This document shows positions 1 to 64,000 of a DNA stretch of 64,000 nt, piece by piece. The position numbers and the translations under genes were made by a program. The DNA comes from Mobula hypostoma. Its lineage: Eukaryota. The stretch is from the NCBI RefSeq assembly GCF_963921235.1, contig NC_086097.1, positions 106,332,001 through 106,396,000 of the forward strand, read 5' to 3'. A model generated the notes under the pieces. It was not told where the DNA came from. It did no database searches and worked only from the letters and a program-made list of their open reading frames with translations. Numbering within the stretch: the stretch's first letter is position 1; every line of letters begins with the position of its first letter.

Positions 1-455
1 GATAAGCTTCGAAAGCATGAGCCTTAACATAAGTATTAAATAAAACTGCACGGAAGCCAAGAACACACAGAATAGTCACAGTACCCCCAATCCACCCTAC
101 AATTCTTCTAGCAACCAACACACAAGCACTGAAATCTACCAGGAAGTTTACTTTTAAACTTCTCTGAAGGATAAAATAAAACACAATAGGCTTTCGGTAA
201 TGTATTGTATTTGTTTTTATATATAAAATTATTTTTAGATGTATCTGCCGTGCAGGATGCACTAATACCATAATTTTAGCCAATCTGGCTCTGTACAAAT
301 TTGTATGACTCCTGTCTGTACATTGTCATTTATGATGAATCCACTAAAATAGTTGGTTTGATCACAGTAAAAAAAAAATCATTTTTAAAATATAATGCAT
401 CGTTTAACAGGAACAGACTTCGTTTTAAAAGATGCTTTACCCTATTACCTTCTAG

Positions 456-519
456 GTGTTTGCATACACATTAGACCCGCATTAAAGCCAAACTGAAACT
501 ATGTGGCAGGAAACCCAAG
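456..519 (+). other. Candidate host exon (5'UTR/first coding or non-coding)
   Basis: Pyrimidine tract ending ttctAG before 456 and AAG|GTAAGT donor after 519. All three frames carry stops before the ATG at 501 (MWQETQ), so it is not an internal coding exon. Confidence 0.3.
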
Positions 520-3500
520 GTAAGTTCACCTATGATGTCTCTCGTGATAAACTTTTTGAGATCCTGTATCATGCTGCAGATGCAAAGCAAATGATTTCAA
601 ATCAATGTGCTGTGAACAGTATACTTTGTCCCCATTACACTGTGCTTGAGATTATCTGCGGTCTGATGCTATACATTTCATACAAGTTACCTTGATCAGC
701 AATATTTTGTTACTGTGCTGATGACACTAAGTAGCAAAAAATATCATCAAAGTTACTGGACGAAGGATCAAGTGCACCACTAGTGCAGAAAATTGTAAGA
801 ATTAATTCCTCATATACATGCTTTCCCTGCAGACTTAATCATAGCCAGCAATGAAATAATACAGCAATTTATGTCATGCTCTAAGCTGTCCCTTAGCAAC
901 ACTTAAAGTGGCCTGAGGATGTGATGCATAGTCGGTTCACCTCCACGAAATGAAGAGCCAAATGAATTAACAGTTTCTAATTTCTCCTTGAAAAGTTCAT
1001 TTCACAACAAATGTTTTATATTTACAGCCTTGAAATTTAAATGTAGAAGAAAGATGAAACAAAGATCTGTCAGGGTACACTTTGATGCTGTATCAGGTGA
1101 ATAGAAAGATTATGGCCTCATGGAATAAATAGAGCAAAAGAAACAGGTGCTCTTATTGCAGGTGACTAATGACATAGAGTGCAAAAACAAAGAAATCAAC
1201 CTCGATTAAACAATGATTTACCTAATACTGGAAAACTGTTTCCAGTTCTGGTCATTGCATTCTTGGAAGGAGCTGAAAACATTATTTACGCGAATGATCC
1301 CAGGAATGAAGGATTTCAGTTGCACAGACTGTTGAAGGTGCAGGTGTTGACTTTAGAAGGTTGAGAGGAGACTGAATGAAAGCATTCTTGAATTTACTGC
1401 CTGAAAGCATGAACAAGGGAAGTTCCAGTCTGACTTTTATAAATTAATCAGATTAAAGAAAGCCACAATAAAGATGTAGGTTTATTGAAAAAGAACCAGG
1501 GTACAGAAATTGATGGCACTGTTGTCTTGATGGGCTACCATCAATATTTTACAATGTTTGGACCAATATTACACACTAAGGCAGCCTTTTTTGATGAGGA
1601 AGTCTATTGAAGTAAATGATGTGTGTGCTAACCAGCTAGGCTGTGGGCAGCAATGAGTCATTTTATAATGCACAAATGAGGTTTGAAAAAGAGCTAACAT
1701 TTTATGTTTATGGCTCTCCCAATTGCTCATTTGGGTAAGGCAGCGATTAGCAGAAACATAAAAACCACAAAGATTGCAGGTTTGATCCCATATCTATGAT
1801 GAATTAGATATTGGATTAATGTCAGAGCAGGAGACAGTAATGGCCCCAAGGGCTACTTCCTTCATTGTGTGCACAGAGAAACATTAACTAGACCTTAGTT
1901 GCTGCCAGGAAAAAGTGAGCTTTTTAGAAAAGTGTCCTTATCTCATTGTATGTCCAGTATAGGAATAGATAAAACTACAATTAAGTTCTAAAAACAATAT
2001 TTCTGATACAACTATTTGACATATTCTGTCTGTGTGAGACACTTTAACTGCCTTTATCCTCAATGCAAACTATGGGACAGTTAAATTATAGCAAGAACAT
2101 ATTACACTTAGTTGAGTAGAAATGAATTGTTCTAGTTCATCCTTTTGAACAATTTAATTTCTGTACATATAGACAGAAGTAACAGAACCCAACACAATAT
2201 AGATACAAATGGCAGCATCTAGAAGGTCAAACATCCATTGTAGAGTTCATTTTTACTCAGAGACTTTGGCTATTTGAGATTTCTGGCATAAACACAAATC
2301 ACATCTTTTGGACAATTAATCATTTCTGAGAAAACTTTGATTAAAAATTGTATAAAAATTTATCTCACATTCATAGATCAAACTGAAGCCTTTGATAGAC
2401 CCTTCAATGCTCTGAAGTCACTGCTCTGGCAACTCCTCAAGTCACTCCTCAAGATACAGTATTACCTTGTTATATTCACAATTATTGTATAGTTTAAAAT
2501 TTTTAAATCATTTTAATATAGAGATGCACCATCAACATTTAATGGATAGTTAGAAGAATACATATGTGCCTACAAGTCCAAAGAAATAAAGCTTTATATC
2601 AGTTTGATTATTTCAACCAAGTAGTAAACAGAGGAAAACAAACTAGCAGATGTCTGTTCTATTTATTGCATATTTGGGTTGGTATTTCGTGCACGATGTA
2701 TTCACAGTACAGTAAATACTGCAATTAGAACATCACACACTAAAATAAATTGAATTCTATGAGTTTTATCCTCTTTTTAAAATGCCTGCAACAATAGTTC
2801 TGGAAATAAAAGTTGCACACCCTGTTAAAACAATTTATTCAACTGCAAACAATTGAAAAAAAACAGGCTCAGTCTCAAGCTTCAACAACTTTGCTTGACC
2901 TTGCACAGTCAAACACTAAAATTGATTTGGTTATAATAATAATAAAAGGAAGCCTGCATTATCTGTATTCTAATTCCAATTAATAAAACTGGAAGTGATG
3001 TATTATTTATGACTGGGTCCATGTCGGGTGAAATGCGATCATAATCTGCTGTGTAATTTTATTGATATACTGATGTATGACTTTAACGCAGAAAGAAGTG
3101 AAACAATATGGAGCTGCAAAATCGTCTGCATTATATGGAATATCATGGCTAATGTCTTAAAAATGTCTGTAGGTTGTACAAATTAACAAACACTGTTACA
3201 GTAGTCTAAGTTGATTGGAGAAAGGTACTGAGAATTAAAGCGTCAATAGATTGCACATCACGACCCTTCAGTGCTCTCCAGGGTTTGCCAGATTAGCGCA
3301 CTGTAAAAAAAATCTTAAGAACATGCATCATTTTCCCAGGCAAAATACAAGCATGAGTAACCTCACTTTCAGGAATTCTATTTCTCTCTTCTTTCAAACT
3401 TCACGCAAAGCCAGTGCTCCCCAATTCCTAACTGAGTCAAGAATCAATCTCTACCCTTCTTAAGCGTTTCCATATTTTTTACAATATGATACCCTATTCC

Positions 3501-3580
3501 AGAAGTAAAATGAATTTGGGGATTTGCTCATTTATTGTTTCCCTATGTTGTTAAGTTCCATACTATTTTTTTTCATTTAC

Positions 3581-3849
3581 AACACAGAATAGGTCCATCC
3601 AGCCCTTTGAATCATGCCACCCGGCATATTTAACTCTTGCCTAATTATGGGACAATTTACAATGACCAACTAACTGACTAACTAGACTGCCTTTGGACTG
3701 TGGGTGGAAACCAGAGCACCTGGAGAAAACCCACTGTAGTACAGGGAGGATATACAAACTCCTGAAAGAGGATGCCAGGATTGAACTCTGAACTCTGATG
3801 TCTTGAGCTGTTATAGCTTCGTGCTAACCAAAATGCTACGGTAGCGTCC
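3581..3849 (-). mobile_element. V-SINE/HE1-like tRNA-derived SINE
   Basis: Shares the core 'gggtttcc..gg.tgctccggtttcctccca' and 'ggtaggttaattggtcattgtaaattgtcc' with copies at 11177 and 31228. Confidence 0.75.
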
Positions 3850-3932
3850 AACTAATGAATGCATCATACTCCTTCTATCAATCCTCTTCATGACCTAAAA
3901 TTTAGCCAAAAACACACTATATCTACTAACAA

Positions 3933-4380
3933 CTCACACAAAATGCTGGAGAAACTCAGCAGGTCAGGCAACATCCATGGAAGTGAACACACAGTCAGTG
4001 TTTCAGGCCGAGATCCTTCTCCAAGACTGGAAAGGAGGGGGAAGACACCAGAATAAAATGGATGAGGGAGGAGAAGAAGGATAGCCAGAAGGTGATAGGT
4101 GAAATCAGGTGGGTGAGAAAGGTCAACGGCTGGAGATGAAGGAATCTGATAGCAACAGAGAGTGGACCATAGGAGAAAGGGAAGGAGAGGCGCCAGTTGG
4201 GTGTGATAGGCAATTGAGAAGAGGTAAGAGACCAAACAGAAGAATAGAAGAAGAGGGAGGGGGAGGAAAATTTGTTTTTACTGGAAGGAGGAATCAATAT
4301 TCACGCCATCAAGTTGGAGGGTAACCAGACGGAATATAATGTGGAGCCCCCTCCACCCTGAGGGTGGCCTCATCGTGACA
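3933..4380 (-). mobile_element. Penelope-like element 3' end/pLTR, truncated
   Basis: Same 3' sequence as the GIY-YIG-bearing copy at 26735-27560; degenerate hammerhead motif near 3993-4030. Confidence 0.75.
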
Positions 4381-4415
4381 TATCCACTGTGTACATACAT
4401 CTATTGATGCTTCTG

Positions 4416-4488
4416 GACACATCTTCAGTGATGTTCCTGGAATCATCGGGTGTTTTGGGTCTTTCAACATCATACAACCTCCTCTAGG
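4416..4488 (-). ncRNA. Candidate permuted hammerhead ribozyme, downstream copy (G12>A decayed)
   Basis: CCUAGA G GA GGUUG UA UGAUGUU GAAA GACCC AAAA CACCC GAU GA U UCCAGG AACAUCA CUGAAGA U GUGUC. Confidence 0.6.
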
Positions 4489-4536
4489 CGACCTAACCGG
4501 GGCTGATCAGACTCCAGCTTGTGTTCAGATGGCTAG

Positions 4537-7500
4537 CTACTTATGATTCCATGGCTCCCCTCTTTTGAGCCACAGCCATCTTGAGGCCCTCTCTGCCGCA
4601 TCGGTGGCACTGCGGATGGCTCTCCTCTTCCTCTCTCCCTCGATGCCCAAAATGCTGAAGGCTCTAACTAAAGAACGGGCCATGAATTCCCTACAACCAA
4701 CCTCCACTGGGAGACACCTCGCTCTCCATCCAGCCTGCTGACAGTTGCTGACCAGTCCTGCGTACTTGAAGAGCTTCCTTTCAAAGGCCTCTTCCAAGCT
4801 ATCTTCCCATGGGACTGTCAGCTCCAGCAGCACCACTTGTTTAGTAGACTCAGACACTAGGACAATGTCTGGTCGCAGGGTGGTGGCTGCGATATGGTTG
4901 GGGAACTTCAGCTGCCCTTTGAGGTCCATCAACAGCTGCCTGTCCCTTGCAGAGGTCAGAATGCCTGCAGATGTTCTTTTGGCAGGTATTGGCTGCTCCC
5001 CAGCTCTGACAAAGGCAATGGTCTGCTTGGAGGGTCGGGACCACTTCGCCCACTCAACACCTGCGCTGACGGCTTCAGCGATGGTCTTCAGGACCTGATC
5101 ATGCCTCCACCTGTACCGTCCCTCACCAAGTGCCCTTGCACAGCCGCTGAGGATGTGCTCCAGGGTTCCTCGCTTGGAGCACAGTGAGCACGCAGATGAC
5201 ACTGCCTTGCCCCATGTATGCAGGTTTGATGGGCTTGGAAGCACATCGTACACTGCCTGGATGAGAAATTGGATGCGGTGTGGTTCGGCTTTCCATGGAT
5301 CAGTCCTGATGAAGGGTCTCGGTCTGCAACGTCGACTGCACCTCTTCCTACAGATGCTGCCTGGCCTGCTGCGTTCACCAGCAACTTTGATGTGTGTTGC
5401 AAAGATCAGCCCAGGTCACTTTCCTCTCAACCGCATTCTCCCACCTTGTCCAAGCTCCCTGTTGCTTCATTCCCACAGCCTTGCAGGCTCTCATCTCCTC
5501 CACTACTGCTCTCACCTCCTCCTGAACTAGACGGCGCCTTTCCTTCCCTCTGTTGTCCATTTGGGGAGTTGGAAAGGATCCTAGCCCAGCTTGGCCTTGT
5601 GTGACCACTCCCACCAGCCTCCTGTCACGCAGCCTCGCCTCTGCCTCCTGAACAGCTTCCTCTGCCCTCCACTTCCTGCCAGTACTTACTTGGATTCCTG
5701 CTCCAGCCACCTTCGGGTCACTTGAGTCCCTATACTGTAGCACTTCTCTGGCTCTTGTTACCTTGAATTCTTCCTCCAAGGATTTGAAGGGCAGTTTCAG
5801 TTTGTTGTGGTGTCCATAGAGTGCGATGCTGCTCAGGCTCTTTGGCAGCCCCAGCCATCTCCTGAGGTGGTTGCTAACCCTCCTCTCTAAGGTTTCGACT
5901 GTCGAGATTGGAACTGCATAGACAAGGAGGGGCCACAGGATTCTGGGAAGAATGCCATGCTGATACGCCCAGGCTTTAAACTTCCCAGGTAGGCCAGACT
6001 TGTCCACAGATTTCAGCCAGCCATCCAACTCGGTGCAGGTTGCCTGAATGGATGTTGTGTCCCTTAAAGAGCTGTCAAAAACTTTGCCTAAGCTCTTGAC
6101 TGGCTTTTCTGTGATGGTTGGGATGGCTGTGCCTGCAATGCTGAACTGGAACTTGTTTTCCACCTTCCCTTTCCTCAGCACCATCGATCTTGATTTGGCA
6201 GGTTTGAAACGCATCTGGGCCCACTCCACCAGCTTTTCGAGCCCTTGCAGAATCCTCCGGCAGCCTGGGACTGATTCTGTGGTGACTGTGAGGTCATCCA
6301 TGAATGCCCTGATAGGTGGTTGCCGTTGAGCGGAATTCATTCTGGGCCCTCTGGACTCTGGTTCAGCAGACTTGGTGAGCATGTTCATGACTAGGGAGAA
6401 CAGTGTCACTGAGATAGTGCACCCTGTGATGATGCCGACCTCCACCTTGTGCCAGGTTGATGTAATTGCTCCTGAAGAGAGCCTCATCCTGAAGTTGCTG
6501 TAATAATCAGCGATAAGGTCTCTGATTCTGCTGGGGACGTGATATTTGGTTAGTGTGAGCTGCACCAGCTTGTGCGGAATGGAGCCATATGCATTTGCCA
6601 GGTCGAGCCACAACACTGACAGGTTGCCCTTGTTCTCTCTGGCTTCCCTGATGAGCTGCGTCACCATACCGATGTGCTCCAGACAACCCGGCATCCCTGA
6701 AATGCCACCCTTCTGGACTGATGTATCAATATAGGTGTTCTTTGTTCAGAAGGTGCACAACCGGTTGGAAACTGCACTGAAGAAGATCTTTGCCTCGACA
6801 CACAGCAGGGAGATGATGCGAAACTGATCTATCTGGGTGACATTTTCCTCCTTCGGGATCCACACCCCTTCAGCCACTCTCCACTGTTCTGGGATCTTCC
6901 CCCTTCTCCAGAAGATTCTCAGGATCTTCCACAGATGCAGCAGGAGTTTGGGGCAGTTCTTGTACACTTTGTATGAGGTGCTGCTTGGTTGTGGAGCCGA
7001 GCTTGCCCTTGCTTTGCGGACGACCTCTCTGACTTCCTTTAGCTGCAGCTCTGACATGTCGAACTGCACATCCGGTTCTGGTGGGTCTATTAGGATGTCG
7101 CACTCTCCCAACTCCTGCTCTCTTTCAGGATCATTATATATCTTCTTCAGATGTTGGTCTATGTCTTCCTGCGAACAGGCCAGTTTCCCACTGCGCTTCT
7201 CCCCCAGCAACTCCTTGGTGAACTTGAAGGGGTTGGTGATAAAGGCAGCACGTTTTCGAGCCCTTTCACGCCGCCACCTCCGATGCCACTCTGCCCGGCG
7301 GAGGACCCTGATCTTCTTTCGTAGTATGCTCATCAGCTGGGCCAAGCTAATGCGCTCCTCTTCTCCTGCCTCCTTGTATTGGGACTTCAGCACTTTCATC
7401 TCCTGCCTGATGTTGTGGATCCTCAATGCTCTTTGGTTCTTCGAGTAAGATGTTTTGGAGCCTTCCTTCTCCTCTTCTCCGAACGGTTCAGCTGCGATAC

Positions 7501-7894
7501 TAACAATAATTGTTGTCATGGCTTGCAGCTTCCTATCAACCCCTCCCTTCGTCGTTGCCTCCAGAATTTGGTTAACATCGTCATCAAACTGCTTCCACAG
7601 TGAAGTCAAGTTAGCTGCAGGTCATTTGATCCGCCTCCTGTTAGACTTCATGTTCGAGGGATTAGTTTGCAACACTTGGAGGTTCCGGGCACTATGGGGT
7701 GACTCCGGGCCTGGCCCCTCCTTCGTCTCACCAGGTTGGACACCTGCGCGTTGTGCTGCTCCTGCTCCCGCCAAACACTTCATCCTCGATTGGTGGATCT
7801 TCAAGCCACGATCGTTCTTGCAGATTTTGCCACATGCACACTGCTTCCTCATCGTCGTTTGTTCATTGACTGGGTCTGATGTCATTATGTCCAT
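4537..7894 (-). pseudogene. Disrupted single ORF (ZnF-RT-CCHC-RLE) of the HERO-like element
   Basis: ORFs 7894-7622, 7609-6746 and 6694-5375 share one frame, separated by two stops. Removing the 106-nt insertion at 5296-5401 puts 5253-4537 in the same frame (~1083 aa). Confidence 0.85.
5296..5401 (+). mobile_element. Short Penelope-like tail (minimal hammerhead plus 3' tail) inserted in the HERO-like ORF
   Basis: cagtcctgatgaagggtctcggtctgcaacgtcgactg...gtgtgttgc interrupts the codons WADL|WKAEPH. Confidence 0.85.
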
Positions 7895-8128
7895 CCGACT
7901 AGGGTGCTCATCCTCCCCCCCTCTCGGGCACCCCTAGGGGTATCTTTTCCTTAGATTCTTTGTGGCTTTTGTGGGGTCCTCCTCTCAGAGGATGCAGATT
8001 GGGTTGCCAGCCCGTTCTGCCCTTGTTGCCGTCTCTCCGGGCTGTCACAGACTCTCCAGTCGTCACCACTCTTTTCGTGGTTGTCACCCAGTCTTTCCTG
8101 GCTGTCACTGATTAACTCAGGGTGTAAG

Positions 8129-8452
8129 CTGTGTACATACATCTATTGATGCTTCTGGACGCATCTTCAGTGATGTTCCTGGAATCATCGGGTGTTTCAG
8201 GTCTTTCAACATCATACAACCTCCTCCAGGTGACCCAGTCGGGGCTGATCAGACCCCAGCTTGTGTCCAGGTGGCTAGCTACTTATGACTCCATGGCTCT
8301 CCTCTTTTGAGCCACAGCCATCTTGAGGCCCTCTCTGCCGCATCGGTGGTACTGCGGATGGCTCTCTCTCCCTCGATGCCAAAAATGCTGAAGGCTCTAA
8401 CTAAAGAACGGGCTATGAATCCCCTACAACCATCCTCCACTGGGAGACACCT
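8129..8452 (-). repeat. Direct repeat of the HERO-like 3' end placed head-to-tail at its 5' end
   Basis: Aligns by eye to 4387-4719 with scattered substitutions and a short deletion; abuts the full copy at 8128/8129 with no spacer. Confidence 0.92.
8158..8230 (-). ncRNA. Candidate non-circularly permuted hammerhead ribozyme with k-turn, upstream copy
   Basis: CCUGGA G GA GGUUG UA UGAUGUU GAAA GACCU GAAA CACCC GAU GA U UCCAGG AACAUCA CUGAAGA U GCGUC. Core CUGANGA, GAAA and UH are present with 7-bp stem I; predicted cut between 8215 and 8214. Confidence 0.7.
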
Positions 8453-9329
8453 AAATTGTTTGATAAATTTTCCTCTTGATGCATTCTGTCAAGAACTTTT
8501 GGTGGTTACTGCAATATATTTAGGGAGCTGCATTTTTAGTTAATCTTAAATTGCAATGTACACACATGCCCTGAATTCCCTTTGCTGTATCTCAAGCTCT
8601 TCCACTGCATTCCAGTGTAAAACTTGAGAGAATCAAGAGAAACTACATCAAAGGTATTTTCCAGGCAGTGCTCCAATAGAAGCCAGATAAATCTATAACT
8701 TCCATAGATTTCTAGGCCTATTTTCCACCCTGAATATTCTTCCATATCACTTCCAGGGTAGCTAAAGTGATTGACAAGCCAGTCTAAGGAGGACCAGGAA
8801 TGTTCTCCTTAGTGTCATCCACTAGATGGGCCTGCAAATGAGCCTATTCCTACAGCTCATTAAACTCCTGCAAATCTCTTGAGAATTCAAGATGCACATA
8901 AATCATCAGAAACAATCCAGCCTGAGAAAATGCATTGAGTTTTTAATTTTTTAATGAAAATTTAACTTTTGACTTATTTGACAAGAGCCACAAGCACGCC
9001 TGAGATTAGAGTTACAGCTGGTGTTGCACACATTAATGTTTTTTTTACCTCTGGTTTCCTGCCCAGAAACCAGATGTACAGATTGTCTGGCCAAATTGCA
9101 ACAGACTGCACAAAGATATAGAGTTTAGGATGCTGCTGCTTCAGGGAGTAGCAGAAAATTGATCAGGCGCTTGGAAATAGAGAGAAAGCTCTTTAGGCAG
9201 AGTAGTGATAATGACTAGTAGTGGATGTATCAGAAATACAGGAATCTTCAAAAGTATATGTACAGTTAGCTCTTTTCCCTGAAAAGGTGGGAATGCTAAT
9301 GAATGCAATTAGTATCATCAGGGTTTCGA

Positions 9330-9740
9330 GGTGAACACGGAGTACAGAAATATTGGAAGAAGAGGGAATTGTGTGTTGCTGGTGGTAGGACTGGAGACAA
9401 TTGAGACACTGACAAATTTATCAGCTTCAGCTTCACAAACCACATGTAAAATTTTGTAAGAGGATATTGTGTAAACCTTGAAGGGACATTTTACTCCAGC
9501 CTTGTTGGAGGCTTGAGAGCTGCAGCTTTGGCATGCGTAACCCGTACAAGAGGAATTGATTGGCTGATATGGTGATGGGCTAAAAGTGCTGACTCAAAGA
9601 TTCAGTTCAGACCTTTGTGAACAGAGTATTGCACCTTTTCTGTGTGTGCAAACTAGCAGATGAGAAAATCCAGGTGAAACTATTTAATACTTGGGACCTC
9701 TCTTCTAAGGGAGCTTGCAGAATGGACCTTAGTTTGGAGT
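9330..9740 (+). mobile_element. Highly decayed Gypsy-like gag remnant
   Basis: Fragmentary translations LLVVGLETIETLTNL, EDIV*TLKGHFTP and LADEKIQVKLFNTWDLS..A..M..SLELG occur in the order expected for Ty3/Gypsy gag. Confidence 0.45.
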
Positions 9741-10924
9741 TGGGCTTCGAAGTGTAAGACAACTTAGTTTTGGCACATTTTCAAGATAAGAGCAAGAAAC
9801 AAGCTCGTTATGATAATGGCAGCATGATTTTCCTCTTTGTAAGTAGGTTTGGCAGGAAATGAACAACAGGTCAGATGGGTGCAAAGTTCAGCAAGGCTGC
9901 AAGTCATCTGGGTGCAAAAGGTGAGAGGCCTTGTATTGGATGTAGTGGAAGAACCAGGCCTCAAAATGCCCATTCAAAATGTCTCAGGATTATGTTTTCA
10001 TAGGTGAACATAGCCCTGAAAAAAGCAACAGCCAACAATATAGAAGTTCTCAATCTGTTGGTAGAAACACACAATGAGGAGCTAGAAATGGGAATAATGA
10101 TCGATATTGAGAAGTGTGATAAACACAGCTCACCCTGTCAATTCTGGTAACAGCTATAAATATGCACATTGATACAGTGAAAAGTTGGTTTATTATAGAC
10201 CATGATGTGTATCTGAAATACCAGAATCACATTCCATTTTGATAATCAAACTGCAGCATTTGTCTAAAGTTCAAACATTCTAAAAACATTTTGCCACTGG
10301 TAAAATTTGGCTCATCAAATTCATTCCAACTCCTTGTATCATCCCATCAGTGCCATTCCTCTGCATTACCCAAGCCCAATGATTAGCGTTTCTTCAAATG
10401 CATTTTGAAAGTCCTATTTCCATCTCATTACAGGCAGTCATAACCTCACAATGCAGAAAGATACAGTCCTTCTATTCCATTGTGTTTTTTTGCCTATTAA
10501 TTTAAATAACCTGATCCTAATCATTGAATAATCTCCTGATTTGGAACGGTTTATCTACCTACCCACCTAAAGTTATCACAATCTATGACATATCTATCAA
10601 ATGACCTCTTAAAGCATTTGCCTCTGGGAGAACAATTCAGTTTGACCTTGAAGCTAAGTCATTCTATGCTTCATTGCTTCTGCAACATGTTTACAACCCT
10701 CCATCCTTTCTAGAATGTGATATCTGGTTTTGACATAACCAATGTACAGTAAAGGTTGAATGTTTTGCATTCCATGGCATGATCTATGAAGTCCCATATA
10801 TTTTGTAAACATCTCAATTAATGTGCAATATCACTAAGAGTTACATACATAAAAACCCAGTCTCCTATGTGCCTGAACATCCTTTAAAATTGGTTCCCAG
10901 CAAATCAAGACTTTTATCACCTCA

Positions 10925-11686
10925 TAGAATCACAGAAATGTGCAGCGTAGAAAAAGTCCATTCATTCCAACTCATTTTGTCCATCTCAATCATGCCTACC
11001 TACAATATGTTAATTTCGTTTGCCTTAATTAGGCCTTATCCCGTTAAGCCATTCCTATTAAGTACCTGTACAAATGTCTTTAAGAGGCTGTAACTATAGT
11101 GACTCCACCACCTCCACTGGTTATTCATTCCAGATAACCAGCATCCTCTGTATGAAAAACTTAATCCTCAGATCTGGGGTGACATGGTAGTGTTGTGGTC
11201 AGCACGCTTTCAGTGACCCCGGCTCAATTCTTGCCGCTGCCTGTAAAGAGTTTGTACGTTCTCCCCGAGACCCCGTGGGTTTCCTTTGGGTTCTTCAGTT
11301 TCCTCCCAGAGTCCAAGGACATTCCAGTTGGTAGGTTAATTGGTCATTGTAAAATTGTCCTATGATTAGGCTAGGATCAAATTGGGGGATTGCTGGGTGG
11401 CACGGCTCAAACAGCCAGAAGGGCCTATTCCACGCTATATCTCAATAAGTTAAAAAATAAATCTCTTTAATATTTCTTCTGTCTTACGATAAATCTGTGC
11501 CCTCTAGTTCTAGACTCCCAGCCCCAGGAAAAAGAGTATCTATCCTATCCATACGCCTCGTAATTTTACAAACGTTTGTATAATCATCCTTCAGCTTCCA
11601 GTGTTTCAATGAGAATAAGCCCAATCAATCCTATTCCTCCTTATAACTACAAACCTCCATTTCAAACAAAGTCCTGGTGAATCTTT
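10925..11686 (-). mobile_element. Old CR1 3' fragment interrupted by a SINE
   Basis: Decayed similarity to the CR1 3' ends elsewhere in the window (ccctctagttctagactccc). Confidence 0.55.
11177..11460 (+). mobile_element. V-SINE/HE1-like SINE
   Basis: Degenerate tRNA-like head (ggctcaattc), V-type core and A-rich end. Confidence 0.8.
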
Positions 11687-11754
11687 ATCAGGGTCTCAGC
11701 CCGAAACGTTAACTCTTTATTCGTCTACATGAATGTTACCTGACCTGGTGAGTC
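11687..11754 (+). mobile_element. Penelope-like tail fragment
   Basis: agggtctcagcccgaaacgttaact, a partial minimal hammerhead. Confidence 0.65.
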
Positions 11755-12475
11755 ATGCACTTCGGTAGTAGAAAGAAATGTGTGGACTATTTTCTAAATG
11801 GGGAGAAAATCCAAAAATCTGAGATGCAGAGGGACTTGGGTGTCCTTGTGCAGAACACCCTAAAGATTAATTTGCAAGTTGAGTCGGTGGTGAGGAAGGC
11901 AAATGCCATGTTAACATTCATTTCAAGAGGTTCAGAATACAAGAGCAAGGATGTGATGTTGAGGCTTTATAAGACACTGGTGAGGCCTCACCTTCAGTAT
12001 TGTGAACAGTTTTTGGCCCCTCATTTAGAAAAGATGTGCTGGCATTGGAGAGGGTCCAGAGGAGGTTCACAAGGATGATTCCAGGAATGTAAGGGTTATC
12101 ACATCAGGAACGTTTGATAGCCCTGGGTCCGTAGTTGCTGTAATTCAGAAGGAAACCTTTTGAATGTTGAAAAGCAGAGACAAAGTAGATGTGGAAAGGA
12201 TGTTGCCCATGGTGGGAGAGTCTAGGACAAGAGGGCACTGCCTCAGGATAGAGGAGTGCCCTTTCAAAACAGAGATGTGGAGAAATTTCTTGAGCCAAAG
12301 GGTGGTGAATTTGTGGAATTTGTTGCCATGTGCAGCTGTGGAGGCCAGGTCGTAGGGTGTATTTATGGCAGAGATTGATAGGTTCTTGATTGGACATGGT
12401 TATGGGGAGAAGGCCGGGAACTGGGGCCGAGGAGGAGAAAAAAAGGATCAGTCATGATTGAATAGCGGAGTGGTT
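11755..12475 (+). mobile_element. CR1 LINE 3' fragment
   Basis: RDLGVLV, LYKTLVRPHLQYC, RTRGH and FLSQRVVNLWN motifs. Confidence 0.9.
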
Positions 12476-12477
12476 TC

Positions 12478-12770
12478 AATGTACATTGAAACATCAAAAC
12501 ATACAGTGAAATGTGTTATTTGAGTCAAATCAGATCAGCGAGGATTGTGCTGGGCAAGTGTTGCCACGCTTCCAGTGACAAATAGCATACACACAACTTA
12601 CTAACCCATATCATACGTCTTCTGAATGTGGGAGGAAACTGGAGTACTCGGAGGAAACACGCAGTCACAGGGAGAATATACAAGCTCCTTACAGACAGCG
12701 GCGAGAGTTGAACCCTGATCGGTGAAAGCTGGTTCTGTAAAGCCAACTATACTAACCACTGTGCCATGGC
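12478..12770 (-). mobile_element. V-SINE-like SINE
   Basis: Reverse copy of the V core (tgtgggaggaaactggagtactcggaggaaac). Confidence 0.7.
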
Positions 12771-14769
12771 ACACTGTATCTCCATTCTCTGGTGAGTGAA
12801 ATATCGTATTTACTCTTAATTAAAGTCTATAGATTTTTGTAAGTTATGGGGATACATTTTTTACTAGTCCCTTATGATAGGATTACTGCATTTATCTATT
12901 CCCTGCTGACTTGAGTTGTTCATTACTTTTGATGAGGCAGTAACGAGTTTTAAGTAGCAAGTGAGAGATCAACATCTTGCAGGGTGGGAGCCAATCGAAA
13001 ACTGCAAGTTTTGTCAGGAGTGAGTCTTAATTGAGCCGATCAAAAAGAAAGGAGCTGTAAGTGGAGGGGCCATTGTTGGAGTGGGACAGTGTTAGAGTGG
13101 CCTGGCTTTGGCTTAATATTCTTAGGCCAGAACAGGGCTGGGCAAGCACAGATGCAGGCTCTAAGTAAGTTTTTAGTAAGTTTTTTTTGTTAGTACATAG
13201 CTGGTGTGCTGAGTTAGTAGCATGTTCCTTGTGTGAGATGTGGGAACCTTCAGTCTTGCTGGTAACTGCAGAAGTGCATTAAACTGCAGTTAAGGAACTG
13301 GAGCTGCAGTTCGATGACCTTCAGCTCATACAGGAGAATGAGGAGGTGATAGTTAGGAGCTACAGGGAGGTGGACACCCAAAGTCACAGGAAGCAAGTAA
13401 TTGGGTGACTGCTAGAAGAGAGAAAAGGAATAAGCAACCAGTACAGAGTACCCCTGTGGCCATCCCCTTTAATAATAAATATACCACTTTAGATATTGTT
13501 GAGGGGAACAACCAGAGAAGCCACAGTGAGCAGGTCTCTGACATTGGCAGGCTCTGTGACGCAGGTGGGAAGGGTGGAAAAGAGGAATGCAGTAGTGATA
13601 GAGGATTCCATAGTTAGGGAAGCAGACAGAAGATTCTGTGAATATGAAAAAAACACTCTGATGGTATTTTTCCTTCCAGTTGCCAGGGTTAGGGATGTCT
13701 TAGATCAGATCCATAGCATTTTAAAAGGAGAGGGTGAGCAGCCAGAACCTGGTACATATTGGTGCCAACGACAGAGGTGGGAATTGGGAGGAGGTCCTAA
13801 GGAGTTAGGTAGACAGCTGAAAAGCAGGACATCCAGGGTAGTAATCTCCAGTTTGCTGCCTGTGCCACATGCCAGTGAGGTAAGAATAGGATCGTTTGGC
13901 CGACGAATGCATGGGTGAGGTTTTGGTGCAGGGGCATGGCTTCATATTTCAGGATCATTGGAATCTCTTCTGGGGAAGGTATGACCTGTACAAAAAGGAT
14001 GAGTTTAACAATTGAAGCCAAGGGGGACCAATATTTACAAACATGTTTGTTGGAGCTGTTGAGGAGGGTTTAAACTAATTTGGCAGGGGGATAGGAACCG
14101 GAGTGATAGGGCTGAGGATGGGGCAGTTGGTATACAAGTAGATGCAGTGTGTAGTGAGACTGTGAGGAAGTACAGGCAGATGATAGGGCAAAATTGTAGT
14201 CAGTGGAATCAGTTGAAGTGTAACATGGGGGCAAATCGAAAAAGGGGATCAGTACAGGACTTAAGGTGTTATATTTGAATGGAACCAGTATACCGAATAA
14301 GGTAAATAATGTTGCAGTGCAATTAGAGATTAGCAGGTACAACATTCTGGGCAATACTGAGTTGTGGCTGAAAAAAGATCCTAGTTGGAAGCTTAACGTC
14401 TAAGGATACATTGAAAGGATGGGCAAGTAGTCAGAGAGGGTCGGGTGGCTCTGTTGGTAAAAAATGAAATCAAATCCTTAGATAGAAGGGACATGGGTTC
14501 GAAAGATGTAGAATTCTTGTGCGTAGAGTTCAGAAACTACAAGAGTAAAAAGACCTACATGGGAGTTACATACGTCTCCAAGTGATAGCTAGGATGTGGA
14601 TACAAATTACAAAGGGAGATGGAAAAAGGCATGTAAAAACAACAATATTACGACAGTAATGGGGGCTTTCAATATGCATATAGATTGGGAAAATCAGGCT
14701 GGTGCTGGATCCCAAGACAGGGAACTTGTAGAATTTCTACAAGATGCCTAAGAAGAATGTGGCTAAGAA

Positions 14770-16672
14770 GCACAGGTGCACCAAAAGTGCTTAGCTCCCT
14801 ACTCTACTTGCTTTACACTTACAACTGTGTAGCTAAGCACAGTTCCAATGCCATATTTAAGTTTGCTGATGATACCACTGTCGTAGGCTGAATCAAAGGC
14901 GAATCAGCATATAATCTGGCTAAGTGGTGCCACAACAGCAACCTCTTACTTAATGTTAGCAAGACCAAGGAGCTGATTATTGACTTCAAGAGGAAAAAAC
15001 TAGAAGTCCATGACCCAGTCCTCATCAGGGGAACAGAGGTGGAGAGAGTCAGCAACTTTAAGTTCCTCAGTGTTGTCATGAACCTGCCCTGGGCACAGCA
15101 CATAACTGCAATTACGAAGAAAACACGGCAGCATCTGTACTTCTTTAGAAGGTTGTGAGGATTCAGCATGTTATCTAGAACTTTGACAAGCTCCGACAGA
15201 TATATTGTGGAGAGTATATTGACTGGTTGTATCACAGCCTGGTATGGAAACACCAATGCTCTTGAATGGAAAATCCTAGATTAAGTAGTGTATCCTACAA
15301 AAAGTAGTCTATCGTGGGTAAAAACATCGCCATGGAGCTCATCTACACAGATCATTGTCACAGGAAAACAGCCTTCATTATCAGGGACCCCACCACCCGG
15401 GTCATGCATTCCTCTCACCGGTGCCATCAGGAAGAAGATACAGGAGCCTCAGGACTCACACAACCAGGTTTAGGAACAGTTATTACCCCTCAACCATCAG
15501 GATATTGAACCAAAGGGATAACTTCACTCAATTTCACTTGCTCCATCACGGAACTGTTTCCACAACCAATGGACTCACTCTCAAAGACTCATCTCATGTT
15601 CTTGATTTGATATTTATTGTTTGTTTATTTCTTTCTTTCTTTTTGTATTTGCAATTTGTTGTCTTCTGCACACTGGTTGTCCACCCTCTGGCTGCAGTCT
15701 TTCATTGATTCTATTATGGAAGGTGGAGGCGGAGTCATAATGGCGTTAAATTGAAACTCCTTCACGTTCTTCTATGAAAGCAACTTAACTTCTACCTTTG
15801 ATGTCTCTCTTTTTCCCTTTCAGGGTGGATTGGGTTCTGTTGAAGACCCTGACCTAGAGTTATACTCAGACTTCGGTTCTTTGTGGTTGTGGGACCTACT
15901 TTCGGAGTCTCATGACTTGCCCTTTTTCGATACCCCAAGGACACAGATTAGAAAATGAGAGTGCCTTTGGGGATCTGAGGTTTTGCGGCCCTGTGAACAG
16001 GTTGATTCTAACTGATGGCACTGACTGAAACATTGCGGAAGGGAATGGAACATTGAATGGAACAGTGTCGGAGACTGTGTACTCGCCGAGTTGCACTCTC
16101 TCTCTCTCTCATCAGTTGGTGAGAGATCGTTGCTGATTCTCGAGTCATAGAACTCCGAAAAAAAAGCAGCGGAACAGACTTTTAACATGTTAAATCAGAG
16201 AGTTGTTTTGTTATGTCTCCCCTCTCGCTGTGAAAGGGGACCCCACTTTTCCCCTTTATTGGGAAGAGAGAGAGCCTGTGGTTCGTCTAGTTGTCGGGTG
16301 AAAGATTAGTTTGTGCTGTACTGCACATCATGGTCTTTAATGAGGGCCTTGCTATTGCATGCTTGGTAAATGGAGGGTGCTGATGCTTTTTTGTGGAAGT
16401 GGTGGTTGTTGGGGAGGGTCGTTGCTTTGCTGCTGCTTGTGTGTGGGAGTGGGGAGTCAGGGGCTTTGGGGTTCTAATGTTTTAACTGTCATTCATTCTT
16501 TGGGACACTTCTGTTTTTGTGGATGTCTGCAAAGAAAAGGCATTTCACGATGTATGTTGTACACATTTCTCTAATATTATATGGAACTATTGAATATGTC
16601 TAGAAGAAAGTGAAGCTCGGGGTTGTATATGGTGACATATAAGTACTTTGATAATAAATTTGCTTTGAACTT
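14770..16672 (+). mobile_element. Rex1/Babar LINE 3' part (interrupted at 15721-16594)
   Basis: FKFADDTTVVG and PSGRRYRSLRTHTTRFRNSYYP motifs; 3' tail resumes at 16595. Confidence 0.85.
15721..16594 (+). mobile_element. Non-coding non-autonomous retroelement inserted in the Rex-Babar 3'UTR
   Basis: Interrupts the Rex 3'UTR; no coding similarity seen; LINE-like 3' tail. Confidence 0.55.
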
Positions 16673-18949
16673 CGATGGCTTTTAGAACGCTTTGTGTTTG
16701 AAACCACTAGGGAAGAAGCAATTCTGGATTGGGTGTTATGCAATGAAACAAATTTCATTAGGGAGCTTAAGGTAAAGGAACCCTTAGGAAGCAGTGATCA
16801 TTATATGCTAGAGTTCACCCTGCAGTTTGAGAGGGGAGAAGATAAAATCAAATGTATCAGTATTACAGTAAAGTAAAGGGAATTAAAAAGGCATGAGACA
16901 GTAGCTGGCCACAGTTGATTGGAAGGTGACACGAGCAGGGGGTGATGGCAAAACAGCAATGGCTGGACTTTCTGGGGACAGTTCCGAAGTCACAGGATAG
17001 ATACATCCCAAAGATGAAGACTATTCTAAAGGGAGGATGAAGCATCCCTGGTTGACTAGGGAAGTCAAAGATAGCATAAAACCCTAATGCGAGCATACAA
17101 TATAGCAAAAATTGGTGGGAAGTTAGAGGATTGGGAAGCTTTTAAAAACCAAGTGAAAAAGCCATAAGGAGCGAGAAAATATAATATGAAGAGAAGCTAG
17201 CCATTAATATAAAAGAGGTTACCTTAAGTTTTTTCAAATATATAAAGCGCAAACAGCTGGACCCTGGTAAGTAGTAATGGGGGACAAAGAAATGGTGGGC
17301 GAACTTAACACACATTTTGCATCAGTCTTCATTATGGAAGACACTATCAGTATCAGAAATTTGAGGGCGTCAGGGGGCAGAAGTGAATGTTGTTGGTATT
17401 ATTAAGGAGAAAGTGCTTGGGAAGATGAAAGGCCTCTGAAGGTAGATAAACCACCTGGACTAGATCAACTACACCCCAGGGTCCTGAAAGAAGTAGCTGA
17501 AGAAATTGTGGAATTATTAGTAATGATTTTTCAAGAATTATTAGATTCGGAAGGACTGGATAATTGCAAATGTTACTGCACTTTTTAAGAAGGGAGGGAA
17601 GCAGAAGAAATGAAATTCTAGGCCTGACTTCAGTGTTTAGGAGGATATTGGAGTCCATTATTAAGTATAAGGTTTTAGTGTACTTGGAGGCAGATGATAA
17701 AACAGACCAAAGTTGGCATGGTTTCCTAAAGGGGAAATCTTACCGGATAATCTGTGGGAATTCTTTGAGGAAATAACAGGCAAGATAGACAAAGGAGAGT
17801 TGGTAGATGTTGTTTATTTGTTTTTCAGGAAGCCTTTGACAAGGTTGCACATGTGGTTGCTTTGCAAGATAGAAGATTGGCTGATTGGCAGAAGACAGAG
17901 TGAGAATAAAGGGACCTTTTCTGGTTAGCTGCCGGTGCCTAGTAGGGTTTCACAGGGGCCAGTATTGAGACCACTACTTTTTACTTTATATGTGAATGAT
18001 TTGGATTAAGGAATTGATGCCTTTGTGGCCAAGTCTGTGGATGATATGAAGATAGGTGGAGGGGCAAGTAGTTTTGAGGAAGTAGGGTGTCTGAAGATGG
18101 ACTTGGACAGATTGAGAGAATGGGCAAAGAAGTAGCAGATGGAATATAGTGCAGGGAAGTGCATGGTCGTGCAATTTGGTAAAGGAGTAAGGGTGTAGAT
18201 TATCTTACAAATGGGGAGAAAATTAAAACATTGGATTTGCAAAGAGACTTAAGAGTTTTTGTGCAGGATATGGTACAGGTTAACTTCCAAGTTGAGGCAA
18301 ATTCAATGTTAGCATTTATTTAGAGAGGACTAGAATATAAGAGCAAGGATGTGATGTTAGGCTTTATAAGGCATTGGTCAGACTGCATTTGGAGTATCGT
18401 GAGCAGTTTTGGGCCCCTTATCTCAGAAAAATGTGCTGGCATTGGAGCGGGTCCAGAGGAAGTTCACGAGAATGACCTGGGAAAGAAAAGTTTAACATAT
18501 GAGGAACGTTTGATGACTCTGGACCTGTACTCGCTGGAGTTTAGAAGAATGAGGGGGGATCTCATTGAAATCTACCAAATATTGAAAAGTCTGGATAGAG
18601 TGAATGAAGGGAGGATGTTACCTATAGTGGGTGAGTCTAAGACCAGCGAGCACAGCCTCAGAATAGAGAGACGTCCATTTAGAACAGAGATGAGGAGGAA
18701 TTCCTTTAGCTGGAGGGTGGTGAATCGGTGGAATTCATTGCCATAGACAGGTGTGGAGACCAAGTCTTTGAGTATATTTAAAGCAGAGGTTGATAGGTTC
18801 TTGATTAGTCAGGGTGTCAAAGGTTAAGGGAAGAATGGTGTTGAGAGGGATAATAAATGAGTAATCTTGGAAATGTGGAGCTGAATTGATGGGCTGCATG
18901 GCCCATTTCTGCTCCTATGTATTATGGCTGTGCTGTCTTTGGTCAAATA

Positions 18950-19565
18950 AGTAAAAGGATATCTGAAGATCAAGACCTGAGATCTGGCACAAAATTCTTG
19001 GGCTAATGTGCAGCAGTAGTCCCTGCCTTTGTTTATGCTTCTTAGATATGGATTATCTACTGCAGGTATCTCAACGCTGGAAGAATACTATTAACATTAC
19101 CTTCATAAAATCTCCTGAAATCACTGAAAGGTGAGTGTCCTGTCTAGCCCAAGGTCCCCAGCGCTGAGGCTCTAGTCGATCTCAGTCAGCCATGTTGGGT
19201 AGGCCATGTCACTCATATACTCTGAACTGGATTCTCATAGCAGACATTCTATTCTAAGCCCTGTCATGGAAAGAATTTTCTAGTCCAACAGAGGAATAGG
19301 AAGTGTTCAAAATTTCCCTGAGGAATTACGCCATGTTCACTGACTCCCGGAAATTTCCGAGGGGCATTCATATGGTATTGCACACTGTATGTGGCGTTTA
19401 CAGAGGCTCTACATCAGTGGCAGAGGATGTAGAGTAGTTCACCCACATGACTTCATTTGTGGAAAAGTCTACAGTTGCCACATTGGCCTCATTTGCCACC
19501 TCAGAACCTATAAAAACTGCAGTGGAATAAGTCATCCTCAATCCTCAGGGAGTGCCTGGAAAGAT
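18950..19565 (+). mobile_element. RTE (BovB-like) 3' fragment
   Basis: C-terminal CGKVYSCHIGLICHLRTY zinc-finger-like motif followed by an RTE-type tail. Confidence 0.6.
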
Positions 19566-20292
19566 TATTTATCTGTTCCCAGATGACTGAATTACAGTAT
19601 CTTTCTGCTCTCTGTGAGTTTGAGTTACAGTGTTAAGTAGGTCACAAGTGACTGGGTTACTGCATTCATCTTTTCCCTGGTGATCAAGTTACAATATCTA
19701 TCTGGTTGCATGATGATTGATTTACAGTGTTTATCCTTCCCCTGGTGAGTGGGCTAGTGAGTGTTAGATGCCCTGGTGATTGAATAGCGTCTGTACCCCC
19801 TGATTGGATTGCATTATTTATCTGTCGCGTGGTTGTGTTTTAATGTTTAGCTCTTCCTTGGTGAACACATTGCATTATTTATCTGGTTCCCCAGTGGTTG
19901 ATTTACAGTAGTTTATCTCTTCACTGGTGATTGAGTTACAATCTTTATCAGATTGCCTGGTGATTGAGTTATAGTATTAATCTGTTCCAATGTGATTAAC
20001 CCACTGCAGTTATCTTCTCCCTTGTTGGTGCTCAGTATTTATCTGTTCCCTCGTGACAGGGTTACAGCATTTCTCTCTTCCCTTGTGATTCAGTTACTAT
20101 ATTTAAATATGCTCCTGTAGTTAAATTACAGTATTTATTAGATTGCCTAATGGTTGTTTTGCAGTATTTATCTGGTCCAAGTTACAATGTTCACCTGTTA
20201 CCTCATGATTCAATGAGAGTACTGATCTGAGTATCTTGTGATTGAGTTACATTTCCTGGGTTATACTGTGTCTGTGATTGACTTTATTTAAC

Positions 20293-20840
20293 AAACAGAA
20301 GAAAATCTCCAGATGTTTGAAATCAAGGTAACGCATACAAACTGCTGGAGGAGCTCAGCAGGCCAAGCAGCATCTGTGGAAAATAGTAAACAGTCAAGTT
20401 TTTGGGCTGAGACCCTTCATCAGGACTGGAAAGAAAGAGGGAAGAAGTCAGAATAAGAAGGCAGGGGGAGAGAAGGAAGAAGTACAAGGTGGTAAGGTGA
20501 TAGATGAAACTGGGAGAAGGAGAGAGGTGAAGTAAAGAGCTGGAGAGTCAATCGATGAAAGAGATAAAGGGCTGGAGAAGGGGGAATCTGATAGGAGATG
20601 ATAGAAGACCATGGAAGAAGGGGAATGGGGAGGAGCACCAGAGGGAGGTGATGGGCAGGTAAGGAGATAAGGTAAGGGAGGGAAACAGGAATGGGGAAAG
20701 GTGAAGGAAAGGAGTGGGGCAATTATCAGAAGTTCAATAAATCGACATTCATACCATCAGTTTGGAGGCTACCCAGATGGAATATAAGGTGTTGTTCCTC
20801 CAATTTGAGTGTGGTCTCAATGCAGCAGAAGAGGAGGCAT
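20293..20840 (-). mobile_element. Penelope-like 3' fragment with minimal hammerhead
   Basis: Reverse strand reads ccagtcctgatgaagggtctcagcccaaaaacttgactg at ~20391-20429, with the GIY-YIG C-terminal end upstream. Confidence 0.8.
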
Positions 20841-21084
20841 TATTTCTAGGTGATTAAGTTACAGTATTTCCCGAATGACCAGGTTAAGGTATTTGTCTGG
20901 TCTGCTGATGATTGAATTACAATATTTTTCTTTAACTCCCTAGTGAATGAATTACTGTAATTACCTGCTCCCTGGCAATTGAATTACATTTTTTTTTAAA
21001 TGTCAATTGTTGCGTGATGATATTTACAAGTTCCTCATTGATTATAATAATGATGTCTCCCAGACAATTAACAGTAATACCTGT

Positions 21085-21262
21085 ACAAAATGCTGGAGGA
21101 ACTCAGCAGGTTAGGCAGTATATACAGAGAGGAATAAAGAGTTGATGTTTTGGGCTGAGATCCTTCATCATGTGTCCTGATGAAAGATCTCGGCCCGAAG
21201 TGTCCATCTTTATTCCTCTCTGTAGATGCTGCTTGACCTACTGAGATCCTCCAGCATTTTGC
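21085..21262. repeat. Inverted pair of Penelope-like tails (fold-back)
   Basis: Arms 21085-21170 and 21178-21262 are reverse-complement copies meeting at the CTGATGA cores. Confidence 0.8.
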
Positions 21263-21649
21263 ACACTGTATTTTCAGCATATGTAGAATCTTGATCTCTT
21301 GTGTTAAGAATATCCTGTCTTTGGTGTTGGTGTTATAGTATTTAACTGTACCCCAGAGCCTGAGTTACAGTATTTCTCCATTGTCTGGTGGATAATTTAC
21401 ATTCTTTATTTGGTCACTGCTGTTAGAGGGTTTTAAGAGTTACAGTGCTTAAGCAGTTCACTAGTGACAAAGTTACTGTCTTTATCAGTTGCCTGTGTGA
21501 TACTGTAATTATCTGGCACCCATATGATTGATTTCCTGTACTTCTTTCTTTTTCCTCAGTCACTGAAGTATAACATCTTTTCACCCAAGTCTCTCTTCAC
21601 CCAGAGATATCATTGGTGCCTCTCTTTTATCCATCCATGCTATTTACCA

Positions 21650-21937
21650 GGAGCGCTGCATACAAAGGGGTCCCGTAGCATTATCAACGATCCCTCCCAT
21701 CTGTCCCACAATCCCTTTGATCCCCTACCATCCAACAGGATCTCCCAGGCCTCACTGTACATGAAGCACCAGTAGTATTATACTGCTTACTTTTAAAATT
21801 GTATTGTAAATTATTTGTTAATTTATTTATGGTAATATTACGTGTTGCGTGTGAATTATATGTTCTTTGTTGTGGCCCTTGGTCCAGAGAAATATTGTTT
21901 CGTTTGGCTGTATACATGACACTAGACTTGAACTTGA
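21650..21937 (+). mobile_element. Rex-Babar-type 3' end
   Basis: SIINDPSHLSHNPFDPLPS-like coding end and a (cttgaa) tail. Confidence 0.65.
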
Positions 21938-21967
21938 ATGACATTAGTCACCTGTCTGCTTGTAATT

Positions 21968-22390
21968 CCTCTAAGAAGACCACAACATTGCCGTGGTTTG
22001 GATGCTTATATGCCTCAATGATCCAGACAGCACTGCTGAATGGTGTCAGGGCTTTATGCTTTGGCTCTTGGTAGGGTCACCCATATCAAACAGGTCGAAG
22101 AGTAGAGGCCAGACCAAGAATGTTCCACTGGTCCTCCAGGTTCGGGGGTTCAGCTCAGGGCTAACAACCCTGACTGGTTAAACAAAATTCTTACAGAAAC
22201 AACAATGAAGAATTCTTCTATATCTCAATGTGACGGTATTCCTGAATCTGCACCCAGGACTTGCATGACTGACAGTAGAGAAAATGGAGAGGAAGCCACT
22301 GAACATGATGAAGGAAGCCCTGAACACCACCAGAGATAGAGGACCTTTATTGCTGCCCTAAATGCCAGTGGCATAATGGGCAGTAACTAA
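21968..22390 (+). mobile_element. RTE-derived non-autonomous element with 10-bp TSD
   Basis: TSD gcttgtaatt at 21958-21967 and 22391-22400; RTE-like 5' and 3' segments with no ORF. Confidence 0.7.
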
Positions 22391-23839
22391 GCTTGTAATT
22401 AGGTTACCGTCTAACTGTTGCCTGGTAGCTGTGTTATAACATTTAGTTCTTCCTTGGTGAATAGGTAAGAAAATTGACCTGGCTCCCTAGTGATTGATCT
22501 ACAGTTGGTGATTGAGATACAATATGTACGTGGCTCGCTAGTGATTACATTCATTTTTCCCTTGATTGCTGTACTGAATTACAGTATTAATCAGCTCACT
22601 GGTGATTGAGTTACCGTATCTGTCAGCTTGCCCAGTGATTGAGTTATAGTATTAATCTATTTCCAGGTTACCACTGTGATTTGTCCCCTGGTATTGGTGT
22701 TGCAGTTTTATCTGTTTTCTGGTAATTTTGTGACCATGTTTATCTATCCCTGGGTCATTGGCATAGTATTTATTTGGTCCCTGGTAGTTGTGTCACTGCG
22801 TTAATCTGGTCCCTGGATGGCAATCACTGTCTTCTACTGTTCCTTGGTGACTTGGTTACAATATTTTTTAGTTCTCAGGCAACTGAGCCATTATATTTAT
22901 CTGCTCCCTGTTCAATGACCCACTGTATTTAAATGGTCCTTTACTGAAAGGCTTACAAGTTATCTGGTCCCTGGTTATTCAGTTCCTCTATTTATCTGCT
23001 TGCTCCTGGTTGGGCTGTGGTGCACAGTTTATCAGTTACAGTACTTTCAGGATCCCCAGTGACTCCTTTGCAGTATTAATCTGGTTCCCAGTGTCTAATT
23101 TACACTATTTACTTATTCCTATTGGCGAGTTACTGCATGTACCAGATTATTTATATATTTGGTGACTGGGTTACAATATTTATCTGATTGAGTTGTGATG
23201 TTATCTATTCTCTGGTAACTGAATTGCAGTATTTATTTGGTTCCCTGGTGACTGACTCACACCATTTATCCAGTTGCCAGCTGATTGAGTTACACTGTTT
23301 ATCTGTTCCCTAATGACTGAGTTATGATATTTATTTGGTCTCACATGGCTGAATTACAGTATTTGTGTTTGAGTAAATGTGTTACTGAATTTCTGTGGTG
23401 TACAGATGATGAAGGTGCAGTATTTCTTCTGATTCCCTGGTGGTTATTTGGAGCTTTTTAATTAGTGGTTAATACTACAAGGATGGAGTAATATCTCAGT
23501 ATCTGGAATAGCTTCACCAAAACAGGCTGCTTCATTGGTTTATTTCAATTTTAAATCATCACCTGAATTTAGCACTTTAATTAATCCATTTTTTAAACAT
23601 TTAAGTTCAGCACGTTTGAAATCTGCAGCTGTAACAACAAATAACTTTGTTTTCATTCCAACAAATGCTGACTTTACAAAACTGAAAGCTGTTATGCAGA
23701 AATAAAAAAAATAAATAATTTTAATATGTCCTCTAATTTAATAATTTTATTAATAAGTATAAATACTCCAAAAGTCCTCACTCAGTAATCTTAATCTCAC
23801 ATGCCCAATTTAAATCAAAATGAAGATCAAAGCATAAGA

Positions 23840-25590
23840 TCACAAGCTATAGGACCAGAAAAAGGCCATTTGGCCCTTTTATTCTGAGGCCGTACCCTGT
23901 AGTCCTAGACTCTCCCACTACTGGAAATATCCTCTCCACATCCACTGTATCTAGGTTTTTTAATATTCAGTAGTTTCAATGAGATCCCCCCCATCCTTCT
24001 AAACTCCAGCAAATACAGGCCCAGAGCCATCAAACACTCCTCATACATTCACCCCTTTATTCTTGTAAACCTCCTCTGAGCCCTCTCCAATGCCCGCAAA
24101 TCCTTCCTAAAATTTAGGGCCTAAAAGTGCTCACAATACTCCAAAAGTGTACATCAAATGCCTTACTCAGCTTCAGTATTACATCTTTGCAATTATTCTC
24201 TAGTGCTCTTGAAATGAATGTTAACATTGCATTTGCTTTTCTTAATATTCACTCAACTGACAAGTTATCCAGATCATTAACATATAACATGAAAAGTTGT
24301 GGACCCAACACTTACCCCTGTTGGACAGCATCGGTCATTGGCAGCCAACCAGAAAAGGCCCTCCCTATTCCCGCTCTTTGCTTTCTGCCGGCCAGCCAAC
24401 CTTCTGTCCATGCTAGTACCTTGCTTGTAATACCGTGAACTCTTACCTTGTTTAGCAGCCTCATGTACAACACCATGTCAAAAGCCTTCTGAAAATCCAA
24501 GTAGACATCTACTGAATCTTCCTTGTCCATCTTGATTGTTACTTCCTCAAAAAATTCCAACAGATTTGTCAGACAAGGGTCACTTTAAAGAAACCATGCT
24601 GGGTTTGGTCCATTTTTTCATGTGCTTCTAAGTATCCCAAAACCGCATTCTTAATAATTGACTTTAATATTTTACCAACCACCGGTCAGATTGACTGGCC
24701 TATAATATCCTGGCATTTGCAATTTTCCAGTTCTCTGGAACTATTCCTAACACGTGTAATTGTTGAAAGATCACTAGTAAGGTCTCCACAATCTGTTCAG
24801 CTACCCCAGTCAGAACCCTGGGATACTGCCCATTCAGTTCAGATGATTTATGTACCTTCAGACCTTTCACCTTCCCTAACACTGTTTCCTTAGTAATAGC
24901 AACCAGATTCACTCCTGTACCTGACTTTCTCAAATTTCTGGTATGTTACTGGTGTCTTCCACTAGCACAAAACCCTCATTCAATATGTCCACTATTCCTT
25001 CCCATTACAACTTTTCCAGCATCATTTTCCAATAGCCCAATAGCCACTATGGCCTCTCTTTTACTCCTTATGTATCTGAAAAGCTTTTAGTATCCTCTTT
25101 TATATTATTGAACAACTTACCTTCATATTTCATCTTTTTCCTCCATGTTTCTTTTTTTGCTTTCATGCTGTCTTTGTCTACCCTCATCAGCTGCAGTTGC
25201 CTCATTCTCTCTTTAGAATGCTTCTTCTTCTTTGAGATGAAATGATCCTTCTGAATAACTCTCAGAGACCCCTGCATTACCCTCATTACTGCTGCTAGGG
25301 TCCCTTTCTAATCAACTTTGGCCAGCTGCTCTCTCAGATCTCTGTAGCTACCTTCACTCAACAGTAATTCTGATACATCCAATTTCAGCTTCTCCCTCTC
25401 AAACTGAAAGGTGAATTCTATCATTTTATGATTACTGCCTCATAATATTTTCTTTGTGTTAAGCTCCCTAATCAAATCTGGTTCACTGCACAATACCAAA
25501 ATCGGAATTGCCTTTTCCCTAGTGGTCTCAACCACAAGCAACTCTCAAAAGCCATCCCATAGGTATTGTACAATAGGGAGTTAAATTGGA
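23840..25590 (-). mobile_element. CR1 LINE fragment
   Basis: VYLDFQKAFD and PENWKIAN motifs. Confidence 0.85.
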
Positions 25591-25699
25591 TGGCCCTAAA
25601 ATGAGACCCTGAGATCACAGTGCAATTTACATTAGTGTGATATACACCCAATGTGCTGCAGACCACATTCCAAATTCAAGTAGCTTACTTATTTAAGAC

Positions 25700-26175
25700 T
25701 ATAAAACCATAAAACATCGAAGCAAATTAGGCCATTCGGCCCATTGAGTCTGCTCCAGCATTCCATCATGGCTGATTTATTTTCCCTCTCAACCCCATTC
25801 TCTTGCCTTCTCTCTGTAACCTTTGACACCTTTACTAATCAAGAACCTATCAACTTCCACTTTAAATACACTCAATAACGTGGCCTACACAGCCATCTGT
25901 GGCAATGAATTCCATAGAACTAGCACCCTCTGGCTAAAGAAATTCCTTCTCATCTCTTTTCTAAAGAGAAGTCTTTCTATCTGAGACTGTGCCCTGTGGT
26001 CTTAAACTCCCCCTTAAAAGGAAACATCCTCTCATTAACCCTTTCATTACTGGGATCATTTTCATGAACCTCCTCTGGACCCCCTCAAATGCCAGCACAT
26101 CCTTTCTCAGATAAGGGGCCCAAAATTGATCACCATATTCCAAGTGCAGTCTAACCAATGCCTTATAAAGCCTTA
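25700..26175 (-). mobile_element. CR1 3' fragment
   Basis: LYKALVRLHLEY and EGVQRRF motifs, plus tail. Confidence 0.85.
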
Positions 26176-26289
26176 TATAATTGCTACTTGTGATAAGTGC
26201 CCGCAACCCCCCACCCCACACACACACTCTCAAAGAAACACCCTTTGTGCTGCTATACACGGACTAGCTTTCATATTCCGTTCCAGTCC

Positions 26290-26730
26290 TGGTACAAGTT
26301 ATTGACCCAAGTACTCTACTGCAAAAGAAGATCCAGGCAGTAGATATGAGATGCTTCAGAAGGCTCCTCAGCATCTCATACACAGACCATGCCTCAAACA
26401 ACAAAATACAAAGAACCGTCACCCAGCACATGAGACACTACAAAGATCCACTGTCCACGGTAAAGAAGACGAAACCGAGATGGTATGGCCACATAACAAG
26501 AATGTGGACTCTCAAAGACCATTCTTCAGGGATCAGTGCAGGGGAAAAGAAAAAGGGACAGACAGAGGAAGAAGTGGACAGACAACATTGCAGAGTGGAC
26601 CAGAGAGAGATTTGCCACAACCCCAGGCACTCGCCCACAACCGTGAGAGATGGAGGCAATTGGTGCCGCGTTCATCTGTACAGCGCCCCTACGACCCAGG
26701 CGGGTTGTGGGATCCGTAGCTGTAACTATA
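26290..26730 (+). mobile_element. RTE-clade LINE 3' fragment
   Basis: MRCFRRLLSISYTDH, RWYGHITR and ALAHNRERWRQLV motifs. Confidence 0.75.
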
Positions 26731-26734
26731 ACTG

Positions 26735-27670
26735 ATCTTGTCCTGGCACCTATCCCTGCTAGTAGAAGAAGTGCTACACCTGTCCATTCACCTCCTCCCT
26801 CACCACCATTCAGGATCCCAAATAGTTCTTCCAGGTGAAGCAACACTTCACCTATAGGGCTATCAGGGTCATCTACTGTATCCAGTGCTCCCACGGCAGC
26901 TTCCTCTACATCTGTGAGATTCACCATAGACTGGGGGACCACTTTATTGAGCATAAGGGTAGGCATCTTCATGCACAACAAGCAGGATTTCCCCGTAGCC
27001 AAATATTTTAATTGCACTGCCCATCCCCATTCCAACACATTGGTCCATGGCCTCCTCTAATTGCTACAATGAAGCCACTCTCAGGTTGGAGGAGCAACAC
27101 CTCAAATTCCAGCTGGGTAACCTTCAACTTCACAGCATGAACATCAATTTCTCTAACTTCCGATAATTTCTCCCCCTTCTCACTTTTTCCATTCATCTTT
27201 CTGGCTCCCCTCTTACTCCTTCTCTTCTCCTCACCTGCCCATTAACTCCCTCTTCCTTTCTCCTAACTTCCTCATATCTGGTTCCTTCTTCTTCAGCCCT
27301 TTACCTTTCCCACCTATCACTTCCCAGCTTCTCACTTTATCCACCCCCCCCACCCCCACCCACATAGCTAACTCCTCAACTGGTTTCATCCATCACTTCT
27401 AGCTTTTACTCCTCCCCCTCCCCCCATTCAACCTTCTTATTCTGGCTTATTCCCCCCTTCCTTTCCAGACGATGAAGGCTCTTGGCCCGAAACGTCGGTC
27501 TTTATTCCTCTTCATAGATGCTGCCTGACCGACTGAGTTCCTCCAGCATTTTGTGTGTGTTACTCTTGACCCAAAATGTTGAGTTACACCTTTTGCCCAC
27601 AGATGCTGAGTGCTCCACTGAGTTCTTCCAGTTTTCTGTTTTTTTCCCCAGATTTCACATCTGCAGTCTT
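26735..27670 (+). mobile_element. Penelope-like element 3' part: GIY-YIG remnant, pLTR, minimal hammerhead and duplicated tail
   Basis: Frameshifted HFT..S.VIYCIQCS...LYI.E...RLG..F.EH and ATLRLEEQHL..LG.LQ...MNI.FSNF; hammerhead-like motif at ~27466-27500. Confidence 0.85.
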
Positions 27671-27959
27671 TTTTGTCTTCAAGCTCATAGATGTTGTGTA
27701 CAGTCACTGAGGCCTCAGCTTTCATTTGTGCACTCATATAAGATGAAGAATAGACTATCTTTTATGTTTTATGTCCCAAGATTACAGTGTATGTTCTACC
27801 TTCAATAATGTATGCAGATGCTTTGCCACTCAGTCAGTGAAATGCAACAGTCCAAATTTTGCTGGTGACACTGACATTTCTCTGATAAATCACTGGTACT
27901 TACCACAGTGAACATAAGTTTAAGTAAACACAGTAAATTTAGACTTGAGCCATGCATGT

Positions 27960-28400
27960 CTTGACGTGGGTGATAGATTGCGGCTGTTCAATCTGCCAGT
28001 GCACTCCACCACTGGATGCTGCACGGATCTATGAGCCTATTTACTGTTCATGACGTGAAGCAGCTAATATAATCGAAGATGCCAATCTCCCCCAACATTC
28101 CTTCTGCACCCCCCATCAGATAGAACATACAAAAGTCTAAAGGCATGCACCACCAGGCTCATGGACAGCTTCCATCCAGCTATTATGAGATTACTGAACG
28201 ATAAAACATACTATTGACCTCACAATCTTCGTGACTGTGGCTTTGCATCTTATTGTCTGTCTGTAATGTACTTTGTTGTAACAATAACATTTTATTCTGT
28301 ATTCTAGTTGTTTTCCCTTGTCCTATCTGAATACACTTTTGTAATGAAATAATCTGCAAGCAAACACCGTTCCTCCACACGTGACAATAATAAACCAACT
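27960..28400 (+). mobile_element. Rex-Babar 3' fragment, decayed
   Basis: Similar to the other Rex 3' ends in the window. Confidence 0.55.
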
Positions 28401-28914
28401 TAACATGTAAGAGGCACAGAATAATTGTTATTTGAGCTTACAGTAAAGCTTTTCATGATGTAAAACTGTGTTTGATGTTCATTCAGCTAGTGAAATTTAA
28501 AAACCTTTTTTTAATAAAAGTTGCTCAGAAGTCTTCCTAAAAGTGAGCAGCTCTGACAGCTGGCGAAGTTGGATCTGGAGCTTTGCTGTCAATCAAAAAT
28601 TCTCTCAGCAGCTGTGTGGGCGGGGTTTTTACAGGACCATCCATGAGACCTAATTATATCATGTGAAGCCCAGGGGCTGAGCAGTGCATTGGTGATTGGG
28701 TTCAGTCAAGGGGTAAATCTGGTTCTTTGGATCGGAATGAAGAATATTTGGGGAAATAGGCAATCCAGATTTCAAGCTGTATGTCCCATGAAGCAAAACT
28801 TGGACCAATTTTTTTAAAGCTTTACAGCATTTATTTTTATAAATAACACAGGGTTCCTTGACTAGAGATATAGTCAAACCTCCTTTAAAGGATTTGTCAG
28901 TACATAATCTTGTA

Positions 28915-29320
28915 ACACACACAAAACAGAGGAACACAGCAAGTCAGGCAGCATCTATAAAGCCAGAATAAGAAAATATGGGGAGGGGACAGGTGATAGA
29001 TGAAATTAGGTAAGGGTGTAGGTGGGTGGTTGAGGGAGGGGATTGAAGTGAGAGGCTGGGTGGTGATAGGAAGAAGAGGTAAAGTGGGAGTCTAATAGCA
29101 GAAGACAGTGGACCATGGATGAAAGGGTGAGGAGGAAGGGCGTCAGAAGGAGGTGATAGGAGGGTGAGGAGGAGAAGAAGGGAGAGGGGAAGCAGAATGA
29201 GGAATGGAAAGAGAGAAAGGGGAGGGGAGAATAAATTACCGGAAGTTAGAGAAATGGATATTCATGCTATCAGGTTGGAAGCTACCCATACAGAATATGA
29301 GGCATTGCTCCTCCAGTGCG
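28915..29320 (-). mobile_element. Penelope-like 3' fragment
   Basis: Same purine-rich pLTR and GIY-YIG C-terminal end. Confidence 0.7.
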
Positions 29321-29571
29321 ATGGTCATAGCATGAACATTGATTTCTCTAAATTCCTTGTGAATACCTTCTGCACCCTCATTATCGTAATCACATCCTTT
29401 GTATAGTATGACAACCAGAAGTCCACACAATACTCCAGATAAAGTTTTAAAATGTCTTGTTGATCTGTAACAAGACATCCATCTCTTGTTTTCAGTGCCC
29501 TAACTGATAAAGAGAAGCTGGTCATATGCCCGATTCACTACCCTGTCTGTGTCAGCACATTCATTGAAGTA

Positions 29572-30022
29572 TAGAAACACAAAAAATAGTTGCAGGAGTA
29601 GGCCATTCGGCCCTTCAAGCCTGCACTGCCATTCAGTATGATCATGGCTGATCATCCAACTCAGAACCCTGTACCAGCCTTCCCTCCATACCCCCGATCC
29701 CTTTAGCCACAAGGGCCATATCTAACTCCCTCTTAAATATAGCCAATGAACTGGCCTCAACTGTTTCCTGTGGCAGAGAATTCCACAGATTCACCACTCT
29801 CTGTGTGAAGAAGTTTTTCCTAATCTCGGTCCTAAAAGGCTTCCCCTTTATCCTCAAACTGTGACCCCTCGTTCTGGACTTCCCCAACATTGGGAACAAT
29901 CTTCCTGCATCTAGCCTGTCCAATCCCTTTAGGATTTTATATGTTTTAGTAAGATCCCCCCTCAATCATCTAAATTCCAATGAGTATAAGCCTAGTCGAT
30001 CCAGTCTTTCATCATATGAAAG
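29572..30022 (-). mobile_element. CR1 3' fragment (young)
   Basis: ORF 29642-29965: RGDL..TYKILKGLD, RTRGH and FFTQRVVNLWNSLP. Confidence 0.92.
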
Positions 30023-31227
30023 TACTTACTTGTACTCCTTGATCTCTTTATTCCATATACTCTTCTGGAAATCAGAAGTGTGTATAGTTTTGAGTTTAGA
30101 TTTTGTACCTATTATTTTTATTATTTGTTATTATTAACACTAAGTCATTTTCCTCCCATATAGTGTTGTTTCATTAAGGTTAAACTATTTAAGTGGCCTC
30201 ATGTTTCTTCACTATACTGATTGAACAGTACTAACACTGCTTACTTGGTATCTACATTATGCAGCTGATTAAAATATAAATTCTTCCTCCCTTTTTATTC
30301 CTTCTAAAAGCTTCTTACTGCAAGATACAAAATTGAAGCATGAGTGGAGAAAATTCCAATTCTAAACCAATTCCAAAACATAAAAGTTTTGCCTGGATAC
30401 TTCTCCATGGCAAGTGAATGGACGTTAATTATTAGGTGAAAATTTACAGTGTAGCTGCTTCAAAAGAAAATTCTTCTGTTGAATCAGTAACTCAGTTCTC
30501 ATTTTTTTCTCTACCTTCTTTGTGTCTCTGCTTGGAGTGTGTTTGCTTTAATAACTGTCATTTGAGAATGCTCCAAATCAGATTTATTTTCCTTCAACTG
30601 CGCCCTTCAGTATAACAATGGCCAGACTTCCTTTAACCACGTGTGCAATTACAGGCCTGTTGATACATGTCACCTACTCCACCCTGCTGATAACCACTTT
30701 TTTTCATTTCACTTGAGAAACTACATTTGTCCTAATCTCCTTATCCATCCTTTCACAAACCCTTGATTGTTCTATTGGAAATGTCCTTCCTCATATCAGT
30801 CCCTGTGCTTTTTATTTCTCTCTATACTAACCACCTCCTACACCAAACAGCCACCTGCTTTATGAATCTTACTTTGTTTCTCATGTAAATGAACAGTTGG
30901 ATTCTTTTATTTCTTCCAGGACTGGGTTTGTCTTATCGCTCTTGTCCCTTTGGGGGGATGCCAATTGGTTTTATCCAGAGATGTATCATTTCCTATGCCT
31001 TCCCTTAGAAGAAAAGAATCACTTCATCAACAACCCTCTCTGGTGCGGCAGATTAACAGCTAGACATCACTTACCTTATAACACTACTCCCAACTGGATT
31101 CTGTAAAACTCAATTAAACTTGCCCCTATTGAAATTTGAATTGCATTAAGTTGAACAGAAATTCTTCAAGTGTGGAGACATGGCTGAAATAACTCCATCA
31201 CACCCATTTCTCATGGCTTTGTATATC

Positions 31228-31480
31228 TGAGCGCCTTGGTACTGTAGCAGTTTGCGCAACACTATTACAGTCCAGGATGTTGGAGTTTGGAGTTCAATTC
31301 CAATGTTGTCTGTAAGGAGTCTGTCGGTCCTCCTTGTGGAATGTGTGCGTTTCTCCAAGTGCTCCGGTTTCCTCCCACAGTCCAAAAACGAACCAATTAG
31401 TAGGTTAATTGGTCATTGTAAATTGTCCCTTGATTAGGTTAGGGTTAAATTGGGGGTTGCTGCTTGGCGTGGCTTGAACC
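31228..31480 (+). mobile_element. V-SINE-like SINE
   Basis: B-box-like gagttcaattcc followed by the V core. Confidence 0.75.
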
Positions 31481-32014
31481 AAGCAGCAACTTGGTCATAT
31501 CGTTTCATTGGTTTGGGCTAAGCCTATAGCAAACTTGGCACGAAAGCAGGTACTTGATTCTTGCATGCCACACTCAAAATATTAATTGCAGAGTTGAAAA
31601 GAGAGTCCTCATGCTTAGGATCACAGCAAGACTTCCCGATCAGGAACACAATAGCAGTAGTAGAATAAGGCTAAGAAGGTATCAAACAAAGCACCAAAGC
31701 ATGGTGTTAAGCACATGGATGTAAAGCCTGAAAATTTAAGACCTCAAATGCGTGGTCAAGATCAGTTAAGAAATTCTGTCCCATTATTTTTCCTCCGCAC
31801 TCCAAATTAAACATCTCCATAACAAACACAATACTCAGGCACTTCCTACCATTTCAGAAGTAGCACATCTTTCAGTTGTCATTCCCAGTTAGTCAACAGT
31901 GACAGGCACGTCACACATGGAACACCACAACACACTCATCCCCCTCTCATGCAGTTGAAGGTGACATATAACCTAACTCAGCAACATGTTCAATGTTCTG
32001 TGATCTGGAGGGGC

Positions 32015-32385
32015 AAGTACGAGGAAATCTGCAGATGCTGGAAATTCAAGCAACACACACAAAAACTGCTGGTGAACGCAGCAGGCCAGGCAGCATCTAT
32101 AGGAAGAGGTACAGTCGATGTTTTGGGCCGATACCCTTCATCAGGACTAACTGAAAGAAGAGATAGTAAGAGAATTGAAAGTGGGAGGGGGAAGGGGAGA
32201 TCCGAAATGACAGGAGAAGACAGGATGGGAAGGGATGGAGCGAAGAGTTGGAAAGTTGATTGGCAAAAGGGATACGAGGCTGGAGAAGGGAGAGGATTAT
32301 GGGACGGGAGGCCTAGTGAGAAAGAAAGTGGGGGGAGAAGCCAGGAGGATGGGCAAGGAGTTATAGTGAGAGGGACAGAGACAGA
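32015..32385 (-). mobile_element. Penelope-like pLTR with minimal hammerhead
   Basis: Reverse strand reads cagttagtcctgatgaagggtatcggcccaaaacatcgactgt. Confidence 0.85.
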
Positions 32386-32723
32386 AATCAGGGTAGGTGC
32401 TACAGACACCAAGACAAAGTGGTGGTGCAGAGCTGGTTGAAGATGATGGTACGCTCCTGTTTAATATTCCTTCTCATATCCAGCAACCTATTTAGTTTAC
32501 CAGATGTCATTTCACATCCTCTTCTCACCCTAACCACAGATCTTGTTCCTTTCAAATATCTAACAACTCCAGGTGCTCCAGGCCCCAGCAGCTGAACTGG
32601 GAGATTCCACCCCATCCTCACCCACCTGACACTTAACCTGATACTTGCTTAGCCACTCAGAAAGTGTCACTTCTTGTGGATAGCACAGGTTTCTTTAGAA
32701 GGAAGGTCTGCAGCTTGTACATC

Positions 32724-33990
32724 ATATAGTCATAATCATAGTCATAGTCATACTTTATTGGTCCTGGGGGAAATTGGTTTTCGTTACAGTTGCACCATAA
32801 ATAATTAAATAGTAATATGTAAATTATGCCAGGAAATAAGTCCAGGACCAGCCTATTGGCTCAGGGTGTCTCACCCTCCAAGGGAGGAGTTGTAAAGTTT
32901 GATGGCCACAGGCAGGAATGACTTCCTATGACGCTCAGGGTTGCATCTTGGTGGAATGAGTCTCTGGCTGAATGTACTCCTGTGCCCAACCAGTACATTA
33001 TGTAATGGATGGGAGACATTGTCCAAGATGGCATGCGACTTGAACAGCATCCTCTTTTCAGACACCACTGTGAGAGAGTCCAGTTCCATTCCCACAACAT
33101 CACTGGCCTTACGAATGAATTTGTTGATTCTATTGGTGTCTGCTACCCTCCGCCTGCTGCCCCAGCACACAACAGCAAACAGGCCTTTTGGCCCTTCTTG
33201 GTTGTGCCGAACCATTTTCTGCAGATCAGTGGGACTAGGCAGAAAATGGTTCGGCACAGCCAAGAAGGGCCAAAAGGCCTGTTTCGGTGCTGTAGATCCT
33301 ATGGTTCTATGTATGATAGCACTGGCCACCACAGACTCGTAGAACGTCCTCAGCATCATCCGACAGATGTTAAAGGACCTCAGTCTCCTCAGGAAATAGA
33401 GACGGTTCTGACCCTTCTTGTAGACAGACTTAGTGTTCTTTGACCAGTCCATTTTATTGTCAATTCGTATCCCCAGGTATTTGTAATCCTCCACCATGTC
33501 CACACTGATCCCCTGGATGGAAACAGGGGTCACCGGTGCCTTAGCCCTCCTCAGGTCTACCACCAGCTCCTTAGTCTTTTTCCCATTAAGCTGCAGATAA
33601 TTCTGCTCACACCATGGAACAAAGTTTCCCACCGTAGCCCTGTACTCAGCCTCATCTCCCTTGTTGATGCATCCAACTATGGCAGAGTCATCAGAAAACT
33701 TCTGAAGATGGCAAGAATCTGTGCAGTAATTGAAGTCCCAGGTATAAATAGTGAAGAGAAAGGGAGACAAGACAGTCCTCTGTGGAGCCCCAGTGCTGCT
33801 GATCACTCTGTCAGACACACAGTGTTGCAAGCACACGTACTGTGGTCTGCCAGTCAGGTAATCAAGAATCCATGACACCAGGAAAGCATCCACCTGCATC
33901 ACTGTCAGCTTCTCCCCCAGCAGAGCAGGGCGGATGGTGTTGAACGCCCTGGAGAAGTCAAAAAACATGACCCTCACAGTGCTTGCTGGC
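32724..33990 (-). mobile_element. Rex1/Babar LINE, 5'-truncated, RT ORF still open (32871-33977)
   Basis: FFDFSRAFNTI, GAPQRTVLSPFLF, KFSDDS and YKYLG motifs; short-repeat tail at 32724-32752. Confidence 0.92.
33177..33312. repeat. Fold-back CR1-type tail insertion with a 46-bp hairpin
   Basis: 33177-33222 is the reverse complement of 33239-33284 except for one G:U; 16-nt loop. Confidence 0.9.
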
Positions 33991-34114
33991 TATTGTTTTC
34001 TGCAACATACCTTAGAATATGTGCTCGTACTGATAAGTTCTGAATGCAATCATTTTTACAAGAGACGGAAGCTTCAGAACAAGGTATGTGCATTATTTAT
34101 TAGATTTGATTAGG

Positions 34115-34395
34115 TTTATTTGTTCCACGTACATCAAAACATACAAACAGTGAAATTGTGTTGGGGGCAGCCTGCAAATGTCGCCATGCTTCCAGCACCA
34201 ATGTAGCATGCCCTCTAATTCCTAACCCTAGCTCTAACTGAGCATCTTTGGAATGTGAGAGGAAACCGCAGCACCTGGAGGAAACCTATGGAGGGCACGG
34301 GGAGAACATTCAAACTCGTTACAGACAGTAGTGTGAATCAAACCCCAACAAGTGATCACTGGTGCTGTAAAGTGATTGTACTAACTGCTATGCTG
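34115..34395 (-). mobile_element. V-SINE-like SINE
   Basis: Matches the copy at 12478-12770. Confidence 0.7.
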
Positions 34396-35560
34396 AGTCT
34401 AACTGCAAAGTACATGATTCTTTCCATGTACACAGAGTGATCTAATTATACTGCACACCCAGATGCAATTTACCTATGTACATCAATACAGAATATTGCA
34501 TCTGTTTTTGAAAAACGACTCACAAATATTCTTTGCAGGTATGCCCGATCATGTGTCTGGCTTCCACAGTCTGTTGCACCTTCTGCTTAACTCTCTATTG
34601 TCACTCAGCAGAACCTCATCCCTTTCTCTGACTGTGACATTGATGCCAATGTTCTGCACACCCCCTCCCTTGAGAAAGTCAAGTTTATTGCCATATGCAT
34701 ATAGGCATGTGCACAAGCGCCATGAAAAACCTACTCACAAGCATGTAGCATCATATAGGCAGCCCTCACGAGGAAAACATTAATTATATAGAATTATTCA
34801 AAGAAAACATAATTAGAACAAAAATGTCCGTTTTAGTGCAGAGTGGTCAAAATGGTCATAGTATTGCAAAATTGCAGTGATTAGTGACTATCACTTCTTT
34901 TTCAATTTATGTTTTTTATTTTGCTTTGGTTAAGATTATATAAAGCAGATGCTAAAGACTATACTTGCACATCATCATTAACACATTTGATAAGACAACC
35001 TATGGATCTGAAGCATTACACTGCCGTACTCCAGGGTTTCTGCCATATCACAGTGAATCAATAGATATCCTATTGAAATTGCACTGACAATGGATCAAAT
35101 GCTCATGCAGTGGTATTGATCAAATTTTATCTGACTGTCAGTACAATTCCACTTCTTGGTTTTCTAAAGGAGTTTGTGCAGCTGGTATGAATACAGCAAT
35201 GGTGCTGCAAAGTATTGGGTTCACTGTCCTTAAAGCCCTAAACTCACATTAAGACTTTAAACCCTATCTGATACAGGTATCTACAGGTACCATCATTATA
35301 GGGAGGTGACACTGAATCCACCCACTCTGAAGGGACCAGCTTTCTTCCCTGTCTTGTCTCTGTGAAGTCCAGCTGCCAATACCCACTGACTCCCCCTCCC
35401 TAACCCAGTTTATTTTATTCTTAATGATACATGTTTTCATTAAGACAATTAGTTCTTATCGCACAGAGGATTTCTGATTTGTAATTTTTTCCGAATTACA
35501 GAAGATGAGTTGACTATAAATGATTTTCAAACACAGGTACACTTCTTATGAACTAAAAGC

Positions 35561-36060
35561 TAGATAGATAGATAGATAGATAGATATACTTTACTAATCC
35601 TGAGGGAAATTTGGTTTCGTTACAGCCGCACCAACCAAGAATAGAGCGTAAATATAGCAATACAAAAAACCCCAACAATCAAACACCAAAATGCAAACTA
35701 TGCCAGATGGAAAATAAGTCCAGGACCAGTCTATTGGATCAGGGTGTCTGACCCTCCACGGGAGGAGCTGCACGTTCGATGGCCACAGGCAGGAATGACC
35801 TCCCATGCCGCCAAGTGTTGTATCATGGTGGATAGTGGCCGAAGTCCAACAGTAAAAAGTTCAAAATCCAGTCCGCAAACACGTTCCTCGATCGAAATAT
35901 ACCCTGGATTGCACCGTCCATTGTTACCCAGAACAATAAGCACCCAATTCCTTTACGCTTACCGTTCTCAGTGCACTTCCGGTCAGGCAGAACGGTATTA
36001 CCCACCGAACTCCTCTTCTCCAAAAGTCTCTGTTGTCTCAACCCGGTTTTCTTTCCAACG
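35561..36060 (-). mobile_element. Bipartite non-autonomous element: CpG-rich head, Rex-Babar 3' end and (TATC)n tail
   Basis: 35590-35830 matches the Rex 3' end at 32750-32950; 35830-36060 is unrelated to RT. Confidence 0.7.
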
Positions 36061-36585
36061 AGTTATAGGTGAATGAATTGTCCATCACAGAAACTGAGGG
36101 TTGAGGAATTAATTCTAGTTTTTCTTTCTGTCATTCTCCTTGTCATTCCCAACAATCCCCAATGCTTTCCAGCATTTATACTCTTTTGCTACTAGTTGAC
36201 ATTATCTGCATGTGATGTTTATCAGATATCTTTGCTGGGATAAAGTAATTCACACAGATGGTCTAAAAGCTCCTGAGCCAGAGGTCCCAAACACTTAAAA
36301 TTAAAACTGTGAGGGCTGACACTCTGAGTACACAAATATTCCAACTATTGACTGATCAATCATACCTATGACCACAATATGACATAACTCAATTGTTTTG
36401 CGTTTGACTAATGCAGACAAGAAGTCCCATGGTCACTTCACTTTGTAAATTACATCTATTCGCAGTCAGAACCACTCCACCCCCATTGTGGGCCAGCAGC
36501 CTGTGCTCTGTAACAATGCTGTTTTCAAGCTGTGCTTCTAACTTCAGACTGATTAATCATCATAATTATGCACCAAACCATATAA

Positions 36586-36860
36586 CCATGATTGTTCTTG
36601 GCAAATTTTTCTGCACAAGTGGTTTGCCATTGCCTTCTTCTGGGCAGTGACTTTACAAGATTGGTGACCGTAGCCATTATCAATACTCTTCAGAGATTAT
36701 CTGCCTGGCATCAGTGGCTGCATAACCAGGACATGTAATATGTACCTGCTGTTCATGTGACCATCCTCCACCTGCTCCCATGGCTTTGTGTGACCCTGAT
36801 CGGGGGCTAAGCGGATGCTACACTTTGTCCAAGGGTGACCTGCAGGCCAGTGGAGGGACC
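36586..36860 (-). mobile_element. RTE-tailed SINE/non-autonomous fragment
   Basis: RTE-type 3' motif (gaaggcaatggcaaaccact on the - strand). Confidence 0.55.
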
Positions 36861-38345
36861 ACCCCGCCAACCTTCAGACTGCTTGCAATTTACATTAAGA
36901 ACTGAAGGCTGTTTCTCATTTATAAGCTGAGCAAGGAATACTTGTCAAAGTTTAACTTTGTCACAAACAACTCTAATGCTTTGAAAAGGTCATGCTGCTG
37001 TGCTAGAGAGCTGAGGGTAGCAATATACCTCTTAAACTCTGAAAGTGAGTATCATCACAGACCAAGCAAAAATGATGAGAATAGTACTGGATCATGAATG
37101 CAGAATATTGAAAAGGGTTTTTCAACATTCTCTGAATTCTTGACTTTCACAATAGGATCAACCTTGTCTTTTAAAATGTTTCAGCCTCTTTGTATCTACC
37201 CTCAGACTGAGACATACCACTTGTAGACATATCCAAAGGTACATGTAGACCTTTTTCATTTCATATTATGATTATACAGTTGCTGCAGTACTCCTCTCAA
37301 AATATATGGATAATCCTCTGCACTAGCTGCAACAAACCTGTTTGCAAAACCAATGATGTCCTGCAAAATTTTATGCATGCTGGACTGGAGGGCTTTGGTG
37401 AGGATTTTACTCTCTGGAAACTTTATGCACATTGCTATTATTGTCACATATACCGAGTTACAGTGAAAATCTTTGATGACAGCCACACAAATCATTTGAG
37501 GAAATACAAGGGAAAACAACACGAGAATGCAGAATAAGGTGTTACAATCACAGACAGTACAGGCAGACAATAAGGTTCAAGGTCAATATGAGGTAGTTTG
37601 TGAGGGCACACTTTATGGGTAACTGAGTACAAATTAGATCCTCTTATCTACTGAAAAGGTTTCTGCTTTCTAAATGTTTGACTGGCATTGGATCATAAGA
37701 TCTCATAATATGGCTGTACAATTTAGGATCATCAGTAATGTGATATGATCCCAACCATGAAAGGTAAAATCTCATCAGTGATCGGACTACCTATGCATAA
37801 GTTGAGTTTGACAAGAACCAGTTACTTGATACTGAAGTCATCAACACAGAATACATTTTGTATCCTTGTCGCAGAGCAGCCAACAGGTGGTTATCAACAC
37901 AGCAAAGTACTGCTGCACTGACAGTCAGAGGGATGCATAAAAGAATGCTTGGTGCTGACCATTAAGACATTCTTATGATCCAATTCCAGTCAAATATTTA
38001 GAAAGCAGAAACCTTTTCTGTAGATAAGAGGATCTAATTTGTACTCAGTTACCCATAAAGTGTGCTGATTAATAATCACTTATGCATGCACTCTTGAGAA
38101 GCCAGCCAGCCAACCAATTTACTAAGTAATCCAAGTACCTGAGATGCTGTGCTTTCCACAGTGATGTTAAAGAGATGAAATATTTTCTTTGTGAATACAA
38201 AGTCTTGGTGATTTGCCTGATACTACAGTGAGCAGCAAATTGAGAAGTAAGGTATAGACCTGCAGCTGCATTTGGTGAGGAAGCTGGAAGATGCCATGAA
38301 TTGAACAGGCTATGCACAGGAACAGGATGAAAGGTGACATGCACA

Positions 38346-38862
38346 CAGTGGCCACTTTGTTAGGTACATCAGTACAACTGCTTGTTAATGAAAATAACTA
38401 ATCAGCCAATCATGTGGCAGCAACTCATTGCATAAAAGCATGCAGATATGGTCAAGAGGTTCAGTTGTTGTTCAGACCAAACATCAGAATGGGGAAGAAA
38501 TGTGATCTAAGCAACTTTGACCATGGAATGATAGTTGGTGCCAGATGGAGTGGTTTGATTATCTCAGAAACTGCTGATCTCCTGGGATTTTAATGCACAC
38601 CACTCTCTGGAGTTTACAGATAATGTTGCAAGAAAAACCAAAATATAATATCCAATAAGCAGGAGTTCTGTAGGCAAAAATACCCTGTTAATGAGAGAGG
38701 TCAGAGGAAAATGGCTGGACTGGTTCAAGAAGGTGACGGTAACAACAGTGGTATGCAGAAGAGCAGTCTGCACGCACAACATGTCAAACCTTGAAGTGGA
38801 TGGGCTTCAGCAGCAGAAGACTACACTGGATTCCATCTCTGTACCCAATAAAGTGGCCACTG
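38346..38862 (+). mobile_element. Non-autonomous Tc1/mariner element
   Basis: TIRs cagtggccactttgttaggtaca / tgtacccaataaagtggccactg, enclosing a transposase N-terminal remnant. Confidence 0.85.
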
Positions 38863-39939
38863 GGGGTATCTCTGTAATGACAAACTTTGAAAACATGAGC
38901 CTGTGAAAACAAAGTTCTTCATCCAGGGTCAAGTAGATGTGGCAATTTTCAGGATTCTCCAGGTATAGGTTCTGTGCCCACAAGTCTGTGACTTCCACTC
39001 ACTGAACCTCCCAGGGTAGCATCCCAGAATTTTCAGTCTTGGAATGCTGTTACCATTAAATGCATAGACTGGATAAACACTTTCTTCAGCTGCCAGACAA
39101 ACTGTGCACATTGGAAAACGATTGAACAGTCTGCCCTGTCAGGGGTGGCCCTACATTAACTAAGTGTACCTTTAAATGGCAAGAACAGGATGCAATGTTC
39201 TCTTGAGTCACTAAGGCTGTTTACTGATAATTGTTGTGTATTGCTCTGAGCTGTCATTTACACTTCAAAGGATAGAAACGTACCTGATGAAAAGAAGATC
39301 AGCCATTAATAGGGATCATGTGAGGAAGTGCCCAGTCTAATGTGCAAATGGTACAAATTTATCTGGGAATGATCAATAACAAGATATATGCCAGATAAAA
39401 TCAATTTTAGACCGCTTTGCACATAAAAGTGCTCTGGACAATGTCTAAGCTCTGTTGTTGGATGACACTCAATAGGATTCATTTGATAATACAATTGAAA
39501 TAGAAGAACAAAACTTTGATCAAGGATAATAGGGAAACTGATATCATCCTAAAATATTTGAAGCATTGCTTACCAATTTTTATTATCCTGTTACAGTATG
39601 AGCTTATCACTCCTTTTAAATTCCCCATCTCTCTAAAATCCAGCCTTTTTTTTGCCTGAAACACTTTCTTGCCAGAATTCCAATAAAGATTCCTGAAGGC
39701 ACCTTATTTGTTGGGAAGCACTCTGAGTTCTCAAATTGAAGGTCAGGGCAAAGCAAAACAATATCATGTCCAGATTTTACTGCACAATATAATTTGTCTA
39801 TCTCACACATAATCTAGGATTGATGATGTTATAAGCATTTAAGGGTGTTTTATGATGTTCTTTGTTACGCTAAGATTATCTGAACTTCTCACAGAAGGCA
39901 ACATGAAAAGTTGAATTTATCCACACAGTACAGTATCAT

Positions 39940-40350
39940 AGTCAGAATCAGAAGAAATTTATTAGAACTGACATATATCTTGAAATTTGCTGTTTTGTGG
40001 CAGCAGTACAATACAAGACATAAAAATTACTGTACTATGTGTCATGATAAAGAAAGGCAATAAACTATGTAAAAGATGAATAGCGAGTTAACTCCCAATT
40101 AAGTATTACCACTGGTATGCCCTCTTCATGATTGCATCTCTATGCTGGGCCCAGGACAGATTCTCTGAGATGTTGACACCCAGGAACTTGAAGCTACTCA
40201 CCCTTTCCGCGCTGACCTTTCACTGAGGTCTGGCGTGTGTTCTCCTAGTTCCCCCTTGAAGCCCACAATCAATTCCTTGGTCTTGTGAGGTTGAGCGCAA
40301 GGCCATGGTGGTAAAATCACTTAATCAGCTGATCTATCTCACTCCTGTAA
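39940..40350 (-). mobile_element. Rex-Babar fragments
   Basis: (ctgatt) tail and FKFLG-encoding segment. Confidence 0.65.
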
Positions 40351-40561
40351 CACCTGAAATTCCCACAACCTATGACCAATGTTCCCTCTAATTTTTAGTA
40401 GTCAGTGTGTGCAAAAATCTTATGTTGTGCAAATTTTTTTTCCTGTGACAAAAGTATGTGCGTATTGAATGCACACATGGGACAGTTTATGTAGGTTTAC
40501 AAAATACTTGACATAAAACTGCACAGAATAACAACAAAATAACATACATATTTAAGTCACA

Positions 40562-41045
40562 CACACAAAAAATGCTGGTGAACACAGCAGGCCAGGCAGC
40601 ATCTATAGGAAGAGGTGCAGTCGACGTTTCAGGCCGAGACCCTTCGTCAGGACTAACTGAAGGAAGAGTGAGTAAGGGATTTGAAAGTTGGAGGGGGAGG
40701 GGGAGATCCAAAATGATAGGAGAAGACAGGAGGGGGAGGGATGGAGCCAAGAGCTGGACAGGTGATAGGCAAAAGGGATACCAGAGGATCATAGGACAGG
40801 AGGCCTAGGGAGAAAGAAAGGTGGGGGGGGGGAGAGAAGCCCAGAGGATGTGCAAGGATATATATAGTGAGAGGGACAGAGGGAGAAAAAAGAGAGGAAA
40901 AAAAGGGGAAAGAAAAAAATTATAATAATAAATAAATAGATAGATAAATAAATAAGGGACGGGGTACGATGGGGAGGAGGGGCATTAATGGAAGTTAGAG
41001 AAGTCAATGTTCATGTCATCAGGTTGGGCATATTTAATTTTTTAT
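40562..41045 (-). mobile_element. Penelope-like pLTR with 15-bp flanking direct repeat
   Basis: catatttaagtcaca at 40547-40561 and 41046-41060. Confidence 0.85.
40619..40654 (-). ncRNA. Minimal type I hammerhead ribozyme (Penelope-associated), intact core
   Basis: AGUC CUGACGA A GGGUC UC GGCCU GAAAC GUC GACU. Confidence 0.75.
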
Positions 41046-41399
41046 CATATTTAAGTCACAGTTATTTTTTCTCTCTCCTGTCTTTGGCATTTACCCATTC
41101 TTTGTAAACTCTATCTCGACTAATAGAACTTCCATCCCATTGACAGCTTTTGATTCTCATTAACATATCCAAATGACATTCACCTAAACGGTTTCTCAGC
41201 TTGTTTTTGAGTTGATTCATTAGGCTAAAACCTCATTCACAGTCTGTACTAGATGCAGGAAGGGTTCCCCCAATGTCCATCAACTGTGCAAGGTCGCAAA
41301 ACTGTTCATTTTGAAGTACAAATGCCACCATTTGAGCAAAGTTTGAAATCGGTTTGGATTTAATTTTTTCTTGCATGGAAAATTTGAAATCATTAAACT

Positions 41400-41670
41400 G
41401 TATGTATTTAGACAGTAAATTTACTTTGAACCTTGCCTCCATCTGCCAACAATAGTGGTGTCATCAGCAAATCTACAGTTGACATTTAAGCTATGCCTAG
41501 TCACACAATCATGGGTGCACAGAGAGTAGAGCTCTGGGCTAAGCACACATCTTTGAGGTGCGCCTGTGTTGATTGTCAGTGAGGAGATGTTATTACTGTT
41601 CTGCACTGATTGTAGTCACCCAATGAGGAAGTCAATGGTCTAGCAGCAGAGAAAGGCACAGAGGGCTACA
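41400..41670 (-). mobile_element. Rex-Babar fragment
   Basis: TGAPQRCVLSPELYSL and RFADDTTIVG motifs. Confidence 0.8.
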
Positions 41671-41899
41671 ATCTCACTGTTTTAACTCTATCATGTAATA
41701 CAAGGTCTGCAGTTGAAGCAAAACAATACGAAGTTAGAATTTTAGTGCGTCAGGTGTTTCAATAGTGAAAAAGAAACATAGCTCTTTTTTCATTAATGGA
41801 ATGAAAATGGCAAAACTTTTGACGTTAAGTTCAAAATTAATACTTAAAAATAAATGGTGCTCTTCTATGAATAAAATACCTAGAAATCAGCATGTATGA

Positions 41900-43200
41900 T
41901 AAAAAACACAATGAAGATCAAAAAACAGATTATGAGAGCAAAGAAGATAAAACAAAAGGCATAGTTGTCTCTCAAAAGATGAAACTGAAAGTTAATGATA
42001 AAGTAGTGAAGTGACAGATATTTTGAGTTGCCTTCTCAGAAAGAGGTACTTAAAGTATCCTAGTAATAGTGGGAAATCTGTGTCCAAGGTGGAAGGAGGT
42101 TAAAACAAACAATTATAATCACTTGAGATAAGATACCTGGCAAACTAGTGGGACTAAGTCTAGCAGGTATTTTGGAAATGATGCTCTGATCTTAGAATGC
42201 TGAAAGCAGAGGCAGCAAATATAGTAGATGCATTGGTTATAATCTTCCCAAGCATCTAGATTTTGCAAAAGGCTCCAGTAGACTGCAAATGTAACACTTT
42301 TAATCAAAAATATGAGGGAGAGAGAATTCAGGAAACTAAAACCAATCACCCTAACATCTGTCATTGGGAAAATGCTGGAATCCATTACTTAGAACGTAAT
42401 AGCAGGAAATTTAAAACAAAATCATAATACAATTAAGGAGAGTCAACATGGATTTTCTGAAAGTGAAGATAATTTTAACAAGCTTATTAGAGCTCTTTAA
42501 GGATGTAATGACTAGGCTGGATGAAGGGGAATGAGCAGATGTTGAGAAGATTTTTCATAGGGTGCCACCTAAAAGATTATTACTCCAGGTAAGAATGTGT
42601 GGTATTGAGAATATATTATCATAGAAGGAAGTCTAGACAGAAATTAAGAGAGTAGGAAATTAGATAATTTTCCAATAGGCAGGTTGTATGTAATGGAGTT
42701 ATTGACTGAGAAATCAGTGCTGGGACCTCAATTATTTACAATACAGTATATATTAATCACTTAGATGAAAGGACCCAGTCATTGAATACAGAAGTAGGGA
42801 GGCCATGCTCTAACTAGAATACTGCATCTAGTATTTGGTCTCTAATGAATTGGAAGGATGTGATAGCAGTGGGAAATTGCAGAGGAGATTCACCACAATG
42901 ATGCTTGGGATGAAACAGTTCAATTATGAGGAGAAGTAAGCCTGCACCTCTCTGGAGCAGAGAAGGTGAAGAGGAAACATGATTGAGGTATATAACATTA
43001 TGCTGCATATGTATAAGATAGACCCGTAGAAAATGTTTCAATTCATCACAGGTGGATAAAACTGGAGCATATGTGTTAACAGTAAGGGTGAAGATATTTA
43101 AAGGAGATATGAAGGGGACACTGTTCAGTGGTAAGTACCTGAATGCCCTGCCTGAAAGTGGTTGATCCTAGCTTGTTGACAACATTGAAAATGTGTGTAG
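41900..43200 (+). mobile_element. Old CR1 remnant
   Basis: Decayed ANVT.L.K, P..LTSVIGKMLESI and SQHGF-like segments. Confidence 0.6.
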
Positions 43201-43204
43201 AATG

Positions 43205-43565
43205 ATAAACACTTGAATTGGAGCAGCTGGTAGATTGGTGTGAGAAGGCCAGCCTGCTGTAGGCCTGAACATGGAGAAGACAAAAGAAATCATTGTGGAC
43301 GTCAGGAAGGTGCAGACGAATCATCCTCCTCTGCAAATACATTGCTCCCCTGTAGAGAGAGTTAAGTGCACCACATTCCTGGGAGTTCACATCATGGATG
43401 GCCTCAACAGGTCCCTTAATATCACCTCCCTGAACAAGAAGGCAGAGCAGCACCTCCACTTCCTAAGATGATTGAGGCAAACAAGGCTCCCCCTCTATTT
43501 TAACTGCATTTTACAGGAGCACCATTGAGAGCGTCTGAAAAGTTGCATTTCCATCTGGAATGGAT
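43205..43565 (+). mobile_element. Rex-Babar RT fragment
   Basis: KTKEIIVDVRK, FLGVHI and KKAEQHLHFLR motifs. Confidence 0.8.
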
Positions 43566-43569
43566 GCAT

Positions 43570-46500
43570 AAGACCATAACATAAAGGAGCAGTTTAAGTT
43601 ACTTGATCCATATCAAGTAGGATATGAGGCTCAAAGTTTTCGGACGGACTCAAGAGTCGGCTGTGGTCGGGTTTTTGTCAGTTTTTCAGTCTTGGTCTGT
43701 CTTGTGTTTCTGTGGATATCATACTGGTGGAACATTGTATCATTTCTTAATGCATGCATTACTAAATGACAATAAAAGAGGACTGCGTGTCCTCATAATC
43801 ATAATCATAATAATATAGTCTGATCTGCCATTTTATCATGGCTGATCTAATTTTCCTCTCAGCCCAAATCTCCTGTCTTCTCCCCGTATCCCTTCATGCT
43901 CTGAACAATCAATATTCTATCAACCTCTGCCTTAAATATATATAAAGACTTGGCCTCCACAGGTGCCCGTGGCAAAGAATTCCAGTGTTTCACCAATCTC
44001 TGGCTCAAGAAATTCCTCCTCATCTCCATTTTAAAAGGAAGCCCCTCTATTCTGAGGTTGTGTCCTCTGATCTTAGTTCTGCCACCATCGGAAACATCCT
44101 CTCCATATCCATTCTTTCACTGTCTGATACGTTTCAATGAGGTCACCCCTCATTCTTCTGAATACCAGTGAATACAGGCCCAGAGCTATCAAAAGCTCTT
44201 AATATGACAAGCCATTCAATCTTGGAATCATTTTTGTGAACCTCCTTTGACCCTCTCCTGTTTCAGTACATCCTTTCTAAGATAAGGGACCGAAAACTGC
44301 TCACAATACTCCAAATGAGGCCTCACCAGTGCTTTATAAAGTTTCAACATTGCATCCTTACTTTTATATTCTAGTCCTCTGGAGAATAAAACCAACATTG
44401 CATTTGCCTTCCTCACCACAGATTCAACCTGCAAATTAACCTTTAGGGAATCCTGCACAAGGACTCCCAAATCCCATTACACCTCAGTTTTTTGTATTTT
44501 CTCTCCATTTAGAAAATAGTCAACCCTTTCAGTTATTCGACCAAAGTGCATGACCGCATACTTCCAGACACTGTATTCCATTTGCCATTTCTTTGCCCAT
44601 TTTCCTAATCCCTCCAAGTCCTTCTGCAGCCTTGCCACTTCCTCAAAACTAACTGCCCCCCACCTATCTTCAAATCATCTGCAAATTTTGGAACAAAACC
44701 ATCATTTCCATCATCCAAACCATTGACATATAATGTAAAAATAATTGGTCCCAACACAGACCCCTGTGTCCACTAGTCACTGGCAGCCAGTCAGAAAAGG
44801 CTCCCTTTATTCCCACTCTTTGCCTCCTGCCAATCAGCCGCTGCATTATCCATGATAGAATCTTTTGTGTAATACCATGGGCTTGCAGCTTGTTAAGCAG
44901 CTTCATGTGTGGTACCTTGTCAAAGCCATTTGGAAAATCCAAGTACACAACATCCACCAATTCTCCTTTGTCTATCCTGCTTGTTATTTCTTCAAAGAAT
45001 TCCAACAGATTTGTCAGGCAAGATTTTCCCTTGAGGAAACCATGCTGACTATGACCTATTTTATCATGTGCCTCCAAATACCCTGAAACATCATCCTTAA
45101 TAATCAACTCCAATATCTTCCCAACCACTGAAGCCAGACTAACTGGCCTATAGTTTCCTTTCTTCTGCCTCTCTCTTTTCTTGAAGAGTTGAGTGACATT
45201 TGCAATTTTCCAGTCTTCTGGAACCATTCTAGAATCTAGTGATTCTTGAAAGATCATTACTAATGCCTCCACAATCTTTTCAGCCACCTCATTCAGAACC
45301 GTGGGGTGTACATCATCTGGTCCAGGTGACTTATCTGCCTTCATACTTTTCAGTTTCCCAAGAACCTTCTCCCTAGTTATGGTAACTTCACACTCTTCAT
45401 GCCCCTGGACATTTGGAACTTCCACTATACTGCTAGTGCCTTCCACAGTGAAAACAGATGCAAAATAGTTATTCAGTTTGTTTGCTATTTCATTGTTCCC
45501 CATTACTACCTCTCCAGCACTTTTTTCCAAACAGTCCAATATTCTCTCAGCTCTCTTTTACACTTTAAGTATTTGACGAAACTTCTGGTATTCTCTTTAA
45601 ACTTACTGGCTAGCTTACTTTTGGATTTGAATTTTACCTTAATGACTTTTTTATTTGCTTTCAGTTGGTTTTTAAAAGTTTACCAATCCTGTAACTTCCA
45701 ACTAATTTTTGCTCTGTTATATGCCTTCTCTTTGGTTTTTATGTTAGCTATGACTTCTCTGTTAGCCATGGATGTATCATTTTTGCATTGGAATATCTCA
45801 TCCTCTTTGGGATGTATATATCCAGTTCCTTCTGAATTGCTTCCAGACATTCCAGCCATTGCTGCTCTGCTGTCATCCCTGCCAGTGTTCTTTTCCAATC
45901 AGTTCTGGCCAACTCTCTCTCATTGCTCTGTAATTCCCTTTACTCCACTGTAATACTCATGCATCTGACTTTAGCTTCTCCTTGACAAATTTCAGGGTGA
46001 ATTCAATCATATTATAATCACTTCTCCCTAAGGGTTCTTTTACGTTAAGTTCTCTTATTGATTTTGGTTCATTGCACAACACCTCAATCTAGAGTAACTG
46101 ATCATTTAGTTAGTTCAACCACGTGGTGCTCTAAAAAGCCATCTCGTAGGCACTCTTAGAAATACTCCATCCTGTAATCCAGTACCAAACTGATTTTTCC
46201 AATCTACTTCATATTGAAGTCCCCCATGATTATTGTAACATTGCCCTTTTGGCATGCATTTTCTACCTCCTGTTGTAATTTGTAGACCACATCCTTACTA
46301 CTGTTTGGGAGTTTGTATACAACTCCCATCAGGGTCTTCTTACCCTTGCAGTTCCTTAGCTCTATCCACAATGATTCAACACCTTCTGATCCTATGTTAC
46401 CTCTTTCTAATGATTTGATTTCATTTTTTTGGCAACAGGGCAACACTGTCCCCTCTGCCTTCCTGCCTATCCTTTCAATTCAATGTGTATCCTTGGACGT

Positions 46501-47455
46501 TAAGCTCTCAACTATAATCTTTCAGCCATGACTCAGTGATGCCCACAACGTCATACCTGCCAATCTGCAACTGTGCTATCTTATTCTATATACTTCGTGA
46601 GTTCAGATACAACACCTACAGCCCTCTATTCACACTTTTCAACTTTGTCTGCCTCTTATGTTGTAACTCATCCTGTTGACTGTAATTCTGCCCTTTCAAC
46701 AGCCTCTTCCCACTACATATTGCCTCTGTTCATAAACCCGCTACCTTACTTTCAGCATTATTATCCGCCTTTCCTATGATTCTTCTGGCATTGAAACATA
46801 TGCAGCTTAGGATATTGGTCGCTCCATGCTCAACCTTTTGATTCCTAATTTTGTCTGAGTTCTTACCAACATCTGTCTCCACTACCTCTCCACTAACTGT
46901 CCTGGCACTCTGGTTCCCATCCCCCTGCAATTCTAGTTTAAACCCCACCATGCAGCATTAACATACCTTCAAACTAGGATATTAGTTCTCCTCCAGTTCA
47001 GGTGCAAATTGTCTGATCTGTACAGGTCCCACCTTCCCTGGAAGAGATCCAGAATTGGAATGATCCAAAAATCTTATGCCCTCCCTCCTACACCAACTCC
47101 TTAGCCACCTATTAAACTGTATAATCTTCTTATTTCTGGCCTCACCAGCATGTGGCAGCGGTGGCAATCCTAAAATCACAACCCTGGAGTCCTGCCCTTT
47201 AACTTAGCACATCCTGAACTCCCTATGCAGAACCTCATCACTCATCCTACCCATGTCATTGGTACCTACATGGACCATGACTTTTGGCTGTTCATCCTCC
47301 CACTTAAGAATGCTGAGAACTCAATCCTAGATATCCAGCCCTAGTACCCAGGAGGCAACATACCATCCGGGAATCTCGTTCTCCCACACAGAATCTCCTG
47401 TCCTCTCCCCTAGCTAATGAATCCCCTATCACCACAGCATGCCTCTTCTCCCCTA
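43570..47455 (-). mobile_element. Decayed CR1 LINE (ORF1 end to 3' end), with a short (CATAAT)n-tailed insertion at ~43600-43815
   Basis: ORF 44670-45539 (PEDWKIANV, NYRPVSL, SQHGFLKGKSCLTNL) plus endonuclease IMGDFN. Confidence 0.9.
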
Positions 47456-47724
47456 CAAAGGACTGAGAGAACAGCTGAGAGGATCATAGAGGTTTTCCCA
47501 GCATCCTTCAGGGACATTTATCAGGAGCACTGCTTACACAGGGCCCTTAGTATTATTAAGGATCCCACTGTATGAGAGCATAATTCTATACATGTATGTG
47601 TGTGGTAATCAAATTTGCTGCTAATGCAAAGGTAGGAAAGCAAATTGTGAGGAAGACACAGATATTACATATCGAATATAAATGCCCTAGGCAAACGGGG
47701 AAGAATTGGGCAGAAGAGTACCAA

Positions 47725-48050
47725 TCATTTATCTTCTCCCCATAAACTTTACACTCTCATTAATCAAGAACCTACCAACCTCCGCTTTAAACTTACCCAA
47801 AGACTTGGCCTTCACAGACACCTGTTGCAATGAATGCCACAGATTCACCACCCTCTGGCTAAAGAAATTTCTCCCCACCTCCGTTCTAAAGGGACATCTT
47901 CTGGTCCTAGACTTCCCCACTATAGGAAACATTCTCTCCACAAACACTATCTAGGCCTTTCAACATTCGATAGGTTTCACTGAGATCCCCCCCTCATTCT
48001 TCTAAACTCCAGTGAGTACAGGCCCAGAGCCATCAAATGCTGCTCCTATA
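47725..48050 (-). mobile_element. CR1 3' fragment
   Basis: FFSQRVVNLWHSL motif. Confidence 0.8.
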
Positions 48051-48532
48051 TTTCGTCTGGGTAGCCTCCAACATGATGGCATGAACATTGACTTCTCTGA
48101 CTTCCGCTAATGCCCCACCTCCCCCTTGTACCCCTTCCGTTATTTATTTATATACACACATTCCTTTTCTCTCTCTGTCCCTCTCACTATACCCCTTGCC
48201 CATCCTCTGGGTTTTTTTCCCCCTCCCCCTTTTCTTTCTCCCTAGGCCGCCTGTCCCATGATCCTCTCATATCCCTTTTGCCAATTAACTGTCCAGCTCT
48301 TGGCTCCATCCCTCCCCCTCCTGTCTTCTCCCATCATTTTGGATCTCCCCCTCCCCCTCCCACTTTCAAATTTCTTACTAGCTCTTCTTTCAGTTAGTCC
48401 CGACGAAGGGTCTCCGCCCGAAACGTCGACTGTACCTCTTCCTAGAGATGTGGCCTGGCCTGCTGCGTTCACCAGCAACTTTTATGTGTGTTGCTTGAAC
48501 TTCCAGCATCTGCAGATTTCCTCGTGTTTGCG
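48051..48532 (+). mobile_element. Penelope-like pLTR inserted in CR1
   Basis: Near-identical in reverse to 40562-41045; hammerhead at ~48396-48431 with a U4>C change. Confidence 0.85.
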
Positions 48533-50202
48533 TTAACCATTTCATTCCTGGGATTACACCCAACAGTCCTCTAACGCTTCAATCTGTTTAGCACCCAATC
48601 TTCCAAACCAGCACTTAGCCTTCAATTCCTCTTTTCTTGGTTAAAGACCTAACCCTTGGTTACCAAGTCACTCTGATAGGTCAACACTCTGATAGGTCAA
48701 GTATCTATCCCTTGTTGTATTTACAGAAGTGTCACAAACTCCAGATATTCTCTGATCGAGGCTTTGTGTAACAGTGGCATAATTTCCATTCTCTTATATC
48801 CAATCCTTCATCAGTTCCCCATTTTCGCATTACAAAGTGTACTGACCTATCCAAAGTGGTATTCTGTGTCATCTAAGAATTTTGCAAATTCGGGATCTAG
48901 GTAAGTACATGGACTGAAGTTGTTCAGAGTGCGGTTGGCCTACTGCATGACTCTATAACTCTATCAGGACAAAGATCCCTGCCATATCCTGCAAATGCAG
49001 TTAATTCACCATTAACTGTAGCCTCTATCACCTGAAAATGAGACAATTTCCAGCCTTATAGAATGCTCACATAATTTATGTATGAATTAATTTACGTGAG
49101 TAAATAATTTATGCATTGTAGCTTGGGCAGACATCTCTGTGGAGTAGAAATTTCCGGTCATCTCTAAAGGACACTGACCCTTCCCCATCCCTGAACAATG
49201 TCCTTTCAAAAACCATCAGCTAGTTGACCCAGAGCAGTTAAGACACCCAGACAAGCACCTAAAGCTCTTCCATATCAATAATGCAACTATCTACCGCTTC
49301 GATTCAACCACAGAAGCAGCACTTACTGGGTATGTACAACAGAAAGGATAGCCATTAAAGAACTATGCAGGAGGGATCAATTAACAGCTCTTTTGATATT
49401 TTGAGTGATTGGCTTTGACTTTTATTACTTGCACAGAAGTATGATAAAATGCAGAGATGGCAATAAGGGATCTGTGTCACTTACATGACTTAGATTTCAC
49501 TATACGTTATTGGAAGGACAGTGGGTCTCTTTGAGTTAGGTATCTATTATTCATCAGTTATTGTCATTCAGAATGTGGAAAATATATCTTCCTGACTTCC
49601 TACAATGTCTGTTGGAGACACAAGACTGCAAATACTGGAACCTGGAGCAGCAAACAATCTTCTAGAGGAGCTTATCAGGCTGTTGGGGGTGGCGGGGGGA
49701 GAGACACGGAATAATTGACATTTCAGATTGAAACCCAGCATCAGGACTTGTTTGTTACAATACCTGTTAATGGGGCAGCTCCCATATGCCAATGGGGAGC
49801 TTACAGGAAAAGGAAGATAGATTTGCAAGTGAAGTGGTTTGCAGCACTGCCAATGTTAAAGACTCCAAGTCAATGCCTTTCCAAGTACCACTTCTTCTGA
49901 TGGGGAAACAGAGTTGCTTCCTTCCAATCATAAAAAGGGTACGTAGGTGTGGTTCACAAGTTTGGCAGTTTAACTGGCTGCTGGATTGTAAATGAAACAA
50001 ATAAAGCAAATTCAGGAAAATTTTGGAGCTGAAGGGAATCTCTGTTGCAATAAAGACAGAAGCCAAGGTTATCATTAAATGGGAGGCAGAAGGCATGCTA
50101 AAAATATCACCTTTTAGCAACTTCAATTTGTCAAGGAAGAATTATTGAAAGTTACATAGTTATAAGAGTAATGTGTAAGGGTAATGTGTAAGGGTAACGT
50201 GT

Positions 50203-50498
50203 GTGGGCACGTGGCCAAGTGGTTAAGGCATTGGACTAGCGACCTGAAGGTCGTGAGTTCAAGCCCCAGCCGAGGCAATGTGTTGTGTCCTTGAGCAAGG
50301 CGACGACACTGGTGCCAAGCTGTATGGGTCCTAATGCCCTTCCTTTGGACAACATTGGTGTCATGGAGAGGTGAGACTTGCAGCATGGGCAACTGCTGGG
50401 GTCTTCCACTTATTGCCATCTTGCCCAGGCCTGTGCCCTGGAGAGTGAAGACTTTCCAGGCACAGATCCATGGTCTCGCAAAACTAATGGATGCCTTA
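50203..50498 (+). mobile_element. tRNA-derived SINE with RTE-like tail
   Basis: A box TGGCCAAGTGG, B box GAGTTCAAGCC and TSD aacgtgt on both sides. Confidence 0.85.
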
Positions 50499-50683
50499 AA
50501 CGTGTAACAGAAGCAAAGATCTTAATAACTCTATCCTTCCTCTAATCTTGGAACGTTCCCTCATTACTTATTTATTCCAATATTAATCGGTGTATTGGGT
50601 GAATTTGTAGGAACTTTCTTTTGTATTCACTGTATGAATCCATGCACAATTCTGAAAATCTGCATCTTTTTTATTTTCTCTAG

Positions 50684-50702
50684 GCACCATGGTCTTCTGA
50701 AG
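50684..50702 (+). other. Candidate 19-nt micro-exon
   Basis: tctttt ttattttctctAG|GCACCATGGTCTTCTGAAG|GTAAGT, lying in unique sequence. Confidence 0.5.
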
Positions 50703-52259
50703 GTAAGTATAGTATTTAAGAAAATCTTTACAAAACTGATTGCCAATAAGAAATGAGAATGTACGAATAGGAAGTGCATCTTGACACTGATATTCAATAG
50801 AAATCAATAAAATCAACAGAAATCATGGTTAATCGAAGATCCAGTGCCAAATACTTTCCCCATATTGTTTAGCAGCTTTGGTTAACAAACATCTATCAAT
50901 CTCCAATTTAAAATTAGCATCACTCTTAATCTAAATATTAGATTATGATCGTTAATGTAGTGTCCGCTTATTTTGGATTCCTTCATGATAAGACGTAATA
51001 TCATCGTTAGCATCATATTCAGTAAATTCAAACCTTTACAGAGCATTTAAGAGATCAATAGAGCAGGAAATATAAAACCAGGAGATTACTTGTCAGTCAA
51101 TGCCTGTAGGTGAACCTCTGCATACTTCAAGTGACCAAGAAGTTTATTAAATGGAAACAACGAGCTATAGAAGGAAGACTTTAAAGAGTGGTGGAAATAA
51201 AAATTACTTTGCCTCAAAAAAACAAAGTAGGTTTTCATTTAATCTCAGTATTTATAGCTCTGTGATCACCAAGTGTGATTACTAGAAGAATCTTTCCACT
51301 CTGGGTAGGTGTGGCATTGTCACTAAACGAAGATTGGTAAATAGCACAGAGCATACAGGAACTCTCACATCTCTCTGCAAATGAACGAGTAAATCAACAG
51401 AGGAAGACTACAACAAACAAACATACAGAATTGGAGGAAAGCCAGGGCAATATATCTCAGGTCTGCTCTGATATTTAAATAGAACATGACAGATCTTATT
51501 GTAATCTCAACTCTTCAATCCTGTCTACCTGTGGTAATTTTTCACACCTCGGCTTATCAAATATTCTTTTACATATTCTTTAAAAGAAATTCAAAAACCA
51601 CTATTTCAAAGTCCATACGAGGTAGAGAGCTCCAAACAATTTCACTGAATTGCTCTTTAAGTGGAAATAAATGGTTTATGCTATCAGGATGCAAAAGAAG
51701 ACAAAACAAAGAAGGGAAAAGCTGGTGCAGAGACTTTGCTTTTTGTTCATCATATAATTCAGAATTAACACAATTTTACTGTAAAGTGAGAATTACAACT
51801 GAATAATAACTACAAACTGACAGTGTTCGACAGCTGAGCCAAACATCTAATTTATTGATGGCTACCTACAGCATGCAGTAAGGGTCCCAGTATTTTGCTC
51901 ACAAACACTTATCCCTCCCGCAGCACACAAGAGTGAGGACGACTGTGATGGAAGACAGTTCTAACAGCATTCAAGAAGATTCACATTACTCAGTACAAAG
52001 CAATACAATACTTAGCAAAGCAAAGCAATACAAATTGTCAATCCGCTTTGATTCACTTCTCTAACCACCATTTAACAGAGCTGAAATGTATGCCACCTAC
52101 AAAAATGTACAGAAGCAATCTACCAAGGCTTTATTGACATCACCTCCTGACCTCTAACCTCTGTAACCCACCCCCCACAATAGAAGAGCCACCAATGAAA
52201 ATTCCAACAACTGCAAGCTCTCATTCAGTTCACATATCACCCCGATTTAAAAATACAGT

Positions 52260-52462
52260 CAGTGGCCACTTTTTTTGCAACCTATTCTACAGTCAAAGTC
52301 GCTTAGATTACATTTTTTCCCCATTCTGATACTTGGTCTGAATAACAACTGAACTTGGTTGCATGGTTGCATGCTTTTGTGCATGGAATTGCTGACACAA
52401 TATTGGCGGATTAAATATTTACATTAACGAACAGGTATATCTAGTAAAGTGGCTATTGAGAG
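52260..52462. mobile_element. Short Tc1-type MITE
   Basis: Same cagtggccact TIR as 38346-38862. Confidence 0.65.
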
Positions 52463-53260
52463 TATGTCACTTGACCTTTAATGCTTCTGAGGCAAAATCT
52501 TGAAACTCCATACCTGGAAGCTCAGGGAATAACTTAACCAACGCATCAGTTAAAAGCAGTGGCACAGCATCATCTAGTGAAGTTAGGGCTGGGTGTTAAA
52601 TCTGCCCTTGCCAGATGTAAATATATATTTTGCATTAAAATATAAACATTGGATGCCACATATTGGCTAACGTTTTACTTCGCGTCCAGTATATTCACGA
52701 CGCATTTTATATTGATTCTTTACACACATTCATATATAAAGTAAATAAGAACCATTGAGAATAGGAAAAGGTAATAGGCAAATAACTTGGGTAATGGAAA
52801 TCACACAATTTACAAGGTCTAGTGCCATGGTTTTCATTTTTGAGATTCAATGTAATTTGGAGTAATTTCACTATATATTATAAAATTTGCCTTATAATCC
52901 CACTGCCAATTTCCACAGACTTAATAGTTGCAGTTTCAACTCAAAGTTCAAAGTAAATTTATGACCAAAGTATATATGCAGTGCCTATAAAAAGTATTTA
53001 GCCCTTAGAAGTTTTCATGTTTTATTGTTTTACAACATTGAATGACAGTGGATTTAATTTGGCTTTTTTAGTCACTGATCAACAAAAAAACTCTTTCACC
53101 AAAGTGAAAACAGATTCCTTAAAAGTGATCTAAATAAATTACAAATATAACACAAAATAATTGATTGCATAAGTATTCACCATCTCCCCCTTTAGCATGA
53201 CTCACCAAATCAAAAAGTCACATAATTAGAGAAATGATCACTGTGCGCAGTCAAGGTGTT

Positions 53261-54407
53261 TCAGAATCAGAATCACATTGATGATCACCAGCATGTGTTG
53301 TGAAATTTGTTAACATATAGCAGCAGTTCAATATATGATATAGATGAAAAAATAAATACACTAATCAATTACTGTATATGTACATTGGAGATTAAAAATT
53401 ATGTAAAAACAGAAATAATGTATATTGAAAAAGTAAGGTAATGGTCACATGTTCAATGACCATTTAGGAATTGGATAGGCAGAGGGGAAGAAGCTGTTCC
53501 TGAATTGCAGAGTGTATGCCTTTAGGCTTCTGTATCTCCTCCCTGATGGTAACGGTGGGAAAAGGGCATGCTCTGGATGCTGGAGGTTCTTAATAATGGA
53601 CGCTGCCTTGCTGAGACACCGCTCCTTGAAGATGGCCTGGGTACTTTGTAGGCTAGGACCTAAGGTGGAACCGACTAAATTTATGACCATCTGCAGCTTC
53701 TTTTGGTCCTGTTCAGTAGACCCCCATACTAGACAATGATGCAGCCTGTCAGAATACTCTCCAAGGTACATCTATAGAAGTTTTTGAGTGTTTTTGTTGA
53801 CATACCAAATCTCTTCAAACTCCTAATGAAGTATAGTCAGTCTTGCCTTCTTTATAGCTGCATCAATATGTTGGGACCGGGTTAGGTCCTCAGAGATCTT
53901 GACACCCAGGAACTTGAAACTGCTCACTCTCTCCACCTCTGATCCCTCTAAGAGGATTAGTATATGTTCCTTCGTCTTACCCTTCCTTAAGTTCACAATC
54001 AGCTCTTTTGTCTTACTGATGTTGAGTGCAAGGTTGTTGCTGCAACTGCATTCCATTAGTTGGCATATCTCACTCCTATACGCCCTCTCGTCTTCATCTG
54101 AGATTCTACCAACAATGGTTGTACCATCAGCAAATTGATAGATGGTATTTGAGCTATACCTACCCACACGTTCATGGGTATAGAGGGAGAACAACAGTGG
54201 GCTAAGCATACGCCCCTGAGGTGGCCCAGTGTTGATCATCAACGAGGAGAAGATATTATCAACAATCCTCACAGATTCTGATCTTCCGGTTAGGAAGTCA
54301 AGGATCCAATTGCAGAGGGAGGTACAGAGGCTTTGGTTCCGTAACTTCTCAATCAGGATTGTGGGAATTATGGTATTATGTGCTGAGCTATAGTCAATGA
54401 ACAGCAC
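53261..54407 (-). mobile_element. Rex1/Babar LINE, 5'-truncated, inside Tc1
   Basis: [29 protein letters not shown] and LPSGRRYRS motifs. Confidence 0.9.
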
Positions 54408-54571
54408 CCTCATTTGATTGCAGTAAAAATACACCTGTATCTGGAAGGTCCAACCACTGGTGAGTCAGTATCCTGGCAAAAACTGTACCATGAACACAAA
54501 GGAACATTCCAAGCAACTCCGAGAACATGTTATTGAAAAGCAAGTCAGGAGATGGATTAAAGAAAATTTCC

Positions 54572-56638
54572 GGGGTTCCGGTGACGTCATTGTTCAGAAT
54601 GGCAGCTTAGATCAACAGCTCCTCTGGAAAAACACATATTTTGCCCCGTTAATCCATCAAATATAAGATCTTTCAAAAATATCTGAATTGATAAGGGGGC
54701 ACGAATGGGGAGAAAGAATGGAGATAAAAAAAGCACCACTGCGGAGCCTATGGAAGAGAGAGGTACAGCACGTGGCTCTCCTACACGTGTGTGTGGCGGC
54801 AAAGCTGATGCTGGGCCTACTGCAGGCGAAGCGGCAAATATGATAAGGATTTTGGAAGAGATAAGGGAAGTCCAAAAAGATATAAAGCAGCAACTCAATG
54901 ATACAAAGTCAGAGCTCGCCAACGTCAATGAGAAAATAGCGGTGGCAGAGACTCGAATTGAGAAGATAGAAGACGTGGAACAAATACTAAGTAAGACAAT
55001 AAAAATATTAAATCAACAGGAAAGTAAATTGCTTGACCAGGAGGGAAGATCGCAATGGAAAAATATCAGGATTTATACTGTTCCCGAAGGAGCGGAGGGA
55101 TTGTCGATGATGGACTTTGTAGACAAGCTGCTGCGGGAAGCGCTGGAGATACCTCAGACTACGGAGATTGAATTTGAAAGGGCGCACCGTTCGCTTGTCC
55201 AGCGGCCTCCCGGAGACAGAGAAGGTAAACCGCACTCCATTATACTTAGCTTCCTTCGATTCAAGAGCAAGGCGGAGATTCTATGAAGGGCCTGGGTTAA
55301 GAAGAGGGTGTTTTGGAACGGGAAGTTAATATACTTCGATCATGATTACCCCCCGGCGGTCCTACAGAAACGGAAGGAATATTCCAAAGCGAAATTAATA
55401 TTAAAGCAAGAAAATATTAAATTCCAAACCCCGTACCCTGCTAAACTGTGGGTATTTGACCAAGAAGGGATAAAACTATATCAGATGGTGGAAGGGGCGA
55501 CTATAGACATGAAGAACAGAGGACTGCCCATTAGCGTGGTCAAACTAAGGGAAACTCTGGCTGAGCAGTTATCCCGAACTACTCGGGAAATAGTAAGAGA
55601 ACCTAGAAGGCAGGGGACGGGAACAGGATGAGAGAAGGATTTTAGGAAGAAACTGTCAGTTCTCTGAGGGCAGCCCTCACCTCCTCCAGAAGAGCCATAA
55701 GGTTTGGCTAACTTTAAAAGTGCTGATAAACCAAACAGAAGCAAAAAATATGCGGGGATATACCTATCTCGAGAAATACATGTTATAATGTGGATTTTAC
55801 TCAATTTAAAAAAAAATTCATTTATCATTCCTTTTTCCCCACCTAAATGAGAATATATACATGGGAGGGATACACAGGGAAATCATTTCTATGTAATGGA
55901 CATAGTTATTTTTTTACTTACTTTTATAGGCACTGCAGCAGGGGCCCTCAATCCACAGGCAGGAGGGGCTATCCCCCATGGCTAGACTTTTCTTCCAGCC
56001 CAACCCAGGGTCATCTGGAGACCCCAGCCTTGGAACCACACCTTCCTTACCTTTCTTTTTATTATTCACTTTTCTTGGTTTTTATTTGTTCAGTGAGTAG
56101 ATCGATTAAGTTATATTCTGCGTAGAGAGTAAGACCATATATTTTGGGTATATACCTCAAGAATGGTTGAAAAGAGATAAATATAAATATTTAATGAATG
56201 TACTGCTGGTGGCTGGTAAAAAGACCCTTACCAGGAAATGGTTATCTCGGGAGACCCCAACTTTAAATGTATGGATGGAAATTACAATGGACATTGACAA
56301 AATGGAGAAGATAACAACATCTGTTAATCATAAGTTGGAACAATTTTATTCATACTGGAAAAATGGTTTAACTACATAACATCTGATAGGCCTGATTTTA
56401 TTCTCACAATCAAAGAATATGTTGTTAAAAAAAAAATCACTCCCTACTATGTACATAGTTTTCTACTTTCGATTGTTCTTTCTTTCCTCTTCTTTCTATA
56501 AGAGTATACCTCAGATAAATATTATATGGAGATTTGTGACAAATATGATTATATGATATATTTGTACAATATCTGAAATACATCCTATGGAAATGCTTGT
56601 TTGATGATGAAACTCAATAAAAAATAAATTACAAAAAA
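54572..56638 (+). mobile_element. L1-clade element retaining 5'UTR, ORF1 and only the ORF2 C-terminus
   Basis: 13-bp TSD aaagaaaatttcc (54559-54571 and 56639-56651), AATAAA plus A-tail, ORF1 motifs and ORF2 end (KKTLTRKWLS..PTL..W). Confidence 0.9.
54705..55700 (+). pseudogene. L1 ORF1 (coiled coil-RRM-CTD) with in-frame stops
   Basis: EGRSQWKNIRIYTVPEGAE, ERAHR, IYFDHDYP and YPAKL motifs; the two ORF pieces share a frame. Confidence 0.85.
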
Positions 56639-58949
56639 AAAGAAAATTTCCAAGTCTCTGAATATCCCTCGAAGTACAGTTGTCAATCATCAAGAAATGA
56701 AAAGAGTATGACACAGCTGTAAATTTGTCTAGAGCAGGCTGTCCTCAAAAACTTTGTGACCAAAAAGAAGGGGACTAGTGAGGAACGCCACCAAGAGACC
56801 GATGACAACTCTGAACCAGTTACAAGCTTCAGTGGCTGAAATGGGAGAAACTGGGCATGCAACATTGTTGCCCGAGTGCTTCACCAGTCCCAGCTTTATG
56901 GAAGAGTGGTAAAAAGAAAGTCACCGTTAAAAAAAACACACATGAAATCTCAGCTAGAGGTTGCCGGAAGGCGTGTGGGAGAATCTGAAGTCAGCTGGAA
57001 TAAGGTTCTATGGTCTGATGAAACCAAAATTGAGCTTTTTGGCCATCAGACTGAACACTATGTTTGGCGTAAGCCAAACACAGCACATCATTTAAAACAC
57101 ACCATCCCTACCATGAAGATGGTGGTGGCTGCATCATGCTGTGGGGATGCTTCACTGCAGCAGGCCCTGGAAGGCTTGTCAAGGTAGAGGGTAAAATGAA
57201 TGCAGCAAAATACAGGGAAAACCTGGAGGAAAACCTGATTCAGCCTGCAAGATGACTACGACTTGGGAGAAGATCTGTTTTCTAGCAAGACAATAACCCT
57301 AAGCATAAAGCTATAGCTGCACAGGAATGGTTTACAAACAACAAAGTTCATGTCCTGGAGTGGCCAAGTCAGAGTCCAGACCTCAATCCAATTGAGAATT
57401 TGTGTCTGGACTTGAAAAGAGCTGTTCACTCATGACCCCGATGCAATGTGACAGAGCTTGAGCAGTTTTGTGAAGAAGAATGGGGAAAAACTTCTGTATC
57501 CGAATGTGCAAAGCTATTCACACAGACTCAAGGCTGTAAGTGCTGTCAAAGGTACATCTACTAAATATTGACGAAGGTGGGTGAATACTTATGGCAGCAA
57601 TTATTTCGTGTTTTATATTTGTAGTTCATTTAGATCACCTTGTAGAGATCTGTTTACACTTTGACACAAAAGCAACTTTTTCTGTTGATTGATGTCAAAA
57701 AAGCCAAATTAAATCCACTGTGATTCAATGTTGTAAAACAATAAACCATGAAAACTTTGGGGGGGTTGCATACTTTTTATAAACACTGTAAGAATAGATA
57801 GCAGAGGGGTCAGCTCACTGCCCACTGAGGCAAGCATGCAAGATCAGAAAGGGTTCATGCGCTATATGTTATGAAATACAAAAATGTATACATTTCAGGA
57901 GTCTAGACCTTCTTCACTTTGCAGCTGGCCGGCAAATGATCCAACCTTACTGTTGCTGTTAATAAAAGTGATTTTATATACAAATGTCTAATCACACAGA
58001 CCTAGGACTCATGCTTTTCTTGTTGTATGTTTAACTGACTATATCAGTGATAATACTTCTCAATAATATGGGAAATTGATGGAGAATTTAAAATAGTTTC
58101 AAAATCAAAGTTTCTCGGTATATCGGAAAAATAGTTCAGAGGCCACAATCACATTTGCCCAATATGGCTTTACATTCCAAGCTGACCTTGTTGTTCTCTC
58201 TGCCTTTTCAGATATGTTTTATCAGAATTCTTTGGGCTGTCTCCTGTTTGTCAATCTCCAAAGACGAGGAAAGATAAATGTCATTTCAGTAGCAACAAGC
58301 CTAGCACTCCTCAATGTGAAACTTCAAATCATTTCCAAAGTATTGCTGTGTATTTGGAGTCTGCAGGTTTAAAACTTGTCCACCACGATTGCACAGGATT
58401 TATGAAGGAGTAAAACTCTTCAGCCAACATCCAGCAGCTTATTAATTTAATAGACTCCTGTCCATTCCTTGATATTCTATCCTTGACAGTCTCTCAAGAT
58501 AAGGTAAAGCTTTTTGACAGGGAAGAGTGCACATATATTCTGCTGTTTTCTGTTGGATGGTTTTTGCAAGAAGATGAGACTAAGTTTTCCACCATTATTG
58601 ATGCTGTTTCCATACAAATTTTACTGGTCCAGATTAACAATAAAGTGTGAATTCATGACTGTACTTCCAGGAATGAGATGTAAAATACTACGAATATGAA
58701 GAAATCCATCCTTAGCTCACAATTTGCAAAAAGCATCAATTTCAATGGACGACAGTGGACAACATTAAAGTTACTTAAAAAGCATAGTTTCAACTTCACT
58801 CTTCCATTATCTCTAGATTTTTCCCTTTCAAATGCCCACTGAACTGCTTTGTATTGCAAATACTTCCTTTTCATTTCAGATTTCAGCTTTCATATTTTCT
58901 GCTAATCTCTACAAATTGGTAATCAGTGGTAGTAAAGTAGTCAACCTAT

Positions 58950-60270
58950 TTTTGTTCAATGTTCAAAGTAAAATTTATTATCAGAATACATACATGTAAC
59001 CACATATAACTGAGATTATTTTTCTGTGGTCACACTTGGCAAGTCTATAGAACAGTAACTGTAAACTGGATCAATGAACAAAAAACTATGCAAATACAAA
59101 TATAAATAAATAGCAATAAATAACGAGCATGAAATGACAATGTAAAGAGTCTTTAAAGTGAGCCCATCGGTTGTGAGAATCCTTTTGTTCAAGAGCCTGG
59201 TGGTTGAGGGGTAGTAACTATTCTGGAATCTGCTGGTGCAAGTCCTGAGGCATTTCTACCTTCTACCTGATGGCAGCAGTAAGAAAAGGGCATGGTCTGG
59301 GTGGTGAGGATCTTTGATGATGGATGCTGCTTTCCTTTGGCAACATTTCATGAAGATGTGCTCAATGGTTGTGAGGGTTTTCCGCGTGATGTACTAGGTC
59401 GAATCCACTACCTTTTGTAGGATTTTCTGCTCAAAGGTATTGGTTTTCCCATACCAGGCCTTAATGCAGCCAGTCAGCACAGTTTCCACCACATACCTAT
59501 AGAGGTTTGCCAAGGTTTTTGTTGATCTGCTGAACCTCCACAGACTCCTGAGGTAATAGAGGTGCTGTCGTGCTTTCGTTGCAATTGTATTTATGTGCTG
59601 GGTCCAGGACAGGTCCCCTGAGATAGTGACATCCAGGAATTTAAAGTAACTGACCTTCTCCACTTTGATGATTACTGGCTCATGGACTTCTGGTATCCCT
59701 CTCTTGAGTCCACAATCAGTTCCTTGGTCTTATTGATATTGAGTGAGAGGTTGATATTACACTACTCAGCCAATTTTTCAATCTCCCTCCAGTATTCTGA
59801 TTCATCACCACCTTTGATACGGCCCACAACAGTGGTGTCATCAGCAAACTTGTATACGGTGTTGGAGCTGAGCTTAGCCACACAATTATAGGTGCAAAAC
59901 AAGTAGAGCAGGGGTTAAGTACACATCCATGCAGTTTTCCTGTGCTGATAGAGATCGTGGAGGAGATTTTTTGCCAATCCAAACTGACTGGGGTCTACAA
60001 GTGAGGAAAAGCAGGATCCAATTCCACTAGGGAGTACTGCGGCCCAAGCCTTGGCATTTACTGATTAGTTTTGCAGGGATGATGGTATTAAATGCTGAGC
60101 TGTAATCCAGGGTTGTGTGAAGAGCCAATGAGATGGCGTCTGCTGTAGACCTCTTGCTTTGGTAGCTGAATTGGAGAGGATTCATGTCACCATTCAGACA
60201 GGAACTGACATGCTTCAACACCAGCCTCTCAAAACACCTCATCACTGTGAATGTAAGTGCCACTGGTCCA
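58950..60270 (-). mobile_element. Rex-Babar LINE fragment
   Basis: MRCFERLV, NPLQFSY, DYSSAFNTIIP and KARQHLYYLR motifs. Confidence 0.88.
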
Positions 60271-60344
60271 TGTTAAATAATGGACCAACACAGTGCTATG
60301 ATTTTGATGCGCACTGTCTGTAGTTCTATTGAGAAAACATAAAT

Positions 60345-60501
60345 ACAAAAGATACTGCAGATGCTGGAAATCCATAGCAACATGCACAAAATGCTGGAGG
60401 AACTCAGCATGTCAGGCAGCATCTGTGGAGGAGAATAAATAGTTTTGGGCCAAGATCTTTCATTAGAAGTCGCGATGAAGGCTCTTGGACCTAAATGTTG
60501 A
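60345..60501. mobile_element. Penelope-like tail with short inverted hammerhead-derived arm
   Basis: tttgggccaagatctttcat...gatgaaggctcttggacctaaa. Confidence 0.65.
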
Positions 60502-60599
60502 AGTGCAGAGATGGGGAGATCAGAGACAGTGATTCTGAACGTGCAGGCTGCCCAGTCTGATCTAGCTCATTGTTTCAGCACAGTAATATATTTATTTAT

Positions 60600-60870
60600 T
60601 TACAGATACAGAGTGGAACAGACCCTACTGGTCCAATGAGCCGTGCCGCCCAGCAAACCTCTTATTTAACCCAAGCCTAATCACAGGACAATTTACAATG
60701 TCTAATCAACCTACTAGCCAGTACATCTTTGGAATGTGGAAGGAAACGGCAGCACCCGGGGTTAACTTATGTGTTCATACAATCTCCTTACAAATGGCAT
60801 TGGAATTAGACTACAAATTCCGATGCTCCGAGCTGCAATAGCATTGTGCAAATGCTACAACACCATGGTG
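60600..60870 (-). mobile_element. V-SINE-like SINE
   Basis: Matches the copy at 3581-3849. Confidence 0.7.
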
Positions 60871-61221
60871 TAAAGTTGCTCAATATATTATTTAATTAAC
60901 AGACTCTTTTCTGCTATGCTTCCTTGGATGTGCTGATATATTTAACATATTAGGTAACCGCTAAAGTTTTTGTTACCTGAACAATTTTTCATTCCAACAA
61001 ACCTGCAATTTCAAATTCAAAAGTTGCAAAAAAAAAACTTTATAAGCTTTCCACGTAAATTTAAATTAAATCAAGAACAGTAAGAATTTAGGATGTTCCT
61101 GCCCCTGTCCTTATCCGCTATCCACAAAGTACTTCTAATTAGTGAACACCAGCTATCAATCTGCGATAGAAGATCGCAGATTGCCACTGCCACTCACTGC
61201 GTCATTAAGAGCATCTGTGCA

Positions 61222-62670
61222 TCAATAGACAATAGACAATAGGTGCAGGAGTAGGCCATTCAGCCCTTCGAGCCAGCACCGCTATTCACTGTGATCATGG
61301 CTGATCATCCACAATCAGTATCCAGTTCCTGCCTTATCCCCATAACCTTTAATTCCGCTATCTTTAAGAGCTCTATCCATCTCTTTCTTGAAAGCATCCA
61401 GAGACTTGGCCTCCACAGCCTTCTGGGGCAGAGCATTCCATATATCCACCGCTCTCTGGGTGAAAAAGTTTTTCCTCAACTCCGTTCTAAATGGCCTACC
61501 CTTTATTCTTAAACTGTGGCCTCTGGTTCTGGACTCATCCATCAGCAGGAACATGCTTCCTGCCTCCAGCGTGTCCAATCCCTTAATAATCTTATATGTT
61601 TCAATCAGATCCCCTCTCATCCTTCTAAATTCCAGAGTATACAAGCCCAGTCGCACCAATCTTTCAACATATGACAGTCCCGCCATCCTGGGAATTAACT
61701 TTGTGAACCTACGCTGCACTCCCTCAAAAGCAAGAATGTCCTTCCTCAAATTTGGAGACCAAAACTGCACACAGTACTCCAGGTGTGGTCTCACCAGGGC
61801 CCAGCTGCAGAAGGACCTCTTTGCTCTTAATACTCAATTCCCCTTGTTATGAAGGCCAGCATGCCATTAGCTTTCTTCACTGCCTGCTGTACTTGCATAT
61901 TTCATTCAGAGACTGATGTACAAGAACACCTAGATCTCGTTGTGCTTCCCCTTTTCCTAACTTGACTCCATTTAGATAATAATCTGTCTTCCCATTCTTA
62001 CCACCAAAGTGGATAACCTCACATTTATCCACATTAAACTGCATCTGCCATGAATCTGCCCTCTCCCCAGCCTGTCCAAGTCACCCTGCATTCTCATAAC
62101 ATCCTCCTCACATTTCACACTGCCACCCAGCTTTGGCAAATTTACTAATATTACTTTTAATTCCCTCATCTAAATCATTAATATATATTATAAAGAGCTG
62201 CGATCCCAGCACTGAACCCTGCGGTACCCCACTGGTCACCGCCTGCCATTCCGAAAGGGACCCGTTAATCGCTACTCTTTGTTTTCTGTCGGCCAGCCAA
62301 TTTTCAATCCATGTCAGTACTCTACTCCCAATACCATGTGCCCTAATTTTGCCCACTAATCTCCTATGTGGGACTTTATCAAAGGCTTTCTGAAAGTCCA
62401 GGTACACTACATCCACTGGCTTTCCCTTGTCCATTTTCATAGTTACATCCTCAAAAAATTCCAGAAGATTAATCAAGCATGATTTCCCCTTCGTAAATTC
62501 ATGCTGACTCGGACCAATCCTGTTACTGCTATCCAGATGTGTCGTAATTTCATCTTTTATAATTGACTCCAGCATCTTTCCCACCACCGACGTCAGGCTA
62601 ACCGGTCTATAATTCCCAGTTTTCTCTCTTCCTCCCTTCTTGAAGAGAGGGACAACATTAGCCACCCTGC
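61222..62670 (-). mobile_element. CR1 LINE 3' part (young)
   Basis: NYRPVSLTSVVGK, VYLDFQKAFDKVPH, VPQGSVLG and RPHLEYCVQFW motifs; (ctattgt)n tail. Confidence 0.93.
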
Positions 62671-62999
62671 CACAACCAGCATCAGAGCCATTAAATGTAA
62701 CATCAGATACTGTAAAATAACCAGGTTTAATAAAGATGTTGAACAACTGACTTTATTTTATTTGAACTGTTGTCTTGCTCTTCTGTACATCTGACAAATG
62801 CTTGTAGAGTAGTAAAAATGGTCTGGCCATTTTGGCCATTAATTTCCCCTTGCTATTCTGACTTATACACAAAAGGTATTTTTAACAATAAGTTTGAAGT
62901 CATTGTATATTCCAATGCTGACCTAGCTGACCTCTAACACCGTGTCCGCTGTGTGGTCGACCTTTACAAAACCTCTGCTCTCTGTATTATATGTTGCAT

Positions 63000-63135
63000 G
63001 GTGCCATCATCAATTAGCACTTTACTCACAGGTTTGCACTCACTCTGGATAATCTGCAAAATTCTTATCTTTGTTTTCAAATCCCTCAATGGCCTTGCCC
63101 TATCTTGTCTCAGTAAACTCTTCAAAATGAACATT
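63000..63135 (+). mobile_element. L2 LINE remnant
   Basis: LLTGLHSL..ICKILIFVFKSLNGLA..CLS resembles the L2 ORF2 C-terminal LHWL..FK.L.GLAP motif. Confidence 0.55.
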
Positions 63136-63374
63136 CTGATATTCTGCCATCTCATATTACCTTCTTACACAATGACACCTAATTTCTGTCTCAGGGGCCT
63201 TCCTGGGCCCTGACTGTGAGGCTGTCCTGGTGTTGACATCTTCCATAAGGATTTCTATGGCATTGTCTGTGCAATAGGCTGTCCACTTCCACGGCTGACC
63301 AGAAGATTATTGGTCAGCCTACAATGATGTCCAGCTGCAGCTAGAGGATGTTGCGCGGTTTCAATAATAAGCTT

Positions 63375-64000
63375 GTGTCCGGTTTAAGATGGTACTGCTG
63401 AAGCCCAGCAACTACTTATTGACGGCAAACAAAACAAAGAATACAACTAAATACTTCATTAATAACTTTCTGGTAAAAATTATGATAAACAACAACTGCA
63501 AATAATGGAGAGGCCAGCAAAGGCGAGGCTGAGTTGAGGGTTGAAGCGTGCAGGTACAGGGCGAAGTTGAGACATATTTGAGGCAATGTTGGGCAAGTGA
63601 AATGAGGTGAGGCCAGTCCATCTAAACCAAGAGCGAGATTTGATCAGTTCAAGTGTCAGGCCAATTTGGAAAGGTTGGGTACAGGCCGAAACATGGCGAT
63701 GTGGTCCAGATCCAGAGTATATCGATGTGAAAGGATCTGGAGTTTCTAGAATGAGGAATGACCTGGTGTTTGGACAATTTAAACGATGGGTCAGATGGAT
63801 CGAAAAAGGGTGTTGTTGGGACCAGAGGCAAGGGTTGGGCCGGTTCTGCTCACTGCTCCATGACGTTTACTTGGCTCTGCACTGAACTGAAGCTGAGGCT
63901 GTGGCCTGCTCCGGCTGCCCCAGGCTTCGTGTCTGTGGACTCACTTTTGTTCCGAATGCTACTTGCTTACTTTTATTATTTGCAAGACTTGTTATTTTTT
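63375..64000 (+). mobile_element. Non-coding non-autonomous retroelement (runs off the window)
   Basis: aagatgg-headed non-coding body followed by a LINE-like T-rich 3'UTR; no credible ORF. Confidence 0.4.

Follow-up and report, generated by a model that had tools for sequence, protein, structure and literature searches.

Partial tandem insertions and a conserved hammerhead-like 3′ UTR domain in a HERO/Zebulon-type LINE of Mobula hypostoma, with a possible circular RNA template

The locus described here, found in a window of 64,000 nucleotides of Mobula hypostoma DNA (the whole stretch analysed), represents a single retrotransposed copy, now decayed, of a HERO/Zebulon-type LINE in partial-tandem form; the redundancy recurs throughout the genome with an exact joint and a variable extent, and the partial tandem form appears from the sequences compared to be the rule for the element's family and its relatives. 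The repeated part contains a conserved hammerhead-like domain in which sequence comparison recognizes the core nucleotides, four covarying helices and a palindromic loop. The explanation that we consider the best, and to which we assign a probability of roughly 45%, is that the locus arose from a circular template, processed by a ribozyme, on which reverse transcription would start internally and run on beyond one turn.

Layout and identity of the element

Two pairs of direct repeats, 4387-4624/8129-8366 (238 nt, 94% identical) and 4631-4719/8364-8452 (89 nt, 96% identical), their registers being separated by a single 9-nt gap, relate the end of a full-length unit (4387..8128, minus strand; 3742 nt, of which ~90 nt are a foreign insert) to an upstream partial copy (8129..8452, minus strand). 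The latter, 324 nt long, reproduces the 3′ terminus of the element (unit positions 3410-3742) and holds the end of the ORF, the entire 3′ UTR and one hammerhead-like domain. At the head-to-tail joint (8128..8129, minus strand) unit nt 3742 is followed by nt 1, that is ...tacacag by cttacacc, with zero filler nucleotides. The repeats and the joint confirm the claim of an earlier note on this DNA that 324 nt copied from the 3′ end of the element directly precede the full unit, and inspection of the window copy likewise confirms that neither a poly(A) tail nor a target-site duplication is visible; neither was seen by eye at 19 other insertions, both flanks of which were examined.

The 5′ leader (8019..8128, minus strand) begins with 8 nt followed by a hairpin (CUGA...UCAG), the tetranucleotide UGAC and an array of ~20-nt hairpins of the CCAGG-AAAGA-CUGG type; a pair count over 21 sequences gives 89.5% paired, with 41 double-change cells vs 10.7 in shuffles, none of the 500 shuffles being as high. 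An HDV-like ribozyme at nt 1 was considered and rejected, its P1 having no partner in the window and no consistent one in the relatives, and Rfam giving no match. The remains of a single ORF (4537..7933, minus strand) encode an N-terminal Cys/His motif, a reverse transcriptase (RT), a CCHC motif and a probable PD...E.K restriction-like endonuclease, and are broken by in-frame stops at 7622-7624 and 6746-6748 as well as by the frame-shifting foreign insert (~90 nt at ~5307..5396, plus strand), where other copies of the family have a gap at unit positions 2733-2822. Read on its plus strand, this insert resembles by eye the tail of a Penelope-type minimal hammerhead (CUGAUGA...GCAAC GUC). The 3′ UTR of the full unit (4387..4536, minus strand) comprises the 150 nt after the TAA.

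The RT domain is matched by Pfam RVT_1 (E 2e-16, 60.8 bits vs a cut-off of 29.6), the zf-RVT profile reaches 22.6 bits, below its cut-off of 27.5, and the C-terminal CCHC motif CSLCSKRGTLEHILSGC and the RPD...ELT...K endonuclease motif were recognized by eye. Pfam matches of the ORF include no APE domain and no GIY-YIG; a Penelope-like identity was discarded, the relatives being R2-like LINE proteins. The earlier assignment to the RLE-type LINEs is thus borne out by the RVT_1 match, by these relatives and by the endonuclease motif read by eye. Over 448 aa, the RT region shares 69% identity with the Tetraodon polyprotein AAN12398/Q7T1J8, with further matches in Takifugu and in Tetraodon (BAC82598/9), and fish homologues number hundreds. 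AAN12398 and BAC82598/9 are, we presume, Zebulon/HERO proteins, and similarity to them places the element, in all probability, among the LINEs of HERO/Zebulon type having an RT and, as far as the motif indicates, a restriction-like endonuclease.

It was in Penelope and Zebulon elements that partial tandems originally came to light, and the fish LINE Zebulon was reported by Bouneau et al. in 2003 (Genome Res 13:1686) as a LINE "with tandem structure". The Tetraodon polyprotein being presumably that of Zebulon, the layout itself was already known and the repeat arrangement is less new than the earlier note had supposed. The present element shares with Zebulon/HERO the single ORF, the RT followed by a probable C-terminal restriction-like endonuclease, the non-specific insertion sites and the partial tandem copies.

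Recurrence and exactness of the redundancy

A query spanning the joint matched over its full length in all 40 places scored (the best 40 of 2525 candidates). With a query restricted to the 5′ end, of which the best 40 of 616 candidates were scored, 30 loci were taken, one of them being the window; an upstream 3′-end copy is found at 26 of the 29 other full-length 5′ ends, and in 3 of the 29 the element begins precisely with nt 1. Among the matches listed, the upstream copies range from 34 to >1500 nt (the latter at L015 and L057) and have unrelated flanks, while the joint is exact and without filler at 49/49 distinct genomic 5′ ends having such a copy. The expectation that full-length copies routinely carry a 3′-end copy of variable length with an identical joint was therefore realized. 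A common 3′ end lies ~3.65 kb from nt 1 in 20/20 other tested copies.

The redundancy extends to distant relatives: among 50 metagenome contigs, each 3.3 kb or longer and encoding a protein 35-59% identical, 15 have direct repeats at unit spacing; the joint can be resolved in 6 of these 15, and nt 1 is a pyrimidine in four of the six resolved lineages. Within the Mobula family, wherever the upstream copy of an internally deleted derivative is informative, the deletion of the main copy recurs in it (at L005, at L160 and, by no more than 5 nt, at L027), and ~21 copies of full type are accompanied by upstream parts that are likewise of full type. When each upstream copy is compared with its own 3′ end the mean rank of the own pair is 8.1 of 21, 11 being expected, so that own pairs are slightly, if barely, more alike than unrelated ones, a difference too weak to separate the models.

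The exact joints, the upstream copies of the same kind as the main copy and the stops at nt 1 favour a template in which the joint was already present, be it a circle or a multimer. To this extent the earlier proposal that the unit is copied from a circle or from tandem read-through RNA fits the observations, template jumping being nevertheless a live rival. The lengths of the upstream copies display no pile-up at 86 nt, the distance of the predicted cut from the 3′ end (1/26 is near it), and sequencing contigs from four runs, which cover the stretch far more deeply in its 3′ than in its 5′ part and a few of which bridge the joint, have no depth step at the predicted cut site; a cut linear RNA is consequently not a frequent template.

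A hammerhead-like domain of permuted strand order

The upstream copy of the hammerhead-like domain (8164..8260, minus strand) has its predicted cut after a8215. In the minus-strand direction, it comprises a hairpin with a UGAUCA loop (palindrome 8251-8246); strand 10.x of stem II (8236-8232); the first strand of helix S1 (8230-8226, pairing with 8182-8178); strand 16.x of stem III (8221-8216, facing 15.x at 8195-8190); strand 1.x of stem I (8214-8209, facing 2.x at 8176-8171); strand 11.x (8203-8199, position 11.1 being U here); and the GAA (8198-8196) and CUGAAGA (8170-8164) boxes. The terminal copy (4422..4518, minus strand) has the same layout shifted by 3742, with its predicted cut after a4473, and carries at 4456 a change of G12 to A that would be expected to kill a hammerhead. 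Both domains of the window carry a core change, which counts against our preferred explanation.

The domain is a pseudoknotted 3′ UTR fold common to relatives at 35-59% protein identity. In an alignment of 27 sequences 93.2% of the cells are paired and double-change cells amount to 133 vs 39.2 ± 4.9 in shuffled alignments (0/500 as high), slid controls being 33-47% paired; the helices, defined by eye on the same sequences in which they were then counted, number four and covary strongly. Pairing reaches 95.7% in stem I, 95.5% in stem II and 94.3% in stem III, and 13 of the 15 pairs are changed on both sides. The hammerhead core was scored as C3 U4 G5 A6 N7 G8 A9, G12 A13 A14, A15.1-U16.1 and H17, all of which are present. 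The CUGAnGA box occurs in 27/27 and the GAAA box in 26/27 sequences, an invariance that is partly by construction because 25 of the 27 rows come from metagenomes and were selected by the pattern GAAA[CT]...CUGAnGA. Neither U16.1, present in 27/27, nor position 17, which is A in 10, C in 7, U in 10 and G in none, was used for picking rows, and G10.1-C11.1 is found in 25/27. Both core boxes are intact in 31 of the 42 assessable relatives; no such motif lies within 330 nt of the ORF end in 8 of the 42, which also counts against our explanation. The neighbouring hairpin has a palindromic 6-nt loop in 22/26 sequences, in four different versions.

The order of the strands, namely 10.x, S, G and then 2.x-CUGAnGA, is a non-circular permutation that has neither the connectivity of types I, II or III nor intact S, G and C blocks. 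The strand following A9 pairs with 11.x no better than chance (43.7% vs 42.9% in shuffles) and forms no stem II there, so that the CUGAnGA block is interrupted, a situation that according to PMC10085705 is seen in no known hammerhead alignment. Accommodating all four helices in the canonical fold may prove difficult, or else they may assemble from two RNAs.

The closest known parallels are the non-circularly permuted hammerheads of types SGC and CSG which, according to Eckert et al. (2023, PMC10085705), cleave in vitro at the expected site. They share with the present domain the order site block, GAAA block, CUGAnGA, the short linker from stem I to stem II and an extra helix that ties the other sides, S1 corresponding to their tertiary stem. 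They differ in that here strand 10.x of stem II lies 5′ of the site block instead of directly after A9, and in that block C is split by the closing helix and a hairpin, which the same text assumed to be impossible. Furthermore, the examples given there (PMC10085705; two sequences in the case of CSG) come from metatranscriptomes, whereas the present domain is a 3′ UTR component in a clade of eukaryotic LINEs and its cleavage is only predicted.

Rfam E-value scans of 3800-9000 and 7900-8300 of the window and of L084:3350-3800 returned no ribozyme at any threshold, and a scan at gathering cut-offs of 20 related loci (100,929 nt) no known ribozyme. Weak matches to C/D-box snoRNAs (SNORD78, 16 bits, E 2.8; SNORD50, 13.8 bits), look-alikes because of the CUGA/UGAUGA boxes, were treated as chance. 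A simple regular expression for a canonical hammerhead across the joint yielded matches of chance type only, two occurrences of the GAAAC...CUGAnGA pattern were counted in the window, 1.57 being expected, and the z-score of the minimum free energy fold of the 3′ UTR, -0.29, is uninformative for a pseudoknot.

The suggestion that a ribozyme candidate lies at each end thus stands as regards a domain with a deeply conserved hammerhead core and a GUA predicted scissile site in both copies (g8217-t8216-a8215 and g4475-t4474-a4473), the 3742-nt interval from 8214 to 4473 being arithmetically correct; it does not stand as a match to a known ribozyme model or to the strand order of types I, II or III. 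For these two reasons self-cleavage of the domain is something that we infer.

The template of reverse transcription

According to the preferred explanation, transcripts running through a locus composed of partial copy and full unit would undergo cleavage at both hammerheads, and the unit-length RNA thus released would be closed into a circle, on which target-primed reverse transcription would begin at the fixed internal nt 3742 and make one turn. On meeting its own start the RT could stop, which would leave copies with nt 1 as their precise first nucleotide, or displace this start and continue for a variable distance, giving an upstream 3′-end copy with a perfect 3742/1 joint, which would then provide the upstream ribozyme for the next generation. 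Self-cleavage, ligation, internal initiation and strand displacement are all steps that we infer. What purpose a linear unit-length RNA would have for a hammerhead situated 86 nt before its 3′ terminus is not obvious; for a unit excised from a tandem it would be useful.

Related arrangements are known. Penelope elements with pLTRs and minimal hammerheads, as well as retrozymes, resemble the present case by partial tandem insertion and by the hammerhead in the repeated part; the same sources describe internal initiation of reverse transcription for a PLE and propose a circular RNA and a rolling-circle route for retrozymes (PMC4209133, PMC7229834, bioRxiv 10.64898/2026.07.22.740005, PMC11167929). 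The RT here is that of a LINE with a restriction-like endonuclease, while that of Penelope is telomerase-like and accompanied by GIY-YIG; moreover, the hammerhead-like domain differs in the order of its strands and is surrounded by an extensive periphery with a high degree of structure, and the element is autonomous. The literature search found nothing linking a hammerhead with HERO, NeSL or RLE LINEs. R2 belongs to the same superfamily of RLE LINEs, and its self-cleaving RNA cuts the element out of a co-transcript. The ribozyme of R2 is, however, 5′ and HDV-like, whereas here the 5′ end has no HDV-like fold and the candidate is hammerhead-like and situated in the 3′ UTR.

The strongest alternative, which we regard as unlikely though by no means negligible, is end-to-end template jumping: the RNA would be a linear unit from nt 1 to nt 3742, and the RT, having reached nt 1, would jump to the 3′ end of a second like RNA in the same particle, for instance by virtue of a kissing loop, the hammerhead-like domain being mainly an RT-binding fold. 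The palindromic loop, which would pair two like RNAs, and the copies beginning exactly at nt 1, as expected of a real RNA end, agree with this alternative. PMC11371274 adds that the R2 RT can jump between templates and that "tandem insertion" 5′ junctions are a defined category of reads in human cells. Against it, nucleotides are neither added nor lost at any of the 49 joints. Jumps of R2 in vitro are said often to add untemplated bases. Furthermore, the upstream copies of deleted derivatives share the deletion, although the common loop would pair these RNAs with full-length ones too; the pyrimidine at nt 1 in 4/6 lineages would be unusual for a pol II start; and the conserved hammerhead core and the permanent absence of G at position 17 are left without a role. 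A plain form of jumping without any ribozyme was dropped after the 3′ UTRs of the relatives had been compared.

Distinctly less probable still is an uncut, multimeric read-through RNA, made from tandem master loci in the form of partial or full dimers, on which reverse transcription would start from the last nt 3742 and end by ordinary 5′ truncation in the upstream unit, with neither cleavage nor circle. Simple inheritance would account for the exact joints and for upstream copies of the same kind, and those exceeding 1500 nt do exist; but three exact ends at nt 1 were observed among 29 copies where lengths scattered about a median of ~150 nt would predict ~0.2, the upstream parts could only shrink at each generation, and here too the conserved core has no role. 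As to a chance double insertion, or a later duplication or unequal crossover of the DNA at the locus, the 6-8% divergence and 9-nt gap between the two 3′-end copies of the window might recall it, but it can be dismissed, since the same joint is found at 49 distinct loci with unrelated flanks and in distant relatives, the variable junctions named beforehand as its mark were not found (26/29 loci, 49/49 joints), and none of 38 3′ ends, sampled regardless of what follows, is adjoined by a 5′ end, so that insertion is not directed to 3′ ends.

The apparent novelty lies in the hammerhead-like domain of permuted strand order with its adjacent palindromic loop. Hairpin loops with a 6-nt palindrome that changes between lineages and yet stays palindromic are also a feature of retroviral dimerisation initiation sites; here the loop lies in a LINE 3′ UTR beside a ribozyme-like core, and its sequence suggests dimerisation of the LINE RNA, a subject on which the literature search found no paper. 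The broader reading, somewhat more tentative than the circular route itself, is that the HERO/Zebulon LINEs may be autonomous elements with a hammerhead-processed circular (or dimer-linked) RNA and a rolling reverse transcription, in the manner of retrozymes and viroids, endowed with a new natural hammerhead topology in which CUGAnGA is split from stem II and with an adjacent kissing-loop palindrome that would pair two RNAs.

If this were true, the ribozyme-bounded retroelements, known from Penelope elements and retrozymes, would come to include autonomous LINEs, and the recently discovered non-circular hammerhead permutations would be enriched by a further strand order and by a case widespread in eukaryotes. 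The conserved core makes the use of a circular RNA template by a coding retrotransposon concretely testable and, should the domain not cleave, it would still be a well-defined RT-binding fold, of interest for R2-type gene-insertion tools. The finding bears on how LINEs define the ends of their RNA and on how partial tandems arise.

The element and its partial tandem

The full-length unit of the LINE (8128-4387, minus strand; 3742 nt) is directly preceded by an upstream copy of its own 3' end (8452-8129, minus strand), in which 324 nt repeat the last 333 nt of the unit; a single 9-nt gap splits the match into two blocks of 94-96% identity. The joint, ...tacacag|cttacacc, has zero spacer. Unit positions are numbered from 8128, a window position being 8129 minus the unit position. 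Sequence and repeat comparison thus bear out the description in the earlier note, and, as it had noted, neither a poly(A) tail nor a target-site duplication is visible at the window copy.

The window element is a dead copy. Its open frame, a single one spanning unit positions 196-3592, is interrupted at two in-frame stops (7622-7624 and 6746-6748) and also shifts across a ~90-nt insert (~5307-5396) that has no counterpart in any other copy compared. The insert belongs to a repeat that on the plus strand resembles the minimal hammerhead tail of a Penelope-like family; further window copies lie at 40559-40654, 48396-48494 and 32050-32148, and weaker ones at 20343-20428 and 27471-27561. In Pfam the unit matches RVT_1 (E 2e-16) and scores marginally below the cut-off for the zinc-binding zf-RVT, while visual inspection of the C-terminus of the ORF shows motifs of the CCHC type and of a restriction-like nuclease (PD...E.K). 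Fish homologues of the reverse transcriptase (RT) part number hundreds, with a top identity of 84-89%; this part shares 69% identity, over 448 residues, with the Tetraodon polyprotein AAN12398/Q7T1J8 and also matches BAC82598/9, Takifugu and Tetraodon entries, which, together with the former, we take to represent Zebulon and the HERO clade. HERO is described in PMC4640811 as the RLE clade having many non-site-specific members. The annotated proteins with 84-89% identity come from very distant teleosts (flatfish, pipefish, conger, anchovy and catfish; protein matches P0001-P0008 and P0075), and a lancelet protein of the same set is 67% identical, a likeness that suggests either horizontal spread or unusual conservation.

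All 40 places scored (of 2525 candidates) for a query spanning the joint matched it over its full length, and in the 29 other loci fetched the start of the upstream copy varied from unit position <=2046 to 3425, nt 1 being always abutted. Since such a query presupposes an upstream copy, the search was repeated with nothing but the first 400 nt as query (616 candidates, 40 scored, yielding the window and 29 other loci). Of these 29, 25 are joined exactly to an upstream copy of the 3' end, in one (L059) a small deletion covers the joint, and three (L034, L037, L054) start exactly at nt 1 with unrelated DNA adjoining. When both sets were pooled by means of a 25-letter pattern, which misses L054 and L059, 49 of 51 distinct 5' ends displayed the exact joint without filler and two had unrelated flanks. 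The expectation that full-length copies routinely carry a variable-length 3'-end copy upstream is therefore borne out; as to the contrary pattern named with it, starts at nt 1 with unrelated flanks do occur (3/29), and the joints are exact in 49/49. The upstream copies are 34 to >1500 nt long (median ~150 nt), with unrelated outer flanks, and the main copies are full length and extend to the same 3' end in 20/20 cases tested. The upstream copies begin no more than 7 nt apart (unit 2595-2602) in three independent insertions with unrelated flanks (L006, L028, L029), and further starts cluster at 2890-2919; these clusters may be RT pause sites.

Among 38 3' ends sampled regardless of the following sequence, not one leads into a 5' end; G never occurs as the first flanking base (C in 20, T in 12, A in 6), a bias that could be due to a nick-site preference, to initiation slippage or to a short "tail" copied past the joint. 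In these flanks (L161-L198) CAG comes next in six cases and CTT, identical to unit nt 1-3, in two. In contigs of other runs the 3' part is 20 to 100x deeper than the 5' part, as expected of mostly 5'-truncated copies.

The relatives collected comprise 79 metagenome contigs (35-59% protein identity), 50 of which have a length of 3.3 kb or more. In 15 of these 50, direct repeats are spaced one unit apart (3.6-4.4 kb), several being 90-98%, not fully, identical and hence more than mere assembly overlaps. Six contigs extend beyond the terminal 3' end so that the joint can be placed, and in all six the lineage's own 5' end follows directly on its own 3' end; judging from these sequences, the partial tandem layout is clade-wide. 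Many public contigs encoding relatives are about one unit long (3.6-4.1 kb), and the ends of some are identical, as is seen when circular or tandem molecules are assembled.

A hammerhead-like domain in the 3' UTR

The earlier note had placed a candidate ribozyme at each end of the element. Four Rfam scans gave no match to a hammerhead, HDV, twister or other ribozyme, and an HDV-like ribozyme at nt 1 was rejected, its P1 partner not being found; the early reading that the ribozyme claim was unsupported was overturned by lining up the 3' UTRs of the relatives. These contain a common domain with the following 5'-to-3' order of strands: a hairpin; the 5-nt strand Pa5; strand S1; a strand with GU at its end and one nucleotide (H: A, C or U) after it; a strand and a short linker; the 5-nt Pa3 directly 5' of GAAA; a strand and then a linker with UGA; the S1 partner; and a strand directly 5' of CUGAnGA. 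The predicted pairings match the hammerhead rules, with stem III formed by the strands 3' of GAAA and 5' of GU-H (including A15.1-U16.1), stem I by those 3' of H and 5' of CUGAnGA, and stem II by Pa3 and Pa5 (including G10.1-C11.1).

In a MAFFT alignment of 27 sequences, 93.2% of the cells of four helices are paired, 18 of 20 pairs have changes on both sides, and double-change cells number 133 against 39.2 +/- 4.9 in shuffles (0/500 as high); partners slid by 1 to 3 columns are 33-47% paired, a comparison favouring the helices in that these were defined by eye on the same sequences. These statistics fit one RNA or two like RNAs equally. U16.1 does not vary, G is absent from position 17 (A 10, C 7, U 10), and G10.1-C11.1 is kept in 25/27. 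The invariance of the GAAA and CUGAnGA boxes is partly by construction, since 25 of the 27 rows were chosen by the pattern GAAA[CT]...CUGAnGA. In an unbiased count, read by eye, of 42 relatives whose sequence includes the ORF end and extends 200 nt or more past it, 25 have the strict pattern, six more both boxes at shorter spacing and two G12 -> A, one is cut by the contig end, and eight have no domain boxes within 330 nt of the ORF end.

The GUA proposed earlier as cleavage site coincides exactly with the site predicted by the domain in both 3'-end copies (a8215 and a4473). What stands of the ribozyme claim is a hammerhead-core domain that is real and deeply conserved, with an unusual strand order and no match in Rfam. 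With G12 -> A in the terminal and C11.1 -> U in the upstream copy, both window domains would be dead relics; in intact copies the candidate domain probably self-cleaves.

The strand order (10.x, site block, GAAA block, 2.x-CUGAnGA) lies outside types I, II and III, which accounts for the Rfam misses. The strand 3' of A9 does not pair with 11.x above the level of shuffles (43.7% vs 42.9%; first pair 0/27). According to Eckert et al. 2023 (PMC10085705), natural non-circular permutations (type SGC, and type CSG with two sequences) cleave at the expected site; a short linker leads from stem I into stem II, and an additional stem ties the remaining sides. Like the permutations so described there, the LINE domain has a linker (6-9 nt) and a tying helix (S1); unlike what that paper assumes, namely that CUGAnGA is never apart from its own stem II strand, here the two are apart. 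The LINE domain corresponds to type CSG opened between A9 and 10.1, the opening being closed by the hairpin together with an outer helix that is visible by eye in L095, L119 and L087.

The loop region of this hairpin, just 5' of 10.x, contains a 6-nt palindrome in 22/26 sequences (UGAUCA 12, UGGCCA 7, GACGUC 2, UGUACA 1), our own arithmetic giving an expectation of ~0.2 per sequence over those 12 positions; in the window UGAUCA is found at 8246-8251 and 4504-4509 (minus strand). It looks like the signature of a kissing-loop dimerisation site. The 5' leader (8019-8128, minus strand) is likewise conserved in the relatives of 35-59% protein identity (L081-L133) and consists of 5-8 nt, a hairpin, UGAC and 3-6 tandem hairpins of ~20 nt with GAAAGA-type loops; in 21 sequences 89.5% of cells are paired and double-change cells number 41 vs 10.7 in shuffles (0/500 as high). 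The G-U pairs of the array point to RNA rather than DNA palindromes, and the leader could serve as a promoter array or as a 5' RNA module that binds protein.

The template of reverse transcription

The hammerhead core is placed 86 nt inside the 3' end, so that trimming of a linear unit is impossible and excision of a unit from a tandem possible. Internally deleted derivatives, in which about unit 1-650 is fused to about 3400-3742 at several different breakpoints, likewise form partial tandems and are non-autonomous, retrozyme-like or SIDE-like offshoots; those in L005, L027, L037, L048, L053, L058 and L160 keep ~570-690 nt of the 5' and ~290-440 nt of the 3' part. Wherever the length of the upstream copy permits the comparison, the same deletion is present in it (L005 and L160; L027 by 5 nt only), and ~21 full-type copies have a full-type upstream part.

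The reading that we tentatively prefer, at a probability of roughly 45%, is that a unit would be cut at both hammerhead sites and closed, and that the resulting circle would be copied by the RT from a fixed internal start, a stop at nt 1 corresponding to the RT reaching its own start. Such a circle would explain the exact joints, the variable extent and the nt 1 stops, the same-kind upstream copies and the position of the core. The lengths of the upstream copies show no peak at 86 nt (1/26 near), and contig depth shows no step at the predicted cut site, both of which count against a cut linear template. Template jumping between separate linear RNAs, documented for R2 proteins in PMC11371274, would account for the variable extent and the nt 1 ends and, with a kissing loop, partly for the same-kind upstream copies, but is not easily squared with the exact joints or the core position and seems rather unlikely. 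Uncut read-through of tandem masters would supply the exact joints (49/49) and same-kind upstream copies, but leaves the nt 1 ends (3/29) and the core position unexplained and is quite improbable.

The repeat layout is an already known trait of the family. In the literature searched for hammerheads together with non-LTR, RLE, HERO or NeSL elements, hammerheads were found only in Penelope-like elements and retrozymes, so that a hammerhead-core domain in LINEs is, as far as these searches reach, undescribed; the ribozyme idea of the earlier note, despite failing the standard database test, led to this conserved domain.

Follow-up and report, generated by a model that had tools for sequence, protein, structure and literature searches.

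Stem III of a folded hammerhead is directed away from stems I and II. Hammerheads of type SGC place the cleavage site, GAAA and CUGAnGA in this 5'-to-3' order, with crossing stems I, II and III together with a short linker between stem I and stem II, and Eckert et al. (2023; PMC10085705) point out the unsolved problem of how stem III's far end comes close to stems I and II. In these ribozymes, which were shown to cleave, block C consists of CUGAnGA and the immediately following stem II strand, and an "I" helix joins the other sides of stems I and II. They stem from metatranscriptome, metagenome and RefSeq searches; in the parts of the paper covered here, the text contains neither a link to retrotransposons nor a k-turn or kink, and the supplement contains no k-turn. 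Kink-turns (k-turns) themselves have been grouped into those that fold in ions, such as the Kt-7 and SAM-I riboswitch k-turns with a 3-nt bulge followed by G.A and A.G, and those that depend on protein, such as U4 and box C/D k-turns (PMC4382518, in excerpt).

Among retroelements, Penelope-like elements have a partial-tandem structure with a hammerhead in both terminal repeats, and a circular template with an internal start of reverse transcription has been proposed or shown for them (PMC4209133, PMC11167929; both in excerpt). Their hammerheads are of type I and often minimal, with a palindrome in loop III; palindromic loops have been tied to dimers, and the elements encode a GIY-YIG endonuclease (same excerpts). 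R2, a non-LTR element with a restriction-like endonuclease (RLE), has an HDV-like ribozyme in its 5' UTR that cuts at its own 5' edge (passages of PMC13708176 and PMC6765202). The HERO clade is named in passages of PMC4640811 and PMC13708176.

The window analysed here is a stretch of 64,000 nucleotides from Mobula hypostoma (NC_086097.1, positions 106,332,001 to 106,396,000). In it, a 3.7-kb element on the minus strand is flanked by a direct repeat of about 330 bp (8129-8452 and 4387-4719, 92% identical). Because this repeat bounds the element at both ends, a candidate ribozyme with a k-turn occurs twice; the upstream motif lies 50 nt past the stop codon of a retrotransposon ORF fragment. The element has the following parts.

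8129..8452, minus strand: upstream terminal repeat, with the last ORF codons and the 3' UTR with the ribozyme; a partial tandem copy (repeat comparison)
8025..8112, minus strand: short hairpins arrayed in the 5' UTR, their loops rich in purines; located just 3' of the ribozyme and conserved in HERO relatives (comparison)
4537..7894, minus strand: broken single ORF of a HERO/Zebulon-type RLE non-LTR retrotransposon, with stops and frame changes (domain and protein matches)
4412..4529, minus strand: downstream ribozyme copy with the same k-turn (4488-4436); decayed: 4456 carries A in place of G12, and the NC helix contains a mismatch (parser)
4387..4719, minus strand: downstream terminal repeat; the 3' end of the element is at 4387, 86 nt past the predicted cleavage site (repeat comparison)

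The ORF encodes an N-terminal zinc finger-like motif, a reverse transcriptase (RT, PF00078), a zinc knuckle (PF13966, weak) and an RLE-like C-terminus with a conserved RPD..E..K motif. RT, zinc knuckle and restriction-like endonuclease in a single ORF, here broken, are as expected of an RLE element of the HERO clade, and the element also shares the partial tandem structure of HERO and Zebulon. A profile of its protein relatives matched the R2 structures 9NL3 and 9DOU. The C-terminal part has 286 relatives, and the named ones among the best 120 are fish or lancelet proteins. It is 64% identical to the Tetraodon polyprotein AAN12398.1 and 59% identical to Takifugu BAC82598.1, which we take to be the Zebulon and HERO proteins, respectively; Zebulon reportedly occurs in partial tandem arrays. 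On this identity to two pufferfish proteins, we refer to the element as HERO/Zebulon-type. No target-site duplication was found at the window insertion, the longest shared word being 4 nt. A host repeat of about 100 bp sits inside the ORF near 5302-5400 and recurs at 32050-32148, 40559-40654 and 48396-48494. Other interspersed repeats of 65-85% identity (16674-18835, 43878-46143 and many shorter ones) abound in the rest of the window, as is typical of a large vertebrate genome.

Like Penelope-like elements, this is a partial-tandem retroelement with a hammerhead in both terminal repeats. It differs from them in its R2-like (RLE) protein, its full permuted monomer ribozyme and the placement of a palindrome on an extra hairpin (cf. 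the excerpts of PMC4209133 and PMC11167929). Like R2, it is an RLE non-LTR element with a self-cleaving RNA, predicted in our case, at its boundary; in contrast to the R2 ribozyme, that of HERO is a hammerhead in the 3' UTR with a predicted cut in mid-ribozyme (cf. the passages of PMC13708176 and PMC6765202).

The upstream ribozyme copy is laid out as follows, all on the minus strand.

8155..8270: whole candidate ribozyme; its hammerhead core follows the S-G-C order, and a four-way junction separates A9 from the G-C pair of stem II (descriptor, parser, covariation)
8237..8261: hairpin P2 of the four-way junction; loop palindrome UGAUCA at 8251-8246 (parser)
8199..8236: stem II, pseudoknotted; upstream strand 8236-8232 with 8203-8199, followed by GAAA 8198-8195 (covariation)
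8178..8230: k-turn in the distal extension of hammerhead stem III (sequence and conservation in homologues)
8214..8215: predicted cleavage site, after GUA; U16.1 is 8216 and A17 is 8215 (sequence)
8171..8214: stem I, pseudoknotted; 8214-8208 with 8177-8171 (covariation)
8164..8170: CUGAnGA core, C3-A9 (sequence, blind alignment)
8155..8163: 3' strand of closing helix P1, which adjoins A9 on its 3' side and is paired with 8270-8262 (covariation)

Relatives were collected by a protein-based metagenome scan that is blind to RNA and that returned 79 loci of 287 relatives, with 37-84% amino acid identity. A descriptor of the hammerhead core (order cleavage site, GAAA, CUGAnGA) was run on both strands of 84 fetched loci and the window. 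It gave 48 matches, one of them in the window, all on the sense strand and 3' of HERO ORFs or one unit upstream. A fuller parser identified 62 ribozyme copies, namely 56 3' copies, 4 upstream copies and the 2 window copies. The parsed 3' ribozyme was thus present in 56 of the 79 metagenome loci, and 16 of the remaining 23 end within 260 nt. Where at least 260 nt were available beyond the protein match, the core was intact or had one mismatch in 48 of 55 loci, and a covariance model identified decayed ribozyme copies in 4 of the other 7. Neither parser nor covariance model found a 3' ribozyme in L052, L056 and L059. A distant HERO-like tandem junction in L056 (1320-1400) lacks a hammerhead and has a structured-looking GC-rich 3' UTR segment without an Rfam match at E<=10; this segment could be another ribozyme.

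In GTDB genomes, 5 loci were found, mostly on short contigs resembling contamination, and the RNA covariance model found nothing in 2 of the genomes with HERO-like loci. HERO-like fragments on tiny contigs of two bacterial assemblies (L080-L082) are probably contaminating animal DNA. IMG/VR contained no protein relatives and 0 matches to one exact ribozyme pattern, a weak negative given the narrowness of the pattern.

The catalytic core is strongly kept in these copies. CUGAnGA, GAAA and UH were intact in 56 of the 62 parsed copies, with one mismatch in the other 6. In 50 copies dereplicated at 90%, residue 17 was A, U or C and never G, which the parser penalised at this position. A structure-blind MAFFT alignment of 31 copies, hand-picked from k-turn clades, placed the hammerhead core in near-invariant columns. 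In this alignment, 90.5% of the cells paired, compared with 64.9% after shuffling and 36-44% after sliding, and both sides change in 27 of 32 pairs. Stem I was 100% paired, with 4 of 4 pairs compensatory, and stem III was 95.6% paired; both abut the core. Kinship alone can let sequences outscore such shuffles, so more weight goes to the slide control and to the range of pair types.

A partner-swap test on the 37 copies that remained after dereplication at 80% (33-37 per helix) compared native with swapped partners. The paired fractions were 0.98 and 0.56 for stem I, 0.98 and 0.69 for stem III, and 0.86 and 0.51 for the NC helix. For stem II (0.97 and 0.63), P1 (0.89 and 0.45) and P2 (0.90 and 0.59) the test is inflated, as the parser picked these partners by pairing. 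In none of the six helices did any of 2000 shuffles reach the native value. Reads from organism A and two raw DNA runs indicate that flaws at 8161, 8199 and 8239 are private to the window copy; the family letters pair. A compensatory swap from U-A to C-G at 8218/8193 was present in run X21. In run X11, presumed to be RNA, a single contig terminates at the predicted cut (8214); contigs cannot show RNA ends, and it is not counted as evidence. Altogether, a functional hammerhead-type ribozyme is very likely, and self-cleavage is predicted.

In the plain type-SGC reading, the strand immediately 3' of A9 would form stem II (10.1-11.1 pair). This pairing was rejected, its paired fraction being 0.44 against 0.43 with swapped partners. 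The stem II partner is the segment just upstream of the k-turn (8236-8232); a G of this segment pairs with 11.1 beside the core, as G-C or G-U, in 43 of 50 copies. The strand after A9 pairs with a far-upstream strand to form P1, with hairpin P2 lying between, and the three pairs of the junction abut without spacer in 39 of 49 copies. The G-C pair that normally follows A9 would thus be supplied by the upstream strand via a four-way junction of core, P1, P2 and stem II. A single extra base at A9/10.1 is known from other hammerheads, so the site tolerates insertion; between A9 and stem II, Eckert et al. (2023, PMC10085705) describe at most one or two extra bases as known. Hammerhead variants with extra helices are said to exist (Weinberg 2015, as cited in a passage of PMC13725137), so that the four-way junction may have precedent.

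The HERO ribozyme shares the S-G-C order, the crossing stems and the short linker between stems I and II with type SGC. It departs from that type in that its block C is split by P1 and P2, with the stem II strand upstream, and in that the kinked extension of stem III, not an I helix, joins the other sides of stems I and II (cf. the available parts of PMC10085705). It occurs in animal retrotransposons and, whereas type-SGC ribozymes were shown to cleave, is known from sequence comparison. Since an intact block C and the I helix are both missing in spite of the shared order, we do not count it as a type-SGC member and file it as a hammerhead variant outside this type.

The discontinuous stem II, which is unlike any hammerhead in the literature examined, might also point to a non-catalytic RNA domain that binds the HERO protein or a host factor and is a look-alike or descendant of a hammerhead. 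R2-type proteins bind their RNA in the 3' UTR, and the motif is located there. However, the catalytic letters are held (CUGAnGA with free N7, GAAA, U16.1-A15.1, non-G at 17) while all helices vary, which makes such a domain quite improbable.

In the window, no Rfam family, hammerhead families included, reached its gathering score. The hammerhead families also failed to match 7950-8350 at E<=10 or 18 loci at E<=0.05. MFE folding did not recover the active fold, which is uninformative for a doubly pseudoknotted RNA. A box C/D snoRNA-like RNA, with the GA pairs belonging to box C/D k-turns, was considered in view of box-like words in the window copy and an Rfam SNORD78 match (E 2.8). The match has 16 bits against a gathering score of 38, and a box C-like word is present in only 7 of 50 copies and a D'-like word in 1 of 50, the latter private to the window copy. 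The boxes C, D', C' and D expected of such RNAs are not conserved, and this refutes the snoRNA reading, which we rate as hardly credible. The SNORD78 match and a U89 match (E 4.7) were rejected as chance.

We now turn to the k-turn of the hammerhead variant (positions on the minus strand). Its NC helix of 6 bp pairs 8230-8225 with 8183-8178 and is followed by the 3n G (8224) and G2n/A1n (8223-8222). The C-stem is stem III, 8221-8217 with 8194-8190, and U16.1 (8216) adjoins its 8221-8217 strand. On the opposite strand, the bulge GAU (8189-8187) is followed by G1b/A2b (8186-8185) and the 3b U (8184). The 3-nt bulge with G1b.A1n and A2b.G2n of a standard k-turn is therefore present at 8189-8185 / 8223-8222. 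A preliminary description, made from the sequence alone, had given the extent 8178-8230, the 3-nt bulge, the tandem G.A/A.G pairs, the U.G pair and the 6-bp NC helix exactly so. It had also placed a C-stem next to the bulge, where two C-G pairs indeed flank the bulge, followed by a C.U mismatch (8192/8219) at position three. The NC helix abuts the stem I strand 8177-8171 without a linker, as had been stated, provided that stem I forms all 7 bp; this is not general, since the linker to stem I measures 0-3 nt in all 38 homologous k-turns. Toward the far end of stem II, the linker is 0-1 nt in 35 of 38.

Taken by itself, the window sequence does not distinguish this k-turn from a chance pattern in decayed repeat DNA. 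A strict k-turn descriptor found 3 sites on both strands of the window, compared with a mean of 3.1 expected from 20 first-order Markov sequences, and the folding of the k-turn segment was ordinary relative to shuffles (z -1.16 and z -0.67). Because the descriptor count is at chance level and the fold no better than shuffles, the single-sequence pattern is not significant, and the case for the k-turn rests on homologues. The two other descriptor matches, at 41555-41581 (plus strand) and 60661-60707 (minus strand), are in keeping with the chance rate.

A register test in the 62 copies used bulge lengths from -5 to +7 as controls. Tandem G.A/A.G pairs with a 3-nt bulge on the 3' strand were present in 47 of 62 copies, and in 38 of 50 and 26 of 37 copies after dereplication at 90% and 80%, respectively. 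Other bulge lengths gave 0-3 matches, with the exception of lengths 0 (17/62) and 7 (12); GA words within the bulge and the NC strand probably account for these two side peaks. The flanking NC helix covaries (swap values given above), with 6 of 6 pairs changing both sides, and the -1b,-1n pair is C-G in 32 of 46 copies. Among the read-mapping rows listed, there were no variants at the four k-turn G/A positions. The conservation of the GA pairs across homologues was the check that the preliminary description had proposed, and its standard k-turn pattern is borne out by it as well as by the sequence. Homologues and covarying helices likewise support its placement of the k-turn in the stem III extension of a permuted hammerhead-like motif. 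With conservation and covariation in relatives down to about 40% protein identity, the chance reading is refuted and its probability is negligible; the k-turn is almost certainly real and conserved.

The 15 copies without a full k-turn comprise 5 single-base variants, 5 with other bulges and 5 with a plain bulge on the opposite strand (four families). In a protein tree with 57 rows, the four included loci that have the opposite bulge form one 100/100 clade, and the k-turn spans deep branches. The summed length of both strands is 41-47 nt in the k-turn type and the opposite-bulge type alike. Because one clade swaps the k-turn for a bulge on the other strand, the bend seems to be under selection, and appears to be conserved more widely than the k-turn itself.

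The HERO k-turn resembles those of Kt-7 and SAM-I in its 3-nt bulge followed by G.A and A.G and, as in SAM-I, its commonest 3b,3n pair is A.G (11/38); unlike these, it lies inside a predicted self-cleaving ribozyme and has hammerhead stem III as its C-stem (cf. excerpts of PMC4382518). According to McPhee et al. (2014; PMC4382518, in excerpt), a k-turn with G at 3n or C at 3b (not both) folds in Mg2+, and Watson-Crick and G.U 3b,3n pairs need protein, a rule derived in the context of Kt-7. By this rule, 28 of the 38 full k-turns are ion-folding, the window copy with its U.G pair included, 5 are poor and 5 unclassified. The window copy thus lacks the 3b,3n pair, unable to fold in Mg2+ alone, that marks protein-dependent (U4 or box C/D-like) k-turns.

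The preliminary description had gone further and suggested that cleavage could depend on a host k-turn-binding protein; in its strict form, a host protein of the L7Ae family (15.5K/SNU13) would have to occupy the k-turn first. Some observations agree with this. The features are canonical for protein-bound k-turns, with U at L3 in 28 of 38 k-turns and purines at L1/L2, 5 of the 38 k-turns have 3b,3n pairs predicted to need protein, and type-SGC ribozymes are slow, a helper protein having been raised as a possibility (a passage of Eckert et al., 2023, PMC10085705). Against it, the 28 ion-folding k-turns belong to the riboswitch-type and not the U4 class, which makes obligate dependence unlikely, and the ribozyme is kept without the k-turn in four loci of one clade, which have a plain opposite-strand bulge, and in five others. 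We therefore consider the claim of a required protein improbable. As L3 is so often U, 15.5K may still bind, and L7Ae/15.5K binding may tune the kink without being required. Most likely the kink folds in Mg2+ with tertiary support, and folding of the hinge without an obligatory protein is our preferred, and we think probable, reading.

How would such a hinge serve the hammerhead? Located about 5 bp from the core, the k-turn would bend stem III back, so that the ends of the NC helix could join the far ends of stems II and I. The S-G-C strand order requires these far ends to be brought together, and a kink would achieve this joining; since the NC helix connects them through linkers of 0-3 nt, the geometry we infer includes a sharp bend. 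The idea of a fold-back, already part of the preliminary description, gains support from this reasoning. We conclude that the k-turn is likely the structural hinge of a functional, non-circularly permuted hammerhead in the HERO 3' UTR, in which the three-dimensional fold-back, cleavage and protein independence are predictions.

In a tandem read-through transcript, cutting of both copies would yield a unit-length RNA, 3742 nt here, whose two ends could re-pair through P1, II, III and NC. Since P1, II, III and NC all bridge the cut, the products should stay together; in 8 copies, about 20-29 bp are predicted to hold them (nested pairs only; -11 to -30 kcal/mol). Reverse transcription of such a clamped or ligated circle might then start at an internal point beyond the junction and continue for over one turn, which would result in a partial-tandem insertion. 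We give a circle or clamp role of the unit-length RNA roughly even chances; the layout may explain the head-to-tail arrangement of HERO-type elements in genomes. In ten pairs compared, element 3' ends lie 83-342 nt past the predicted cut and never at it, with one pair reaching the limit of the stretch compared. It follows that, at either end, insertions were copied over junctions that had stayed uncut or been rejoined. Loose ends in reads were found at 8128-8129, 86 nt past the predicted cut, and copies beginning at 8214 showed no pile-up among the loose-end rows listed. In many contigs the element wraps around at about 3.6-3.8 kb; such contigs may be collapsed repeats, which weakens the case for a circle.

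The array that opens the HERO 5' UTR consists of four short hairpins with UGAC-type linkers and is kept in about 24 loci (e.g. L012:2300-2392, L017:2827-2918); it may be a protein-binding, RT-initiation or translation signal. A ribozyme is located 57-138 nt upstream of it in 16 of 25 sense-strand array matches; 4 more follow a partial ribozyme or 3' UTR tail, and 5 have no nearby ribozyme. This arrangement would suit a ribozyme that only frees the 5' end of the element from a read-through transcript and perhaps aids translation, with tandems arising by template jumping or insertion next to older copies and the k-turn acting as the same hinge. R2 (HDV-like ribozymes) and L1Tc provide precedents. 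A tandem of two HERO families that are 70% alike, each with an intact ribozyme (L024:6-2150 and 3736-5872), also agrees with it and argues against a circle, if it is real and not an assembly chimera. However, the cut would cost the element half of its ribozyme, yet both ends of insertions carry an uncut junction, the insertions end well past the site, and the pile-up at 8214 is missing from the read rows listed. A role confined to 5' processing appears to be the less likely reading.

Palindromes of at least 6 nt, mainly UGAUCA and UGGCCA, were present in the P2 loops of 31 of 50 copies compared with 6.1 in shuffles, with the reservations that four GACGUC cases may just be tetraloops and that the copies are related and thus not independent. 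The loops often measure 2+6+1 nt, and UGAUCA and UGGCCA interchange (window 8246-8251, minus strand, and homologues). Palindromic loops of 2+6+1 nt resemble retroviral dimer-initiation loops. Kissing of P2 loops could aid partner exchange. The complete scheme would then be a new hammerhead architecture (four blocks, a four-way junction at A9, a k-turn hinge) that cuts tandems to unit length with the ends clamped by about 25 bp, kissing palindromic P2 loops that swap partners and close a circle, an R2-like protein that copies more than one turn from an internal site, and a host k-turn protein able to tune the cut. We put this scheme forward only tentatively.

The ribozyme subtype departs from the protein tree in L011 and L019 and in L015, L016, L023, L025 and L051, several of them with extra sequence between stop codon and ribozyme, which suggests 3' UTR swaps between families. 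In L043, L057, L066 and L078, tRNA-like A-box/B-box words were noted by eye in the 3' UTR just after the stop codon, upstream of the ribozyme; no Rfam tRNA match at E<=0.05 was found at these words, and an internal Pol III promoter is possible.

In the literature searched, we found no hammerhead in HERO/Zebulon and no natural k-turn in a hammerhead. At keyword level, two reviews from 2026 and one from 2019, Perreault 2011, Forgia 2023 and a retrozyme preprint of 2026 gave the same negative.

If it cleaves, the HERO motif would be a naturally occurring self-cleaving ribozyme organised around a k-turn, as well as a hammerhead in which the block of CUGAnGA and stem II is split, which the paper defining type SGC assumed to be impossible (PMC10085705). 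It would also represent a non-circular permutation present in animal genomes at high copy, and one answer to how stem III reaches stems I and II in permuted hammerheads. The architecture would explain why Rfam-type searches miss the HERO ribozyme, and its native k-turn would make this hammerhead a convenient starting point for switches that respond to L7Ae. The HERO clade, now mined for genome engineering, would gain a defined RNA-processing step and a testable path to its partial-tandem insertions and, if the circle reading is true, would include an autonomous RLE LINE that moves via circular or nicked-circular RNA.
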